DNA of 64,000 bases, taken from contig OZ251230.1 in assembly GCA_965240325.2 (NCBI GenBank), positions 2,418,001-2,482,000 on the forward strand. Direction: 5' to 3'. This document shows, piece after piece, positions 1 to 64,000 of the stretch. Under the pieces are notes generated by a model. That model ran no database searches and was not told where the DNA came from. It saw nothing but the letters and a program-made list of their open reading frames with translations. Made by a program: the position numbers and the translations under genes. Position 1 is the stretch's first letter. The number at the start of each line of letters is the position of its first letter. The DNA comes from Rebecca billardiae RCC1528. Taxonomy: Eukaryota > Protista > Haptophyta.

Positions 1-158
1 GTAGGCCGTCGACAACGAGCACATGGCGCGTGTGCATCGCGCTTGTGCGGCCGCGGCCGGCCGCCGCGGGGCTCGGGAGCTGTGGACGCGACGACGGGCG
101 GCCGAAGGCCGACGCCCACCGCCAAGGACGCCGCTGTCGCGAATCGTCCACGACGCCG

Positions 159-1313
159 ATGCGGCAGCAGCCCGAGAGTGCGATGGACGTGGAGGGGGAT
201 GAAGAGCACGGGCTCCTCGCCGGGCGTCGGATCACGCTGGCGCCGAGCAACGGCCGCGGCAAGGCAGGCGTGGTCGTCGCCGGCATCGCAGTGCTCACAC
301 TCGTGAGCTATCTCGCCCTGGGGACAGACACGCTGGCGACAGACGGCGTGGACGATGTAGCGGACGCACCGGAGCTCCCGACCGTCCTCGGCCCTCATGA
401 GCGCGTGGACGGCTTCGTGCTGGGCTGCATGATGCAAGAGCCCACCAACACACGCGCCGCCAGTCTCTGCATGACGTCCGTGTGCACGCTGCTGGCAACC
501 ACCAACCCGGACCACGTCGTCGTGATGCTCGACGAGCTGATGGAGGCGGCCATCGGCGAGACGCTCAGACTCAACGGCATCCACCTCTTCCGCACCCCGG
601 ACGTGAACACCAGCACCATCGTGCGCGAGGGCTCCCAATGGCCGGATTTCTCCAAAATGCCAAAGCGCAAGATTCCCATCGAGGTCTACTCGGCGAAGAA
701 GTACTACGCGTGGACGTTGCTGCAGTTCAACAGGCTGGTCTACGTCGACGGCACGGACACCCGCTTCCAGCGGAACGCCTCGGGCATGCTCTACCTGGCC
801 GAGCCGTTCGCCGCCGTGACCAGCGCGGCGCCACAGCCGCGCTGCCCGGGGTACTTCAACAACGGCGCGCTGCTCCTCAGGCCGGGCCTGGCGGGGTTCC
901 ACGCGCTCATGTCGACGTACTTCCAGGGCAACTTCACGTACTGCGGCGGCAGCGGGGGTCACCTCGACGACCAGGACCCAATGATCAGCGTCGCGCTCAC
1001 GGGCGTGCTCGGCCCCGTCCACGAGTGGCCGTGTGGTTTCAACTACCGCTCATGGAAGTCGCAGGTGCACTGCCCGCGGCGCGTGGTCGAGCATCACAGC
1101 TACTCGGACGACGCGATGGGCGACTGGCCCGATCGCGCGCGGGACGGCCGGTGTCGCCCTTCGCCGCCTCGCACGCGCCTGCCCGTGCTCTGCCCCGCCC
1201 AGGTCGCACCGCACGCGCTCGCGAAGAAGTGGACTCGGGATGGCTATGACGCGTCCACGGAACATCGGCAACGACGCGCGTGCGCTGACTACTATGGCTA
1301 CTCGCTCAGCTGA
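159..1313 (+). CDS. Glycosyltransferase family 8 (glycogenin/GT-A like), type II membrane protein
   Basis: N-terminal TM helix (VVVAGIAVLTLVSYLALG). GT8 motifs: K..AWTLLQFNRLVYVDGTD (DxD region), YFNNGALLLRP, DDQD, WPCGFNY. Start codon uncertain (159 or 182). Confidence 0.75.
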   Translation: MRQQPESAMDVEGDEEHGLLAGRRITLAPSNGRGKAGVVVAGIAVLTLVSYLALGTDTLATDGVDDVADAPELPTVLGPHERVDGFVLGCMMQEPTNTRAASLCMTSVCTLLATTNPDHVVVMLDELMEAAIGETLRLNGIHLFRTPDVNTSTIVREGSQWPDFSKMPKRKIPIEVYSAKKYYAWTLLQFNRLVYVDGTDTRFQRNASGMLYLAEPFAAVTSAAPQPRCPGYFNNGALLLRPGLAGFHALMSTYFQGNFTYCGGSGGHLDDQDPMISVALTGVLGPVHEWPCGFNYRSWKSQVHCPRRVVEHHSYSDDAMGDWPDRARDGRCRPSPPRTRLPVLCPAQVAPHALAKKWTRDGYDASTEHRQRRACADYYGYSLS

Positions 1314-1532
1314 TGCTGCTGAGGACGAGCGTAGTCGTCGAGCAGCGTCACCGGGCGGCTGATGACGACGACTACGTTAGATAGATATAATAGTACGCGT
1401 GCTTCACAGGCCGCGCGCCCCATATACTACTGATAACCGTCGGATGTGATCAGAATGACGATTAACGCGCAGCAGTATAGGGCAGCGGGCTCCGAGCGGC
1501 GCCGTCCCGCCTCCCGGGCGTCCGCTGTACAG

Positions 1533-1533
<1 letters not shown>

Positions 1534-1594
<61 letters not shown>

Positions 1595-1598
1595 TATA

Positions 1599-1682
<84 letters not shown>

Positions 1683-1790
1683 ATACGTACGCGCGTATAG
1701 ACGAGAGAGCGCCAGAGAGAGAGAGAGAGAGAGCTGAGAGACGAGCAGAGATCGAGAGCGAGAGACGAGACGGAGAGAGTCATCATCAGA
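1534..1790. repeat. (TA)n microsatellite followed by an imperfect (GA)n tract
   Basis: About 145 bp of TA repeat then AG-rich repeats, directly visible. Confidence 0.95.
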
Positions 1791-2019
1791 GAGTCAGCAG
1801 TATTAGTAGTATATATAGACGCGACTATAGGCTACTGCTGCGCTGCTGCTATTGCTCGGGCTAAGGCGGGCTTGTATATAGCACTGCTCACCGTCGACCG
1901 TAGGCGTATGGCAGCATCGTCATTAACTAATAATGGACGACTACGAGGCAGCCCGGAGCCCCGACGCGCCGCGCGACCGTCGGCAATAATAAACCTAGCC
2001 GAGGGGCTTCGACGCCGAG

Positions 2020-4497
2020 CTAGCCCATGTGCCAGGTGACGATGTCGTCGTCGTCCACGTGGTCGTGGCCGGCCAGGTTGAGGTACGACGCGCGGCTGGC
2101 GATCGGCGGGACTGAGCTGAGCTCGGCCCCGTCCTCGTCGTCCTCGTCGTTGATCGTCGACGCGATCGACGTGTTGGACAGCGTCCGCCTGGTCGAGCGC
2201 GTCTTGGACTTGCGCCGCCAGAGCCCGGGCGGCAGCGCGTGCGCGTGGCCGTTCGGGTTGGCGTGCATCGGCGCGGACGGGTAGCGAGAGCGCTGCAGCG
2301 AGCTGTGCACGTGCAGGCCGCCGCCGAGGACGGCGGCGTGCTCGCCCACCGGCGACGGCTGCAGCGAGCGGTGCGACGCGGATGGCGACGGCGGCTCGCT
2401 CGTCCCCGCCTGCGCCGCCGCGCCGCCGCCGTTCGTGCGCAGCACGCTGTCGAGCGTGTTGTACGACGGCACCTGGCCGATGCCCGCGCTGCCGCCGCCG
2501 CCCTTACTGTTCGCGTGCGCGACGAGGTCGGAGGAGGCGCGCCGGCTAGCGGAGACTGTGTGCGCGCCGCCGCCGCCGCCAGCGAGCAGCTTGGAGTGGA
2601 GCTCGTGGCACACGGCGTCCATCTCCACCTCGATGCGGCAGAGCGAGCGCAGCTGCGACGCGCGCACCCACACGGCGCGCTGCCCGCGCAGCACCGCCTT
2701 GCGCACGTACTCGGCCGTCGGGTTGTCGATCATGTGGAGCAGGTCGGCGGTCGGGTAGCGCGGGAAGAGGTTCACGTCTCCATCATACTCCTGCACGACC
2801 AGGTTGGCGAAGCGCGAGAGGTTCGTCTTGAACGGCAGCCGGCCGAGCGTGAGCTCCGAGATCGTCCGGATGTACGACGTCGCCTCCGCGCGCAGCATGC
2901 GCAGGAGCGACGCGGTGATCCCGCCGTTGGCGATGCCCGACTCGTCAATCGCCTTGGTGGACAGGATCGTCGCGGCGGGGTTGACTTGTGAGACGATGAA
3001 GAAGTTGATGTTGAACAGCTCGGTGAGCCGCGCCTTGGGCAGGTCGGAGTCGACGCAGCCGTCGGTGAACTTGAGCTCGGCGAGCGGCACCGCCTGCCCG
3101 CGGTGGTCGCGCGCCCAGAGCTCGCACGCGGCGAAGATGCCGGGGACCGCCGAGCTCGCGCGGCACGCGGACCAGATAAGTACGTGCGGCGCTGTGAGAT
3201 AGTTGAGCAGCATGGGCTCGCGGCCGTCGGAGCGCGAGACCATCACGTTCAGGATCCGCCCCGTGTGGTTGAACGCCTCGAGGAACGTCACGTCGCCCAC
3301 CAGGTCGTAGATCGTCTGCCCGAGCACTTCGACCGACAGTATGGGCTGGCGCGACCACAGCGTGCGCAACAGCCGGCCAAGCCGCGCGAGCGGGCCGCGG
3401 CGCGAGGCCTCGGCCGCGGCGTCGCGCGCGGCCGGGCCGTCGGCGCGCGGCGCGGCGCCCGCACCCGAGTCCGCTCCGCCCGCCGGCTGCTCCGCACCGC
3501 CGCCGCCACCATCCTCACCGCCGCCGCCGCTGCTGCTCGGGCGGTTGTTCGAATTTGCTTCCTCGAAGAAGACGCACTCGGTGACGAGCGTCTCGAGCGC
3601 GTCCTGATCAAACAGCAGCTCCTGCAGCTCGGCGGAGGTGCGCACGCCGGCCATCGCGGCGATGATCGAGCCGGCCGAGCTGCCCGAGAGGATGCGCGGC
3701 AGCAGCCGCAGCTCGAGCATCGCCTTCAGCACGCCGAGGTGGTGCACGCCCAGCGCCGCGCCGCCCGACAGGTGCAGCGCCGTTCGTCCAAACGCGTGGC
3801 GGGTTTCGTTAAAGAAGGCGAGCACGTCGCGCACGGTGAGGAGGACGCCGTCGTTGGAGCGCTGCGCGCTCAGCCCGGCGTCCTTCACGTGCCGGATCGC
3901 CTCGACCGTCGCCTCGAGGTACTCGTCCAGCACGTGCTTCGTCCCGCACAGCGCGGGCCCGTTGTACAGCTCGGGCCGGCCGATCGCAAATTGCGTTCGG
4001 TACATGCGCGAGCGCAGCTGGTACATGAGCTCGAAGACGTGGTTCTCGCGGCGGCAGCGGTGGAGCTCGTCGATGAGCGCGCGCACCGCCTCGTGCGGGT
4101 ACAGCGCCGAGCGCGGGTTGCTCTTCCACGCGATCGCGACGGTGGACGACGCGTCGATCGCGGCCGCCGCCTGAGCGTACTCCTGATACGACGTCGCGCG
4201 GTCGAGCTTGTCCCAGTCGGCGGGCGCGCCGCTGCGCAGCCTGCGCAGGGCGCGGAAGGGGGCGCGAGCGCCTCGTCGCGCCAGCAGGATCAGGTGCAGG
4301 ATGATCGCCAGCGAGAACTGCCGCAGGAAGACGTCGGGTGCGAACAGGAGCCGGACAAACTTGGCGACGATCCGCAGCGCGGGGCCGAGCCCGTCCGGCT
4401 GGCGGAAGAGCGCGGCGATCAGCGCGGCGAGGCGGCGTCGGCTGGACTGGTCCACGCCGAACGCGACCAGGAGCGCGGGCGACGCGTCGCCACCCAT
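2020..4497 (-). CDS. Patatin-like triacylglycerol lipase (SDP1/TGL3-5 family)
   Basis: N-terminal DUF3336-like region (ATSYQEY..WK..P.S.LY), RHAFGRTALHLSGGAALG oxyanion loop, GSSAG nucleophile, LLNYLTAPHVLIWSA, FTDG catalytic Asp, FNINFFIVSQVNP. Intronless; start set at MGGDASP. Confidence 0.9.
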   Translation of the reverse strand: MGGDASPALLVAFGVDQSSRRRLAALIAALFRQPDGLGPALRIVAKFVRLLFAPDVFLRQFSLAIILHLILLARRGARAPFRALRRLRSGAPADWDKLDRATSYQEYAQAAAAIDASSTVAIAWKSNPRSALYPHEAVRALIDELHRCRRENHVFELMYQLRSRMYRTQFAIGRPELYNGPALCGTKHVLDEYLEATVEAIRHVKDAGLSAQRSNDGVLLTVRDVLAFFNETRHAFGRTALHLSGGAALGVHHLGVLKAMLELRLLPRILSGSSAGSIIAAMAGVRTSAELQELLFDQDALETLVTECVFFEEANSNNRPSSSGGGGEDGGGGGAEQPAGGADSGAGAAPRADGPAARDAAAEASRRGPLARLGRLLRTLWSRQPILSVEVLGQTIYDLVGDVTFLEAFNHTGRILNVMVSRSDGREPMLLNYLTAPHVLIWSACRASSAVPGIFAACELWARDHRGQAVPLAELKFTDGCVDSDLPKARLTELFNINFFIVSQVNPAATILSTKAIDESGIANGGITASLLRMLRAEATSYIRTISELTLGRLPFKTNLSRFANLVVQEYDGDVNLFPRYPTADLLHMIDNPTAEYVRKAVLRGQRAVWVRASQLRSLCRIEVEMDAVCHELHSKLLAGGGGGAHTVSASRRASSDLVAHANSKGGGGSAGIGQVPSYNTLDSVLRTNGGGAAAQAGTSEPPSPSASHRSLQPSPVGEHAAVLGGGLHVHSSLQRSRYPSAPMHANPNGHAHALPPGLWRRKSKTRSTRRTLSNTSIASTINDEDDEDGAELSSVPPIASRASYLNLAGHDHVDDDDIVTWHMG

Positions 4498-4675
4498 CCG
4501 CGGGCTGATGAGCGGCGCGCCCCGCAAGCCCGCCCGTTCGTGACGACGATCGCCTTCGTCAGGGTGTATCTTGGACGGCACCGGCAGCGGCCGTGAGCCG
4601 GACTGCCCTTTTGCTTTCACGCGCTGCCGACAGATGGGTCCGGCTTTCAAGCCTTTCAGCTCGACCGGTCAAACA

Positions 4676-5791
4676 ATGGCGGCCCATCGGCCGTTGAGCT
4701 CACCCCCCTTGAGCACACGCACGGATGCGGGTGTGTGGCGGGTGCGGTACGAGCTCGCGGCACAGGCGAGAGGCATTGCCGAAGCATGGCGCGAGCAGTA
4801 CGAGCTGCAGGCGGAGCAGGCCATGGCGACCGCGGCGACTGCTCACAAGCTGCGCGGCGCGCTGCGCGATGCGCAGCAGGCGGAGCGCGCGGCCAACTCG
4901 CGCGCGGGCGCAGCAGAGGCGCAGATGCAGGCAGCGCGCGCAGACGCGGCGCGGTGGAAGCACAAGGCCACCGCACTCACGGCCGGCAAGCTGTACGTCG
5001 ACCTGGACAGCGCTGAGCGCGAGTGCGAGGAGCTGCGCGCGCACGTGGCTGACCTCGAGCGACGGCTGAGCGCGAGCGCGCGCTCGCGGCCCGGCTCGGC
5101 GACAGCCCGCGCCCATCAGCGGCTGCGCCAGAGGACCGAGGAGGAGGAGGCCGAGGAGCGCGCGCAAGAGATCGCGCGGCAGGTCGAGAGCGCGCGCGAC
5201 GCCATCGAGCACGCGGCCAACTTCGAGGCGGAGAAGGCTCGGAACGCGCTCGCGGTCGCGAGCGCGCGCGCAGACAAGGCCTCGGCCGATCTGCGGCGCA
5301 CGCGGCGCGAGCTCGAGAGCGCGCAGGCCGCGTCGGCGGAGCTCGAGCGCCAGGCGACGCTCTGGCGCTCCAAGTACCTCGAGGTCGTCAAGACCAGCAC
5401 GCTCGGAGGCGCGGCTGCCGCGGACCGGGAGGCCGCCGAGGGCGGAGCAGCGGCGCGCCGTCGGCCGGCTGCGCACGACCAGCCCGGACCGCCCGGACCT
5501 CTGCTCGGCCTGTCGAGCAGCGGGGTGCAGGCCGAGGCGCGGGCGTGGGAGGCGCTCGCGCGCGAGCGAGAGGAGACGCTCCGCGCCGTCAGCCGCTCGC
5601 TGCGCCTGCTGCAGTCGGGCAGCGGCGCCGGTGGCGTGGGCCACGACCTCGCGCTGCGTGCGCTCACGCAGGAGGTCGAGCGGAAGCTGGTCGGAGCCGC
5701 CGTGGTGATGGGACCGGCTGGGCTCGCGGTGTCGCGGCTCGAGCACGAGCCGGGCTGGCCGGAGCCTGCAAGCGGGCTCAGCCGACATTGA
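4676..5791 (+). CDS. Coiled-coil hypothetical protein
   Basis: Long ORF with heptad-like A/E/R/L/Q composition, divergent from the lipase with a ~180 bp gap. Confidence 0.6.
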   Translation: MAAHRPLSSPPLSTRTDAGVWRVRYELAAQARGIAEAWREQYELQAEQAMATAATAHKLRGALRDAQQAERAANSRAGAAEAQMQAARADAARWKHKATALTAGKLYVDLDSAERECEELRAHVADLERRLSASARSRPGSATARAHQRLRQRTEEEEAEERAQEIARQVESARDAIEHAANFEAEKARNALAVASARADKASADLRRTRRELESAQAASAELERQATLWRSKYLEVVKTSTLGGAAAADREAAEGGAAARRRPAAHDQPGPPGPLLGLSSSGVQAEARAWEALAREREETLRAVSRSLRLLQSGSGAGGVGHDLALRALTQEVERKLVGAAVVMGPAGLAVSRLEHEPGWPEPASGLSRH

Positions 5792-6379
5792 TGGCATCGC
5801 CGTGCAGGCGGCGTGCCCGGGCTTCAATACGACACTACCGTCGGGCTATGACGCGCACGCAATGCAGGCTGAGGCAGTGGCGCTATGCCCGATAGGCTAT
5901 GGCGACTGACTCGGGAGTCGGGGCTGCGGGCGGCGACGGCGCCGCTGCGACGTATGCATCATATTGATGCATGAACTTCTGCACAGTATAGCATATCAGT
6001 GCTGCTGAGTGCATGCACTGATCATGATGATGACGCGATGATACTTGTTGAGTAAAAGACAAAGTCGCCGAGAGCCCGAGGCTGCGCGCGCTGATGAGCC
6101 TGATCGGTGATCCGAGTGACGACCGATTCTGAGTCGCCAGACGCCATCCGAGTATTCCAAGTGATCCGCATCGCCATTCTGATGATTCTGAAAAGCGCGC
6201 TCTGCACTCTGCTGTCTGCAGTCGCTGGGTCGACGCCGATATCAGTTCTTTCGACGACGTGCGCCAGTGAGGGCGCAGGCGCAGCCCAGGGATCACGGTG
6301 GTGAGCACGCGCGCGCGGCGAGAGCCGGACGCCCGCTAGCTCAGAGCTAGGAGCCCGCACAGTTGTGCTCTGGCGCGTC

Positions 6380-8395
6380 TCAGTCGAACTTGGGCTCGAA
6401 GATGGTGCGAGTGCCGTACCACCGCCCCTGCAGCATCAGGTTCCAGTACGCGAACGGGAAGACCACCTGCGGAGGACGGCGCGCGCGGCGCGCGCGAGGG
6501 CCGGGGAGGGCGCGCGCGCGCGCGCTCAGCGTGCGCGCTCATGCGCAGAGCCCCGCCCGCTGCACAGCAGCGGGCTCGCGCCGAGCGCGCCCGCCCACCC
6601 GGCCGCGCGCCGAGCGCGCCGCCGCGCGCGGCCGCACCGTCTTGAGATAGTAGAAGAGCGAATATTCCTTGGCCTGGTTGAAGAAGGAGCCGAGCGCGCC
6701 GAACGTCTCTTTCGGCACGCCGCCGTACTTGAATTCGGCCAGGATCAGCTTGCCTCGCGACGTCAGGATCGGGCACGACGTGTACCCTGCCCGGGCGAGC
6801 GAGCGAGCGGCGCAGGGCGCGGGGGGCCGGAGCGCGGGCGGTCGGCGCACGCTCCGCGTGACGACAACCGGCGGGTTCGTGTGCCGCGCGCGCAGCGGGC
6901 GGCTGGGCGGCGCGCGTGCGCACCGTCGTAGCGCGCGGTGGGCTCCTTCTTGTCCATCGTCTTCAGCACGTTGTGCACGAGCACGGGCGCCTGCGCCGTG
7001 ATCGCCGCCGCCGTCTTGGAGGTGGGCAGGTTGGTGCAGTCGCCGATGCCGAACACGTTTTTGAAGCGCGAGTGCTGCAGCGTCTCCTTGTCCACCTCGA
7101 CGAAGCCCGTGGACGGGTCGGCGAGCTTGGAGTTGCGCACGCAGGGCGGCGGGCCCATCTTCGGCGTCACGTGCAGGAAGTCGTACGCCTTCGCCACCCG
7201 CTTCCCCTCCGACGTGACGAAGTACGCCACCTTCTTCTTGCCGTCCACTTCGACAAGCTCATGCCGGAAGTGCGCGCTCACACCCCGCTCCTCCCGCAGC
7301 CGCTCGAGCTCGGCCTCGTACTTGGGGATGGCGAACATCTTGGGGAGGCCGGTGTAGAACTCGACGGAGACGTGCTCGCGGCACAGCGCCTTGAGCCGCC
7401 AGAAGTCCTCGGCGAGCCACATCACCTTCTGTGGCGCTGCGGACGCGCGCGCGCGCGAGAGCGCGGGAGGCGCCGCGCCGCGGGCACCGGGCCGAACGAG
7501 CGTGGCGGGCGTGGCGCGCGCGCGCGGTCAGCGTGGCGCGCGTGGCACGGCGGCGGGCGTGCGGGGCGCACACGCCCGGTGCGATGTACACGCACGCCGT
7601 GCCACCACGCCATCCCCGCCGTGCCCTGCCGCCGGCGCCACGCGGCGCGCGCCGCGCGCACCACCGCCGCACTTGACCCCCGTCGACGGCTGCGTGAAGA
7701 TGGCCGTGCCGCGCGTGAGCGCCTGCACGTTGTTCCACACGACGTCGGAGAACTTGTAGTCGTAGACCGACGCCACGCCATCCTGCGGGGGCACACGCCG
7801 GCGCAGCACGCGGGTGCGCACACGCTGGTGAGCGCGCGCTCGGACCGCCCCGTGCGCACTCACTCGCGCGTGCGGCGCGCACATGGCCGATGGCCTCTGG
7901 CAGGCCCTTGATGGCGGCCCAGTCGATCTTGAGGCCCGTCGCAACGATGAGGTAGTCGTACTTCACGCGAGTCCCGTCGCCGAGCACCACCGTCGACTTC
8001 TCGGGCTCGAATCCTGCGGCCTCCTGCTTAAGCCATGTCACGTCCGGAGGCATCACCGAGCCCATCGGTCGGCGCGACTTCTCCACGGGCACCAGGCCGC
8101 CCGCCACCATGGTCCACATGGGCTGGTAGTAGTGCCAGTCCGAGGGCTCGATGACCGCCACGTCGGCGTTCGCGCCGATCTTGCGCGTCAGCATCGCCGC
8201 GACCGAGAGGCCGCCAGCGCCGCCGCCGACCACGACGATGCGGTGCTTCTCCGTGCCATCCTTTGAGATGACGTGCGGGATCGATTTGGCCTCGGCGGGG
8301 CTCGAGGTCGACGAGAGAGATGCCGCGCCGTACAGCGCGGCACCCGCGCTCGCCGCGAGGGCGCCCCGTGAGAGGAGCCGCAAGCGGCCGAACAT
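6380..8395 (-). CDS. SQOR: Sulfide:quinone oxidoreductase, probably mitochondrial; 5 exons (introns 7783-7882, 7437-7661, 6787-6923, 6467-6637)
   Basis: VVVGGGAGG FAD motif, HYYQPMWT, YDYLIVATG, spliced KCGGAPQK and YTSCP catalytic cysteines, GIGDC, KTAAAI, C-terminal YWNLMLQGRW. All four introns are GT-AG and restore frame. Arg/Ala/Ser-rich N-terminus. Confidence 0.93.
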
Positions 8396-9456
8396 TTCGC
8401 AGCCAAGTGCGCGCGCGTGCGGTCCTACTCGGCCGCCCTGCTGGCAGTGGTGGTTGGCTGTCCTCGTCCGGAAGGCTCCGCGCACGGCCCAAAGCCGTCA
8501 AATACGAGTACGCACCGACGCAGCGATCTGATTGGCTCATGAATACACACAGCACCCGCCGAGTTCTTCAGTCCGGGCTCTCCGGCTCCCGGGACACCTG
8601 CCCCTGGCAAACGTCTGCGAGCCGCGCAGCATCCGCGTGCGCCTCCCGTCGGTTCTCCTCAAGTGTTCTAATGATGCGATGTGTGAGGCCGGCTGTGAGA
8701 CATGTCCCTGGTCCCCGCCGAATACAGTAGCTGCTAAGGCGCGTCTTGAGTCTTGACTGATGCTGGCGTGGATGCTGCCTTGTGTGTGCCTCGAGTCTGC
8801 TGTCGTGCCGTGCTCTCTCGCGGGTCGTCCATGGCGACAGCACGGCACCGTTCAGAGCGCACTACTACAGCCAGGCTAGCGTCTTGTCACACTCTACGCG
8901 AGGAGGAGGCTTGAGCATCCGGCTAACCAACCTGCCGCGATCACAGTCGAATGCAGGAGGCAAGCTGCATGCGAGCGCACACAACGGAAGCATCGCAAGC
9001 TCGACGAGTTAGCGGCGGCGCACCGCGTAGAGCTGGTGTCGATTGCAGTCCATATAAATATCTGCGTTTGGTCGCCAACTGACACGGGCGCGACGCCGCC
9101 AAGGCAGAGTGCTTGCAGCTTCGCGAGACCGCCGCCGCACAGAATTTGCCGCCTCGGCGCATCGTCACACTGCCGTGCATCGCGAGTGACCCCTGTGTCA
9201 AGGCGACGCACCGAGGGAAGGCGACGCAGCATGCATTGGCAGCATCGTTCGCCACAGCACAGCGTCTTAGTACGAGCATGCGCCAACGACGTGCCATCAT
9301 CACCCCGCCACTCGCCCCACCACCCATTTCGCCATTGCGTGGTGGGGGGGCAGCGTCCGGAGTCCCGGACTCGCCTGCTCAGGACTCCCCCAGCCGGCGC
9401 TCTTTCGGGCGCGCTTCAGCGGACCAGGGCTGGCTGGCGCGGAGGAAAGCGCGCCC

Positions 9457-12400
9457 ATGAAGAAGCGGACGGGAGCGCTGTTCCTCGTCGCGCTCGCCGC
9501 GCATCGAGCGGACGGCGGGTCGTTCTGGACGCGAGCGCGCAGCGCGCGCCCCTCCGGAGCCGATCTCGACACGGATGGTGGCCCCGCGGAGGACATGGTT
9601 GTGCCGCACAGCATGCCGGGCGCCGGTCCGCGGCTGCTGCGCGGCCTGCGCTCGCGACGGCCGGCTGCAAGCGCCGTGCGCTTCCGCAAGGCGGACGTGG
9701 GCGCGTTCAAGGAGTGCATCGATCGCGTTGCCGACCACCCCGGTGGCCCGCTTGCGCTGATGGCGGTGCGTGCCCCGCCGAGGCTGGCGCGTTGCGCGCG
9801 GCGCTGCGCGCGCGCGGCGCTCCCCGCGCGCGCGCCGCCGCTCAGCAGTGCGCGTCCCCCGCGCGCGTGCGCGCGCGCGCGCGCTCGCAGCTGTTCCTGT
9901 ACATCCAAAACATCCGCGCGGACCTCTCCGACCCGGAGCGTCGGCTCGTGTGCCTCCTCAGCCCCACGTTCACGTCCTGCGTCGGTGCGGTTCCGGGCAG
10001 TCTCGCGGCTTTGCAGGCGGCGGGCTTCACCGCGACGCACCAGGCGCACGACGGCACGCCGTACCTGCTCATGCCCGTGGCGAACGCGCGGCAGCTCGCC
10101 CTGCTCGACCGCGAGCTCCGCGAGCGGCTGCACCTCCCGCCGGGCCCGGTCCCGGCCGGCTTTGCCCAGAGCCAGCTTCCGGGCGCTCGGGTGGGGGACC
10201 CGGCCGCGCTGCGGGACGTGCTGCGCTCGATCAAGACGGCGGTGAACGCGACGCGCGCGATGCACACGATGCTCGGCTACGCGCGCGCGGTCAAGGCGCG
10301 GCCGCACGACCCGCGCTTCCGCCTCGTGCACATGTTCAATCGGTGCGCGCGCGCGCGCCGCGCCGCGCGACGCATTCTGCGTAGCCGGAGGTTCTGCTGC
10401 GCGCCCATGCCGGCCGGCGGCGCGCACTGGCGCGACGCGCACAGCCGCCTCCGACGCCTCGCCTCCCCTCCCTCCTCCACGCGCGCGCGCCTCGCCGCGC
10501 CCCGCCCCGCCCGCCTCTCCGCGCGCCCCGCGCGCGCAGCCAATTCCTCGAGACGGTGGGCTCGGTGCCGCGCGGCTTGGACGCGATGCGCGCTCTCGGC
10601 TTCACCGCCACGTTCCAGTCGGCGGACGGGTCTCCGTTCCTCGTGATGCCGGTGGTCGAGCTGAGCCTGCTGGCGCAGCTCGAGCGCGTGCTGCTCGACG
10701 AGCTGCCGCGCGCGTTCGCGTACGACCGCGTCTTCGGCGCGCGCGCGCGCGCAGCGGGGAGGCCGGCGCCGGAGGGCGCGGCGGAGGGCGCGGGCGACGG
10801 TCAGAACGGCGCGTCGGCGGATTCGCGGAAGCGGCGCGGCGCTGCGGCGGCGCGTGCCAAGCACGAGGGCGGTGAGCACGAGGGCGGCGCCGCGGCTGCT
10901 GGCGCCGGGCGCGACGGCGAGGAGGAGGAGGACGACGCCCTCTTCGCCGACGACGACCCCGCGGCGGCTGGCGACGCAGGCGCGCATCGTGCCGGCGGCT
11001 CCGATGGCGGCCGCAGCGGCCCGCCGGCGGACGGCGGCGGCGTCGGCGGCGGCGCGCAGTCACCGTGGGGCGGCTCGCGCGGCCAGCCGCTGCCACTGCC
11101 GCCGCCGGAGATCCTGCTCCGGGCGCTCTTCGCCTACGCGGTGGAGACCATCGTGCGCCTCGGCCTGCTGCGCCCGCAGATGGGCGGCGGCGGCGCGGAC
11201 GGCGCGGCCTGGCGTCCGGATGGCAGCAACGCGTCCGCGGACGGCGGCAACGCGAGCGCGAGCGGCGCGGGCGGCGCGGCCGGGCGGCAGCCGCCGCACG
11301 GCATGCCGCCGCCCGCTGTGCGCGTGATCTTCGGCCGCCCGCCGCCCGGCGCGATCCCGCTCGGCTCCATGGACCTCCCGCCATTTTTTGGCGGGCCCGG
11401 CGGCGCGGGCGGCAACGCGAGCGCCGCCGGCGGTCCGGGCGGCGACGGCGAGTCTGAGGGCGAGCTGTCCACCCTGGAGGCGAAGCTGAAGGGCGCGCAG
11501 CTGACGGCGGACGCGCGCGAGGTGGCGACGCGCGAGCTGCGCCGGCTGCGCCGCATGTCGCCGCAGCACTCCGACTACTCCGCCACCTTTGACGGAGGAG
11601 AAGGTCTCGATCGCGCGCACGCACCTGCTGCCCAAGCAGCTCAGCCGGCACGGGCTCGGCCCCGCCGAGATTGCAATCTCGGACGAGCTGCTGCAGCTGC
11701 TGGCTCGCAGGTACACGCGCGAGGCGGGGCTGCGCGAGCTCGAGCGCAAGCTGGCCGCGCTGTGCCGCGCGGTCGCCGCCGAGGTGGCCGAGGCGCAGGC
11801 GGACGAGCGCGACGACGAGGAGGAGCCGCCGCCGCCGCCGCCGCCCGAGCGCGCGCACGCGGCGGCGCGCGCGAACCGCACCGCCGCCGTGCCGCCCGCG
11901 CTCGCAGACCGCGTCGTCGTCGGCAGCGGCAGCCCGGCGGGCGGGACGAAAGCGCTTCGGTCGAGGGCGAAGGCGCTGCGCCGCGGTCGGCCCAACGTCC
12001 CGCCGCCGCCGCACGCCGAGACGGCCCCCGCCGCGCCGCCGGAGCCCGACGGTGCCGCCGCGGCGCGCGCTGGCCCGCCCGCGCCGCCGCCCGCGGCCGC
12101 GCGCGCTCCGGTCCAACTGACCGAGGAGAAGATCCGGGCGATCCTCGGTCCGGAGCCGTACCTGGACGAGGCGGCGGAGCGGCTCTCGAAGCCGGGCGTG
12201 GCGATGGGCCTGGCGTACACGGCGGTGGGCGGCGACCTCCTCTTCATCGAGGCTAGTAAGATGGCCGGAACCGGCAAGGTCGAGCTGACCGGCAGGCTCG
12301 GAGAAGTGATGCGCGAGTCGGCGCACACGGTGCGTCCGCCCCGGCCCCGGCCCCCGGCCCACGCGCGTCCGTCCCGGCCGGTGCCGCGCGCGGGCCCGCC

Positions 12401-13214
12401 CCGCGCCGCGCGCGCCGGGCCGGCCGCGCTCGACGCCGCTCGCGCGCGTTCGGAAGGCGGCGGCGTGCGCGCGCGCCTCACGCGCGCGCGCCCGCCGCGC
12501 GCTGCCTGCGCGCGCGCGCCGCCGCCCCGCGCGCCCCCCGCCGCCGCGCGCGCACAGGCGCTCTCGTGGATCAGATCGCACGCGCTCGAGCTCGGCCTGG
12601 TGAGCAACGGCTCGCAGCAGCTGCTCAACGGCACGGACGTGCACCTGCACTTCCCGGCGGGGGCGGTGCCGAAGGACGGGCCCTCGGCGGGCGTGACGAT
12701 CGCGAGCGCGCTCGTGTCCATGCTGCGAGGCGTTCTGTGCCGCTCCGACACGGCGATGACCGGGGAGATCACGCTGCGCGGACACGTGCTGCCCGTCGGC
12801 GGGATCAAGGAGAAGGTGGTAGCCGCGCACCGCGCCGGGCTGCGCCGCGTGATCCTGCCGGAGAAGAACCGGAAGGACCTGAGCGAGCTGCCCGACTACG
12901 TGCGCAGCGACATGCAGTTTGAGTTCGCCACCGACGTGCGGGACGTACTGCGGCATGCGCTCGAGGGCGCTGACGTGGACGCCGCTGCCGGCGACCCGGG
13001 GGCGGGCGGCGCGCCCAAGCCCGGCGGCGATGCGGACGGCGCCGGGCAGCCGCCGGCCGCGCGAGACGACGGCGGGCCGCCCGAGGGCGATGCGCCGGGT
13101 CCGGACCGCCGCTCGCCGCCTGCCATCCGGCGCGACGTGCCGCTGCCGCCGGCGTCGGTGCCGCAGCCGCCGATCGCGCACGCCTCTCGGGCGGACCGCA
13201 GTCCGGTCGCCTGA
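9457..13214 (+). CDS. Signal peptide + two PUB-like domains + Lon protease (S16) with the AAA+ core absent; frame break at ~11585 (introns 9766-9890, 10343-10539, 12330-12557)
   Basis: Lon motifs: RELRRLRRMSPQHSDY, EEKVSIARTHLLPKQL, YTREAGLRELER, GVAMGLAYT..GG, PKDGPSAG (catalytic Ser), AMTGEITLRG.VLPVGGIKEK (catalytic Lys). No Walker A/B between 11580 and 11590. Two repeats of LY..NI...P.RR.V.L....F...VG.VPG.L..L.A.GF. Confidence 0.75.
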
Positions 13215-13608
13215 CGCCCGAACGATGACAGCAGAGGCAGTCTGGAGCTGACCGTCGCGCCACAGAGTCGACACGTGAGATGCCGTGATGGGCCTGTTGC
13301 GTGTGCACCGACAGACAGACGAGGACTCGCTACTGCTACCAACGGCGACCGAGTTCAGAGTGGGGAGAATCGGCTCTGCTGATCATGAGCTCCCGCGGGA
13401 AAGTTCAGCAAAGTTCCACACCACGAGCAGGGTTCGGCTTATTTTTCGGGACCCTCCCGCCCTCGGCGGCGACACGCGCGGCGGAGGACTCGGCGACGAG
13501 AGCGCGTCTTCGTGCGCGCGTGGCTGCGGCGGCCGGCTGCACGCGCGCGCGCCATCTCCCCGCTTGAGCACGCGTCCTCCACGCCCACCCAGCCGCGCGG
13601 GACCCGCC

Positions 13609-16600
13609 ATGCCGCCGCCATCGACGTCGGCGGCGCCGCGGTCGCGCTTTGCCCGTACTCACTTTGACCTCGCGAGTGCGACGAGCTTGTCGGCGCCGGC
13701 GTCGATGATCGCCTCGCCGGTCGAGAAGTCGCCGCCGCCGCCGGCGGAGGGCGGGGGCGCCGCATCGCCCGTCCCCCGACCCGTCCCGCGCAAGATCCGG
13801 CAGCAGCTCAGGGACATGAAGGACCTCGCGATCCCGAGCGCCATCGGGACCGACGGCGTGCCTCGCAAGCTCAGGCACGACTCGGGCCGGATCGAGTCGC
13901 CGACGCCGAGCGGCACGGGCGGTGCGGCGCCTCGCGAGCTGCGCGAGCACGGCTCGGCCCGGCGCGTCTCGGACCCGCTCCCCGCCAAGCCCCGAGAGCT
14001 GCGGCAGCACGACTCGATGCGCGAGGGACTCACGCTGGCCGGGCTCAGCCCGCCTCGGCCTCCGCCTGCGCTGCCGCTGCCGGCGGCGCCAGAGGCGGCC
14101 GTGGCGGCGCCCGCGGCGGCGGCGTCGCCGCCCTCGCACTCGCCGCGCTCGCCGCGCTCGCCGGCCGCGCCCCGCACGCCCGAGCCGAGGCTGCCGCCGC
14201 CGCGCGCGCGGCCGTGGCCGCATCAGCAGCTGCCCGAAGCCGGCCCGGCGAGCGGCGGCGGCGCGGCGCGCGGCGCGCGGCCGCGTCCGCTGCTGCGCTC
14301 GCCCTCGCAGCTGGTCGCGGCGGTGAGCGTGACGCGCTTCGTCAACCCGCTGATGCTCACGCTCGCGCTCGCGACGGCGTTCATGGGCGTCGTCAGCTGC
14401 GACGCCGGCCGCGTCCTCCTCGCGTCTGTGGACATCGCGCTGCGCTGGCAGCTCGCCACGCTGGGCGCGGTCGACGGCGCGGCGCTGGGCTGGCGGCGCG
14501 GCGTGCAGAAGGCGGCGCGCGGCGTGCTGACGGCGGCGATCGGCGTGCCCATCGCGATCGCGACGGGCGGCGACCCGCTCGCGCACCTCGATGTGTACGT
14601 GCGCGCGGCCGGGCACGCGCCGTTTCCGTTTGGGGACGGGCTCGCCGTCCCAGACTACGATCTCGTGAGCGAGATTGTGATGGGCGCGGAGCAGCCGCGC
14701 CGGCCGACGGTGCTGGCGCACCCGCTGCTGGTCGGGGACCCGATGCCGCGCGCGTGCATGCGGCGGGACACGCTCATCTTCCTGCCGTCCGGGCACGAGC
14801 ACACGGCCATCCGGACCCTTGTCCACGCGGCCGTCCCCGGCTTCAGCTGGCCCGCGGCCGAGCCGCCGCCTCTCGAGCTGCCTCGCGAGGGCATGCTGCC
14901 TTCGGCGCGGCCGTCGGCGCGGGCGGGGCCGGGCGCCGACGCGGGGGCGGCGCCGACGGCCGAGCCGCCGAGCGCGGGCGCCGAGCCGCCCCCGACGAAC
15001 GCGAGCGCGGTACGCGAGGCTGTTCTGTACAATCTGTTCCGGCGCATGACCGGCGCGCGGCCAGACGTTCGCACCGCCGCGGCGATGGCGGCTTACTACG
15101 AGCACCTGCCGCTGTGCATGCTCGGGCTGCGCGGCGCGGAGACGGTCGAGGCGCGCGCGACCGTCGCGGCGGGCGTGCTCCGCTCGCCGAGCGGCGCGCG
15201 CCTCGCCGAGCTCTGCGAGGTGCACGGCTGCGACGTCCCGGCACTCGCCCAGCAGCTTGCAGACGGTTTATTGTTTGCGGGCGGGTACGGCACGACCCAC
15301 CTGGCGCTGCACACGCTCGAGCGCATCCGCTCCGACCCGGCGCGGTACGTGCCGCAGTGGGCGAGCGCGCCGCGCGAGTTCCTCCTCGAGTCCGCGCGGC
15401 TCGACCCGCCCGTGCTCAGCGTCACGGCACTCGCCCCCGCGGCCGGTCTGTCCGTGCGCTCGGGCGCGCGCGGCGGCGGCGCGCCGATCGAGCTGGCTCC
15501 CGGCGTGCCGATCACGCTGCTGCTCTCGCACGCCAACCGCGACGGCGGCGCGTTCCACCGGCCGGCGGCGTTCGAGCCTCGGCGGCGCGAGCTCGCCAAG
15601 GTCCTCTCGTGGAACGGGCTCGAGGGCGCGGTGCGCGCGGGCACGGCGCCGCGCGGCTGCCCCGGGTACGAGTTGTCGCTCGAGATTGCTCGCCAGATTA
15701 TAAACGCGTCGCTGCCCGAGCCGGACTCGGCCGGAGTGGCGCCGCTCGAGGGCGGCGGCGCGTGGCAGCTGCGCGCGGAGGCGGCGCGCGAGGGCCGCGG
15801 CGCGTCCTCGCGCGCGCAGCGCGGCGCCGCCGCCCCGCGCTTCCAGGACTCCCGCCAGTTCGCGCACACGTACATCGCCTGGGGCCTCGGCTGCCTGGTA
15901 AGCGGCACGCTTCTTCCGGTCGTGGTCCGGCGGCTGGACGGGCCGGCGACGACGTCGGTGATGATGTTCAGCAACACGCAGCAGGGGAACGTGCTCGGCT
16001 GGCTCGCGCTGACGCAGCGGCTCAAGGTCGCCGACCTCTACCTGCCCGGCGAGTCCGGCCTCGTCCGGCTCAAGAACTGGATCGGGCTGTTGCATTACAC
16101 GGCCAACGTCGTGTCGGCTTACACTTGGATCCGGCTGTGGGTGACGCTCAAGTACCAGGGGCGGCGCGCGGAGGGCCTGGCCGAGTCGGCGGCGGCGCTG
16201 CGCGCGTGCGCGCTCATCGCGCTGCTCCCGCCCGCGCTGTACGCCGCGCTCGGCGACGAGTACCCGCGGCGCTGCCTCTCCGCCATCGCACTCTCCGCGT
16301 ACATTCCTGCCGGTGTGCTTGCTGTCGTCGGCTCGGTGGTGTTCTGGCGCGACCACGGCAGGCGACACATCGTGCTGGCGGCGGGGCTGCTCTCGTGGGT
16401 GGGGATCGTGCAGATGGCGCTCGAGGCGCTCGACTTCCCGGACGTGCTCGCGCTCGTCGTGCACGCCATCCACGCGCTGGCCGGCGGCACGCCCGCGCCC
16501 GGCGCCGAGCTCGATTTTGACGAAGCCCTCGAGGGCCTGGCGGCGCGTGCGCCGCTGCGCGCGGCCGCGGTGAGCGCGCTGAGCTCGGCGTTTCCGCTCG

Positions 16601-19493
16601 TGCTACTCGCGCTGCTGTGGTGCTCCGCGCTGGTGATGGACGGGCAGCTGACGGAGGACGTGGCGTACCCGACGCCGCGGCAGATGCGCAGGGTCGCCGC
16701 CGTCAAGTCCGCCCTCCCGTTTGTGTGCGTCGCGCTTGTGCTGTGCGTGCACCGAGCGCTGGTCCCCGCGCTCGCGAGTGACATCACGGGCTGCGCGCGC
16801 GACGCGCGGCTCCTCGGGGAGCACGCGGCGCGGTGCGAGGCGGTGCTGCACGATGGCGGCGCGGCTGCGCTCGATGGGCTGCGCTCGGCGCTCGACGCCG
16901 CCACGCCGAGCCCGGCCAACGCGACGGCGCTCGGCGCCGACGACGAGGGCGGCGCGGCCGGCGCCGAGGCCGCCGCAGCCGCCGCCTCCGGCGCGCAGCG
17001 GGACGCGCCGCCCGCGCAGCAGCAGCAGCCACGCAGCGGCTCGGAGGCTTCGGCGGAGGCGGCGGCGGAGGCGGTGGACGTGGCGGCGGCGGAGGCGGTG
17101 GACGTGGCCGAGGCGGCGGCGCAGGCGCAGGCGCTCGCGGCGGAGCTGCACGCCGCCGCGATGAGCACGGCGGCTCCAGCGATCGCCGAGCTCCCTCAGG
17201 CCGAGCTGCCATCACAGCCTCCGGCTGTGAACGGCAGCGCGCCGCCCGACGACGCGCGCGCGTGCGCCCACGACCCGACCGCCGCGCTCGACTCGCACAC
17301 GCGCCTCTTCTACGTTCTGATCCGGATGCTGGACGACGGCGCCGCGCCAGACGCCTCAATGGTGGGCGTGCCGCGCGACCGCGCCGCCCATCCCGGCGGC
17401 GGCGGCGGCGCGGCGGCGGCGGCGGCGGCGGCTGGCGGCAGCGCGGCGGCGACACCCGCCGCCGCGGCGGCTGCGGCGGCGCGCGGCGCGCCGCCCACGC
17501 CCATGCTCTCGCGCGAGGTCTTCCGCGCGGAGGGCGGGCGGAGCCTATGGGTGCCAACTTTTGACGAGGACGAGTCGCTCGACACGACGTCCTCATTGGC
17601 CAATGAGCTGTTCGACCGTTACGCCATGTCCGCGACGTTTCACCCGCTCGTGGACTCGGAGGTGCCGTGGGCGCCGCCCTCGCCGGCGGCGGCGGCGCCG
17701 GTGGTGGGCGGCGCGGCCGTGGTGGGCGGCACGGCGGCGGGAGCGCCGAGCGAGGCGGCGGCGACGAGCGCGGCGACCTCCAGCGCGGCGGCCATCATGG
17801 ATCGGCTGCATGACAGGCTGCGCGCGCTGCCCACGCCGCTGTACAACTACTCGCACGCGCTGCACGCCGAGCTGCGACGGCCGCGGCGCGTGGGGGCGCG
17901 CCGCCGCCGCCCGTGCAACGGCGGCGGCGCCGCCGCCTGCCGCCCGGCGGCTGGCGGCGGCGCCGAGGGCGCGCCGCCGGCTGGCGCGCCGCCGCCGCCG
18001 GCCGAACCGCCGCGGTTTCAGCCCCTGCTGGCCGACGAGGCGCTCGCGCACATGGCGTTCGGCGGGCTCGGCGCGCACCTGGCGCGCCGCGCGCGCACGC
18101 CCGCCGAGGCCGCCGCCTCCGCCGCCGCGCTCCTCGCCTCCGGCGCGCGCGCGTGCGTGCCCGGACGCATCCCGGAAACTTCCGCGTTCGAGCTCGACCT
18201 CTCGTGGATGGGCGCTCTCACGGTGAGGCCTCCGTTCGAGCGCTACGGCGCCGTCGCCTTCTTCGACGCGCGGCAGCGGGTGCTGGCGATCTGGTGGTGC
18301 CACGGCGCCGCGCTCGTGTACCCGGGTGCGCGCCCCCGCCGCGCTTCGCGCCCGCCGCGCCGCACGCGCGGCGCCGCGCCGCCGCGCCGGCCGGGCGCCG
18401 GTGACACCGCGCGCCGCCGCGCCGCGCGCCCGCCGCCGCGCGCGCCCGCGCGTGCGCAGGCGACCGTCGATGGGCGCACGCCAAGTGGGCGCTTCGCTCG
18501 AGCCTGCTCTCCGGCGTCACGCTGCGCGACCACCTCGCCGCGACGCACCTCGTCATCGCCAACGCGCTCGCCACCGCCTCGCGGGCGCAGCTCGGCAGCG
18601 CACACCCGGTCCGCCGGCTGCTGAAGCCGTTCACGTATCGAACTATCGCTGTCAACCGCGCGTCGCGCAACCTGCTGACGCAGGAGCTGTCTCTGCTGCA
18701 CCGCACAGTGGCGCTGGACGAGCGCGGGCTGCACGCGGCGTTCAACGCGTCGTTCGAGACCACCCGCGCCGGCTTCGCGCCGCTCTCCGACGGCGTCCTC
18801 TTCTCGGCCGAGCCGCCGCTCGACGCGGGCGAGGCACGCACACCGTTTGCGCACGACCTGAGGCGCTACCGGGCGGTCGTGCGCCGGCTGGTGGACGGCT
18901 ACGTGCGCGAGTACTATGCGGACGACGCGGCGGTGCTGGCGGACGTGCCGCTCGGCGCGTTCTGGGCGACGCTGCGCGCCTTCTTCGCCTCCATCCCGCC
19001 GCTGCCTCCCGCCGAGCCGCCGGCCGCGCCCGCGCCGCCCAGTCACGGCGGCGCGCGCCGGTGGTGGCGCTCGCGCGGCGCGGCCCATGAGCCGGACGGC
19101 GGCGCGCGCGAGATGGTGTGCCGCGCGCTGACGTCGTTCATCGTGCACGTCACCGCGGTGCACAAGCAGGTCGGCGCCGCGGGCGAGTACGTCGCCGACC
19201 CGCGCGTCGCGGGCGGCAAGATCCGGCCGGGCTCGGAGCTGGCGGACGTGCAGGCGGCCGTGCAAGTGCTGTCGATCGCGCTAGTCACGAGCTTCAAGCA
19301 GCCGATGCTGCTGGACGACTTCACGCACCTGCTGCTGCGCGACGCGCACTTTGGCCGCACGCGCCGCCTCTTCGACGAGTTCCAGCGCGAGCTCGTCGCG
19401 CTGGCCGACGCGGTCGAGCGGCGCAACGCGCGCAGGCGCTTCAAGCTGAACGCGTTCAACCCGCGCCGCCTCGCGTGCTCAGTCTCGATCTGA
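13609..19493 (+). CDS. CYP74-like cytochrome P450 - multi-pass membrane domain - lipoxygenase fusion; join(13609..18325,18460..19493), ~1916 aa
   Basis: P450: HTAIR C-helix, FAGGYGTT I-helix, ESAR (ExxR), ANRD..AF..P..FEPRR, and SWNG-x10-PRGCPG heme Cys at 15658. Hydrophobic helices at ~15870-16780. LOX after the GT-AG intron: HLAATH (18531), HPVRRLLKPF, TAVHKQVG (19161), C-terminal SVSI-stop. Confidence 0.82.
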
Positions 19494-19606
19494 CTGTCGT
19501 CGACTCATCGTCTGGCCTCTGGGAGTCTGGGACGACTGGCAGCGCGCGCCTCTGGCGGCAATACTACGTCTACGTCGTCGTCATCGTCAATCATATCGGC
19601 GGAGCA

Positions 19607-20986
19607 TCAGAGATTATTTGCGGAGTCGAGATTATAGCGCCGCGGCGTCTGATTCGTCGTAGTAGTAGCAGTAGTAGTACTCGTCTGCTTCGTAGTCTTC
19701 GTCGTCGATCGTCCTGGCGACGGTGGCGACCGCCGCCGGCCGCCGCCGCCGCCAGACTCGTCTGATGACTCTGTCTCTGATGATGAGTTGATGTCGTTGG
19801 AGTCGTCGTCATGATCATCGTCAGCATCAAGGTGGCATACAGCTCGGCGAGCGCGCATGGCCCCCACGAGTCCCAACCACGCATCACGCATCCGCGCAGT
19901 TGCCTGCGTGGTATGCGACCGCAAGCTCGAAGCCCCAGCAGCGCCCCCACCCGCCCCACCGCCTCCTCGGCCCCGCACTTGTGTCACTTGTCTCACGTGC
20001 CGCGCTGAAGCCGAACTGGAAGGAGGAGGGAGCTGAGGGTAGAGCGTGCGCACCACAATCCCCGCCGCCGCCGCGTGCACCGCAAAGTACTTTTCCGAGG
20101 CGAAGGCCCGCTTCGGAGGCCCGCAGCCGCACAACCGCGCCTCTGTCGCGTTCTCCGCGTGCGGCTGACCCGCAGCGCTCGCGTCAGCAGCGCTCAGCCC
20201 CCGCCGCGCCAGCCGATCGAGCTGCTGGTCAGAGAGGCAGCCTCGTGCGCACGCCTCGTGCTTGTCCAGGGGGCTCAGACAGAGCCAGTTGAAGTGCACA
20301 CCCGTGTACGGCTCGGCGAGCGACGCGCGGACCGCAGACGCATTTGCAGCGTGCAAGCACTGGTTGCACCTGTAGGCTCCACTTGCGTACAGGGCCCAGA
20401 TGCGCGAAAACTCGCGCATGGCGGGCGCGCGGCCGAGAAACACAAGATCGCTCTGTGCGCGCACCTCGTGCGCGCCACTGCCGTCTGAGAGCGGGTTCGC
20501 GATGAGCATGTGCGCAAGCGACGAGGCAGAGAGCAGGTTGTGCAGCGGCGTGCGCGCACTCTTCCATCGGCACAGCATGTCGGGCCGCAGTCGGATGACG
20601 ATGTGCTGATCGCTCTTGCCAAGCTTGCCGAGTTGCTCAACGCACTGCGAATAGCGGTACCACTGCATCGCGTACGATGGCGCCCCGTCCAGGATCTCCG
20701 GGCCGGTGTGGATGGCCGCTCCGGGAAAGAGCGCGCGTGCACCGTCGGCAGTTCCCTCGTCGACACATGCAATCACGTCCGCGCGCGTGTTGAGCCACTC
20801 CGCCATCTGCCGGGCGCAGGCCTGCGCTGGATTTGGCGCCCTGCCGACGAGAAAGACGGTTGGCAGCTCCTCAGCGATGGTCGTCTTGTGTGGACGCTCA
20901 ACTGCCATTGGTGTGGCACCGACCATTCCGACCAGCAGGAGCCTCGCACTCCACGGCCGTCGTCGAGCCGAGCGGGTGCCGCCCAT
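19607..20986 (-). CDS. Hypothetical secreted protein, possibly glycosyltransferase-like
   Basis: Hydrophobic N-terminus. Y.MQW.R...C, IVIRLRPD and SDLVFLG...AM motifs resemble algal GT-like proteins. The 3' end is uncertain; the tail reads into low-complexity sequence. Confidence 0.45.
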   Translation of the reverse strand: MGGTRSARRRPWSARLLLVGMVGATPMAVERPHKTTIAEELPTVFLVGRAPNPAQACARQMAEWLNTRADVIACVDEGTADGARALFPGAAIHTGPEILDGAPSYAMQWYRYSQCVEQLGKLGKSDQHIVIRLRPDMLCRWKSARTPLHNLLSASSLAHMLIANPLSDGSGAHEVRAQSDLVFLGRAPAMREFSRIWALYASGAYRCNQCLHAANASAVRASLAEPYTGVHFNWLCLSPLDKHEACARGCLSDQQLDRLARRGLSAADASAAGQPHAENATEARLCGCGPPKRAFASEKYFAVHAAAAGIVVRTLYPQLPPPSSSASARHVRQVTQVRGRGGGGAGGGAAGASSLRSHTTQATARMRDAWLGLVGAMRARRAVCHLDADDDHDDDSNDINSSSETESSDESGGGGGRRRSPPSPGRSTTKTTKQTSTTTATTTTNQTPRRYNLDSANNL

Positions 20987-21303
20987 CGTGGCTCGACGGC
21001 ACTTGATACTGAAGCGCTCTCGCGCATTTCCGACGTTTCGTCCGGAGCAGCTGGGGACGAGATCGGCCAAACGGCCGTGTCTCAACATTGCCACTGTTTC
21101 GCCACTGGTTCGTGGGTCGCGTACTCACTCTGCCTCATTCGCAGCGGATTGGCCAATCCGCTGCGAGCTACAGCGCTTCGACGGGCCGCTTGCGGAAGTC
21201 TCCGCAAAACAGCTCCCCGATCAGCCACTCAGGTGGCAGCAACCACGGACAAGTGCATTGAGGCGGTCGACGTGGCCGCACCCGCACATTTTCATTGAGG
21301 AGG

Positions 21304-21828
21304 ATGTCGAAGCGCAGCGCAGAGGAGAGCCGGAAGGCCGTGGGCTCTGCCGACACCGGGCTGACGCCGCGCGTCACCGCGGCGCTGTCACTCACCGGGA
21401 CGAGGTCGACTACCCCTCGCCTAGCTGCGACGGCGTCCCCCAGGCAATCCGCCGCCGCCGGCCGCGGCCCAGGGACGGACGACGACGAGGTGGACGCACC
21501 ACCGCTACTCGAGCTGGATGGCGCGCGCACGCCGCCCGTTCAGCTTAGCTACATGCCAGCCGCCGAGACGGAGTGGCACTCCGTGCCCAAGCGCCGCAGC
21601 AGCCGGCGCACGCGCGGCGAGGCCCCGCTCGCAATCAACGTGGCCTGCGCCCTCCAGGCGGCGGACGAGCTGAACAACGACGAAGACGACTACGGCGTGA
21701 TCTATGCCGCACATGCGAAGCAGGGCCGCAACCCGCGCGGCAAGCACTCGCAGACGTACACCGCCGCCCTCAAGCGCAACTATGCGATCGAGAAGCGCAA
21801 CGTGCAGCGCGGGGGCACCAAGAGGTGA
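21304..21828 (+). CDS. Hypothetical basic protein
   Basis: ORF with GC3-rich codon usage, divergent from the previous gene; no recognised domain. Confidence 0.5.
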   Translation: MSKRSAEESRKAVGSADTGLTPRVTAALSLTGTRSTTPRLAATASPRQSAAAGRGPGTDDDEVDAPPLLELDGARTPPVQLSYMPAAETEWHSVPKRRSSRRTRGEAPLAINVACALQAADELNNDEDDYGVIYAAHAKQGRNPRGKHSQTYTAALKRNYAIEKRNVQRGGTKR

Positions 21829-22583
21829 GCTGGCGCTGAGCGCCTAGCTAGGTCGACGCCCGTCGCCACCGCGGGCGTAGTCGACGGGGGCTGCCGTCCA
21901 TCGTGCCGCTCGCGCCCCCAACGTCGATCGCCATCGCCGCTGCCGTGGCCCAGCGAGAGCTGCGAGTCTGATCATGGCCATCCGGGCGGCTGCGCCCCCG
22001 CGCACCCCGGGCTCAGTCGGTGTTAATCTCGCAGCCTGCCTGAGCTAGATGTGCGTCTCTTATTCTTATTAGTCAACTGCAGTCGCCGCCTGCTCCGTGC
22101 TCGCGCAGCCTAGCCGCCGATATATATATCGTAGGATGGCGCGCGCCGGCAGCTCCGACGCGGACCCGCCGGCCGCGGCCCGCCGCGCGGGGCCGCGGCC
22201 GCGCCGGGGGCGGCGCCGGCGCCGCGGGCCTCAGACCACTGACGCCCTGACCCGGCCGCCTCCGCGCGGCCTCCGGAGTCCGGAGCCGGCGCGGGCGACG
22301 CCAGTGGCGACACCGTCGACCGTGACCGAGTCCGACGACGATTCACGCCGGCCGCCGCGGGCCGGCAGGCCGCTGCCGGCCGCCGCGCGGACCGTTCGGA
22401 CCGACCTGAGTCACTTCGGAGTGACGGAGTAGGCCGCCGCTCCGGTCCGTACGTTAGGCTATATATACGTCACTGCCTGAGTGTAAGCCAGTCCGAGAGA
22501 GTCGAACCGGTCTGTACGGTGTCTAGTGACTTCAGTATAGACTCGTATAGTTATATTAGAGTGCATGCACTGTCTGTGTAGTA

Positions 22584-23099
22584 CAGGCAATCGCGGGCAA
22601 TAAGAAGTCAGAGATCTCACGGCTAGCCTCAGTTTCTTAGCCGTTCGGTAGCCCGAGCGCCTACGGAGTCTCAGTTTCTTAGCTAGGTCCGCCCGCCGCG
22701 CAGGCGCGGGGGGCGCAGGGGGGCAGACCGCAGAGCCCCCCGCTGAGTCTTTAGGCCCGGCCGGCGAGGCCGACGAAAATTTTGGGCCTTTTTGGAGCAA
22801 ATCTGGCATGATCGATGTTGCATGGATGCTGCGGTGCACTGGCCAGGAGTCAGTCATCAGGAGAAGTCGGGACTTGGCCTGTACTCGTAGTCGGGCCGCG
22901 CGCCGCGTCCCCGACGGGCCGACTGCGCCTCGCCCCTCGGCGGACCACTCGTCAGCCGGGACGACGTAGTCCCGGTTTCTTAGTGTGACTATGCGTATAG
23001 CGAACCAGCCAATCGCTAGCCTCAGTTTCTAGGCCAGATCCGCAGATAGCAAGCCCCAGTTTCTTAACGTGACAGCTCCTTATTGCCCGCGATGGCCTG
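22584..23099. mobile_element. MITE (Tc1/mariner-like ends, TA flanks)
   Basis: TIR CAGGCAATCGCGGGCAATAAG (22584-22604) / CTTATTGCCCGCGATGGCCTG (23079-23099), one mismatch, with TA on both flanks. Internal CAGTTTCTTAG-like repeats; no transposase. Confidence 0.75.
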
Positions 23100-24998
23100 T
23101 ACTAAAGTCTGATTTATGAATATAATAAGTGAGTCGGTCGACAGCGCGCGAGTCCCGGTCCGGTCAGCGGGTCAGTCCCGGCGGCGGGCGCGGCGCGCCG
23201 CGCGCCCGCGTATACAGACTCAGCAGTAAGTCACGGCGGCGCGGCGACCGTGATCCGAATCAGTCTGCTGTATGATTACATTTACTGCGGCACCGTCACA
23301 GGACCTGAGTACGCGACGACAGATGCCGAGAACTTCGTCAGTCACAGTTCTGCCGTCATGACCGACTAATAATACGCGCGTATGATGAGAGAACGAGCAG
23401 CTAGTACTCTAGTAGCCGTGAATAACGTAGTGTCGCGTCTCAGAGCCATCAGTAGGCGCCCAGTCGTTGGCTCGGATTTGACAGTATCAAATAATCAGCT
23501 TACTGCTGCGTAATTTTCTGAGATTAACGCGGGTGAGTACTAGTTGTCAGTCCACGACCGTAGGCGTACTACGACTGATGATAATTATATTAGAATACCG
23601 CCACAGACGGCGCCCGAGCTACTCAGTTTATAGCTGCTCCCGCCGTGCTAGTTACTCGGCTGCTGACTCAGTTAAGACTCAGCAGATGAAGTAAGTGAAC
23701 TCGGTCGTTCGCGGGCGCGCGCCGACGGCACTCGGCATATATACGGGAGTACTGCGGGACGACTAACTGGCCGCTGAACAGAATACAGCAGGCATACTTT
23801 AGCGCCAGCCTAGTCGCTGGCATGGGCTTACCGTCGACTGCGGCGCATTGACTCGGGTCTGCCGCCGCCCCGAGCTGGCGCCGGTCGCGCGGGCCCGGGG
23901 TGCCGGTACAGAACTCTGTGTGAGGCAACGACCTGCACCTCCGCAGCCCGCGCACGGAGAGTGCCCCAGGCGCACGCCCGGCGCGGCCGCAGATACTATA
24001 GCCGTGACATTCAGCGCAAACGTTCTAGTTGAGTGAAGTTGAGTGCTTGAGCCGTCACGGCCCCACGGGCGTCAGTGTGCGCACGTTATCAGTCGACTCA
24101 GTAAACTGAAATATCAGTCCAGACGAGAGACGATGGCGCAATCATTTGACGTCGCGGGTGCCCTGAGCTCCGGGTCGGCGTTCCTTCGAATTGACGCGGA
24201 AATGCCGTGCGGCATTTATACGGTCATCCGTGAGCCATGATTCAGAATTGGCCACGTCATCACGTAATCGTGTCAGTTTGGGTGTGCCAAAGTCCCGGTC
24301 AGATTGGTAAGGCCCACGTGACTGCACTAGCTACTGCTGATTTGATGCCAGCTAGTCACACGAAGAGCTGCACAGTCGGCGCTCCGTCGCTGGCTTGCTG
24401 CTGAGTACTAGTACATGACTGCCGTGCACTGCGTGATACAGCCAGCGGCGCCGCAGCTGCGACTGAGTGAGGCGGCTCGCGCGAACCGTGCCGCCGTCTC
24501 GACTGCTTCTGCTTCTGGCTGCACATGCGCGCGACTCAGATCGCCGAGGCGAAGACGGCGGGCGAGGATGCATCAGCATTGCTGGATGCGAAGCGAGCGG
24601 GCAGGCCTACGCGCTACACGTTCATCAAGAGCCACCAGCATGCGCGCGGTGGCACGGCGGCCTGCGCTCTCTACTGAGCGCGCTACGATCCAGACACCAC
24701 GGTCGGAGCGGTCGGAGTGAAAGCTTTCGGAGCGCTTTGCCGGCATCGAGTCTGCCCCCTTGGCGGTCCTCGCAACACCCATGATGGCACGTGACGGGCA
24801 CCAAGCGAGGCCGTCACGGGGGCTTGGGCGACGGGCGGATAGGTGGCAGCCATGAAGCACGGTCGCAATTCGCATGGTCCGGACGGCACTGCGCAGCACC
24901 GGAGTCAAGGAGTGGGCACTGCTCAGGCTGGGTAAGCAAGGCGCGCTCGCGCGCAAGGCTTGTCTAGACCGCCCGCCCCGGGCCCCGCGCCGCCGTTG

Positions 24999-26255
24999 AT
25001 GTCGTCATCGTTGCTCGCGCCGACAACGCGCCCGCCGGGCGCCGGCGGCCCGCAGTCGCTGCCGGACACGGACCTGGCGAACGACGTGATCTGCACCTCG
25101 ACGGACGTGCACCAGGAGTCCTTCGACGCCGTCTTCCGCCGCGCTCACCCCGCGCAGCTGCTCGTGCCTCTCTTCCAGCGGCGCTACTGCTGGGAGCAGC
25201 CGCAGTGGGCCAAGCTGATGAGCGACGTCGAGGGCGCGGCGAGCTCGGGGAAGCAGCTCTTCCTCGGCCGCGTCCTCGTCTTCGTCGGCCCGAACGACCC
25301 GCGCACGCTCGTGTGCGACGGGCAGCAGCGGCTTGTCTCGCTCACGCTGCTGCTGGCCGCGCTGCGTGACGCCGCGCTCGAGCTGGGCGGCGCGGAGGGC
25401 GAGGCGCTGGCGGGCGAGGTGGACGGCATGCTGTTCCTCGATGCCGCCGCGCGCGACCGCACCACCCTCGTCCCGACCAACGACGACCGCGCCGCGTACG
25501 CCGTCGCGCTCGCGCGGCGCGGCGAGCCGCCGGCACACTTTGGCTTCGGCGCGGCCGCGCCCGCCGCCGCCGGCGCCGGCGGCGAGGACGACGGCGAGCC
25601 CGATTCGGACACGTCGACGGGCGAGAAGCTGCTCGCGTGCAAGCACTTCTTCGTCGAGCGCGTGCGCGCGCACATCGAGCTGCACGTCCCGCCATCCGCC
25701 GACGCGGCCGCGCGCGGCGCGGCCGCGCGCGAGCGCGTCGCGGCGCTTGTGGATGGTGTGCGCACGCGCTGCGGCCTCGTGTGGTTCAAGCTGAAGGAGG
25801 ACGAGCAGGTGCACCGCGTGTTCGAGGAGCACGCGCACCGCGAGAAGGCGCTGAAGACGCTGTGGAACTTCGACATGCCCGGCATGCAGGTCGCCGGCTG
25901 CGACCTCATCAGGAACCTTCTGTTGAGCGCCATCCAGCCCGAGGGCGCGCAGCGCGGCGTGCACGACAAGCTGTGGGTGCCGATGGAGCGCGCGGCGACG
26001 GGCGGCTCGGGCGCGCCGTTCGACCTCGAGGCGTTCTTCATGACCTTCCTCCACGCCGTCGGCTACTCCGTCGGCGCGCGCCCCGAGCTCTACTCTGGCT
26101 TCCGCAGCTGGCTCGAGCGCGGGCTGCTGGACGGGGTGGCGCGCGACGACGGCGCCGCGGTGACGCGTGCGGTCAGCGAGGGGCTTCAGACCATGCTCAC
26201 GGAGGCGCGCAAGTGGGAGGCGCACGTGCACCGGCGCGAGCAGGCGGCGGCGTGA
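24999..26255 (+). CDS. DUF262 (GmrS/SspE N-terminal, ParB/Srx-fold) domain protein
   Basis: VPLFQRRYCW, FLGRV, VCDGQQRL.SL.LLL.ALR and DLIRNLLL are DUF262 hallmarks. Intronless. Confidence 0.85.
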   Translation: MSSSLLAPTTRPPGAGGPQSLPDTDLANDVICTSTDVHQESFDAVFRRAHPAQLLVPLFQRRYCWEQPQWAKLMSDVEGAASSGKQLFLGRVLVFVGPNDPRTLVCDGQQRLVSLTLLLAALRDAALELGGAEGEALAGEVDGMLFLDAAARDRTTLVPTNDDRAAYAVALARRGEPPAHFGFGAAAPAAAGAGGEDDGEPDSDTSTGEKLLACKHFFVERVRAHIELHVPPSADAAARGAAARERVAALVDGVRTRCGLVWFKLKEDEQVHRVFEEHAHREKALKTLWNFDMPGMQVAGCDLIRNLLLSAIQPEGAQRGVHDKLWVPMERAATGGSGAPFDLEAFFMTFLHAVGYSVGARPELYSGFRSWLERGLLDGVARDDGAAVTRAVSEGLQTMLTEARKWEAHVHRREQAAA

Positions 26256-27426
26256 GCCACGCGCGCGCGCGCGCGGGCTGCTCCCGCCGGGCTCGCCGCC
26301 TGCCTCTGCGCCGCGCGCTCGGCCGTCAGCAGTCGGCGGTTGGCGTGGCGCAGCTGCCGTCCGGCGCGCGGCGCGCGCCTCCGCGCCCGCACGCCACGGC
26401 CTGGGTTGCTGCTGCTGCTGCTGCGGGTGGGTGGGCCTGGGCGCTAGCCTGGGCCGCGCGCGCGAGTGGATGCGCGTGGCCGCGTGCATGGCGTTGGGCG
26501 TGAAGGCTGCCCGGACGATGCGAAGGCTGCCAACTGCTCGGAGCAGCAGCTGGTCGCGTAGTGATGAAGATCGATGACGATGGCACTGCGACGGCGAGGC
26601 CGCGGGCCGCGCGGGCGGGCCGCCGTTGACACGGCACTCCGAGCCGTGCAGCAGCCTGCGAAGACAAGTTCACGACGACATCAATATGCTGATGATGACG
26701 ATCGACCGTTATTATTATTGCCACTGATGAGTGTCTGGTGATGCCCGGAGGCCGGACTATATCTACGACCGATTAATACCGGTATATAGTTATTATATAT
26801 CGATATATATTTAAAATCTAAATACATTATATATAATATTTTAATAACCCGGTATATATATTAACGACGTGGTATGCAACGGGCAGGCGTCAAAGTCAGC
26901 AAGCTGTAGCAGCAGATCGAGCCGAGCAGAGACAAACACCAGGATCAGCGCGAGCTCCTCGCTGTCGTCCCCCCCCCCTCGTAGTCGCCCATCACTCCAT
27001 CGCCGAGCGGAAGCTCGACGCACCGTCTGGCGTCGACGCGCGCGCGCCACCGCGGTGGTCGCGGTGCCACGCGTCGTCAGCCTATATATATATATGCTCA
27101 GATGCGCGCTGATCATCGCCATATCGGGTCACATCGACTTGATGACGATGACGACGATTCTGCGAGTGCTGATGATAATCTCAGCAGTGACAATTGTCGT
27201 CGTCTGTATCACGTTCGTCACTGGCTCATATCCACCACAGACCACCACTCTAACCAGCGGTCGAAGTTATACGAAGTAGTCGATGATGTCTGATGAGCTG
27301 GTTGTAACGATCATTACCGGGCCGGGGGCTTCACGCCGCGCGGCACCGACCGGCGGTTCGCGCGGGTCGACCACGACGACACCGCCAATCAGTGACATGC
27401 GGGACGACCCGCAACCCGCAGTCGCC

Positions 27427-28536
27427 TCACGCCGCCTCGTCCGCCTCCGACTCGTCGTCGCTGTAATGGTGTGCCTCGCCCGGCGGCGTCGGCAGCCGGA
27501 AGCAGCGGCGGAACCATTGCGCGCGCTTGTCGACATAGATGCTGCCGCCCGCGCCCTTCCACGGTGCGGCGTACGCGGCCGAGACGCTGAGCATCACGCA
27601 GAGCTCGATGGGCGGGCGTGCGCCGCGCGCCGCGCCCGCGCCGGCCGCGGGGACGAGCTTGCCGAAGACCGCGCGCGTCGCGCGCGAGCCGCGCGCAAGT
27701 GTGAACGCGCCCGGCTCGGCCAGCCAGCCGCGGTGCGCGCGCGCGAATCGCTTCGCGGTCGAGTGGCCGGAGGAGAAGCAGACGCGGCGCACGGTGGGCA
27801 GCGCCTCGAGCAGCGCGCGCACGTCGTTGGGCACCTCGGAGGCGCGCTCGATCTTCGGGTCGGTCGAGCCCTCGCGCACCGCCTCGCCAAGAACGTCCCA
27901 CACGGCGTAGCCGGCCGCGGTGAGCGCTGCGCTCGCCGCGGCGTACTCGAGTCGTGGCGCCCGCTCGTCGTTCGCATGCAGAAGGCGATCGGTGATGAAG
28001 CGCGGCGGGGTGCACCGCCGGCCGTGGCCGTCGACCCAGCCGCCCGGCGGCGGCGCGCGCACGAAGCCGAGCGCGTCGCCCACGATCCACCAGAACGCGT
28101 TGCTTGGTGTCATGTAGTACCCACTCTGCGCGAACGACGTCACCGAGGGCATCGTGCCCAGAATCAAAGTGTGCGGCGGGATGGTGGGGTCCAGGAGCGG
28201 CGGGAACGAGCGGCAGAGGTCGCGGGTCGAGCGGCCGCGCCGCGTGGGCGTGGTGAGCGGCGTCCGGCCGGGCACGTCCGGCGAGTCTGCCTCCTCGCCG
28301 CCGCCGCCGCCGCCATCGCCACCTCTGGGGGCGGAGCCGAGCGGGCTGGCGCGCGGGGTGGCGGCAGGTGCACCGCCGACGTACGGCCGAACCACCCACT
28401 GCTTGCCCACGAGCGCGTCCATGCGCGCCAGCCCGGGCAGGGCGACGACGAGCGCCGCCGTCAGCGCGATGGTGGCGGCCAGCGCGCACGGGTCCGCCTT
28501 GGGCGTGATCAAGACCGACTCGTCCGAGAGTGACAA
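27427..28536 (-). CDS. Uracil-DNA glycosylase superfamily, family 6 (hypoxanthine/deoxyinosine DNA glycosylase-like)
   Basis: SFPPL..LILGTMPSVTS....YY..P.NAFW, AVWDVL....REGS.D..I, PND...LL, and degenerate motif 2 (LSVSAA). Start uncertain. Confidence 0.8.
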   Translation of the reverse strand: MSLSDESVLITPKADPCALAATIALTAALVVALPGLARMDALVGKQWVVRPYVGGAPAATPRASPLGSAPRGGDGGGGGGEEADSPDVPGRTPLTTPTRRGRSTRDLCRSFPPLLDPTIPPHTLILGTMPSVTSFAQSGYYMTPSNAFWWIVGDALGFVRAPPPGGWVDGHGRRCTPPRFITDRLLHANDERAPRLEYAAASAALTAAGYAVWDVLGEAVREGSTDPKIERASEVPNDVRALLEALPTVRRVCFSSGHSTAKRFARAHRGWLAEPGAFTLARGSRATRAVFGKLVPAAGAGAARGARPPIELCVMLSVSAAYAAPWKGAGGSIYVDKRAQWFRRCFRLPTPPGEAHHYSDDESEADEAA

Positions 28537-28556
28537 GTCCGGGCGGCTATGACGCG

Positions 28557-29319
28557 ATGGCGGCCGCGAGTGAGCTCGCCGCGCTGCACGCGCTGCGGGC
28601 GTCCCCCACGGTGCGCCACCATGCGTGCGCGCCCGGCGCTGGGCACCGCAGCAAGCTCACTCTTGACCTCTGCCCCGAGCCCTCGCCGTCCGAGGCCGCC
28701 TCGCTCGCGCTCGCCGAGCCGGCCGTGCGCGCGCTCGCCGCGGCTGTGCTCGGCGCGACGCGGGCGAGCGGCTTGCCCGGGCTGTGGCGTGAGATGACGG
28801 TGCGCGCGGTGGACGACGGCGTGCTGCAGCTCAGGCTACTCGTCCGCCTCCCGTGCGCCACGCGCGACCTCCGGCCGGGCGCTGCACCCTGGTGTCCGGC
28901 CATCAGCGCACTTGTCGACTCGCTCGCGCGCGCTTTTGACGAATCGCTCGCGGCGGTGAGCGTGCAGTCGGACGGCGGCGCGGGGCGCACGCGGCCGCCG
29001 AAGGGCGCGGCCGAGTGCCTCGTGCACGGCGCCACCCCCTACCTCCGCCGCCGCGCGCACCCGTCCGGCAGCGCGCACGTGCTCTCGCTCGACAGCATGG
29101 CGCAGCCGTGCCGCGCGCTCGGTCGCTCGCTGGCCGAGGCGGCGGCTGCGCAGTGCGCGCGCGCGCTGCGCCGGCGGGACGAGAACTCGTGCGCCGCGGG
29201 CACGCTGGTCGTGTGCGGTCGCGACGCGCTGGCCTTCGCCTACGGCCTGTCGCACCTCTGCGCGCCGCCCGCGCCCGGCGGCGGCGCCGTGGCCGGCGGC
29301 GGCGGCGACGGCGGCGGCG

Positions 29320-29371
<52 letters not shown>

Positions 29372-31202
29372 GGGCGAGGGCAGTGGCGTTCTCGGTGGCG
29401 GCGGGGCGTGCGGGCGCGCACGCTTTGGCGCGTGCCACGTGCTCACGCACTGCGCGAGCGTGGTCGGCGACATCGAGCGCACGTGTGCCCTCCGCGCCGC
29501 GGCGGGCGCACAGGCCGAACCCGCCGCCGCCGCGGGCCCACGTGGCGGCGCCAGCGCCCCGGCGTGTGCGCCGCCGCGCGCGCAGCAGCCGCGCGCGACC
29601 CTGATTGCGCGGCGCGGCGCCGGCTATGCGGACGCACTGAGCGCGCTGCTGGGCGGGCGGGCGGCACAGCCGGGCGCGGGCGTGGCGGGCGGCGAGGGCT
29701 CACGCGCCGCCGCCGCCGAGCCGGGCACGGCTGCACTCGTCATCGTCACTGCGGGGCGGCGCGGCCTGGGCGCGGAGGCGTGCGCCGCCCTCTGCGCCCT
29801 CGGGCGCGTGCGCGCCGTTGGCTACGTGTGCTGCTGCGAGGCGTCGGCCGCGGCCGACCTGTCCGTGCTCGTGGGGCCCGGCGCGGCGCGCTTCGTGTGC
29901 ACGGATGCGCGGCGCCACGCGCCCGCGCCGCACGCCGGAGGCGCGCGCGCCGACTGCGCGGACGCCGCTGGCCTCGTTCTGTGGGCGTGGCTGGAGCGCG
30001 CGCCGCCGCTGCCGAGCTGCGTTCAGCTCGCCGGCCCGCCGGCGGTGGGCAAGTCGACGGTCGCGCGCGCGATCGCGCGCGCGCTCGCCGAGCCCGCCGC
30101 GCCGGGGCCGGGCGGGGCGGCGGGCGCGCTTGCGCGGGGCGCGGACGGCGCGCGCACCGAGCAGGACCACGGCTGGCTGGTACGCACCCAGCCGCCTTGG
30201 CTCCCGGACTCCTCCGGCCCAGGCCCGGACTCCTCCGGCCCAGGCCCGGACTCCTGGCCTCCTCCCGCCCAGGCCCAGGGCGGCCGGCGCGCCGCCGCCG
30301 TGCTGCTGCTCGAGCGCGATGCGATCTACGGCGCGGCGCGGCGCGGCGCGGGCGTGCGCGCGGCGCGGCGCGCGGCACATAAGGGGCTTCACGCCGCGCT
30401 CAGCGCGCCGGGGCTTGGGCGCGAGCGGTGCGTCGCCATCGTGGACTCGAACCACCTCACGGCGGGCGCGCGCGCGCAGCACGCCGCGATGCGCACGGCC
30501 GGTGCGGAGGGAGCGTGGCACCACCGCCACCTGTCGCCGGCCTCGGCGCCTGAGCCAAGCGGGCGCGCGTGGCGGCGCCTCGTCGTCATCGCCCTCAGCC
30601 CAGGCGGCCCCGACGACGAGCAGCTGTGCAGCGCGGCCCTCGCCCAGCCGGCTGCGTCTGGGAGTGGGTCTGGGAATGGCGCCGCCGGCCGCGGCGCGGC
30701 GGCGGCGCTGCGCCGGCTGCACCGCTGGGCGTCCGAGCGCTCCGGCGCGCCGCAGCATCCCACCTTCCCGCGTGCCGAGGCGGCGCGCGCCGCGCTGCTC
30801 GAGGCGTGCGTGCGATGCTGGGAGCCGCCGCAGCTGACGGAGTGTGCCGGGCCGTGCGGCGCGGCGCCCCGGCCCGCGCCGGATGCGATCGTGCGGTGCG
30901 ACGCGCGCGCGCTACGCTCGGCCGAGGTCGATGCCGGCGGCGCCCCCGCCGGCACCGCCGCCGCCACGGCCACGCCGCGCGAGCGCAGTGCCAGCAGTCC
31001 CACTGCCACAGGCTGCACAGGCGGCCGCATCGACGAGCGCGCGCTCGACGCCGTCGTGTGCCGCGTGTGGGCCGCACTCTTCTGGCGCGCGGACTGTGCG
31101 GAGGTCGACGGCGCCGCTGCCGCCGTCGAGGACGCGGAGGCGAGCCGGGCCAATGAAATCGAGGGGGCTGACGACGCCGGACCATCCGGAGGCCGTGCGT
31201 GA
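28557..31202 (+). CDS. Hypothetical protein: degenerate TrmA/RlmD-like region + P-loop (AAA_33 kinase-like) domain
   Basis: RSKLTL, WREMTVR and IVTAGRRGL...VGYVCCCEASAAADL resemble TrmA DPPRAGL/YVSC..TLARDL. Walker A GPPAVGKST, LERDAI, AIVDSNHLT...R, HPTF. Confidence 0.5.
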
Positions 31203-31989
31203 TGCCCACTGATGGGCACGCTGAGTCAGGCGGGGTTCACCCGAGAGGTTACCGTTGGATCAAGGTTGAAGAAATTGGAAGTTCAAGTGTCGTCGTGGTT
31301 TGACATTCTGAATGGTGAGATCAGCGAGTCGTCTTTGTAATTGTCGATATTAATTGATGAGCTTTTCTACTTGGCGGTTCGGACCGACCGTCCGACGGAC
31401 CCGTTCGTCAGGGTGAGGAAGATTAGTTGGCAAGTTGCCCCCACTGGCCAAGTTGGGTGTAAGTATTACTAGTGACACGAGGTGCCAGGCGGGAGTCTGT
31501 GTCGAACAAGCTACCTCATTACCAAACCCTGATGACTAATTACGACCTCTCTGATCTTGTGGAGGACTCCGTCAAGGTTCACATATCATCCATCAACTTA
31601 CCTCGCAGGCGGAATCATACGGCAGTTTGATTTCCCAATCATGGAGTACAGTAAATACTACCTATGCCATCAAGGATCTCCTTGACCAGATTGGAATCGG
31701 CATGGCAGATGCGCGTGAGATACAACATCTCCCGTATATATATATAATAGTAATGCATCACACGTTTTAGGGAAGATACCCGCTTACATTAGATACCTGG
31801 AAGGCCCTTGCCTGAGCGGGTAGCGAGAATGGAATAAGTCGTACGGGTACTTACCACGGTACTACCACAATACCACTCCCCACCGGAAGTGCAAGCCGCT
31901 TGCCACTTCATCTGGACGGGCCGAACCGCACCACACACCGAGTCCACTTCCACCTCGCGCCCGAGTCGCGAGACAACTCGAGCTCGGCA

Positions 31990-33840
31990 ATGTCGAGACC
32001 ATCCGCCTCAGTGGCAGCCGCCGCCGACCTGTGGGTCGCCACTGTACTCAACGAGATGACGCCGCTCATGGAGGGCGCTCACGGAGGGCTCGCCGCGGCC
32101 CACCCGCTCGCGGCGAGCATCTCGCTCACGCTCCACCCGGCGGCGCGGAGCACGGGCGAGCGCACGCCCGAGAGGACGCCGATCGAGCAGCGCTCGGCGA
32201 AACGACGTCCGCGCGCGGCCAACCGGTTATTTTCGTCGTGCGACTTGCCACCGGCCTCACACGAGCCCGCGCCCGAGCCCGAGTGTTTGTCGTGGGCGCG
32301 CCGCGCCAGCGCGGACGACGTCGTGCGCGAGCATGCGTCTCCGCTCGAGAGCACGCTCTCGCTCGACGCGCGCCTCGCGCTGATGGCGTGGCTGGACGGC
32401 GTGCAGGCGCGCCTGGGCTCGGGGAGGGCGTCGAGCAACCTCCTCCTCCGCGGCGTGCGCCCCGAGCTCATCGCGCCCGAGCACACGGACGAGGCCGCGC
32501 TGCGCGCCGCCAGCCGCTTCTGGCGGACCTCGGAGGGCCGGCTCGAGCACTATGCGCTCTCCGAGCCGGTGGCGCCGGGCGAGCCGCTACTCTTCGTCTC
32601 GCACTGCTGGGACAGCCCGGCCGGCTGGGCTGAGTACGTCGGCGCCGGCCCGAGCGCCGCGTACGAGACGAGCAAGGCCACCGAGCTCTCGTTTGCGCTG
32701 CAGGACCTCGGCCTGGCTGACGAGCGCGCGCGCCAGATCCGGCTGTGGCTCGACAAGGCGTGCTGCCCGCAGGAGCACCCGCTGCTGCGCACGCACCTGG
32801 AGATGATCGACGAGTTCATCCGGCTGAGCTCGGGCGTCGTGGTGCTCATGCCCTGGCACTACTTCTCGCGCGCGTGGTGCGTGTACGAGTGGGCGGCCGC
32901 GCTGCTGCACCACGCGCCGTCCGCCCTGCGCGTGTGCACGGAGACGTCGATGAGCGCGCGCACGCTGCCGCTGTACGTGGACGCGGTGCGCCGGCTGAGC
33001 GTGGCGGGGGCGGAGTGCGCAGTCGACGCGGACCGGGACCACCTCCACGCCTTCGTCTGCGCCAACTTCGTCAGCATCGCCAAGTTCGAGCGCTTCGTCC
33101 AGGGCTCGGCCATCGCGCTGCTCGGCCGCTCGGCGCTCAACCGCGCGGCGCGCGCGAGCGACGTCGACGGACGGCTGAGCGCGTGGGTCGGCCTCGCGGA
33201 CGAGCTGGGGTTCGACGCGATCGCGAGCGCGCTGCGCGCGGCCGAGCCGGAGGGGTGGCGCGCGGCGAGCCTCTCCGACGTGCGCCGCGCCCAGCTGCGG
33301 CTCAGCTCGCCCGCGCGGCTGGGCAGGAGCGGCGCGGACGGTGCGCACGGCCTGTACGCCGCCGGCGCGCGCCGCACGTCGGTGAACTGCGCCCGGCCGC
33401 CAGCCGGCGCCGTGCAGCCGGCGACCGCCGTCCCGCCCCGCCGCGCGCCTGGCGGCCGCATGCCGTGCGCCGGGCTCGACGGCGAGCAGCGGCGCCGCTC
33501 CCAGCACCTCTCGCCACCGCCACGCCGCGGCGGGGGCAGCGGCTGCCGCTCGGCCGGTGGGCTCCGTCACTCGGCCGGCTCCGAGGCCTCCGGGCTGCCG
33601 CGCGCGACTCGGCAGTCGGACGACCTCGAGCTGCCGCCCGCCGTGGGCGAGCGCCGCGTGTGCCCGCAGGACTGGCAGGACGCGTACGTGCTCCACGTCG
33701 ACCGGTGGTTCGCCGACGTCGTCGAGCCGGCGCTGCTCGCGCTGCTCGCCGAGTGCGCGCTCACGTCGCCGTGCATTGCCTCGCCGCTGTCGGCGAGGCG
33801 GCGCATGCCGCGGGGCCCGATGGCGGTGGTGGGGGCGTAG
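31990..33840 (+). CDS. TIR-like/HET-like domain protein
   Basis: LFVSHCW, LWLDKACCPQ and YFSRAWCVYE motifs are typical of protist TIR/HET-related domains; AECAVDADR follows. Confidence 0.7.
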   Translation: MSRPSASVAAAADLWVATVLNEMTPLMEGAHGGLAAAHPLAASISLTLHPAARSTGERTPERTPIEQRSAKRRPRAANRLFSSCDLPPASHEPAPEPECLSWARRASADDVVREHASPLESTLSLDARLALMAWLDGVQARLGSGRASSNLLLRGVRPELIAPEHTDEAALRAASRFWRTSEGRLEHYALSEPVAPGEPLLFVSHCWDSPAGWAEYVGAGPSAAYETSKATELSFALQDLGLADERARQIRLWLDKACCPQEHPLLRTHLEMIDEFIRLSSGVVVLMPWHYFSRAWCVYEWAAALLHHAPSALRVCTETSMSARTLPLYVDAVRRLSVAGAECAVDADRDHLHAFVCANFVSIAKFERFVQGSAIALLGRSALNRAARASDVDGRLSAWVGLADELGFDAIASALRAAEPEGWRAASLSDVRRAQLRLSSPARLGRSGADGAHGLYAAGARRTSVNCARPPAGAVQPATAVPPRRAPGGRMPCAGLDGEQRRRSQHLSPPPRRGGGSGCRSAGGLRHSAGSEASGLPRATRQSDDLELPPAVGERRVCPQDWQDAYVLHVDRWFADVVEPALLALLAECALTSPCIASPLSARRRMPRGPMAVVGA

Positions 33841-34190
33841 GCCGGTGCCGTCGTCATGCGCGCAGACTGACCGAGTTGACGCGATGAGCTGTCTCAGCCC
33901 CACGCTCTCGATGGACTAATGTTCCTCCTAAGATTCGGACGCTGCGCCTGCTAACGCTAACGGCCACTGAGCCCTGCGGCTGACAGACGGTCGTGAGTGA
34001 AGTGAGTGAACGTGAGGTCGTGAGTGAACTTCACTCACGCATCGTGTCCACTGTCAAAGTGGCTCAGTGGCAGCAAAGGAATCAAGGGGGGCAGCGTCCG
34101 CAGACCGAAATTCAGTTGAAACCTACCGGACAGGACCACCCTTGCGGACAGGACGCGCACGCTGGCCGCTGGCGTGCAGGAATAAATAGG

Positions 34191-36200
34191 ATGGCGGCGC
34201 CGCGGCGGCTCCGCGAGCTGGACGAGCGCTTCCTGGAGGAGGAGCACGGCGAGTGCTGGGACTCCTGCCTGCCGTGGCAGATCGCGCTGACGGTGACGCT
34301 CCTCGTCGTCCCGCCGCTCTACCTCACCGCCAGCCGCGGGACGGTGCGCGGGCCCACGCGCCACCACCACCATCGCGCTCCGGCCTCGTCCGGTCCGGCC
34401 GCGTTTGACGCCGCTGAGCACCGGCGGTACTCGGCCGACGAGCGGCGGTTCTCGGCGACGGGGAGCGGCGCGAGCGAGCCGTCGCTCGCCGCCGTCGTGT
34501 CGCGCATCGAGCCGCGCGACGCGCTCGCCGACCTGCTGCAGGAGAAGCTGCGCGTGTCGCGCGCGCGCATGCGGCGCGCGCCTCCGGCGTACGAACGCTT
34601 CCCGCAGATCTCGCTGCGGTACCGGCTGTACGGCAAGGGTGGCAAGCAGACGCGGCACGCGCGGGGCGACCTGTACCCGCTGTACACGATGGACACGATG
34701 CGCAACCTCGCCGACCACATCTTCGACTGGATGACCGGCTACGGCAACGAGAGCGCCGCGCGCGCGCGCGCGGCCGCGATCCGGCCGTGCGACCTCGTGT
34801 ACTCGACGCTGCGCCCGACGAGCACGTTCGTGGAGCGCGTGCACAGGCACGTGGGCGGGCGGTACCTGCTGCTCACCGACACGGCGGCCAAGTCCGTCCG
34901 CCACGGCTGCGCGGAGGACCGCCTCCGCCTCTCGCCGCGCGTGGCCGCGTGGTTTGCCAACGACAACGAGATGCGCGACGAGGGCAGCACGCGCAAAATG
35001 GTCTCGCTGCCCGTCGGCGTGGACGACGCGCTGGAGGTGGGCGTGGCCGGGGAGCCGGGCTCGGTGGCGTTCCACGCGAACGTCACCGACTTCCTCGCCA
35101 CGCTCGCCGCCGCGCAGGCGCAGCGCAAGGACCGCTGGCTCGCCCCGCTGCAGATGAAAAACACGCACGCGGAGCGCACGCACCTGCGGCGCGTGGTCGC
35201 GCGCCGCTTCCGCCTGCTCGACGCCGCCGAGCTCGACGCGCTGGAGGGCACGGACGCGGCGGCGGACGACGGCGGCGGCGCGGCGCTCGCCGCCGCGGTG
35301 CAGGCCAACGACACCGCCGCGCTCGACGCGGAGATCCCCATCGCCCCGCCGAGCGCGCGCCGGCTGAACCTGCGAGAGTTTTTGCTGGAGCTCGGCCGGC
35401 ATCGGTTTGTGCTCTCGCCGCGCGGCGCGGGGCTCGACTGCCACCGCACGTGGGAGGCGCTGCTGGTGGGCGCGATCCCGATCGTGCGCACGTCCGCGCT
35501 CGACGTGCTGTACGAGCGCCTCCCCGTCCTCGTCCTCTCCTCCTGGTCGGAGCTCCGCCCGCGGCTGCTGCGGCGCTTCTATGCGTACGTGCAAGCGCGC
35601 CGCGGCCTTTTTGATTACGAGCGCTTATTCGCCGACCACTGGATCGGGAGGATCGAGCTGGCGCGCGAGCGCTGCCTCGCGCTCGAGCGCGCGCGGTTCG
35701 CGCCGCGGTACGCGTACAACTACTCCGCGCGCGGCGGGTGGGAGCCCGTGCCCGGCAGCCGGAGCGCGCGCGGCGGCCGGCTCGGCGCCGACCGCGAGCC
35801 GCCCAGCTGCCTCTACGCGTCCGCAAAGGCGCGCGCGGGCGGCGGCGCGCGGAGTGGCGGCCGCGCCGACGGCAGCCCGCGCGTGGTGCACTGGCGGCGC
35901 GATCCGTTCGGCAAGGGCTCGCGCGACTGGCCGACCATCCGCGCGCCGCGCGGGCCCAGGATACCCGCGCCCGGCGCGTCGCGCAAGTCGCCCTTCCTCA
36001 GGCCGGCCCGCGCGCGGCCGCCCGCGCCGGCGCTCGACAACGCTCACCGCGCGCACAGCCGACCGCCGGCGTCGGGCGCGCGGAGGAGCGGGGCGGCGCC
36101 GCGTCCCGGCCCGCGCCCGAGCCAGCCCCTCGCGAAGCCCAACGCCGCGGGCGCCTTGCGGTCGACTGCGCCCCACCGGGCGGAGGCTGGGCCGCACTGA
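34191..36200 (+). CDS. Exostosin-like glycosyltransferase (GT47), type II membrane protein
   Basis: TM helix WQIALTVTLLVVPPLYL; FVLSPRGAGLDCHRTWEALLVGAIPIV...LYERLPVL motif. Confidence 0.82.
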   Translation: MAAPRRLRELDERFLEEEHGECWDSCLPWQIALTVTLLVVPPLYLTASRGTVRGPTRHHHHRAPASSGPAAFDAAEHRRYSADERRFSATGSGASEPSLAAVVSRIEPRDALADLLQEKLRVSRARMRRAPPAYERFPQISLRYRLYGKGGKQTRHARGDLYPLYTMDTMRNLADHIFDWMTGYGNESAARARAAAIRPCDLVYSTLRPTSTFVERVHRHVGGRYLLLTDTAAKSVRHGCAEDRLRLSPRVAAWFANDNEMRDEGSTRKMVSLPVGVDDALEVGVAGEPGSVAFHANVTDFLATLAAAQAQRKDRWLAPLQMKNTHAERTHLRRVVARRFRLLDAAELDALEGTDAAADDGGGAALAAAVQANDTAALDAEIPIAPPSARRLNLREFLLELGRHRFVLSPRGAGLDCHRTWEALLVGAIPIVRTSALDVLYERLPVLVLSSWSELRPRLLRRFYAYVQARRGLFDYERLFADHWIGRIELARERCLALERARFAPRYAYNYSARGGWEPVPGSRSARGGRLGADREPPSCLYASAKARAGGGARSGGRADGSPRVVHWRRDPFGKGSRDWPTIRAPRGPRIPAPGASRKSPFLRPARARPPAPALDNAHRAHSRPPASGARRSGAAPRPGPRPSQPLAKPNAAGALRSTAPHRAEAGPH

Positions 36201-36389
36201 CTCAAGCCGAACTGCGACGGCGCACACGGCAATGCGTCCAAAAATAAAATGGCGACGCGACGCGAATAAAAAGTACCTAAAAAGTAATCAGCGCAGCATC
36301 AAGCTGGTGAAAATGACACGCAACCTCCTCGGCCTGAGCGAGGCCGACGCGAGCGCGGGCCCGGCAGCCATCGCCCAGCGTCCGTCGCA

Positions 36390-36827
36390 ATGCGCTTCAA
36401 CTCGAAGCTCGGCACCGGCGCTGCCCACCGGTGGGGCATGATGCGCAGCATGGTCGACGCGCTGCTGGTGCACGAGCGCATCAAGACCACTCTGGCCCGC
36501 GCGAAGGAGCTGCGCCGCGTCGCCGACCGCGTCGTGCGATGGGGGAAGGACGGCAGCGAGACGGCCCGGCAGCACGCGCGATCGATCGTGCGCACGGAGG
36601 CCGCGCTCGACAAACTCTTCGACGAGATCGGCCCACGCTTCCAGGACCGGCAAGGCGGGTACACACGCGTGCTCCGGACCGCGCCGCGAGCAGGCGACAA
36701 CGCCGCCATGGCCTTCGTCGAGTACGTCGGATGGCGCGAGAAGCACATGGCGGCTGCGGACCCGGCCGACATTGTCGACGGCGTGCCGTCAAGGGACTTC
36801 CTCAAGGCGAGGCGCACGCCCGCGTAG
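36390..36827 (+). CDS. rplQ: Organellar ribosomal protein bL17 (probably mitochondrial)
   Basis: HR..MMRSMV..L..HERIKTTLARAKELR, KLF..IGPRF.DR.GGYTRV, R.GDNA.MA.VE. Confidence 0.95.
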   Translation: MRFNSKLGTGAAHRWGMMRSMVDALLVHERIKTTLARAKELRRVADRVVRWGKDGSETARQHARSIVRTEAALDKLFDEIGPRFQDRQGGYTRVLRTAPRAGDNAAMAFVEYVGWREKHMAAADPADIVDGVPSRDFLKARRTPA

Positions 36828-37451
36828 GCGTGCTGGCGGCGGGCGGGGCGCACGCCACGACGCGTGGGGGCCAACGCGCGATGGCATAGCAGCCATCGGC
36901 GCCGGGGCGGAGCACGACTATCTATCCGCAGGACGTGGCGCTGCTGGAGTGCCTTATGGTCCGCCGTTATATGGGCGGAGTGGCCGACACAATCACGGGC
37001 TGACTGTACTACTGAGTAGTAATGAATGGCGTTGTAAGCAGAGCAACCAGTAAGTCATATATCATCTGAGTCCTGAGACCGAGTGCTGTCGATGCGCTCA
37101 GCCTCAGCGCTGCAGACAGTGCAGTTCTGCCTCCGGGGCCGGCGCCCGCCCGCCCGGCGCCCGCGGGGCCGGGGCCGGGGGCGGCCGGCTAGGCGCCACC
37201 CCGGCCCCCAGCACACTGATCAGCTCGAGATCCTGCCGCGGTGCAAGGCAGCGCCAGTGCACACAGAGTGACACAGCTCACGCACAGCAAGCACCGACTG
37301 CTCGCAGCTCGGTCCCTCTGATCATGATGACCAGCATCGAATCCTGGACATCATGAGTCCCGCAGTGCCGGTTTGCCCGCGCGCCGAGTGCGCCGTGCCG
37401 CGCGCCCGGGGTGCTGCGCGGCCTGCGCGGCCGCCGCCGACGCGCTCTGCC

Positions 37452-38596
37452 TCAGAAGTCGCCCGTGTCCAAGTCGTGCAGCGTCTTCCCGGGCTGCCAG
37501 TTGGGGAACGTGCGCTTCCCCTTGGGGAACTCCGCGTCTGTGACGTCCTTGCCCTGCGCGGCGCGCGCGCGGGTGTGCGCGCCCGTCGCCCGTCGGTCGT
37601 GAGCGCCGCGCGAGCGGGCGCGCACGCCGGCGCGCGGGCGCGCGCGCGCACCCGCTCGAAGGCGTAGTGGTCCATCGGCACGTGCGCCTTGAACGTGCCG
37701 TGGTCCTTCTTGCTCGCGGCCATCATCTTGTTGAAGCGCCCGTACGGCGTCGCCTCCAGCTTGTCCCACATCGTCGGCGGAAGCGTGACGCGGCCGAGCT
37801 CGCGCGACTCCTTGAACTCGCCGGGGAGGGTCTGCTGCTCGCGCTTGAACTTGTTCACCTCGAGCTTCACCGGGTCGTCGTCCGTCGTCACGTGGTACTT
37901 GATCGTGTGCTCGCGCGCCACGAGCGGGTCGTACTCCGACTCGATAATAATATCCCGAAATAGACCGCCCTCCTTTGAGTTGGCTGCGACGAGAAACTGC
38001 TCGTACAGCTTGCGCCGGCGGACGGCGATGTCGTGCGAGGAGACCTTGGCAAGCTGCCGGCTCACCTGCCGATTCACGCGGTCGAACACCTTCTCGTGCC
38101 ACTCCCGGCACAGCGCCTCCGCCTTCCGCCGGACATTCTCGTCGTTGAGCCGGCAGTACTCTTTGACCAGCGTGACAAACTCCTCTTCCTCCATCATGAG
38201 CTCGTTGTACATGCGCGCGAACTTGTCCTCCTCCTCGCGCTGCTGCTGCTCGCGCTTGCGCCGCATCGCCCGCGCGATCCGGTCCTGCCGCTCCTCGTAC
38301 TTCTCGCGCAGCTCCTCGCGCGCGCGCTCGCGGTCCGCCTCTGTACGGCGCGTGCGCGGCTGCACGCGCGTGAGCACCGATGTGTCGGAGGTGCGGTTGA
38401 GCACGGGCTCGCGGATGGTGCTGCGCGAGGCGGTGGAGGTGGCGGTCATCGTGCTGTCACGCGCGAGCCCGCCGCGCTTCGGCGGCGACGGCCGGCTCTT
38501 CCGAGCCTGGTAGGTCAGGCTCTCGGCGTCGGCGAGCAGCGTTTGTCGCCACGCGTCGTTCGCGACGTGCACGGTGCCGTGCGCGGCGGAGGCCAT
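37452..38596 (-). CDS. FAM228-like coiled-coil protein (intron 37554-37651)
   Basis: RKAE.L.REW.EKVF.RV, F....NSKEGG.FRDII.ESEYDPL. The GT-AG intron joins to a ...EFPKGKR... exon. Family call is from recollection. Confidence 0.55.
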
Positions 38597-40211
38597 GGGG
38601 CCAGCGTGCGCGCGCGTGTGGTGGGGCGTGCTCGCACGAGAGGCGCCCTCGAGCCCGGCCTGCCGGCGCTAGGCAGCGCGCGCGCCGTCGCTCGCGTCGC
38701 GAGTTGCGCCCGTGGCCGTGGGCAGGGTGCTTGCAACACCAGGGCGGTCGTAACTGTCGCGATTTCTCCCGATCGATTGACGACGCCCACGGAGATTTCA
38801 GCATGGCCGCGCTCCCAGTCCTCATACGCTGCTGGCTGAGCACGCACTGCCGGGTAGAGCTGCAGGACCGGCGTGGCCGCTCGCAGCTAATGGAGTGCAC
38901 GGCCTGCGCCCGCTCAGGCGTGTCGCCTGCGATCGACGGCGCTAGCGCCCGCCGTGCCGGCATGCGTGGCGGCCCCCCGATTCCTCAGTTCACTTGTATT
39001 CAGTCACGGCCGTCCGCCATTAACTCGGCGCGCGTCGAGTTGCCTCTTTTATCGGTCGTCTATTCGTGAACGCATTGACAGTCGACTGACGTTGACCCAA
39101 ATGCAGAATGTGATCGGCGGTGCCGGGAGCTGTCCAGGGCGCGCAGTGCCGGTATCCAAGTGTCTGCCTCCCGCAGCTGGACGACCCGTAAGTCGGGGCC
39201 GCGCGACGGCTGCCGCGCAGCCACTGACCATCAATCAGGCAAGGCGGCGTCAGCGACCCCGGCCAGCCGCAGCAAGGGGCTTGCAAAAGACCCCCTTCTG
39301 TAAGCCTCTTGGTCGCACTCATCGCAGCCGAATTGTGACGGAATATAATAACAGTGCCTCAGTGCATTGTCGTCGCAGTATCCGTGACTCGTGTCTCGTC
39401 CGCGCACAGGTAGTATTAAATATGTATTATTCATCCTCATCCAGGCGCCCACGCGGGCGCACGGGGGCGACAGCCGCGGCTGCCGCTTGCCGGAGCTGCT
39501 CGCCGCTAGGTCGGCGGGCGGCGACATCGACTACGGCCTCACCCTCATCCAAGTGCTCCGGAAGGCGCTCGGCCGCGGCGGCATCTGCCGTCGCCGCCGC
39601 GTGCCCCAGGCCGAGGCGGTGCTCCATCCCGGCCCCGCTCCCGTAGGGGGGCAGGGCTGCGGGTGGCGCACTGTCTGACCTGGTCGGAAGGCGCGGACGC
39701 ATTCTATGTGTCTGTTGCACTCTTGAGCCTGACGCTTGTCCGATGCTGCCACGTCGTTAAATATATATTATATATATACTGATTTAAAATCAGAATCGCC
39801 AGTCGTCTCCGCGAGTACTAGGCGAGTACCGTCTGTCCGTCGACGCGGGCGTCGTGCTCTATAGAGACTAGAATTATATATATATATACAGAGTCGTCGC
39901 ATTTATTGATTATTCGTCTAAGCAGGCGGCTCCGTGGGCCGCATCGCAAGCCATCGCATCACCGAATTAGACCTGAGATCAGTCCGGCCGCGCCGCAACT
40001 CGCAATAAGAGTACGGCCAAGTCCGAACACCGCTCAACACGCTCCGCGGGACCGCGCGGAGCCGTCCGCTCCGGAAAGTAAGATGCTGTTGCCACGCGCC
40101 GCGTCATGCCGCTGAAGCGGCGATATCGGGTATATCGCGGCCCGCGCGCGGGCGGCACCGCGTCACCCGACATCGGCTGACGCAGAGTGGCCTGAGAGGG
40201 GCGAGGGCTCC

Positions 40212-40412
40212 TCAGAGAATCACGCACGCGCGCGACTGGCTTGTCGGCCCGGAGAGGCGCGGGGTATCGAGCGCCACCTCGGAGATCTTCGAGTCCGCCT
40301 CGGGGTTCTTCGGCAGCGTCTTGAGCAGCGCCGCCGAGTGCTGCTTGATGAGCCCGCTCTTCGGGTGTGCCAAGCGCGAGTTCTTGACGGTCGCGCGCAC
40401 GCCCGCGGCCGC
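40212..40412 (-). CDS. 3' end of a gene truncated by the gap; ends in CaaX (CVIL)
   Basis: Open frame runs from the N-gap to ...SQSRACVIL-stop with GC3-rich codons. Confidence 0.5.
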   Translation of the reverse strand, partial: AAAGVRATVKNSRLAHPKSGLIKQHSAALLKTLPKNPEADSKISEVALDTPRLSGPTSQSRACVIL

Positions 40413-40612
40413 NNNNNNNNNNNNNNNNNNNNNNNNNNNNNNNNNNNNNNNNNNNNNNNNNNNNNNNNNNNNNNNNNNNNNNNNNNNNNNNNNNNNNNNN
40501 NNNNNNNNNNNNNNNNNNNNNNNNNNNNNNNNNNNNNNNNNNNNNNNNNNNNNNNNNNNNNNNNNNNNNNNNNNNNNNNNNNNNNNNNNNNNNNNNNNNN
40601 NNNNNNNNNNNN
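40413..40612. other. Assembly gap (200 N)
   Basis: Run of N. Confidence 1.
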
Positions 40613-40931
40613 TTAAAATATATATATATATATATATACGCCTAATAAGCTGTCATAACGGCGGCGCCGGGCGCCTGAAGGCTGAACGCCCTGAACCGCA
40701 CTCGCCGAGTCTGAGCAGGCATCACGGTAGTGGCGTCCTTGACTCCCAGGATCTCAGGCTGCAGTAGATGGCATCGCGGTCGCTCGGACACACTACCAGG
40801 CGCGGTGAGCGGTGCCTGGGCGGAGGCTGGGTGCCGACTGCCGCGCAGTGCGCGGATCGACGCTGGCTGAGTGCGACCCATTTCGTGTGCTGTGCGGGGG
40901 GCGCGGGAGAGCGCGCGGCCGTCGGCGGTCG

Positions 40932-42500
40932 TCAGTGCGTAAACGAGTGCGGCAGCGTGAGCCGCCCCTCGCCCTGGCTCTCGGCCAGGCCCTCCAGCGG
41001 CCGGCCGGCATCGGGCGCGGGCGCGGGCCCGTTCGCGCCCGCCGCCGTCTCAGCGGCGCCGTTGGCCCCGCCGCCGCGCGTGCGCGCGCGCTTGGCTGCT
41101 GGTCCGTCCGCGCGCGCCGCGCCGGCCTGGTCCCGGACCAAGTCCGGGAAGAGAATCTCGTCGGCGTCGAGCATCGCGCACGCGCCGGCCGACGTCGGGC
41201 GCGGCGGCGGCTCCGCCGCGCCCTCGGCCTCCACCTCGTACTCGAAGCGCGAGCCCCAGTCCCGCCGCACCGCGTCGAGCACCGCCTGGCGGTCGCACAC
41301 ACGCACGCGCACGCCGCTCTCGCGAACGCGCGCGGCGACGGCGAGCTTCTGCGACTCCTGCACGATGGGCACGGGGCAGCGCGACTTGTACGCGACGTCG
41401 CGCACGCGCAGCGCCGCCGGCGTCGACGCGCCGCCCCCCGCGCGCTCGAGCTCGCGCAGGATCACGCCCGCCTGCGCGCGCGCGTGCGCCGCGTTGGCCG
41501 CATCGGTCGCCTCCGGCACGGCCGTCTCGACGCCGACGGCGCGCGCGTGCGAGCCAAGGGCGCGGTTGTCGCGCGGGAAGCAGGGCCCGCCGAAGCCGTA
41601 GCCGGGCGCGATGCAGCGCGTGCCCACGCGCGAGTCGCAGCCCAGCGCCTCGAGGATCTGCCCCTTGTCCACGCGCGCCGCGCCCTCGGGCGGCGCACCC
41701 TCGGCGCCGGCCGGCGGCAGCGTGGCCGCGTTGGCCAAGTCAGTCGCGTCAGCCGTGTCGGCCACCCAGTTGGCGAAGGCGATCTTGAGCGTGACGAAGC
41801 AGTTGAGCGCGAGCTTGGCGATCTCGGCGGAGGCCGGGCTCATCCGCCGCAGCGCGGGCGGCCCGCCGCCGCGCTTCGCCACCGCCGCCGCCTGCGCGGC
41901 CGCGGCCGCGGCTGTGCCAAGGATCGCGCGCTGCACGCTCTCGAGCGCGAGCGCGGCCGCGTCGGTTGGCGCGCCGATCAGCACGAGCTCGGGCGCGAGC
42001 AGGCCGGCGACGATCTCGCCCTGCGCGATGAACGCGGGCGAGTACGACACGTCGACCCCCTCGCAGTCGCGCAGCAGCGCGGGCGCCACCGCCGTGCAGT
42101 AGCCGGGCATGACCGTACAGCAGATGACGACATGCTTGGCGCGCACGCGCAGCGCGTTGAGCTGGGAGAGCACGTCGTTGACGTGCGAGTGGTCGTAGTG
42201 GCGCTCGCCGCCGCTCGACGGCGTCTGCACGAAGACGAAGAGCATCCGCGCGCCCTCCACCGCCTCGCGCACCGACGTGGTCGCGCGCAGCCGCGTGGCG
42301 GCGCGCAGCATCCGCTCGACCTCCGGCTCGTGCGAGCGAAGCGTTTTGGCGTTGATGGCGTCGACGTAGGAGGGGAAGACGTCGACGGAGGTGACGGGGT
42401 GCCCCGCGGCCTCGGCGCACAGCGCGAAGCACAGGCCCAGCCGCCCGGCGCCGAGCACCGCGATGGGCTCGCGCGCCGCGTCGGCGGGTGCGGCGGCCAT
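40932..42500 (-). CDS. UDP-glucose/GDP-mannose 6-dehydrogenase family
   Basis: IAVLGAGRLGL Rossmann motif, FVFVQTP, CTVMPG, SAEIAKLALN.F...KIAFAN, DSRVG, GYGFGGPCFPRD catalytic Cys, AYK...ESQ. Intronless. Confidence 0.9.
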   Translation of the reverse strand: MAAAPADAAREPIAVLGAGRLGLCFALCAEAAGHPVTSVDVFPSYVDAINAKTLRSHEPEVERMLRAATRLRATTSVREAVEGARMLFVFVQTPSSGGERHYDHSHVNDVLSQLNALRVRAKHVVICCTVMPGYCTAVAPALLRDCEGVDVSYSPAFIAQGEIVAGLLAPELVLIGAPTDAAALALESVQRAILGTAAAAAAQAAAVAKRGGGPPALRRMSPASAEIAKLALNCFVTLKIAFANWVADTADATDLANAATLPPAGAEGAPPEGAARVDKGQILEALGCDSRVGTRCIAPGYGFGGPCFPRDNRALGSHARAVGVETAVPEATDAANAAHARAQAGVILRELERAGGGASTPAALRVRDVAYKSRCPVPIVQESQKLAVAARVRESGVRVRVCDRQAVLDAVRRDWGSRFEYEVEAEGAAEPPPRPTSAGACAMLDADEILFPDLVRDQAGAARADGPAAKRARTRGGGANGAAETAAGANGPAPAPDAGRPLEGLAESQGEGRLTLPHSFTH

Positions 42501-42796
42501 TCTGGTTCGATGCGATTGGGCGAACGAGGCTCCTTGACTGACCTCAGATGACTGACTCCCCATATGTGTAACAGTGACGACCGTGGGGAGATTGCACTGT
42601 TACGGCAACAGCCCCGGGCCGTGTAACGACAATCTCACGCCCAAGGGGACGCGGCACGAGAGAGCTGCACGGTGATGAGCGCCTTTTTCGTCGGCATCGG
42701 AGTCTTCCCGCACAGAACTTGGGCCGAGAGCCGCCAGGGCCGACGCCGAGCAAGCAGGCTCGCCGAGCTCGCAGCGCGGCGCCCCGCCCGATCGCG

Positions 42797-43522
42797 ATGG
42801 AGGACCTCGGCGCGATGACGCAGATGGCCGCGCGCCTCGCCGCGCGCTACGAGCGCTCCGACCCCGCCGAGCACGCCGACCGCCAGCGCGCGCTGCGCGC
42901 GGCCGCGCGCGACCACAGCCGCGCGCGCGTCCACGTCCGCTTCAGGCCCGCTCTCAAGATGCTCGAGCCCGTGCCGCGCTTCGTGGTGCGCCACGCGCTG
43001 GACGAGCGGGAGCAGCCGGTCGCGCGCGTCATCTTCGACCCCGAGCTCAACTACCCGCAGGCCACCGTCGACGAGGTGCTGCTCGGCGGCGCGTCGCAGT
43101 CGGATGTTTTCGAGAGCTGCGGTCGCGCCGCCGTCGCCGCCGCGCTCGACGGGTACCCCGCGGCGGTGCTCGCGCTGGGGCAGTCGGGCGCGGGCAAGTC
43201 GTACACGCTGTACGGGCCCCTCGCCGCCCTCGCGCCACCGCCCGAGCCCGGCGCCTCGCCGCCGCCGCCGCCGCCGCCGCGCACGCCCGGCGCCGCGCCG
43301 GCAGAGGCGCCGGCGGCGGCGCCGGCCGAGGGAGCAGACGCACTGCCGGAGGGCTGGGGGCTGGTGCCGCGCGCGTGCCGCGCGCTCTTCGACGAGCTCG
43401 CGGCGCGCTCGGCGCCCACCGCGCGCGCCGGCTACTTCCTCGTCTCCGCCTCGCTCGTCGAGGTCACCTGCGACGGCCTCCAAGACTTGCTGCTGCCGGC
43501 GCACGCGGCGGCGGCGGCGGCG

Positions 43523-43560
<38 letters not shown>

Positions 43561-46277
43561 GGCCGGCGGCGGATGGGCGGCGGGCTCGGCGTGTGCGGGC
43601 AAGGGCGGGCCCGGCTCGGCGTCGCGCGCGTCGGGCGGCATCCTCGTGCGCCGCGACCCCGCCGCGCCGCGCTCGGCACCGGGCCCCGAGCGCCGCCGCG
43701 CCGACGGCGCGGCCGCGGGCGCGGCCGGCTCGGCGGCGCACGGCGGCGGCGGCGCCGGCGGCGCCGGCGCCGGCCCGCCGCTTCGCGTGTACGAGCACCC
43801 GCTGCACGGCGCGTCGGTGCACGGCGCGACGGAGGCGGTGGTCGCGAGCGAGGCGGAGCTGCTGCGCATCGTCGCGCGCGCGGCGCACGCCTCGTCCGCC
43901 GCGGCGCGCGCCGAGCGCGCGCGCGCCGCCATTGCCACGCCGACGCCGTCCGCGGCATCGCAGCTCGGGCCCGCGGCCGGCGCGGCCGGCGGCGACGGTC
44001 GCGGGGGCGGCGGCAGGCGGTGGCGCTCGGAGGAGGCGACGCGGCTCGCGCTCACCGCGCTGCACTCGCACACGCTGCTCACCGTGCGCATCAAGCAGCT
44101 GCGCCCGGGCACGGCCGCCGCCGCGCCAGACGACGACGACGGCGACGGCGGCGGCGCGGCCCCAGACGGCGCGGGCGCGGCCGCAGGCGCCTCGCCGCCG
44201 CCGCCGGGCGGCGCGCGCTCGCCGGCGTCGCCGCCCAACCCGCTCGCGGGCGGGCGCGTGTCCGCGCCGTGGGAGGAGGTGCACTCCTCCCTCCGCTTCG
44301 CGCGCCTCGCCGACTGGGCCGTCGCCAAGAGCCGCGGCGGCGGCGTCACCCTCGCCCTGCCCGGCGAGCTCGCGCGCATCAACGCGCCGCTGCGAGCGCT
44401 CGGCGCGGTGTGCTCGGCGCTCGCGCAGCGCGCGCGCGCGCAGCGGCGCGGGGACGCGCTGCTCGCGGCGATCGGCGGCGAGGCCGACGCCGGCGGCGTG
44501 GGTGCGCCGGAGGAGGGCGGCGCGTCCCGCGCCGCGACCCTCCCCTTCGCGCCGTACCGCGACTCCATGCTGACGCGCTTACTCGCGCCCGCGCTTGGCG
44601 GCGGGTGCGTGACAACTGCGATCGTGTGCGCGCGCTTGGACGGCGCGCACAGCGCGGCGACGGCGCGGGCGCTGGAGAGCGTGGACGGGCTGCGCTCGGT
44701 GCGCACGCTCGCGCGGCCCACCGTCGTCGCCGACGCGCTCGGCGCGCACGCCGCGTACGACAAGCTCGCGGCCGCGTGCGCGCGGCTGCGCGCTGAGAAT
44801 CGAGCGCTGCGCGCGCGCGCGGACGCGCGCGCGCACGCGGCCGCGCGTGCTCCGGTCGTGCTCGCGGGCGGCGGCGGCGGCAGCGGCGCGGGGCGGGCGG
44901 CGGCGCGCGCGGCGGCGGCGGCGGCGGCGTCTGGCCCGACCGCCGCCTCCGCCGCCGCCGCCGCGCGCGCGCGCGCCGCGCGCGACAACGCTGACGCCGA
45001 CCTCGACGCTTCGGCGGCGGACGGCGCGGCGCGCGCCGCGCTCCGGCGCGAACACGGCGCGCGGCTGAGCGCCGCCGCCGAGCAGCGCGTGCTCTACTCG
45101 CGCGGCGGCGCGGCGGGCGTGACGTCGGCGCGCGCGCGGTTCCGTCTCGAGCTGCGCGCGCTCTCGCCCGGCGCGCTCGACGCGCTCATCGCGCGCCTCC
45201 GCGAGGACTTCGCCTTCTGCGTGCTTCGACCCGGCGAGCGGCCGCGGCGCAATTCGGTCTACACACATTCCGCATCGACGCGCGCGCAGCTCAAGGCGCT
45301 GGCGGAGGTGCGCGCGATCGTGGGCGAGCTCGGCGCGGGGCGCGTGCGCGCGCTCGTGGGCGTGTGGGCGCGCGAGCGGCAGCACGCGCAGGCCGAGGCG
45401 CGCGCGCACGAGGCCGAGCTCGCCGCCGCCGAGCGCGCGGCGGACGCGGCGCAACAGCCAGGCTGCGCCGGCTATGCAGACAGCTGGGGCGCGCGCGTGC
45501 CGCCGCCGCCGTCGCCGCACGGCGCGTCCGCGTCGGCGCGCGGCGCGTTCGGGCTCTCGGCGGCGCCCTCCGCCCTCCTCGCCGCGCCGCCCATCACCCT
45601 CGGCCCCGCCTCCGACGCCGGCTCCGCGTGGTCAACCGGCACCGACGGTTACGGCGAGCTCGTAACCGACGCGCTCGACGATAGCAACGTGGGTATTCTC
45701 GCCGCCTATTTGGCCGAGCGGCTGCCGCTGGCGCGCGCGGCGGTGGCGTGGCGCACGGGGCTGCTGGCGCGCGTGCTCGGCGCGTGGGCCGCCGAGGCGG
45801 CGCGCCGCGCGGGCGCGCGCGCGCGCGACGCCGACGCCGTCGCCGCCGCGGTCGCGCGCCGCGGCGACGCCGGCGCGCGCTCCGGGCACGCCGGCGCGCG
45901 CGCCGCGGCCGCGCCGCGCTCGGCGCGGCTCTCCGCCGGCGCGGCCGCGCCGGCGTCGCCGTCGGCGCGCTCGCCGCGCCAGTCGGGCGCGTACTCGCCG
46001 CGCTCGCCCCGCCTCTCCGCCGCCGCCGCCGCGCCGCTCTCCCCGGCGGCGCGCTCGCCTCAAGACTCTGCCGATTTGTCGCCGTCGCGGTCGGCGGCGG
46101 AGCGCTCGCCGCGCGCGGCGGGCGGCGCGGCGGGGACGGCGCCCCGCGAGCTGCCGGTCGCGCCGGCGCCGTCGCCCGCGGCGGGGCTGCGCGCGCGCAC
46201 CGCCTCCGCGCCGGTGGCGTGGCCCCAGCCGCCGACGGCCGTGATGGCCGCGGCGGCGGCCGAGCGCGACGCCGGTA

Positions 46278-46309
<32 letters not shown>

Positions 46310-47850
46310 AGCGGCGCAAGCTCGGCGGCGGCGCGCGCCGTCGCGCGCTCGCCCCTCGTGCCGCCGTCGCCGCAGCGCTCGCTGCCGCCGCCGTCGCCCG
46401 CGCGCGTGCGCGAGGGCGTGCGCGCGCCCGAGCCCTCGCCCGCGCGCCAGCCCTCGTACGGCCTCGACCCCGCCGCCGCCTCCACCCTCGCCGCCGCGGC
46501 CGCGCGGCTCGCGGCGGGCGCGGCCGCGGGCGGGCGGCCGAGCGCGGCGGTCGACGATCCGGGCTCAGACGCGGGCTCGGGCGGCGGCGGCGGGCGCGCC
46601 TCGCTCAGCCTGCCCACGGGGGGCAGCGGCCCGTTCCGCAACCGCTCGCCGCTCGCGCAGCGCGCGCAGCCGCCGCCCTCGCCCGCGCGGCCACGCGACG
46701 GCGCGCGCGCGCCCGAGCCCTCGCCGGCGCGCCAGCGCTCAGGCGCCGGCGCCGAGATGGCGGCGGCTTCCGCGCTGCTAGCGGCCGCGATCGCGCGGTT
46801 CGAGGGCGGCGGCGGCGCCGAGCGCCCGCGCGCGGCGGCGGGCATCGATCCGGACGCGACCTCGCTCGCGCTGCCCGCCGGCGCGGCCGCCGCCGCCGCG
46901 TGCGGCGCCGCCTCGCCACTCCGCGCGTTGCCGCCGCCCTCGCCCGCGCGCGCGCGCGACGGCGCGCGCGCGCCCGCGCCCTCGCCGCTGCCGCTGCGCA
47001 GCCGGTCCGCGACGGAGCCGGATGCGGCGGCGTCGGCGGTGGCGGCGGCGGCGGCGGGCAGGATCCAGCGCGCGCTCGTCGGCGGCGCTGCCGCCGATGC
47101 CGCCGCCGCCAACGCCGCCACGCCGCCGCCGCAGCTGCAGCCGCCGCAGGGCCGGCGCGGCAGCGGCGTGCGCGGCCCGCCGGGTCTTCAAGTGGAGCCC
47201 CCGTCGCGCGGGGCGGAGGGGGAGGACGACACGGACCTCGACCTGATCGCCGGCGCCGTCGCCATCCCGCTCGACCCGCCCGGGGCGGGCGGCTCGCCCG
47301 CGCGAGCAGGCGCGGGCTCGCCCGCGCGCGCCGCGCAGCGCGCCGCCGCGCGCGCCGCCGCCGCCGAGCTCGGCGCCGCCGGCGCGCGCCGCGCGCCACC
47401 AAGCCCTGGGGGGCGCGGCTCGGTGGCACCGTCAATCGCGGTGCAGGCGGACGGCTCGAGCCTCGCGGACTCGCGCGCCGCGGGCCTCGCCGAGCTCGAG
47501 TCGATGCTCGGCGGCGCCGCCTACGCCGCGCGGGACGAGTACGGGCACGCCGCCGCCGACGCCGACGCCGCCGCCGCCGACGACGACGCGCGCTCGCTCG
47601 CGCCCTCGTGGGTCGAGACAGCGCGGCAGTCGGCGCACGCAGATGCCGTCTTCGCCGCGGCCGCGCGGCTCTCGGGCGAGAGCGCGGAGGATGCGGTGGC
47701 GTGGGGCGTGCACGTGGAGCGCAGGCTGGCGCGCTCCGCGCGCGCCGAGCCGGGCCCGCCGCCGCGCCGCGTCGGCGACGGCGCCTCGAGCAAGCAGCAG
47801 CCGAGATCGCCTCGCTCGCCGGGCGGCCGCAGCGCCCGAAGCGCCGGCTC

Positions 47851-47894
<44 letters not shown>

Positions 47895-49398
47895 GTGGTG
47901 CGGTGCCGCCGCCGCCGAGCTCGGCGGAGCGTGAGCGCGCGGCGCGCGAGCGCGCGGCGATGCTCGCGCGGATCAACTTCGCCACCGCCGACTTTGACCC
48001 CGCCGCCGCCGCCGACGCGAGCTCGCTGACGCTCTCGCGAGATGCATATTCGCCCGATCGGTACGCGGCGGCGGCCGCGGCCGGCGCCGAGGGCGCTGTG
48101 GTCGACGCGCACGCGGGCGCGGGGCTGGAGCGCGCGGGCTCGTGCGGCTCGCTCGACACGACGGCGATGGCGCTCGAGCGCGCCGAGCTCCGCGTGCTCA
48201 TTGGCGCGCCCACAGGCCCCGCCTCTGTCGGCGCGCGCGCGGTCCAAGCCGGCGCGCGGCCAGGTGTCACCGAGCCACTTGAGTGCTTTGCGCACGGCGT
48301 GCAGCGCGCGCCGCCGCGCCGCGGCGTCTCGCCGCGCCGCGTGGCGCAGCAGCACAAGGAGCTGCTCGCCGCGCGGCGATACGAGTACCGACTGCTCGAC
48401 AGGTGCGCGCGCGCGCGCGGCTGCGTCGGGCGGGCGCCGCGCGGGCGGCGACGGTCCGACTAGCGGCCGCGCGGCATGCGCCGATGCCACGCCGCGCCGC
48501 GCCGCCGGCCGCGCCGCCGTCCCCCGCGCGCGCTCTGGCCATCCCGCGGGCTCCTTTTTATGCTTATGTGTGTTGCTCTTTGAATAAGGAAGCATGCTCA
48601 TGTGTGGCCGTGCCCTCCCCCCCTCCGCCCTTTGCGCTGTGCGCGGTGCGCGCAGGTGCTTCGGCCTGCTCCGCATGCACACGCAGCAGCTGCGGCGCGC
48701 GGCCGAGCTGCGGATGCGCGCGCGGTTCGGCGGCCGGCGCCGCGCGCCGCCGTCCGCCGGCGCGCGCTCGGCCGTGGCGATGCGCGCGCCGCAACAGGGC
48801 GACAGGGCGCCCGCGCCGGTCGGCGCGCCAGAGCCGCCGCCGGCGCGGCCGCACGCGCCGGGCGAGCTGCGGAGCAGCAGCCGCGTCGGCGGGCTCGACG
48901 AGTGCTCAATCCACGCGGGCTCAACGCGCCACGGTGCGCGCGCGCACCCGCCGCGCCGAGCGGAGCGCCCGCCCGCCCGCCACCCACGCGCGTCGCCTGC
49001 GCCGCCGCTCACGGTGGCGCGCCCGCGGCCGGCGCGCGCCGCGCGCAGGCGCGGACTGGGAGGGCGGCAGCGCGGCGGGCGGCTCGGTGCGCTCGGGCGT
49101 GCCCCGCGCGCCGATCGCGTACGCCGGCGGCAGCGAGCTCGGCTCGCCCTCGCGGCTGTCGTGCGCCGGCTCGTGGGCGGGGGGCTCGGTCGCGAGCAGC
49201 GCGCTCCTGCCGCCCGGCTCGCCGATCGGTGACGCGCTCAGCAGCCGCTCGTCCGTGGCGTCGGGGATCTCGCCGCACCGCGTGCCCGGGCTGGTGCCGC
49301 AGGCGTCACCCGGCGTGCGCGCGCCGGGGCAGCAGTCGCAGCTGCTCAGCGTGCCGGGCGCGGCGTTGGGCGCGCGCAGGCCGCGCGCCAGCTTCTAG
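42797..49398 (+). CDS. Kinesin-like protein with a degenerate motor and long low-complexity tail (introns 48403-48655, 48934-49048)
   Basis: VHVRFRP, QSDVF, ALDGY..AV.A.GQSGAGKSYTL.G, GLVPRA...LF, IN..L.ALG....AL, PYRDS.LTRLL..ALGG. Switch I and II are degenerate. Confidence 0.75.
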
Positions 49399-49548
49399 GG
49401 CAAAATGCACCTGCTTGGTCAGCTCAGGTCTGCACCTCCAATCAGCATACGGCGCTACCATCGCCATCGGCGACGTCCTTCATGGGCAGGTAGCTAGTAT
49501 GTAGCAGTGATGACTGTGATGAACAGCACTGCCAACAGTTGCCGAGTT

Positions 49549-51491
49549 GTAGGTGGGTCCCTGGCGATTTTCCAGCGCTCTTTTAAACATTTACCGGGTT
49601 TTCTGGCCTGATTTCTTTTCGCGCGGGGCGCGGCTCGGGAAAATCGCCGGGCCGCCGGCCAGGATGCTCCCGACGATGTCGGAGCGCCTCTCCAGCGCGA
49701 CCGAGCCGCCGTGTGTCGGGTAGACCACAGCCAACACCTATCGCGCGCTCCAGCGCTTTGCGCGTGCTCACGGATGGGATCCGTGGTCACACATCCCCCG
49801 CCTGGCACGTGCCCGCATGTTTGACTCTCGCCCGGCTAGACGCGTACAGACAACTTGAAACGATCGGCGGGTGTTCGACCCGTGCCTTCGAGCAGGGTCA
49901 GTTTTTGCCACATGCGGGTCAGGCGACGGGAGGCATGGGTCAGTGTCGTGCACGGGCATGCTCTTGACGCTCCCGCCATCTTGAGCAGCTCAACGCACCG
50001 TGAAGGTGACATTTGGGCTGTGCGCAAGCTGCTCGTGAGAACGCACGACAGCCAGCCCCGGGCTCTCGGGGAGCCATGTAAGCGATTGGCGACTTCCGAG
50101 AGGGCGTGTTTGGTGGGGGTTGGTACCAATCATCGACCAGCAGGCCTAGGATGGGTGCACTGAGGACTTGGGATGCTGAGAAGCCGCCGCGATGTGCGGC
50201 GAGCACGCTGACTTGCCATCCGTGTGCACGATCCAGCGCCAGGAAGATAAGCAGGGCCTTTGACAGCGGCAGCAGGCGCTCAGCGATCCTTCCCTATGCC
50301 GAGTGTGGGCATAGTATGCGGTGCTCGAGGGTGATCGCAGGATATGGGTCCATTCTTGACAGAACGCGGTCGCGTTGACAGGCGCGGGTGCCACCCCACG
50401 CTGTTGCTCCTGCCATCGGGTGGTCCCACTCGTTCCGCTTGTGGTCTGCGAAGACTCGTACTCAGCAACTCTACGGCTAGGCGTAGTAGACCCCTCAGAC
50501 GCATGTCTGATGATTGCCCGGCACGTTCTCGTCGTCACGTTGGGTGTACTTGAGCGAGCGGAAGCCGCAACGTCATGGCTAGGCCAGCAGCTCAACCATC
50601 TGACGTCTCGCCGGCCAACTGGCTGAGTGCTCTCAGCCTAGCAGCAGCGTCGGTGAACCTATCGTATTGCTGCCTGGCGAGAAGATGGTAGGAGGCATCG
50701 CCGGCGGCATGGGCTGCAGCTGCGGTAGTCATGGACTGGTGGCGGCCTCACGCGGGTGGGCATACGACGACCGGTGACACGCGGAGTACGAGCACGGAAG
50801 CCGCCGAACGCGGCAAGCTCCGGCGGTGGCGTTGGCTGATAGTCCAGCCTCGACGGCGGAGGGCTCCCGTGTGACGACGGTGGCATGCTCGGTGGCGGGC
50901 GATGGTGTGTGCCTCGGCACGCAGCCCGCCACAAACACTGCCACTCGCAGGCAGTCCGGTTGCGGCCCGGGTTGCCTGTGTCCGCGTCGCTCGGCGCCTA
51001 TTCGATGACCCAACAAACGTACCCACATATCGGAACGAATTTGAATATATAGTGAACCGCATCCACGGTCAATTTAAAGTGGGTAACACTCATACTATAT
51101 ACGGGTAAGTGGTTATATATGAAGTGGGTAATGTGCTCGATCTTGCTGTAGTTTGTTGGAGGTATCAGCGCACAGCATAGAGCCCCACTCTTTGCTTCAT
51201 AAAATGGTTCGGTCGGGTGTCAACGGTTGTCAATAAGTAATTCCGATCGCATGTCGCCATCTAGCCACCATAACCATGAAGTAACGCTTCGCAAAATCTC
51301 TATGTGACACTACTGGCGCGGCGCGCGCGCGCTCGGCCGCGCGACGGCACGCGGAGTAGGTTTTGAGGTCGAAACTTTTGCTCCGCCCCGATGGGACGCA
51401 TTTATAGCGTCGATTCTGGGTGAGAGACAAAATCTAGGACGTCATTCTGAGTGCGCCAGAATATCGCCCCAGTTGGGAGGGACCCACCTAC
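49549..51491. mobile_element. Putative non-autonomous TIR DNA transposon (~1.9 kb)
   Basis: Perfect 14-bp inverted termini GTAGGTGGGTCCCT / AGGGACCCACCTAC plus matching subterminal GGCGAT(T/A)TTC..GCGC. Lower-GC interior; no clear TSD or transposase. Confidence 0.55.
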
Positions 51492-52492
51492 GGCGGGCGG
51501 AGTTGGCGACGGGCCGTCAATCTCGCCTGCCTCGGAGCTGTGACTCTGCTTAGTAGTAGTGTGGCGTCTTTATTATTTACACATCGTCATATATATATAT
51601 ATATATCATCATCATCATCATAATATATATAATAGTCATCGCGCGTACTACAGTAGCAGGTGGATACGGGTGAACTGGACCGAGTGGCCGACCCAACTCA
51701 CGCGGAGGCCTCTCTATGAGCATTGATTGGGGTCGAACGGGGGCGCCAGGGACGGACTTCAGGGGGTCCCTGGAGTTTCGCCGCCCAGCGCGCTTTAGTG
51801 CGCTGCCGGGGCCCGTCTAGTCGGGCCGCCCGGCGCGCGTGGCGGCCGCCAATTTTTCTGTACTGCTGTAGTCCAATTATTAGCCCCTGGCACTGGCTGC
51901 CAGGCATGGGAATCGAGCTCAGAGACGCGCGCGCGGAGGAAAAGCGTGTGCAGCGGCTCGGACGGTTGCTCTGGGACCTACCCACGCCAGCGCAACCGCG
52001 CCTTGCCTCGGAGTCCGCCCTTCCTGAGTCCCGGTCCGCGCACGCTGCGTCTTATGCGGCTACTGGGGCTAGTGAAACTGAAAAGCTGGCCGGTTCGGCC
52101 CGTTGTGCGCGGGACTCACGACGAAACAAGGCGAAGGCAGCGAGAAGCGCGACCTGGCGCGTGCGCAGACGACATCCCACGACCAGGTGAGTCGAGCGAA
52201 CATCGTGCGCCGTCGTGGCGACCCGCCAGTGGGCGCTCGTGCTCGTTCGCCCACGAGCCCTCGTCGTAACACTGTACGTAGCAATCACCAAGCAATCGAT
52301 TACTAGTACTACTGCTGTCATTGCTGAAATAGGCGCGGCGGTTCAGTTTGTGAGCGCGGGGTAGGCTCGAGAGTATCCTATCTCAGGACGGCGCCTTGAC
52401 GAGGGCGGGCTCGGCAAGGGCGACGAACGACCGCCGCCAACCGCCCGCGCCGGTTCGACCCCCGTGGCCGCCACGCGCGCGACCTCGGCAGC

Positions 52493-54133
52493 ATGCTCGC
52501 GCGCATCAGGCGCGGCCCGCGGCGGGCCCCCGTGCCCGGCGCGCCGCGCGCCATCGATTCGCCCGGCACGCACCTCGCCTTCGTCGTCGCTTTCGCACTC
52601 GCGCTCCCGGCGGTCGGCGTGCTGCTGCAGTGGTTCTACCTGCCAGACTTCTTCACCGCGCTCGAGTACTCGTACGTGATCGGCTCGCACTGCGAGGGCG
52701 TGCTCGGGCGCACGACGACGGTGGGCCTGAGCCCGCAGAGCGCCAAGTGCGTCCAGGTCTTCATCTCCGAGCGCTCGGAGGAGCAGCTGCGGGTGCGCGC
52801 GCGCCTCACGCAGCCACGCGCCTGTGCGCCCGGCGGGCGTGCGCCGCGACACGCGTCGTGACGCGCACGCGCGCTCGTGCGCCCTCCCCGCGCCGCGTCG
52901 CAGGTGTTCGTGGACATCTACGCGGCGACGATGCTCTTCTTCGTGTACACCATCCACGCCGCCATCGGCTACCTCCACCACGGCCTGTTCAAGCTGCTCG
53001 GGCGGCTCGTGTTCTGCGCGGCCGTGCTCACGGAGGCGGTGTTCATCCACGCGATCTGGCACGCGCAGGCGGTGTTCGACGCGGCGTTCGAGCAGGCGAG
53101 CCTCTCGCCCTCGACCAACCTGCTCGACCCCGCGTGGAACGACCCGTTCTTCGCGCTCGTCGAGTCGACCGTGCTCGAGTCGACGGTCGTGCGCGCGCTC
53201 GCCGGCCTCGTGCTCGCCACGCTCGTCGCGCCCGACGCGTTCGCCTCGGAGCAGCGCGTGCGCGGGCTGGCGGAGCGGCTCGGCGCGCAGCGCGACGGGC
53301 TGGCGGACCGGCTGGTCCGCCGGCTGTACGTCCTCTGCTTCACGCTGCTCTGCTGCCTCATCGGCTTCACCGTCCTCCACTTCTACGTGCCGGACGCGAT
53401 TACCGCAGAGGAGGCGGGCTATTTGGTGGGCGGCCATTGCTCGGGCGCGGAGGGGTTCCGCGCGGCGGCGGAGGTGTGCGCGTCGCCCACGGTGTCGAGC
53501 CCGGTGCACGGGCAGATCGCGTGCGCGCACCTGCAGGGGTGCATCGCCACCACGCTCGCCCAGGCCACCGAGGACGAGCTCGAGCAGTTCTACACCGTGT
53601 ATGTCACGGTCGTGATTTTCTACGCGCTCACGCTGGTGGAGGGCCTCGGCTTCTTCCGGCCGGAGGAAGGCGCGCGGCGCGCGGCGTGGCACCGGCGGGC
53701 GCGCGTGCTCGTGGCGTGCGGGATCTTCGCGGAGGTGGTCTTCATGTACACGCTCTACGGCATGACGCACGCCGCGCTGCTGCAGGCCGACATCGACCTC
53801 GACAACAACCGGCCGCTCGCGCCGGCGATGGCGGCGGCGGTGCCGTCCATCACCGCCGTCCGGCTGCTCGTGATCTGCCTGTATGTCCTCGCGTTCGTCA
53901 GCGCCGACTGGGACGCGCAGCCCGCATCGGCGGCGGGAGGCGCGCGCGACGCGCCCGGCGGGGCGCCGGGCGGCGCGTTGCCGGCGCTGGCGGACTCGGC
54001 GAAGCCGCCGGGCGGGTGCAGCAAGGCGGGGCAGAGCAGCGCGGCCGAGCCGCACGCTGGCACCGCGGCCGCGCATCGCGATCGAGGTCGCGGCGGCGCC
54101 ATGCACCCGCCGATGACCGAACATCAGGTGTAG
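52493..54133 (+). CDS. Multi-pass membrane protein with an internal tandem duplication (intron 52793-52903)
   Basis: About 8 hydrophobic helices; repeated FY.PD..TA.E..Y..G.HC...C......E..L..F...Y module. The GT-AG intron restores frame. Confidence 0.7.
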
Positions 54134-54183
54134 CAGGTGTAGCTACCACACCTGATGCTCGGTCATCGGCGGGTGCATGGCGC
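54096..54183. repeat. 36-bp inverted repeat (hairpin, 16-nt loop) spanning a stop codon
   Basis: GCGCCATGCACCCGCCGATGACCGAACATCAGGTGT (54096-54131) pairs with 54148-54183 with one mismatch. Confidence 0.9.
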
Positions 54184-54463
54184 TGACAGACCGCGCCGCG
54201 CCACCGTGATCAGAACTCGTTAGAGCCAACTGTTGCGCTGAGTCAGCATTGTCAGCCGGTACACTCAGGATCTTGAATCTGAGAGAGTCCGCCAGCTCAA
54301 ATACAATGTCCGGTTGAACTGCTCACGCTCTTCTCCCTCTTCCGGACGGTCGAATCAGGCGAAGGCGCCAAGCTGAAAGCGGCCCCTTCTCCCGCGCGCC
54401 AAAAAGTAGTGGCGCCGCGACCCCGCGAAGCGCGCCGTGCAACGGCGGCTCTGCCCCGAGGCG

Positions 54464-55913
54464 ATGGCTCGCGAGGAGCTGACGCGGGACATGGCAGGCG
54501 CGTGCACGAGTGGCGATGTGCACCAGCTCGAGTCACTCCTGGCACTGGCGGGCGGCGATCTCGACCGCCGCGACGCAGGCGGGTGGACCGCGCTCACGCG
54601 CGCATGCGCCAATGGACAGGCCGAGTGCGCGCAGCTGCTCCTCGAGGCGGGCGCTGACCCGGATGCGACTACCAACACCAGGTCGACAGCCCTCCACTAC
54701 GCGTCCGGTCGGGGCCATGCTGAGTGTGTGCGCGTTCTGCTCGACGCTGGCACGCGCGTCGATCAGCATGACTTCCAAGGGAGTCTGGGGATCCGTGCAC
54801 TTTTTGCTGCCTGCGCAGGCGGCCACGCCGAGTGCGTGCAGCTGCTGATCGCAGGGCGCGCAAACGTCAACCACATCGACGGAGATCGCAACATACCGCC
54901 ACCGATATCTGTGGTGGCGCGTGAGCTGCACGTGCCTTGCTTGCAGCTGCTGCTCAGCGCGCGTGCGAACGTTGATTGCCTCGCGCAGCGTGAGGTGATC
55001 CAAGGCAGGCAGCTACCTCTGCTGACATACGCGCTGGAAATGAAACCCATGGGCCGCACCGACCACACGCCCGCTGAGCGGCTGCAGGTGGTGCAGCTGC
55101 TGTGCAAGGCCCAAGCGCTGCGCGGGATACGTGCGGCCGATCTCAGCGAGCGGCATCTTCTGCGCGATAAACTTACTCGTTCGATTGGTTGGTGGCGAGT
55201 TTGACGAGCTCTCGGCCTGGCTGGAGCGCGCGTGTAACTGGTCTACGACCCTGCACCACATCGAGCTGCTGAGCGAGGCGGAGGCGGTGGCACAGCTCCG
55301 CGCGCTCACCGACGCCGACGCCCTCAGCGCCGATGACGGCCATTCGTCGCCCCTCGCTCTGGCCCACGCCGCGCTCGCCATCGATCCGCACCACGGCGCC
55401 GCGGCGGCAGTGGTCGCGGCGGCCGGCTCGTGGAGCCACAAGACCCACCACCTCTTCCCAGAGCACGCGCGCAAGCGCGCTGTGGAGCTGCTGCCGCTGG
55501 GGTACGCGCTGGCTGCGGACGCGCGGTTCGGCGGCGTGCACTCGGGCGCTATGCAGCATCTGTGGCTGGAGCACGTGCTGCCGCGTGCTATCGAGCGCGG
55601 GCAGCGCGCGTGCGCCGCGTGCGGCAGCTGCGGCGGCCGTCGGTGCGGGCGTTGCAAAGCGGTGGTGTACTGCAGGTGCGGCGCGGCGACGCGATGCGCG
55701 AGTGTCGTGTGCGCGCTGTGCCGGTGCACTGTCTTGGTGCTGACTGACACGTTCTGTCGTGCGTGCCCCGCCCTGTCCGATGTGCGCCTGTTGCGAGCGC
55801 TCCTGCGGATGTTTTGCAGTGAGGAGTGCCAGCGGCGCGACTGGCGTACGCACCGCAAGTGGTGTGGCAGGCTGTTACACAGGGCGCACGCCAAAAGTGA
55901 CGCGAGTGACTAG
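54464..55913 (+). pseudogene. Ankyrin-repeat + MYND zinc finger, copy 1; frameshifted by a 4-bp duplication at 55185-55192 (intron 55676-55819)
   Basis: GWTALT.AC.NG..EC..LLL.AGA ankyrin repeats; spliced CAAC...CGRCKAVVYCSEECQRRDWRTHRKWC MYND. Removing TTGG restores frame. Confidence 0.75.
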
Positions 55914-56004
55914 CGATAGCAGTCGATGAGCTCAGGCCTGCTGTCATCATCGACTGTCGTCCGATAACCGATTGGCTGGACCTGGACACGATTAATGGTA
56001 GTTA

Positions 56005-56900
56005 TGCGGCCGTCGAGTTGCTGTGCGAACAGGCGGCGCGTTGATGCTTGCGTGGCATTGGAACGCTGCCATGCTCCGCTCTGCGCCCCGCAAATTGCTC
56101 CTCGTCGACTTTGCCGCGCCTACGATCAGCGCGCATGGGAGCGTCGCCTCCGGGAAGTCGGAATGAGCAGCCCGCGCCGGCATCAGCAGTGAGCGCCCGC
56201 CTGACGCGCGATGCGATCGACTCTGGGCACGAGCTGCGGCCAAACGGGGACGCATGTGCCTGCGCGCAAGCCGTGCTACCATGAGCCACTGATCGTGCGT
56301 TTTGATGCAGCTTCAGACGGCTGTTGACCAGTGCCGATCAGTCTGTGCACGAGCTATGCATGCAGCATGCAGCGGCACATGAAGAAGCAACCAACTGTGA
56401 GCGCCCCGTGAAGCGATGAATCGGAGTCGACGGGTTGTGCTTGGGCGCGGCAACTTCTACGCGTTTGTGTACACCGCCTGCACACGCGGCTGTCGTCGTG
56501 CCCCGCCTGAGTAGTTGCTCTGACGAGTAGTCCTATCATCAACTATCAAGGGCTCGGGCCATTCGCTGAACAGGGCAAGAAGAAAAGTTGCGTGCGAGGT
56601 GCATGCCATACTCACGGTCGATGGCTCGAGGCGGCACGACTTGCGCGCAGAAACATACTTCCTCGCTCAGCCGCAGCACGTGCCCCGAGTTGGTCGCATT
56701 CCGCGCCAGGCGGGCGCTCACAGCTGAGGCCGGCGCGGACTCGGCTCGGGCATTCTGACGCGACGCTCGCATGCGCGCTGCTCGTAGGCGCGGCAAAGTC
56801 GACGAGGAGCAAGCTGCGGGGCGCAGAGTGGACGAGCACGACAGCGCTCCAATGCCACGCAAGCCACGCGCCGCCTTCGCACGGCAACTCGACGGCCGCA
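56005..56900. repeat. ~290-bp diverged inverted repeat pair (56005-56299 / ~56610-56900)
   Basis: For example, GCTCCTCGTCGACTTTGCCGCGCCTACGA occurs on + in the left arm and on - in the right arm; similarity extends across both arms. Confidence 0.8.
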
Positions 56901-57211
56901 GCGCCTCGCGCCGCGCGCGCGGCCGAGAGGTGGTGCGCGCCGTCCGCCAGTCCGGGTTGGCAGTCCTTGCCTCCTTGGGCAGGCGCAGTCCGGAGCAGGG
57001 TGCACCAGCGCCGGCCGGGCCCGGCCTCCCTCTCCCTGGCCCGGCGGGGCTAAACCCCTTCGGAGCACTCGTGTGCGCACACGCGGCCGGGAAAGCACTC
57101 ACGCCCGCGGACTCGCGCCAAACAAAAGCGTGGCGACGCGACCCCACAACGTGCGCCGTGCAGCGGCGGCTGTGCCCCGAGGCGACGACTCGCGAGGAGC
57201 TGACGCGGGAC

Positions 57212-59802
57212 ATGGCAAACGCGCCTACGAGCGGCGATTTGATGCACCAGTTCGGGTCGCTCCTGGCACAGGGCGTCGATCTCGACCGCCACGACGCAGG
57301 CGGACGGACCGCCCTCATGCACTTATGCTTCCATGGACAGGCCGAATGCGTGCGGCTGCTCCTCGAGGCGGGCGCTGACGTTCACATCAAGGATGAGACG
57401 ACGGGTCAAGCCAACGCGTTGCATCATGCATGTAAATCCGGCCACGCTGTATGTGCGCAGCTGCTCCTCGAGGCGAACGCCGACCCGGATGCCTTCACCG
57501 CGAGCCCCAGGGCGACAGCCCTCCAAATGGCGTCCCATGGTGGCCATGCGGAATGCGTGCGCGTCCTGCTCAACGCAGGCGCGAGTGTAGATCCACATGT
57601 TGCCACGGCGGCCGGTGCGATCGATGTCGCCTGCCTCGAAGGCCACGCCGAGTGCGTGCAGCTGCTGATCGCGGCGCGCGCAAACGTCAACCGCATCGAC
57701 CACAATACAGGGATGCCGCAGCCAATCTCATCTGCGGTGCAGGAGCTGCGCGCGCCTTGCGTGCGGCTGCTGCTCGATGCGCATGCGGACGTTGCCACCT
57801 ATGAGATGTCGGTTGGCAGCATGTCTGATGACACGCTGCTGGCACACGCCGTTTGCGATCAGCCACAACTGCGCACCGACCACACGCCCGCTGAGCGGCT
57901 GCAGGTGGTGCAGCTGCTGTGCAAGGCCCAGGCGCTGCGCGGGATGCGCATGGGCGATCTCCCTGGGCGTACTATGCTTATTCTGCGGTATGCAGCTGGC
58001 GAGGGTGGAGACGAGCTCTCTGCTTGGCTCGAGCGCGCGTGTCAGTGGCCCACTGCCCTGCACCACGTCGAGCTGCTGAGCGAGGCGGAGGCCGTGGCGC
58101 TGCTGCGCGCGCTCACCAACGCCGACGCCCTCAGCCTCAGCCACCGCGGCGAGCCGTCCTCCCTCGCTCTGGCCCGTGCCATGCTCGCAACCGATCCGCA
58201 CCACGGCGCCGCGGCGGCCGTGGTCGCGGCGGCCGGCCCGTGGAGCCCCAACCAAGACCCACCACCTCTTCCCGCCGCCCGCGCGCGCGCGCGCTGTGGA
58301 GCTGCTGCCGCTGGGGTATGAGCTGGCCGCGGACGCGCGGTTTGGCGGCGTGCACTCGAGCACTATGCAGCAGCTCTGGGTGGAGCACGTGCTGCCGCGC
58401 GCTGTCGAGCGCGGGCAGCGCGCGTGCGCCGCGTGCGGCAGCTGCGGCGGCCGGCGTCGGTGCGGGCGTTGCAAGGCGGTGGTGTACTGCAGGTGCGGCG
58501 CGACGGTGTGCGAGCGCCGTACGCGCGCTGTGCCGGTGTACGGCCTCGGTGCTGACACGTCCCCTGCGCGCCCCTGCCTGTCCGATGTGCGCGCGTCGCG
58601 TGCGCTCCTACGGCGGATTCATCGCAGTGAGCGGATATCCCACTGCAACAGATAGGATCTGATCCTATGGCATAGGATGAGTTCACCAGAGCGCCAGCGG
58701 CTCAGTTCTACGCATACGATCATCGGTGTTGCTATATCGTACACACAACTCCACCGGCTGTCGACACACACCATCTCCGCCTGCCGCCACTGCCACGGCG
58801 GTCGCGCGCGCGCGCGCGCGACCGCGCGCGCGCGCGCGATCCTATGCCATAGGATCCGCGCCAGGGACGGCTACATAGGATCGGCATGACAGCGTCAGTT
58901 GCTCGCCCCTGGCAGCCGAGCGGCGACCCTGGGCACGGACGGCGCAGGCGAGTGCTCGCACCGGATGCCCGCGCTGCCGCCCGCACCGCCGCCCACGCCG
59001 CCAGGCGCGTTGCTGCCCGTGGCACACCGATTCTGGGGCGGGGCGAAGAGAGGGCAACCGCCATCGTGCGTGCGGCCACGGACCTCCCACGATGGTGGCG
59101 GCCGTCCTTGTGGACCACTAGCCCACGAATCCAAGAGCGTGCGGGTCGAGCGTCGCGTAAATCGACTGCGGCACACGCATGGCGTGTCTACAGGTGCGAT
59201 ACCATCCACGCACGCGACATGGCAAGATGTTCCGGCTACCTCCGAGGCTTGCTCTACATGCGTGCCGATGCTCGATCGCAACCACCTGACGACGCGAGCG
59301 ACCCGCAGCGGCTTGTGCGCGCAGCCCCGGCGTGACGTACAATGCCATGCTTGGCGAGGACCAAAACGCATTGTGATTGAACCTCGTACGGCTCCGGTCG
59401 AACACAGTGAACCACGATGTGTGAGCATCAAGCTGGGTGTCATCACAAGTGCCACATGTTGGTCGGCGTTGCCACCGTGGAGTCGCAAGGCGGCAACGAC
59501 CGCGACGGCTTCACGCGCTCCATCCGTGGAGCCCAAAACATGCGGTGGTGGTCGAAAATCACAACAAGCTCGCTCTGGCGGATGGTGGCGACACTGCTAC
59601 CGACCACTAGGTGCAGTCGTACCATTCGGCAACATGAGAAAATGTCGTCTGCTGAGTCGTCCCTGGGGCCATCCTATGCCATAGGATTGAATCCTATGGG
59701 ATAGGATCGCAGTGGGATATCCGTGAGGAATGCCAGCGGCGCGACTGGCGTTCACACCGCAAGCAGTGTGGGAAGCCAATGATCTGGAATGTGTTTCTGT
59801 GA
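57212..59802 (+). pseudogene. Ankyrin-repeat + MYND zinc finger, copy 2; 4-bp frameshift at 58248-58255 and a transposon in the last exon
   Basis: Paralog of copy 1 including 5' flank. Intron 58493-58627; the MYND exon is split at AG|TGAG..insert..TGAG GAATGCCAG. Confidence 0.8.
58632..59723. mobile_element. Non-autonomous DNA transposon: 15-bp TIR, 4-bp TSD (TGAG)
   Basis: TGAG-CGGATATCCCACTGC ... GCAGTGGGATATCCG-TGAG. The paralogous empty site in copy 1 has a single TGAG. Subterminal ATCCTATG.CATAGGAT palindromes. Confidence 0.93.
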
Positions 59803-60534
59803 CGACGATAGTGATACTGTAGGGGCCTGTTGGAGCAGCTTATACTCGGTACGCATACGTAAAGCGCGCGGTAGCGCAGACTACGACTATGTTGTGTCGG
59901 CCAGTTGCGGCATGGAGACCGCGGCTGCTCGGAATGTTGATGCCTGTAATGCGCGGCCAGTACCGTTTCACTTATTCAGTATTATATTATTCTCATCAGC
60001 ATCCGACGCAATAATTAAATCGGAAGACTCGTTATTACCGCCGCGGCCGGGCGGTCAATCTACTACGTACTACTAGAGTACCATTCAGACACGGGCTGAT
60101 TGCCGGGTTGCACCCGGCATCTATCAATAATGCTACTAGCTGCATTCACCCCGGTCCTACCGGAAGGTGTGATGGAGGGTAGCTGGGTAAGCTCACGGAT
60201 CAGATCAGCTGCGTCAGAGCGCAGCGAGCAGCATCAGTAAGGTGGTTGGCGACGAATGACGATGACGATTGATGAAATGTTTCGCGCGCGCTGATGTGGC
60301 GAGCGACGCTCAGGCCATCACGGTCGCCCACTCACCGGGCACACGCCAGTTATTAATTATATATATATATTAATAATCGTAGTATAAGTACGTGCGCGTA
60401 CGTATTTACGCCAGCAATGCGCAGGGCTCGCCGCCCGCCGCTGGCCGCTCCACTTACTACTTAGTGCCGCGCCCACTGGCCACTTCATCGACACATCGTC
60501 AGCATCAATAATCCGTCCGTTCACCCGACCGGTA

Positions 60535-63500
60535 TCATGAATCATCAGCATTGATGATCGTCACGAGCGTGTCGTCCGTCATCGTGCCGCCGCGAGACAG
60601 GCGGGACAGGCGGGCCGAGCTGGCCTCCGCCTCGAGCTGCTCCAGGCCCTGGGCCCACACGCGCCTCTGGTGCGCGCGCACGCTTGGCAGCGCCCACCAC
60701 GCGAGCGCGAGGCCAGCCGGCTCGAGCGCGCACAGCGCGAGCACGATCGCAGCGGCCCACGCCCTGAGCATGGGTACCAGCGCCTCGCCGGGGACTCGGT
60801 CGCCGCTCGCGGCGACGACTGCAGCCAGCCCAGCGGTGCCGCCGATGAGCACGGCCATGGCGATCGGCGCGCGCGATCGGCGCGCCGGCACGCACGTCTC
60901 CGCCACGCGCGCGCGGCCGCGCTTGTGCCGGCGCCCTCGCATCTCGAGCGCGTGCTGCCGCGCGTACCACGCCGTGGGCTCGTGCTCGCTCACGCGCTGC
61001 CGGCGGCTCGTGTCGAGCACGCGCAGCAGCGCGCGCGCCTCGAGACTGGTGAGGGGGTCGCCCAGCTCGGTCATGAGCGTGGACAGCGCGCGCGCGTCGC
61101 ACTGCCCGTCCTCGGCCGAGCCGAACGAGCTGTAGATGAGCTGCAGCGCTTCGAGCTCGCGCGCGTCCAGGGCGCTGTGCGAGGGCCGGCGGACAGCGGC
61201 GAGGCCGGCCAGGCTGGCGCGGCGCGCGCGCGAGGCCGCCGCGCCGAGCGCGCCGCGCACGCACGAGGCACGTGCGGCCGGCGCGGGGCGCGGCGGCGGC
61301 GACGGCGGAAGGGCGCGCGGCGGCGACGGCGGCGGCGAGGCGCGCGGTGGCGCGCTCGGCCTGTGCGCGCTGTCCCTCCGCTCGTCCGCCGTGTCGCCGT
61401 TGGGTGCGGCCGCGGCCGCGGGCGCCGTCGCCGCGCGGCGCGCTGCGGGCTCGACCGAGCCGCGCGCCCGGCCGCTAGCAGCGGGCGTGTGTGCTAGCAC
61501 CAGCGGTGCGTTGAGTGACGGCGCGGCTGGCGCGTTGGCGGTGCACGGCGCTTGCCGCCGATCGTCGCGCTGCGCGGCGGCGCGGCGGCCCACGACTTCG
61601 GAGGCGGCACCGGCTTGTTGTGCGGCGCGTGCGCGCACAGGCCTCACCTGGCCACACGCGCTCGGCGGGCCCGACCGCGACGACGGCGGCTGCGCCTCGC
61701 GGGCGGCGCCGACCGGCACGCACGTCGGCTGGAGCGTCTCTCGCGCCAAGCGGCTGGTGAGGCGAGCGGCGGGTGTGCGGGCGGCGGGTGACAGCGTCGG
61801 CGGTGGGCGCACGCCGCGCTCCGCGCCGGCCAGCACGCCGGTCGCGGCGGCAGCGGGGCCGCGCGGAGCCGGGGCGATCGGACGGGTGGGCGGGATTAGC
61901 GCCGGCTGCTCTGAATTCCTCGGCGCGCGCAGCTCGGCCGCGTCCGCGCGTGACGCCCGCGCCGTCGGCCGCCACCCGCGCGGCGGCTGGGCGGCGTGCT
62001 GGCGCAGTGTCGGAGCCACCCGGCCGCGCCCGGCAGCCGGCGCAGCTGCGGCCGTGGCGGGCACGCTGTGGCCGGAGCGCTCGGCGGCGAGCTCTGCAGT
62101 TGAGCGCAGCGCGGCGCCGCTCGGCTGGTGTGGGCGCGAGCGCTCGGGGCGGGGCGCGCCGGCGGCGGCGAGGGCGGCGAGGGTGCTGCACGCTGGGGCG
62201 GCGGCGCCGCCCGCGCCGCCGCCCTGCGCGCGCGGGCTCGGAGGCGCGGCGATGCGCGCGCGGCAGCCCTCGCCCTGCGCGCAGCTGCCGTGGCCGTCGC
62301 CGCCCGGTGCCGATGTGGCGGCGGCGTCGGCGCGATCAGCCTTTGGAGCTCCGCCGGGTGCACGCCGCGGTTGCCCCCGCCGCGGCCTCGCGCGCCCGAC
62401 CGAGCTCTCCAGCCGCAGCGCGAAGCTGTTGGTGGGCGCGATGGCGCGCGCCGCGCCGCGCGCCGCGGCGGCCGACTCGCGCCGGAGCGACTTCAGGTCC
62501 GCTTCGAGCAGCTTGACGACCATGTCTCTTAACGCGTGGTACAGCCGCACGGTGGGCGGCGGCGGCTGCTGCGCGCGCGAGAGCGCCTCGCGCAGCAGCC
62601 GCGCGCCCAGGAGCACCAGCGCGCCCGCCAGCGCGATCACGCCCACCGCCGCCGGGAGCGGAAGGCCAGTCGGCGTGTGAGCTCCGTCGGCGCGCGCCGC
62701 GGCGCCGTGCCCGGCCTCTCCGCCCGACGGCGCCGCGCTGAAGAGTCCGACGGCGACGGCGAGCTGAACGAAGAGCGTCGAGCACAAGCTCTGCGCCAGC
62801 AGCGCGCGCTGCCCCGCCTGCTCCGCCGCCATCAGCACCGCCGCCAGCACCGAGTGCTCGTCGGCCAGCAGCCACAGCAGGCTGGCGCACACTTCCGCAG
62901 CACTGCTCCGCGGCGGCCGGCGCGGCACCTCGAAGGCGGCGCGCTCGGGCAAGCGCGGGCGCTCGTTCGGGGCGGCGAAGCGCACCACGCCGCTTGTTGC
63001 GAGGGCCCCGCTGTCGCCCGGTGTCGACGGCGGTCGCCGCACCTTGGCCGTGGGCTCGACGCGCAGCGCGGGCCCAGGGGCCGCGAAGCCGGCGCGGCGC
63101 GCGTCCGCCCCCGCCACCTCCGCCTCCGCCTCCGCCGCCGCCGCCGCCGCCGCCGCCGTCGCCGGTTCAATCCTCGGCTGCACCTCCGTGCCCTCCTCCT
63201 CCTCCTCCTCCTCCTCGCTCGTGTCTCCGCACTCGTCGTCCAGGCTCGGGCTTGCGCGGGGCGAGAGCGGCCCACCGACCCTCCGCTCGCGCACGGGCGT
63301 GCCAACGGCCGTCAAGTCGTCGTCGTCACACCTGCCGCCGTCCGGAGCGGTCAGGCTTGGGCACCCGCGGGGAGAGTAGAGAGAGGCGGTGGCATCGGCG
63401 CGGGCGCGCGCCTGCGTGCTGACGGTGAGCGCGCACTCGGGCGAGGGGGCAGCGGCGGGCGTGTCGCGCGAGGGCTCGATCCGCGCCGCCATCTCGTCCG

Positions 63501-63957
63501 CCGACCCCTCGCTCCGCGCCTCCTCCTCCTCCTCCTCCACTGCAGACGCGTGTAGGCTGGCGAGCTCGGCCGCGCGTGCGCCGAGCGCGGCTGCCGCGAC
63601 GGCGGCTGCGTGCTCTGAGCAGGGCGCGGCTTCGTCGGCTCGCGGGGCGGCGGCGTGGGGCGTGGCCATGGTGCCCACGACCGAGTGCAGCCTGGTGAGC
63701 ACGAACGAGCGCCGCGCCTCCGACTTGCGCACGAGCGTGCTCGAGTGCCGGCCGAGCAGGCGGCTGCTCCGGTCGTCAGGCGACGCGGACGCGCCCGCGC
63801 TCGCGCGCTCGGACTCGTACCAGCGGCGGTGCTTCCAGAGCGCGCGGCGGTCGTAGATCGCGGCGAGGAGGAGGAGGCAGCCGTTGAGCGCGACGAGGAG
63901 GTACACGGTCCGCGGCACGGTGCGCGCGGCGAGCGAGACCACCGCCGCAAACGCCAC
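60535..63957 (-). CDS. Partial membrane protein with a C-terminal EF-hand-like pair (5' end probably outside window)
   Basis: Several TM helices; ELEALQLIYSSF...DGQCD...L..LM.ELGDPLT..E..ALL..LDT....RVS..E EF-hand pattern. Confidence 0.55.
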   Translation of the reverse strand: MAFAAVVSLAARTVPRTVYLLVALNGCLLLLAAIYDRRALWKHRRWYESERASAGASASPDDRSSRLLGRHSSTLVRKSEARRSFVLTRLHSVVGTMATPHAAAPRADEAAPCSEHAAAVAAAALGARAAELASLHASAVEEEEEEARSEGSADEMAARIEPSRDTPAAAPSPECALTVSTQARARADATASLYSPRGCPSLTAPDGGRCDDDDLTAVGTPVRERRVGGPLSPRASPSLDDECGDTSEEEEEEEEGTEVQPRIEPATAAAAAAAAEAEAEVAGADARRAGFAAPGPALRVEPTAKVRRPPSTPGDSGALATSGVVRFAAPNERPRLPERAAFEVPRRPPRSSAAEVCASLLWLLADEHSVLAAVLMAAEQAGQRALLAQSLCSTLFVQLAVAVGLFSAAPSGGEAGHGAAARADGAHTPTGLPLPAAVGVIALAGALVLLGARLLREALSRAQQPPPPTVRLYHALRDMVVKLLEADLKSLRRESAAAARGAARAIAPTNSFALRLESSVGRARPRRGQPRRAPGGAPKADRADAAATSAPGGDGHGSCAQGEGCRARIAAPPSPRAQGGGAGGAAAPACSTLAALAAAGAPRPERSRPHQPSGAALRSTAELAAERSGHSVPATAAAAPAAGRGRVAPTLRQHAAQPPRGWRPTARASRADAAELRAPRNSEQPALIPPTRPIAPAPRGPAAAATGVLAGAERGVRPPPTLSPAARTPAARLTSRLARETLQPTCVPVGAAREAQPPSSRSGPPSACGQVRPVRARAAQQAGAASEVVGRRAAAQRDDRRQAPCTANAPAAPSLNAPLVLAHTPAASGRARGSVEPAARRAATAPAAAAAPNGDTADERRDSAHRPSAPPRASPPPSPPRALPPSPPPRPAPAARASCVRGALGAAASRARRASLAGLAAVRRPSHSALDARELEALQLIYSSFGSAEDGQCDARALSTLMTELGDPLTSLEARALLRVLDTSRRQRVSEHEPTAWYARQHALEMRGRRHKRGRARVAETCVPARRSRAPIAMAVLIGGTAGLAAVVAASGDRVPGEALVPMLRAWAAAIVLALCALEPAGLALAWWALPSVRAHQRRVWAQGLEQLEAEASSARLSRLSRGGTMTDDTLVTIINADDS

Positions 63958-64000
63958 CTGCGCGAGGCTCTGGCTCGAGGACGCTGCCGCCGGCAGGAGG

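What the first reader, a model, noticed from the sequence alone, without database searches (positions are those of the whole stretch)
13609..19493. CYP74-like P450 - membrane domain - lipoxygenase fusion: candidate single-chain oxylipin synthase
Seen: one stop-free frame runs from 13609 through a complete P450 fold (~14590-15710), a run of TM helices (~15870-16780) and the start of a LOX-like region. A phase-1 GT..AG intron (18326-18459) joins it to an exon with the LOX iron-ligand motifs HLAATH, HPVRRLLKPF, TAVH and the C-terminal Ile (CSVSI*). Established: LOX makes fatty-acid hydroperoxides, and CYP74 enzymes (AOS/HPL/DES/EAS) convert them without reductase. The fusions I know of are coral/cyanobacterial catalase-like AOS-LOX and fungal dioxygenase-P450 (linoleate diol synthase); I do not know of a characterised P450-TM-LOX architecture. 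Inference: a membrane-anchored enzyme that channels PUFA hydroperoxide to an oxylipin.
Basis: partly seen in the sequence, partly recalled or inferred. Interest (0 to 1): 0.95.

Follow-up and report, generated by a model that had tools for sequence, protein, structure and literature searches.

The report
P450–membrane–lipoxygenase fusion enzyme gene
A GC-rich alga, probably a haptophyte, encodes one long protein that joins a divergent cytochrome P450, a bundle of membrane helices and a lipoxygenase; dozens of unnamed proteins in public data share this layout, I found no paper describing it, and it is probably a single-chain, membrane-embedded maker of oxidised-fatty-acid signals.

Summary
One strongly GC3-biased frame runs from 13609 to 18325. 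A 134-nt GT..AG intron (18326-18459) joins it to 18460-19493, giving a 1916-aa product.

- **Lipoxygenase (LOX) C-terminus: confirmed.** PF00305 scores 38 bits; the family profile hits solved LOX structures at E 5e-31, aligned to the terminal Ile.
- **CYP74 membership: not shown.** It shares a long haem loop and lacks the I-helix acid/Thr pair, but has no specific CYP74 sequence affinity.
- **Fusion: genuine and conserved.** 29 representative proteins carry both domains in the same order, 18 of them with 3-8 hydrophobic segments between. Three sit as uninterrupted ORFs on long eukaryotic contigs. A full-length family HMM aligns collinearly and crosses the splice junction without a gap.
- **Open points.** No RNA runs were listed. 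The canonical fourth LOX iron ligand is deleted family-wide. The membrane domain has no detectable relatives.

Most likely function (inferred): LOX makes a fatty-acid hydroperoxide that the P450 rearranges. I found no published description.

The parts
13609..18325 (+). Exon 1 (aa 1-1572 plus the first base of codon 1573): N-extension, anchor helix, P450, membrane bundle, linker, first part of LOX
   Evidence: Continuous GC3 of 0.87-0.96 in this frame. The family HMM aligns collinearly, hmm 10-672 to aa 245-952 at E 6.5e-101.
18326..18459 (+). Intron, 134 nt, GT..AG, phase 1
   Evidence: Ends read. GC3 changes frame here. The spliced junction PG|D..WAHAKW matches intron-free homologues without a gap.
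18460..19493 (+). Exon 2 (aa 1573-1916 plus stop): C-terminal two thirds of the LOX catalytic domain
   Evidence: PF00305 E 8.6e-10, 38.2 bits against a cut-off of 23.6. PDB LOX hits at E 2.5e-9. Family profile at E 5e-31.
13609..14337 (+). Lineage-specific Pro/Ala/Arg-rich N-terminal extension (aa 1-243); the true start codon is uncertain
   Evidence: High GC3, but no counterpart in homologues, whose HMM begins at aa 245.
14338..14406 (+). Hydrophobic helix before the P450 (aa 244-266), a likely signal anchor
   Evidence: Hydropathy peak. Several homologues have the same helix at their N-terminus.
14560..15723 (+). Cytochrome P450 fold domain (aa 318-705)
15274..15297 (+). I-helix motif FAGGYGTT (aa 556-563): Tyr-Gly replaces the acid/Thr pair of oxygen-activating P450s
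   Evidence: Aligned to AGQETT of CYP150A6. The family motif is FAG-x-x-GT.
15388..15399 (+). K-helix ExxR (E594, R597)
   Evidence: Invariant in 25 sequences.
15610..15666 (+). Haem-binding loop W668...PRGC684PG, with 16 residues from Trp to the Cys ligand
   Evidence: The Trp aligns with the canonical Phe, which lies 7 residues before the Cys. Spacing is 16 in most members. Cys is nearly invariant.
15871..16779 (+). Polytopic membrane domain: 7 clear hydrophobic helices, possibly 8
   Evidence: Hydropathy. Eight long helices in the full-length homologue model, block pLDDT ~55-90. Poorly conserved, with no conserved His.
16780..17541 (+). Ala/Gly/Pro-rich linker with short islands of family similarity; may hide in-frame introns
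   Evidence: HMM islands at aa 1216-1257. Non-periodic, very GC-rich stretches near 17329-17500.
17542..18325 (+). N-terminal part of the LOX catalytic domain (aa 1312-1572), with a low-complexity insert near 17929-18050
   Evidence: HMM 817-866 to aa 1312-1360, and HMM 890 onward from aa 1474.
18531..18548 (+). HLAATH (H1597, H1602): first two iron ligands
   Evidence: Invariant H24 and H29 of alignment A2. Aligned to HLLNTH of human ALOX12.
19161..19175 (+). HKQVG (H1807): third iron ligand; the canonical fourth ligand is absent
   Evidence: H234, V237 and G238 are invariant. A two-residue deletion removes 'NQ' of ALOX12 HAAINQG.
19488..19490 (+). C-terminal Ile1916, whose carboxylate is an iron ligand in LOX
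   Evidence: Ends ...SVSI like most of the family. Aligned to the terminal Ile of ALOX12.

Best explanation
Positions 13609-19493 hold one two-exon gene for a ~1900-aa integral membrane protein. Its order is:
1. a lineage-specific disordered N-extension;
2. an anchor helix;
3. a compact, divergent cytochrome P450;
4. a bundle of 7-8 membrane helices;
5. a low-complexity linker;
6. a PLAT-less lipoxygenase catalytic domain that ends in the iron-binding Ile.

**Shown:** the gene structure, the two folds, their conserved catalytic residues, and the conservation of the architecture in many other organisms.

**Inferred mechanism:**
- The LOX domain, held at the membrane by the helix bundle instead of a PLAT domain, oxygenates a polyunsaturated fatty acid (EPA, DHA or a C18 PUFA) to a hydroperoxide.
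- The P450 lacks the acid/Thr pair needed to activate O2 and has no reductase partner in the chain.
- It would use that hydroperoxide directly, as CYP74, prostacyclin/thromboxane synthases and the P450 halves of fungal DOX-CYP enzymes do.
- The product would be an allene oxide, epoxy alcohol, divinyl ether, diol or aldehyde.

The domain order is forced, because LOX needs a free C-terminus and any partner must therefore sit on its N-terminal side.
For: **Gene structure**
- One frame with continuous GC3, then a frame shift across a GT..AG intron.
- The ORF is far longer than composition allows.
- The full-length family HMM aligns collinearly with the spliced product and crosses the junction without a gap.

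**LOX domain**
- Pfam hit above its cut-off.
- PDB hits at E 2.5e-9 for the single sequence and 5e-31 for the profile, aligned end to end to the terminal Ile.
- The homologue model matches Cyanothece LOX2 and human 5-, 12- and 15-LOX. It also matches a bacterial LOX cluster at TM 0.89.

**P450 domain**
- The 60 rows shown of 184 profile hits are P450s or P450-like proteins.
- Invariant ExxR and near-invariant Cys.

**Signs of non-monooxygenase chemistry**
- The I-helix acid/Thr pair is replaced by Tyr-Gly.
- The Trp-to-Cys loop is 16 residues, against 7 in canonical P450s.
- The highest Foldseek TM-scores are to CYP74 AOS/DES.
- No reductase or other redox domain was detected in the chain, and the membrane region has no conserved His.

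**Functional coupling of the two domains**
- 29 representative clusters carry both domains, 18 with membrane helices between and 11 without.
- The fusion is an uninterrupted ORF on 242-kb, 89-kb and 41-kb eukaryotic contigs. It also fills gene-length contigs.

**Context**
- Haptophytes make enzymatic EPA/DHA oxylipins (PMC11432788).
Against: - No transcript evidence for this organism: no sequencing run was listed.
- No biochemical data exist for any family member.
- Pfam does not recognise the P450 in the window protein.
- Profile searches of solved structures show no specific CYP74 kinship.
- The long haem loop also occurs in BcmD, which to my knowledge is an ordinary monooxygenase. That feature alone therefore does not prove hydroperoxide chemistry.
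- The canonical fourth LOX ligand is deleted. The window protein also lacks the polar residue that relatives carry one position later (Ala instead of Asn/Ser/Thr/Gln). Its LOX activity could be weakened or altered.
- The number of membrane helices (7 or 8) is unresolved. The two catalytic domains may therefore not face the same side of the membrane.
- The Ala/Gly-rich linker may contain unrecognised in-frame introns.
Confidence: 0.6

Rival explanations
1. The fusion is real, but the P450 is a conventional oxygen-activating monooxygenase. It would epoxidise or hydroxylate fatty acids or LOX products, served by a separate reductase, and would not be a hydroperoxide-rearranging enzyme.
For: - The closest sequence matches are bacterial class-I-type P450s.
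- For the haem loop, the closest matches are BcmD-like P450s with the same long loop.
- No specific CYP74 signal appears in the profile searches of solved structures.
Against: - The I-helix acid/Thr pair used for O2 activation is missing across the family.
- Fusion to a hydroperoxide-producing enzyme is conserved in 29 clusters, with or without the membrane domain.
- No redox-partner domain was detected.
Confidence: 0.2
2. The LOX domain, with its altered iron sphere, is not a classical dioxygenase. It could be a hydroperoxide isomerase or lyase, like the multifunctional red-algal LOX. Alternatively one of the two domains is mainly structural or regulatory.
For: - The fourth ligand is deleted family-wide, and the window protein also lacks the neighbouring polar residue.
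- Two relatives (P0024, P0048) have lost the P450 Cys.
- A multifunctional LOX is known in Pyropia (PMC11507377, listed).
Against: - Three His and the C-terminal Ile/Val are conserved.
- ExxR and Cys are conserved in nearly all P450 domains.
- To my knowledge, the fourth ligand is the weakest and most variable in known active LOXs. Diatom LOX groups vary it too (PMC10968607).
Confidence: 0.12
3. The fusion is a gene-model artefact: two or three adjacent genes, or a pseudogene, that merely share an open frame in very GC-rich DNA.
For: - DNA of this composition gives ~500-codon open runs by chance.
- Other frames here carry 600-890-aa ORFs.
- No RNA data are available.
Against: - GC3 never drops to the intergenic level between the domains.
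- One HMM alignment spans the anchor helix, the P450 and the first membrane helices.
- The same order occurs in single ORFs in many other organisms.
- Catalytic residues are intact.
Confidence: 0.04

Closest known systems
Coral and cyanobacterial allene oxide synthase-lipoxygenase fusion (catalase-related AOS + 8R-LOX; PDB 3dy5, 3fg1)
   Same: - A haem domain sits N-terminal to a LOX in one chain.
- The LOX product is the substrate of the haem domain.
- LOX keeps its free C-terminal Ile.
- The coral LOX is among the PDB matches.
   Different: - The haem domain there is a catalase-fold protein with a Tyr ligand; here it is a Cys-ligated P450 fold.
- The coral enzyme is soluble or peripheral with a PLAT domain; this one has a 7-8-helix membrane domain and no PLAT.
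Fungal dioxygenase-P450 fusions (linoleate diol synthases, PpoA, DOX-AOS)
   Same: - A fatty-acid dioxygenase is fused to a P450 that isomerises the hydroperoxide without a reductase.
- The P450 lacks the usual oxygen-activation machinery (established knowledge).
   Different: - The dioxygenase there is a haem peroxidase/COX-like domain, not a LOX.
- The order is reversed, with the P450 at the C-terminus.
- There is no membrane bundle.
CYP74 clan (AOS, HPL, DES, EAS; PDB 2rch, 3dsi, 3dam)
   Same: - P450 fold.
- About nine extra residues in the haem loop.
- No I-helix acid/Thr pair.
- Highest Foldseek TM-scores, 0.60-0.65, and the longest VIA alignments, 336-346 residues.
   Different: - No specific sequence affinity.
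- By eye, the catalytic I-helix Asn of CYP74 corresponds to Ala (from memory, not tested).
- To my knowledge CYP74 enzymes are stand-alone proteins and are not fused to LOX.
PLAT-less prokaryote-type lipoxygenases (Cyanothece CspLOX2, PDB 5med; myxobacterial LOX)
   Same: - Best structural matches of the LOX domain: TM by target 0.64-0.67 and 0.89 to a bacterial LOX cluster.
- No beta-barrel PLAT domain.
   Different: - Those are ~530-570-aa soluble enzymes with the canonical His/His/His/Asn/Ile sphere.
- Here the Asn is deleted, and the domain is tethered to a membrane bundle and a P450.

Membership tests
Lipoxygenase (PF00305) | Sequence match above the family's curated threshold | tested here: met
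   Exon 2: 38.2 bits against a cut-off of 23.6, E 8.6e-10. Family profile against solved LOX structures: E 5e-31.
Lipoxygenase (PF00305) | LOX catalytic-domain fold | tested here: met
   Tested on homologue P0026 (pLDDT 82). Foldseek gives LOX structures at E 1e-14, and TM 0.89 to a LOX cluster. The window protein aligns to the family at E 2.4e-91 and 5.2e-59.
Lipoxygenase (PF00305) | His-x4-His, third His and C-terminal Ile iron ligands | tested here: met
   H1597, H1602 and H1807 are invariant in the family. The terminal Ile aligns to that of ALOX12.
Lipoxygenase (PF00305) | Fourth protein ligand (Asn/His/Ser) four residues after the third His | tested here: not met
   A two-residue deletion removes it: HxxV--G against HAAINQG of ALOX12. 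Gly is invariant there. The window also has Ala where relatives have Asn/Ser/Thr/Gln one position on.
Lipoxygenase (PF00305) | N-terminal PLAT beta-barrel (eukaryotic LOX only; absent in many bacterial LOX) | tested here: not met
   No PF01477 hit. The preceding region is a helix bundle.
Cytochrome P450 superfamily (PF00067) | Sequence match above the Pfam threshold | tested here: not met
   No hit for the window at E up to 10. Only sub-threshold hits in homologues: P0002 at E 0.0068 and P0076 'weak'.
Cytochrome P450 superfamily (PF00067) | P450 fold | tested here: met
Cytochrome P450 superfamily (PF00067) | ExxR in the K helix and a Cys ligand in an R-x-C-x-G loop | tested here: met
   E594 and R597 are invariant. 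C684 lies in PRGCPG and is nearly invariant.
Cytochrome P450 superfamily (PF00067) | I-helix (A/G)Gx(D/E)T(T/S) oxygen-activation motif | tested here: not met
   FAGGYGTT: Tyr replaces the acid and Gly replaces the Thr in the alignment to AGQETT of CYP150A6.
CYP74 clan | Insertion of about nine residues in the haem-binding loop | tested here: met
   Trp to Cys is 16 residues, against 7 in canonical P450s. This is not exclusive: BcmD-like P450s have it too.
CYP74 clan | Closer to CYP74 than to other P450 families | tested here: inconclusive
   Sequence profiles show no CYP74 among the 60 rows listed for the whole domain or the 23 haem-loop hits. Foldseek TM is highest for CYP74, but Z equals that of bacterial P450s.
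CYP74 clan | Catalytic I-helix Asn (Asn321 of Arabidopsis AOS) | not tested
From memory of the motif F-N-x-x-G-G, the equivalent residue here is Ala.
CYP74 clan | Turnover of fatty-acid hydroperoxides without O2, NADPH or a reductase | not testable with these tools
   Needs enzyme assays.
Catalase-related AOS-LOX fusion (coral type) | Catalase-fold haem domain N-terminal to the LOX | tested here: not met
   The N-terminal domain has a P450 fold.
Fungal DOX-CYP fusion | Haem-peroxidase/COX-like dioxygenase domain | tested here: not met
   The dioxygenase here is a LOX, and the order is P450 first.

The most novel reading that the evidence does not exclude
This is the first recognised natural P450-lipoxygenase fusion and the first lipoxygenase built into the membrane by its own polytopic domain. 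It would define a widespread, unnamed family of single-chain oxylipin synthases. The sources of its relatives point to marine and other protists; their organisms were not identified. The family would carry a new P450 lineage that independently arrived at CYP74-like, reductase-free hydroperoxide chemistry, and a LOX with a reduced iron-ligand set. It could account for enzymatic oxylipins in algae where the enzymes downstream of LOX are unknown.
Probability: 0.5. Interest if true: 0.85.

Novelty: new variant of a known kind. Interest (0 to 1): 0.76.

Why it matters
Fusions of a fatty-acid dioxygenase with a hydroperoxide-converting haem enzyme are textbook cases of substrate channelling. The known examples are the coral AOS-LOX and the fungal DOX-CYP enzymes. 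A P450-LOX version is a third, independent solution.

- **A new kind of LOX anchoring.** To my knowledge, LOXs are described as soluble or peripheral proteins. Here the LOX is welded to its own 7-8-helix membrane domain.
- **A candidate gene family for algal oxylipins.** The downstream steps of oxylipin signalling and defence chemistry in marine phytoplankton are still poorly assigned to genes. This family offers concrete, testable candidates.
- **A convergence question.** The P450 would be a new lineage, and one can ask how often P450s have lost O2 activation to work on peroxides.
- **A missing ligand.** The deleted fourth iron ligand is a natural experiment on the LOX metal site.
- **Possible use.** A self-sufficient single-chain enzyme converting EPA or DHA to a defined oxylipin would interest biocatalysis.

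Tried and rejected
**No result**
- **Pfam on the P450 region.** Nothing found, even at E 10. A profile and a structure model were needed instead.
- **Word-indexed homologue search on exon 1, residues 300-1100.** Blank. Low-complexity words probably swamped the 8000 candidates, so the blank means nothing.
- **Sequencing runs.** None listed for 14600-19400 (RNA) or 15500-18500 (any kind). Read laying could therefore not be used, and there is no transcript evidence.

**Membership or idea rejected**
- **CYP74 membership.** No CYP74 appears among the rows shown in the whole-domain or haem-loop profile searches.
- **Membrane domain as cytochrome b561.** There is only a weak Pfam hint at E 0.11. The family alignment shows no conserved His.
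- **Membrane domain as styrene-oxide-isomerase-like or any other solved fold.** This followed a lead from scan note s1-338707. NCBIfam gave nothing meaningful. The PDB profile search returned only designed coiled coils, a composition artefact. ESM-Atlas feature scores were 0.71 or lower.

**Uninformative**
- **Poly-A tails on the gene-length contigs.** None visible, so I do not call them transcripts.
- **Literature.** No P450-LOX fusion was found. The library lacks most subscription papers.
Full report
**1. The observation**

The window is very GC-rich (0.75-0.78 around the locus), so long open frames need caution. Simulated sequence of the same composition gives longest stop-free runs of 505 +/- 111 codons, with a maximum of 1169 in 300 trials. 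The observed run is 1781 codons.

Codon-position composition is more telling.
- In the frame of the ATG at 13609, GC3 stays at 0.87-0.96 from about 13600 to 18325, with no dip between the proposed domains.
- The high-GC position then moves to the +1 frame until about 19450.
- Both flanks are flat at 0.6-0.7.

The proposed intron 18326-18459 starts GT, ends AG and is 134 nt. Splicing gives a 1916-aa product that ends ...CSVSI.

**2. The lipoxygenase half**

- Exon 2 alone passes Pfam's PF00305 threshold: 38.2 bits against 23.6.
- It hits mammalian, bacterial and coral LOX structures at E down to 2.5e-9.
- A profile of 19 family members reaches E 5e-31. It aligns end to end with human ALOX12, including the terminal Ile.
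- H1597, H1602 and H1807 are invariant in the family.
- The canonical fourth ligand is missing. Where ALOX12 reads HAAINQG, the family reads HxxV--G, a two-residue deletion that removes the Asn.
- Most relatives have a polar residue (Asn/Ser/Thr/Gln) one position after the Gly. The window protein has Ala there.
- There is no PLAT domain.
- In a full-length model of homologue P0026 (pLDDT 82), the C-terminal domain matches Cyanothece LOX2 and human 5-, 12- and 15-LOX. It also matches a bacterial PLAT-less LOX cluster at TM 0.89.

**3. The P450 half**

Pfam finds nothing in the window sequence, even at E 10. A single-sequence PDB search gives only a weak, in-register P450 hit at E 0.27.

An exhaustive HMMER search of 1.84 billion representatives with 14560-16800 found 223 relatives. 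A 25-sequence alignment of the N-domain (A1) has these features:
- an invariant ExxR;
- a near-invariant Cys in APRGCPG;
- an ANRDP..F..FDP.R meander.

As a profile, A1 hits 184 PDB sequences. The 60 shown are P450s or P450-like proteins, best E 9.4e-9. The AlphaFold model is confident (pLDDT 86.4, pTM 0.86).
- Foldseek returns at least 500 matches at E <= 0.001, and every row shown is a P450.

The domain is therefore a real P450, but a very divergent one.

**4. Is it CYP74?**

Two hallmarks are shared.
- **I-helix.** It reads FAGGYGTT. In the alignment to AGQETT of CYP150A6, Tyr-Gly replaces the acid/Thr pair.
- **Haem loop.** The Trp that aligns with the canonical Phe lies 16 residues before the Cys instead of 7.

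CYP74 enzymes also give the highest Foldseek TM-scores (0.60-0.65) and the longest VIA alignments.

Against membership:
- No CYP74 appears among the 60 rows shown for the whole domain or the 23 haem-loop hits.
- The haem loop's nearest sequence relatives are BcmD-like P450s with an equally long loop.

I therefore treat it as a new P450 lineage that works like CYP74 at best. I do not treat it as a member.

**5. The fusion is real and conserved**

Of the 148 best representatives that match the spliced protein, 29 carry both the P450-like and the LOX parts in the same order.
- Eighteen of them have 3-8 hydrophobic peaks between the two parts.
- Eleven more distant ones have no hydrophobic peak, or one at most, between them.
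- Most end in ...SVSI or ...SVAV.

A word-indexed search with P0001 returned relatives of 1215-1374 aa. Nine of them align over 93-100% of their length at 30-41% identity.

The genomic contexts agree.
- P0004, P0152 and P0157 are uninterrupted ORFs on 242-kb, 89-kb and 41-kb contigs. Their neighbours are eukaryotic genes such as kelch, DEAD helicase, SNARE, Arf and HSP70.
- P0001, P0096 and P0076 fill contigs of almost exactly gene length.

An HMM of 15 full-length relatives aligns collinearly with the window protein:

| HMM positions | Window residues | E-value | Note |
|---|---|---|---|
| 10-672 | aa 245-952 | 6.5e-101 | one alignment across the anchor helix, the P450 and the first membrane helices |
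| 890-1151 | aa 1474-1754 | 2.4e-91 | crosses the splice junction at aa 1573 without a gap |
| 1149-1281 | aa 1784-1916 | 5.2e-59 | reaches the C-terminus |

This validates both the gene model and the exact intron. None of these proteins comes from NCBI or UniRef with an informative name. An AlphaFold-DB cluster search does show a 1022-aa UniProt 'Lipoxygenase domain-containing protein' (A0A819GM49) whose residues 15-352 match the P450 model.

**6. The membrane domain**

- The window protein has seven clear hydrophobic segments between aa 755 and 1057, plus a possible amphipathic one.
- The P0026 model has eight long helices there, with block pLDDT of roughly 55-90.
- Sequence conservation is low: 20% mean identity, one invariant Gly and no conserved His. 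A haem-binding b561-type role is therefore unlikely.
- No Pfam, NCBIfam, PDB or ESM-Atlas relative was found.
- Its simplest role is to anchor the enzyme in the lipid that supplies its substrate, taking the place of the PLAT domain.
- Whether there are 7 or 8 helices decides if the two catalytic domains face the same side of the membrane. This stays open.

**7. What is specific to the window protein**

- A 243-aa Pro/Ala/Arg-rich N-extension has high GC3 but no counterpart in relatives. The true start may lie further downstream.
- Several Ala/Gly/Pro-rich inserts account for the extra ~600 residues.
- Two short stretches, about 17329-17500 and 17929-18050, are non-periodic and as GC-rich as the known intron. 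They could be in-frame introns.
- The gene follows a Lon protease gene that ends at 13214.
- Notes from other agents in this scan suggest the genome is a GC-rich haptophyte, possibly a pavlovophyte. I did not test that.

**8. Mechanism (inferred)**

LOX produces a PUFA hydroperoxide. The neighbouring P450 has a Cys-ligated haem but lacks the O2-activating residues, and no reductase domain was detected. It would rearrange that hydroperoxide.

The conserved pairing of the two domains, with or without the membrane module, is the strongest argument that they work on one pathway. The domain order follows from LOX's need for a free C-terminus.

Rival readings and the experiments that separate them are listed in their own sections.

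**9. Novelty**

Searches of the held literature found coral AOS-LOX fusions, fungal DOX-CYP fusions, multifunctional red-algal LOX and diatom LOXs of about 700 aa. They found no P450-LOX fusion and no integral-membrane LOX. The library is incomplete, so this is not proof of absence.

I rate the finding a new variant of a known kind: a bifunctional oxylipin-synthase fusion with a new domain combination and a new membrane module.

Noticed in passing
window 19161-19175; alignment A2: The whole P450-LOX family lacks the canonical fourth iron ligand because of a two-residue deletion (HxxV--G against HAAINQG). Relatives have Asn/Ser/Thr/Gln one residue later and often His/Gln two residues after the third His. 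The window protein has Ala and Gln at these positions.
   Followed up: partly
P0076, P0086, P0089, P0096, P0099, P0126, P0134, P0140 (hits): A more distant subgroup joins the same P450-like domain directly to the LOX with no hydrophobic helices. These proteins end in ...SVAV or ...SVSV. P450-LOX coupling is therefore older or broader than the membrane module.
   Followed up: partly
P0024, P0048 (alignment A1): Two relatives of the P450 domain have lost the haem-ligand Cys (GEATG-PGY, TRPRG-PAY). They may be non-catalytic derivatives.
   Followed up: no
window 17329-17500 and 17929-18050: These stretches are non-periodic and extremely GC-rich. They encode Gly/Ala/Pro/Arg runs that interrupt family-conserved blocks, and their composition resembles the confirmed intron. 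They may be in-frame introns.
   Followed up: partly
window 13609-14337: A 243-aa low-complexity N-terminal extension has coding-like GC3 but no counterpart in any homologue. The homologues begin at the hydrophobic helix, so the start codon is uncertain.
   Followed up: partly
window 11589-13214 (+): The upstream neighbour is the C-terminal part of a Lon protease (Lon_C at E 4e-73, plus Lon_lid). It lies about 395 nt before the fusion gene's ATG.
   Followed up: partly
same genome, another piece (scan note s1-338707): Another first-reader note reports a LOX fused to three styrene-oxide-isomerase-like 4-TM modules in the same genome. If true, this alga tethers LOXs to different membrane modules. 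I found no SOI-like signal in the membrane domain studied here.
   Followed up: partly
AlphaFold DB cluster hits (A0A1Q9CWX0, A0A813D9V5, A0A814D9D6, R1EBP6, A0A819GM49): The closest structural relatives of this P450 domain in UniProt sit in multidomain, mostly uncharacterised proteins, some with unrelated automatic names. One 1022-aa 'Lipoxygenase domain-containing protein' has the P450-like fold at residues 15-352.
   Followed up: no

What the first reader, a model, noticed from the sequence alone, without database searches (positions are those of the whole stretch)
15255..15670. P450 domain has CYP74-type hallmarks (heme-loop insertion, no I-helix acid)
Seen: the heme motif is LSWNG-LEGAVRAGTA-PRGC, about 10 residues longer than canonical FxxGxRxC. 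This resembles the plant CYP74 WSNG-x9-NKQC insertion. The I-helix reads FAGGYGTT, with no Asp/Glu before Thr. Established: these features mark O2/NADPH-independent hydroperoxide-rearranging P450s. It lacks the plant CYP74 I-helix Asn, so the product class (AOS, HPL or EAS) cannot be predicted.
Basis: partly seen in the sequence, partly recalled or inferred. Interest (0 to 1): 0.75.

Follow-up and report, generated by a model that had tools for sequence, protein, structure and literature searches.

The report
Orphan P450 domain fused to lipoxygenase
The motifs are real and belong to a very divergent, unannotated cytochrome P450 domain joined to a lipoxygenase in haptophyte and dinoflagellate algae; it probably rearranges the lipoxygenase's fatty-acid hydroperoxides without a reductase, but membership of the plant CYP74 group is not shown.

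Summary
Observation confirmed. In frame +2 of 15255-15670 the ORF reads FAGGYGTT (15274-15297), ESARLDPPV (15388-15414), LSWNG (15604-15618) and PRGCPG (15649-15666; Cys 15658-15660).

- **Real coding sequence:** homologues reach E 3.5e-77, and at least 231 clusters at 50% identity share these motifs.
- **P450 fold:** a 66-sequence profile hits solved P450s (E 5e-15). An AlphaFold model (pLDDT 88) aligns to P450s at Z 26-28.
- **Unannotated:** Pfam's p450 model never reaches its threshold, so databases call these proteins only "lipoxygenase".
- **I-helix:** no acid in 64 of 66 members.
- **Heme loop:** the canonical Phe at Cys-7 is absent, and an invariant W-N-G lies 8-34 (mode 16) residues before the Cys.
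- **Lipoxygenase link:** 35 of 151 representatives, including this gene, carry a lipoxygenase downstream.

CYP74 membership is not supported.

- The catalytic I-helix Asn is missing.
- The best profile matches are bacterial-type P450s, and structure scores tie.
- A profile of the heme loop alone finds no P450.
- Ordinary P450s (CypX, BcmD) have equally long loops.
- The fold ends at the L helix.

Best reading: a new LOX-coupled heme-thiolate family, functionally analogous to CYP74. A phylogeny could not be run, and no activity was tested. The scan's sister note on this fusion (s1-341008) is on the same DNA.

The parts
14482..15732 (+). P450-fold domain (ORF residues about 400-816; domain numbering 1-417), ending with the L helix
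   Evidence: Profile against PDB: E 5e-15 to P450s. AlphaFold pLDDT 88.4, pTM 0.88. VIA Z 26-28 over 331-365 residues. Homologues at E 3.5e-77.
14800..14814 (+). C-helix HxxxR motif (HTAIR), the bacterial-type counterpart of WxxxR that binds a heme propionate
   Evidence: H107 is invariant in the 4-sequence alignment and R111 is at least 90% conserved in the 66-sequence alignment. It aligns to PDHTRLR of CYP107B1 and CYP164A2.
14842..15000 (+). Pro/Ala-rich low-complexity insert inside the domain, specific to this copy (a surface loop or an unrecognised in-frame intron)
   Evidence: It is a gap in the homologues. Model pLDDT is 58-73 there, with no secondary structure.
15274..15297 (+). I-helix oxygen-activation site, FAGGYGTT. 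There is no Asp/Glu and no CYP74-type Asn.
   Evidence: The family consensus is F-A-G-h-h-G-T-T/S, with D/E in only 2 of 66 members. HMMER aligns AG-l-l-G-t to AGHETT of CYP164A2.
15388..15414 (+). K-helix ExxR followed by DPPV (the 'PPV domain')
   Evidence: E303 and R306 are invariant and V311 is at least 90% conserved. It aligns to EETMRYDPPV of CYP164A2.
15526..15585 (+). SHANRD...FEPRR: meander with the PERF-type arginine (third member of the ERR triad)
   Evidence: A351, N352, F364 and R368 are at least 90% conserved and D354 is invariant. It aligns to ANRDP..FDPxR of bacterial P450s.
15604..15618 (+). LSWNG motif, the family signature upstream of the Cys pocket
   Evidence: W377 and N378 are at least 90% conserved. 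SWNG or TWNG occurs in 76 of 109 sequences.
15619..15648 (+). Variable-length loop between W-N-G and A-P-R-x-C (10 residues here)
   Evidence: The W to Cys distance ranges from 8 to 34, with modes at 16 and 19. No residue is conserved at Cys-5 to Cys-10 and there is no Phe at Cys-7. The model puts a short helix at 381-386.
15649..15666 (+). PRGCPG: Cys pocket with the proximal thiolate ligand (Cys codon 15658-15660)
   Evidence: Cys 109/109, Arg at Cys-2 107/109, Pro at Cys-3 95/109, CPG 96/109.
15667..15711 (+). L helix, the last conserved element of the domain
   Evidence: Model helix 396-410. Stand-alone relatives end 27-47 residues after the Cys.
15871..16749 (+). Poorly conserved multi-pass hydrophobic linker between the P450 domain and the lipoxygenase
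   Evidence: Hydropathy peaks. Alignment shows no conserved His, so it is not a b561-type heme domain.
18326..18459 (+). 134-nt GT..AG intron that joins frame 0 (..VYPG) to frame 2 (DRRWAHAKW..)
   Evidence: DNA read and three-frame translation. The spliced junction matches VYPGDADW and VSRGDPDW of the homologues.
18235..19493 (+). Lipoxygenase catalytic region (context for the function). WAHAKW at 18471-18488, DHLAATHL (HxxxxH) at 18528-18551, C-terminal ..ACSVSI at 19473-19490, stop codon at 19491-19493.
   Evidence: PDB phmmer: 12S-LOX E 2.5e-9, and also the coral AOS-LOX. Pfam Lipoxygenase E 0.005 here and 9e-12 in P0003.

Best explanation
Window 14482-15732 encodes the heme-thiolate domain of a previously unannotated, very divergent P450 family. 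In this gene the domain is followed by a multi-pass membrane linker and a lipoxygenase.

**Shown**
- The domain has the P450 fold.
- It keeps all the heme-binding residues: C-helix HxxxR, ExxR plus the meander Arg, and Arg-x-Cys-Pro-Gly.
- It has lost the parts that a monooxygenase uses. The I-helix acid is gone. Depending on register, the acid-alcohol pair is either Tyr-Gly or Gly-Thr.
- The Phe-x-x-Gly half of the heme signature is replaced by an invariant Trp-Asn-Gly plus a loop of variable length.
- The fold stops at the L helix.
- The fusion to a lipoxygenase recurs across haptophytes and dinoflagellates.

**Inferred**
- The lipoxygenase oxygenates a polyunsaturated fatty acid.
- The ferric heme-thiolate then cleaves the O-O bond of that hydroperoxide and rearranges the resulting radical. 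The product could be an allene oxide, an epoxyalcohol, a divinyl ether or chain-cleavage products.
- This would need no O2, NADPH or reductase. It would work like CYP74, the coral catalase-type AOS-LOX and the fungal DOX-CYP fusions.
- The product class cannot be predicted.

The family is best treated as its own P450 lineage, analogous to CYP74, and is not shown to be a member of the CYP74 clan.
For: **P450 fold**
- The 66-sequence profile hits CYP107B1 at 5e-15 and CYP164A2 at 9e-15.
- AlphaFold model pLDDT 88.4, pTM 0.88.
- VIA Z 26-28 against P450s.

**Conserved heme ligation**
- Cys 109/109 and Arg at Cys-2 107/109.
- E303 and R306 invariant; R368 at least 90% conserved.

**Loss of monooxygenase features**
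- D/E in the I-helix motif in only 2 of 66 members.
- No Phe at Cys-7 in 109 sequences.

**Obligate association with LOX**
- 35 of 151 family representatives have a C-terminal LOX after the domain, with domain identities down to about 24%.
- The window's LOX hits 12S-LOX at E 2.5e-9, with HxxxxH and a C-terminal Ile.
- No reductase, ferredoxin or b-type heme domain is present in the fusion.

**Likely location away from the reductase**
- Stand-alone members have hydrophobic N-termini and end in xEL, an ER-retention-like signal.
- That would put the domain in the ER lumen, away from the cytosolic P450 reductase. This step is inference.

**Partial CYP74 resemblance**
- An AOS structure is the top Foldseek hit (3dam, E 1.7e-7).
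- AtAOS gives the longest VIA alignment (365 residues).
- AtAOS is one of the few P450s that the profile aligns through the heme loop.
Against: - No activity, heme binding or expression was tested, and no RNA run was listed.
- The nearest solved relatives by profile are ordinary bacterial monooxygenases.
- The Cys pocket keeps the canonical Arg at Cys-2.
- A Thr follows the Gly in the I-helix. In one register that means the 'alcohol' is retained.
- P450s without the acid that still act as monooxygenases exist.
- BcmD, described from memory as an ordinary hydroxylase, has a similar xPRxCPG pocket with a long loop.
- Linker topology is unresolved. The P450 and LOX domains could lie on opposite sides of the membrane, which would weaken simple channelling.
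- The catalytic Asn that CYP74 uses for O-O homolysis is absent.
Confidence: 0.58

Rival explanations
1. It is a true, if distant, member of the CYP74 clan. On this reading the W-N-G-loop-Cys arrangement is homologous to the CYP74 nine-residue insertion, and the enzyme is an AOS, HPL or EAS by descent.
For: - W lies 16 residues before Cys in the window and in 40 of 109 relatives. From my memory of the AtAOS sequence, its WSNG...NKQC has the same spacing.
- The PPV motif and ERR triad are present. Both are listed as CYP74 features in PMC8124189.
- The I-helix acid is absent.
- An AOS structure is the top Foldseek hit and AtAOS gives the longest VIA alignment.
- AtAOS is the best-scoring eukaryotic P450 for the family profile, at 4.9e-11.
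Against: - The catalytic I-helix Asn is absent. Ala occupies that position in 57 of 66 members.
- 24 bacterial-type P450s outrank AOS in the profile search.
- VIA Z values are tied.
- Identity to AOS is 15-16%.
- The loop-only profile finds no AOS even at E 10.
- Loop length varies from 8 to 34, not a fixed nine.
- PPV is also present in CYP164A2.
- The Cys pocket is PRxCPG, of the canonical Arg type.
- The C-helix HxxxR and the FDPxR motif are bacterial-type.
- The fold is truncated after the L helix.
Confidence: 0.15
2. It is an O2-dependent P450 monooxygenase or peroxygenase of bacterial ancestry, served in trans by a redox partner or by H2O2. It would hydroxylate or epoxidise fatty acids or LOX products. 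The odd motifs would reflect divergence only.
For: - The best profile and NCBIfam matches are bacterial biosynthetic P450s: CYP107B1, CYP164A2, CypX-type, TxtE and BcmD.
- The protein-language-model neighbours are generic bacterial P450s.
- Arg at Cys-2 is canonical, and a Thr is conserved after the Gly.
- One member, P0112, has a D-T pair.
Against: - The acid is absent in 64 of 66 members.
- No redox domain is present in any of the fusions inspected.
- Stand-alone members look ER-luminal.
- The recurrent fusion is to an enzyme that itself delivers an activated oxygen donor, the hydroperoxide.
Confidence: 0.17
3. The domain is a non-catalytic or regulatory heme or lipid-binding module. It could, for example, anchor, activate or sense for the lipoxygenase, or it could be a decaying relic.
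For: - The fold is truncated after the L helix, which removes the SRS-6 region.
- Pfam p450 is never reached.
- A few members have lost the Cys context, for example P0024, P0046 and P0120.
Against: - All heme-ligating residues are strongly conserved across at least 109 sequences at 22-40% identity.
- Independent stand-alone forms with targeting signals exist.
- The structure prediction is confident.
Confidence: 0.07

Closest known systems
CYP74 family and clan (plant AOS, HPL, DES and EAS; CYP440, CYP443; Methylobacterium CYP74-like)
   Same: - P450 fold with a thiolate Cys.
- No I-helix acid.
- The canonical Phe-x-x-Gly of the heme signature is lost, with extra residues before the Cys.
- PPV motif and ERR triad are present.
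- It works downstream of a lipoxygenase.
   Different: - No catalytic I-helix Asn.
- Arg, not Lys, at Cys-2 (the CYP74 residue is from memory).
- Loop length is variable (8-34) and not a fixed nine.
- Bacterial-type HxxxR and FDPxR motifs.
- The fold ends at the L helix.
- About 15% identity.
- Not closer to AOS than to bacterial P450s by profile or Z-score.
- Covalently fused to the LOX. As far as I know and could find, that is not described for CYP74.
Coral and cyanobacterial catalase-related allene oxide synthase-lipoxygenase fusions (e.g. Plexaura AOS-LOX, PDB 3dy5)
   Same: - One polypeptide carries an N-terminal hemoprotein and a C-terminal LOX.
- The window's LOX region hits this protein's LOX domain.
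- The inferred logic is the same: the LOX makes the hydroperoxide and the heme domain rearranges it.
   Different: - The heme domain here is a Cys-ligated P450 fold, not a Tyr-ligated catalase fold.
- A multi-pass membrane linker separates the two domains.
Fungal dioxygenase-P450 fusions (DOX-CYP: linoleate diol synthases, 9-DOX-AOS, EAS; reviewed in PMC13049297)
   Same: A self-sufficient P450 that needs no reductase is fused to the fatty-acid dioxygenase that supplies its hydroperoxide substrate.
   Different: - The dioxygenase there is a heme peroxidase/COX-like DOX placed N-terminal to the P450.
- Here it is a non-heme-iron LOX placed C-terminal.
- No sequence relationship between the P450 domains was tested.
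CYP5164 clan (Ectocarpus EsEAS CYP5164B1, hydroperoxide bicyclases CYP5164A3 and CYP50918A1)
   Same: These are protist P450s that rearrange fatty-acid hydroperoxides. They were first placed in the CYP74 clan and later split off as their own clan (PMC10813956).
   Different: - They are stand-alone enzymes.
- None of the named members surfaced among the family's hits.
Bacterial biosynthetic P450s with long Cys loops (CypX/CYP134A1 3nc3; BcmD 9xho and 9xhp)
   Same: - Best-aligned solved P450s through the heme loop. BcmD has xPRxCPG after a long loop, and CypX has the same PxR-to-Cys distance of 25.
- The ANRDP..FDPxR meander is shared.
   Different: - These keep a complete P450 fold.
- CypX keeps the FGxGxHxC motif.
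- They are redox-partner-dependent oxidases (from memory).
- They have no LOX partner.

Membership tests
Cytochrome P450 superfamily | P450 fold | tested here: met
   AlphaFold pLDDT 88.4, pTM 0.88. VIA Z 26-28, rmsd 3.0-4.2 Å, 311-365 residues aligned to many P450s. All 500 top Foldseek hits are at E <= 0.001, and the 50 listed are all P450s.
Cytochrome P450 superfamily | Proximal Cys thiolate in a Cys pocket just before the L helix, with Arg/His at Cys-2 | tested here: met
   Cys393 (15658-15660) is present in 109/109 sequences and Arg at Cys-2 in 107/109. It aligns with the heme Cys of 8fib, CypX and BcmD.
Cytochrome P450 superfamily | ExxR in the K helix plus the meander Arg (ERR triad) | tested here: met
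   E303 and R306 are invariant and R368 is at least 90% conserved in 66 sequences.
Cytochrome P450 superfamily | Full heme signature FxxGxRxCxG (Phe at Cys-7) | tested here: not met
   No Phe at Cys-7 in 109 sequences; the position holds E, A, L, Y, K or C. Only xPRxCPG is kept.
Cytochrome P450 superfamily | Pfam PF00067 at its gathering score | tested here: not met
   No hit for the window copy at E up to 10. The best relative scores 17.1 bits against a cut-off of 22.8.
Cytochrome P450 superfamily | C-terminal beta-strand region after the L helix (carries SRS-6) | tested here: not met
   Stand-alone members terminate 27-47, mostly 30-33, residues after the Cys. The model has nothing ordered after residue 417. 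Structural alignments stop at model residues 412-435.
CYP74 family / CYP74 clan | Conserved Asn in the I-helix groove, which starts O-O homolysis (PMC8124189) | tested here: not met
   The window has F-A-G-G-Y-G-T-T. The position after the Phe is Ala in 57 of 66 members and Asn in 2 of 66, and is not Asn in the window. The register against CYP74 is inferred, not aligned.
CYP74 family / CYP74 clan | Nine-residue insertion in the heme-binding loop (PMC8124189, PMC10813956) | tested here: inconclusive
   - Extra residues lie between W-N-G and the Cys (W at Cys-16), but the length varies from 8 to 34.
- The PxR-to-Cys distance of 25 equals that of the ordinary P450s 8fib and CypX.
- The loop-only profile finds no AOS.
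- No residue-level alignment to a CYP74 could be printed.
CYP74 family / CYP74 clan | No acid-alcohol pair for O2 activation in the I helix | tested here: met
   No D/E in the motif in the window or in 64 of 66 relatives. HMMER register: Y-G opposite E-T of CYP164A2.
CYP74 family / CYP74 clan | PPV domain after ExxR | tested here: met
   DPPV at 15403-15414, with V311 at least 90% conserved. It is not specific, because CYP164A2 has RYDPPV.
CYP74 family / CYP74 clan | Groups with CYP74-clan sequences in a phylogeny (clan) or shares more than 40% identity (family) | tested here: inconclusive
   - The family criterion fails, at 15-16% identity to AOS structures.
- The clan criterion was not testable, because no CYP74-clan sequences could be fetched.
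- Surrogates do not favour it: AtAOS ranks 25th in the profile search and Z-scores are tied.
CYP74 family / CYP74 clan | Turns over fatty-acid hydroperoxides without O2, NADPH or a reductase | not testable with these tools
   This needs the recombinant enzyme. Only indirect support exists: the LOX fusion and the absence of a redox domain.
Dioxygenase-hemoprotein fusion enzymes of oxylipin synthesis (functional class) | A heme domain and a fatty-acid dioxygenase with intact metal ligands in one polypeptide, conserved across taxa | tested here: met
   - The LOX has WxxAK, HxxxxH and a C-terminal Ile.
- The fusion is seen in 35 of 151 representatives, including E. huxleyi and Symbiodinium.
- One intron at 18326-18459 joins the reading frames.

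The most novel reading that the evidence does not exclude
A new P450 clan, independent of CYP74, has evolved reductase-free chemistry on fatty-acid hydroperoxides.
- It has a minimal P450 fold that ends at the L helix.
- It carries a W-N-G / variable-loop / PRxCPG heme site.
- It exists both as ER-luminal stand-alone enzymes and as single-chain P450-membrane-LOX oxylipin synthases in haptophytes and dinoflagellates.

This would be a third independent dioxygenase-hemoprotein fusion, after the coral/cyanobacterial catalase-LOX and the fungal DOX-CYP fusions.
Probability: 0.45. Interest if true: 0.8.

Novelty: new variant of a known kind. Interest (0 to 1): 0.68.

Why it matters
Haptophytes and dinoflagellates dominate marine phytoplankton and coral symbioses, and their oxylipin enzymes downstream of lipoxygenase are essentially unknown.

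This domain is invisible to Pfam. Public records therefore call these proteins only 'lipoxygenase', 'Alox5' or 'hypothetical'.

If the inference holds, three things follow:
- It identifies the missing hydroperoxide-converting step in these algae.
- It gives a single-chain enzyme that can be expressed and assayed directly.
- It adds a structurally minimal, possibly ER-luminal P450 to the short list of P450s that work without oxygen or a reductase. That bears on how often this chemistry has arisen independently.

Tried and rejected
- **Cytochrome b561 electron-transfer domain in the membrane linker.** Pfam gave a hit at E 0.1. Rejected: no His is conserved in the linker across 13 fusions.
- **Profile of the heme loop alone (A4) against PDB.** This was meant to force a residue-level alignment with AOS. 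It gave no P450 hit at E up to 10, so the WSNG/SWNG resemblance has no statistical support. I never obtained a printed AOS alignment.
- **Word-indexed protein search with the 66-sequence alignment.** It returned only one Micromonospora P450. Candidates were probably swamped by low-complexity words, so it was uninformative.
- **RNA evidence for the gene model.** No run was listed.
- **ESM Atlas by features and by shape.** Only generic bacterial P450 clusters came back.
- **NCBIfam.** Only sub-threshold bacterial P450 subfamilies came back.
- **Literature.** No paper in the held library describes a P450-LOX fusion or a CYP74-clan enzyme in haptophytes or dinoflagellates. Brash 2009 (PMC2783490) is not held.
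- **Membrane topology from hydropathy.** The number of linker helices is too uncertain, at 3-9, to say whether the P450 and LOX face the same side.
- **Phylogeny with CYP74-clan members.** Not possible, because no tool here returns those sequences and I did not type sequences from memory.
Full report
**Setting**

The window is extremely GC-rich: 59-85% in 2-kb bins. It has one 200-N gap at 40413-40612, and long ORFs occur on both strands by chance. The finding lies in ORF 13285-18624 (+), which is 1779 codons. The best named relative is a 'lipoxygenase domain-containing' hypothetical protein of Emiliania huxleyi CCMP1516. It is only 44% identical over the queried part. The source is therefore a haptophyte-like eukaryote, and this is not that exact gene.

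**1. The observation**

| Motif | Window coordinates |
|---|---|
| FAGGYGTT | 15274-15297 |
| ESARLDPPV | 15388-15414 |
| FEPRR | 15571-15585 |
| LSWNG | 15604-15618 |
| ten-residue spacer | 15619-15648 |
| PRGCPG (Cys 15658-15660) | 15649-15666 |

This is real coding sequence.
- The word-indexed search found three 1200-1300-aa relatives, at E 3.5e-77 to 4e-39, all carrying Pfam Lipoxygenase.
- The exhaustive HMMER search of 1.84 billion representatives found 231 proteins at E <= 0.001 and 99 at E <= 1e-10.

The motifs are the conserved core of that family.
- In a 66-sequence alignment, E303, R306 and D354 are invariant.
- R111, G267, V311, A351, N352, F364, R368, W377, N378, R391 and C393 are at least 90% conserved.

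**2. Is it a P450?**

Pfam's p450 model does not see the window copy at all, even at E up to 10. It stays below its gathering score in relatives, with a best of 17.1 bits against 22.8.

The fold is nevertheless certain.
- A single-sequence PDB search gave only marginal P450 hits, but they were in correct register (E 0.2-0.3).
- A 4-sequence profile gave CYP164A2 at 6e-6.
- The 66-sequence profile gave CYP107B1 at 5e-15, CYP164A2 at 9e-15 and 516 hits at E <= 1; 59 of the 60 listed are named P450 or P450-like.
- The AlphaFold model built on that alignment has pLDDT 88.4 and pTM 0.88.
- The model aligns to P450 structures at Z 26-28 over 311-365 residues.

The heme-binding set is complete:
- C-helix HxxxR at 14800-14814
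- the ExxR plus meander-Arg triad
- Arg-x-Cys-Pro-Gly, with Cys in 109/109 sequences and Arg at Cys-2 in 107/109

**3. How it departs from ordinary P450s**

(a) *I helix.* The family consensus is F-A-G-h-h-G-T-(T/S). Asp or Glu occurs in only 2 of 66 members (P0023, P0112).
- HMMER aligns A-G-l-l-G-t gaplessly to A-G-H-E-T-T of CYP164A2. In that register the acid is Tyr (window) or Leu (family), and the conserved Thr is Gly.
- Either way there is no acid.

(b) *Heme loop.* No sequence has Phe at Cys-7, and positions Cys-5 to Cys-10 are unconserved. An almost invariant (S/T)-W-N-G sits 8-34 residues before the Cys, with modes at 16 (40 sequences, including the window) and 19 (28 sequences). The Phe-x-x-Gly half of the signature has therefore been replaced by an indel-prone loop. 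The model gives it one helical turn at 381-386.

(c) *C-terminus.* 25 xEL-terminated sequences, from 14 clusters, terminate 27-47 residues after the Cys; most terminate at 30-33. The model has nothing ordered after residue 417. The domain therefore ends with the L helix and lacks the beta-strand region that follows it in the P450s I know. This includes CYP74, which from memory has about 45-60 residues after the Cys.

**4. Is the loop a 'CYP74 insertion'?**

The literature held here lists these as typical CYP74 features: the nine-residue insertion in the heme-binding domain, the I-helix groove with a catalytic Asn, the ERR triad and the PPV domain (PMC8124189; PMC10813956).

*In favour*
- The W-to-Cys spacing of 16 matches the AtAOS motif as I remember it.
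- PPV and ERR are present.
- The acid is absent.
- Guayule AOS is the top Foldseek hit (E 1.7e-7, TMq 0.56).
- AtAOS gives the longest VIA alignment (365 residues at Z 26.3).
- AtAOS is aligned by the profile through the loop (profile 186-384, E 4.9e-11).

*Against*
- Foldseek E-values for other P450s are within a factor of two, and VIA Z values are tied at 26-28.
- 24 distinct bacterial-type P450 sequences outrank AOS in the profile search.
- A profile of the loop region alone finds no P450, AOS included, at E up to 10.
- The distance from the PxR arginine to the Cys is 25. That is the same as in the ordinary bacterial P450s 8fib and CypX, whose alignments were printed. BcmD has a still longer loop ending in N-P-R-K-C-P-G.
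- PPV also occurs in CYP164A2.
- The position where CYP74 has its Asn is Ala in 57 of 66 members.
- Arg at Cys-2, HxxxR and FDPxR are canonical or bacterial-type features.
- Identity to AOS is 15-16%.

The family-level criterion (>40% identity) fails. The Asn criterion fails. The clan criterion (phylogeny) could not be tested, because no CYP74-clan sequences can be fetched with these tools. I therefore do not file the domain under CYP74.

**5. Context that bears on function**

- Downstream of the domain lies a poorly conserved multi-pass hydrophobic linker, roughly 15871-16749. It has no conserved His, so the weak b561 hit is spurious.
- An Ala-rich low-complexity stretch follows.
- Then comes a lipoxygenase. 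A 134-nt GT..AG intron at 18326-18459 joins ..VYPG in frame 0 to DRRWAHAKW.. in frame 2, and the junction is matched by homologues.
- The LOX has WxxAK and HxxxxH (18528-51) and ends in ..SVSI. It hits 12S-LOX at E 2.5e-9 and also the LOX half of the coral AOS-LOX.
- The fusion is not a one-off. 35 of the 151 representatives carry a LOX after the P450-like domain, with P450-domain identities down to about 24%. Members include E. huxleyi and Symbiodinium sp. KB8, where it is annotated 'Alox5'.
- Other members are stand-alone proteins of about 465 aa, found for example in Crypthecodinium cohnii and MMETSP transcriptomes. They have hydrophobic N-termini and xEL C-termini. That suggests soluble ER-luminal enzymes out of reach of the cytosolic P450 reductase. 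This last point is inference.
- No fusion inspected carries a reductase, ferredoxin or flavodoxin domain.

**6. Mechanism**

*Shown:* a heme-thiolate P450 fold without the O2-activation acid, covalently and recurrently linked to a lipoxygenase.

*Inferred:* the LOX product, a fatty-acid hydroperoxide, is both substrate and oxygen donor. The ferric heme cleaves the O-O bond and the alkoxyl/epoxyallylic radical is rearranged. This parallels CYP74, the coral catalase-type AOS-LOX and the fungal DOX-CYP fusions (PMC13049297).

Without the CYP74 Asn or any assay, the product class is open. I put this reading at about 0.58.

| Reading | Confidence |
|---|---|
| LOX-coupled heme-thiolate family acting on hydroperoxides, not shown to be CYP74 | 0.58 |
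| True CYP74-clan membership | 0.15 |
| Trans-served monooxygenase or peroxygenase | 0.17 |
| Non-catalytic module | 0.07 |

**7. Novelty**

Searches of the held literature found no description of a P450-LOX fusion, or of a CYP74-type enzyme, in haptophytes or dinoflagellates. Public names for these proteins mention only the lipoxygenase.

The kind of system is known: a hemoprotein that rearranges hydroperoxides, fused to its dioxygenase. This heme domain, its truncated fold and this architecture appear to be a new variant.

The scan's own sister note s1-341008 describes the same gene as a CYP74-like P450 - membrane - LOX fusion. I verified the three parts, but not the 'CYP74-like' label.

**Limits**

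No expression data, no phylogeny, no residue-level structural superposition and no biochemistry were obtained. Statements about AtAOS residues, BcmD's redox dependence and typical post-Cys lengths rest on my memory and are marked as such.

Noticed in passing
window 18326-18459: A 134-nt, very GC-rich GT..AG intron splits a Gly codon and shifts the gene from frame 0 to frame 2. The tail of the long ORF (18326-18624) is therefore not coding. In-frame introns elsewhere in the gene cannot be excluded.
   Followed up: yes
window 13861-14016: Upstream of the P450 domain the ORF has three copies of a P-R-(K/E)-L-R-x-H-(D/G)-S motif, inside a long Pro/Ser/Ala-rich N-terminal extension. Homologues lack this extension. 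A hydrophobic segment beginning at an internal Met (14353) could be the real signal anchor or start.
   Followed up: partly
P0051, P0055, P0067, P0090, P0123 and others (stand-alone relatives): Dinoflagellate and MMETSP relatives of about 465 aa have signal-peptide-like N-termini. They end 30-47 residues after the heme Cys in xEL (GADL, SGEL, SEEL, KKEL, QHEL), an ER-retention-like signal that is unusual for a P450.
   Followed up: partly
P0001 (E. huxleyi EMIHUDRAFT_228891), residues about 395-420: The public gene model reads LSWNG and then diverges, lacking the PRxCPG Cys pocket. It also lacks a LOX segment present in the window. This is probably a mis-spliced model, and it helps explain why the P450 part was never annotated.
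   Followed up: no
window 17551-17577 and aligned columns in P0001-P0026: A short acidic motif (P..ED-ED, here VPTFDEDES) is conserved in all fusions. A pair of conserved Cys lies just after the last linker helix, between the membrane linker and the lipoxygenase. Its function is unknown.
   Followed up: no
window 15904-17400: A weak Pfam Cytochrom_B561 hit (E 0.1, 13.3 bits) falls in the membrane linker. No His is conserved among 13 fusions, so it is taken as spurious.
   Followed up: yes
P0112 (1696 aa) I-helix: One LOX-fused member has F-K-G-L-L-D-T-S, a canonical-looking Asp-Thr pair. This hints at the ancestral monooxygenase state, or at the correct register of the family's G-T.
   Followed up: no
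window 19143-19175: The second LOX metal-ligand motif reads VHVTAVHKQVG, with family consensus VT-x-x-H-x-Q-VG. It does not fit the usual H-x3-N/H spacing cleanly, so this LOX subfamily is itself divergent.
   Followed up: no
window 40413-40612: A 200-N assembly gap.
   Followed up: no
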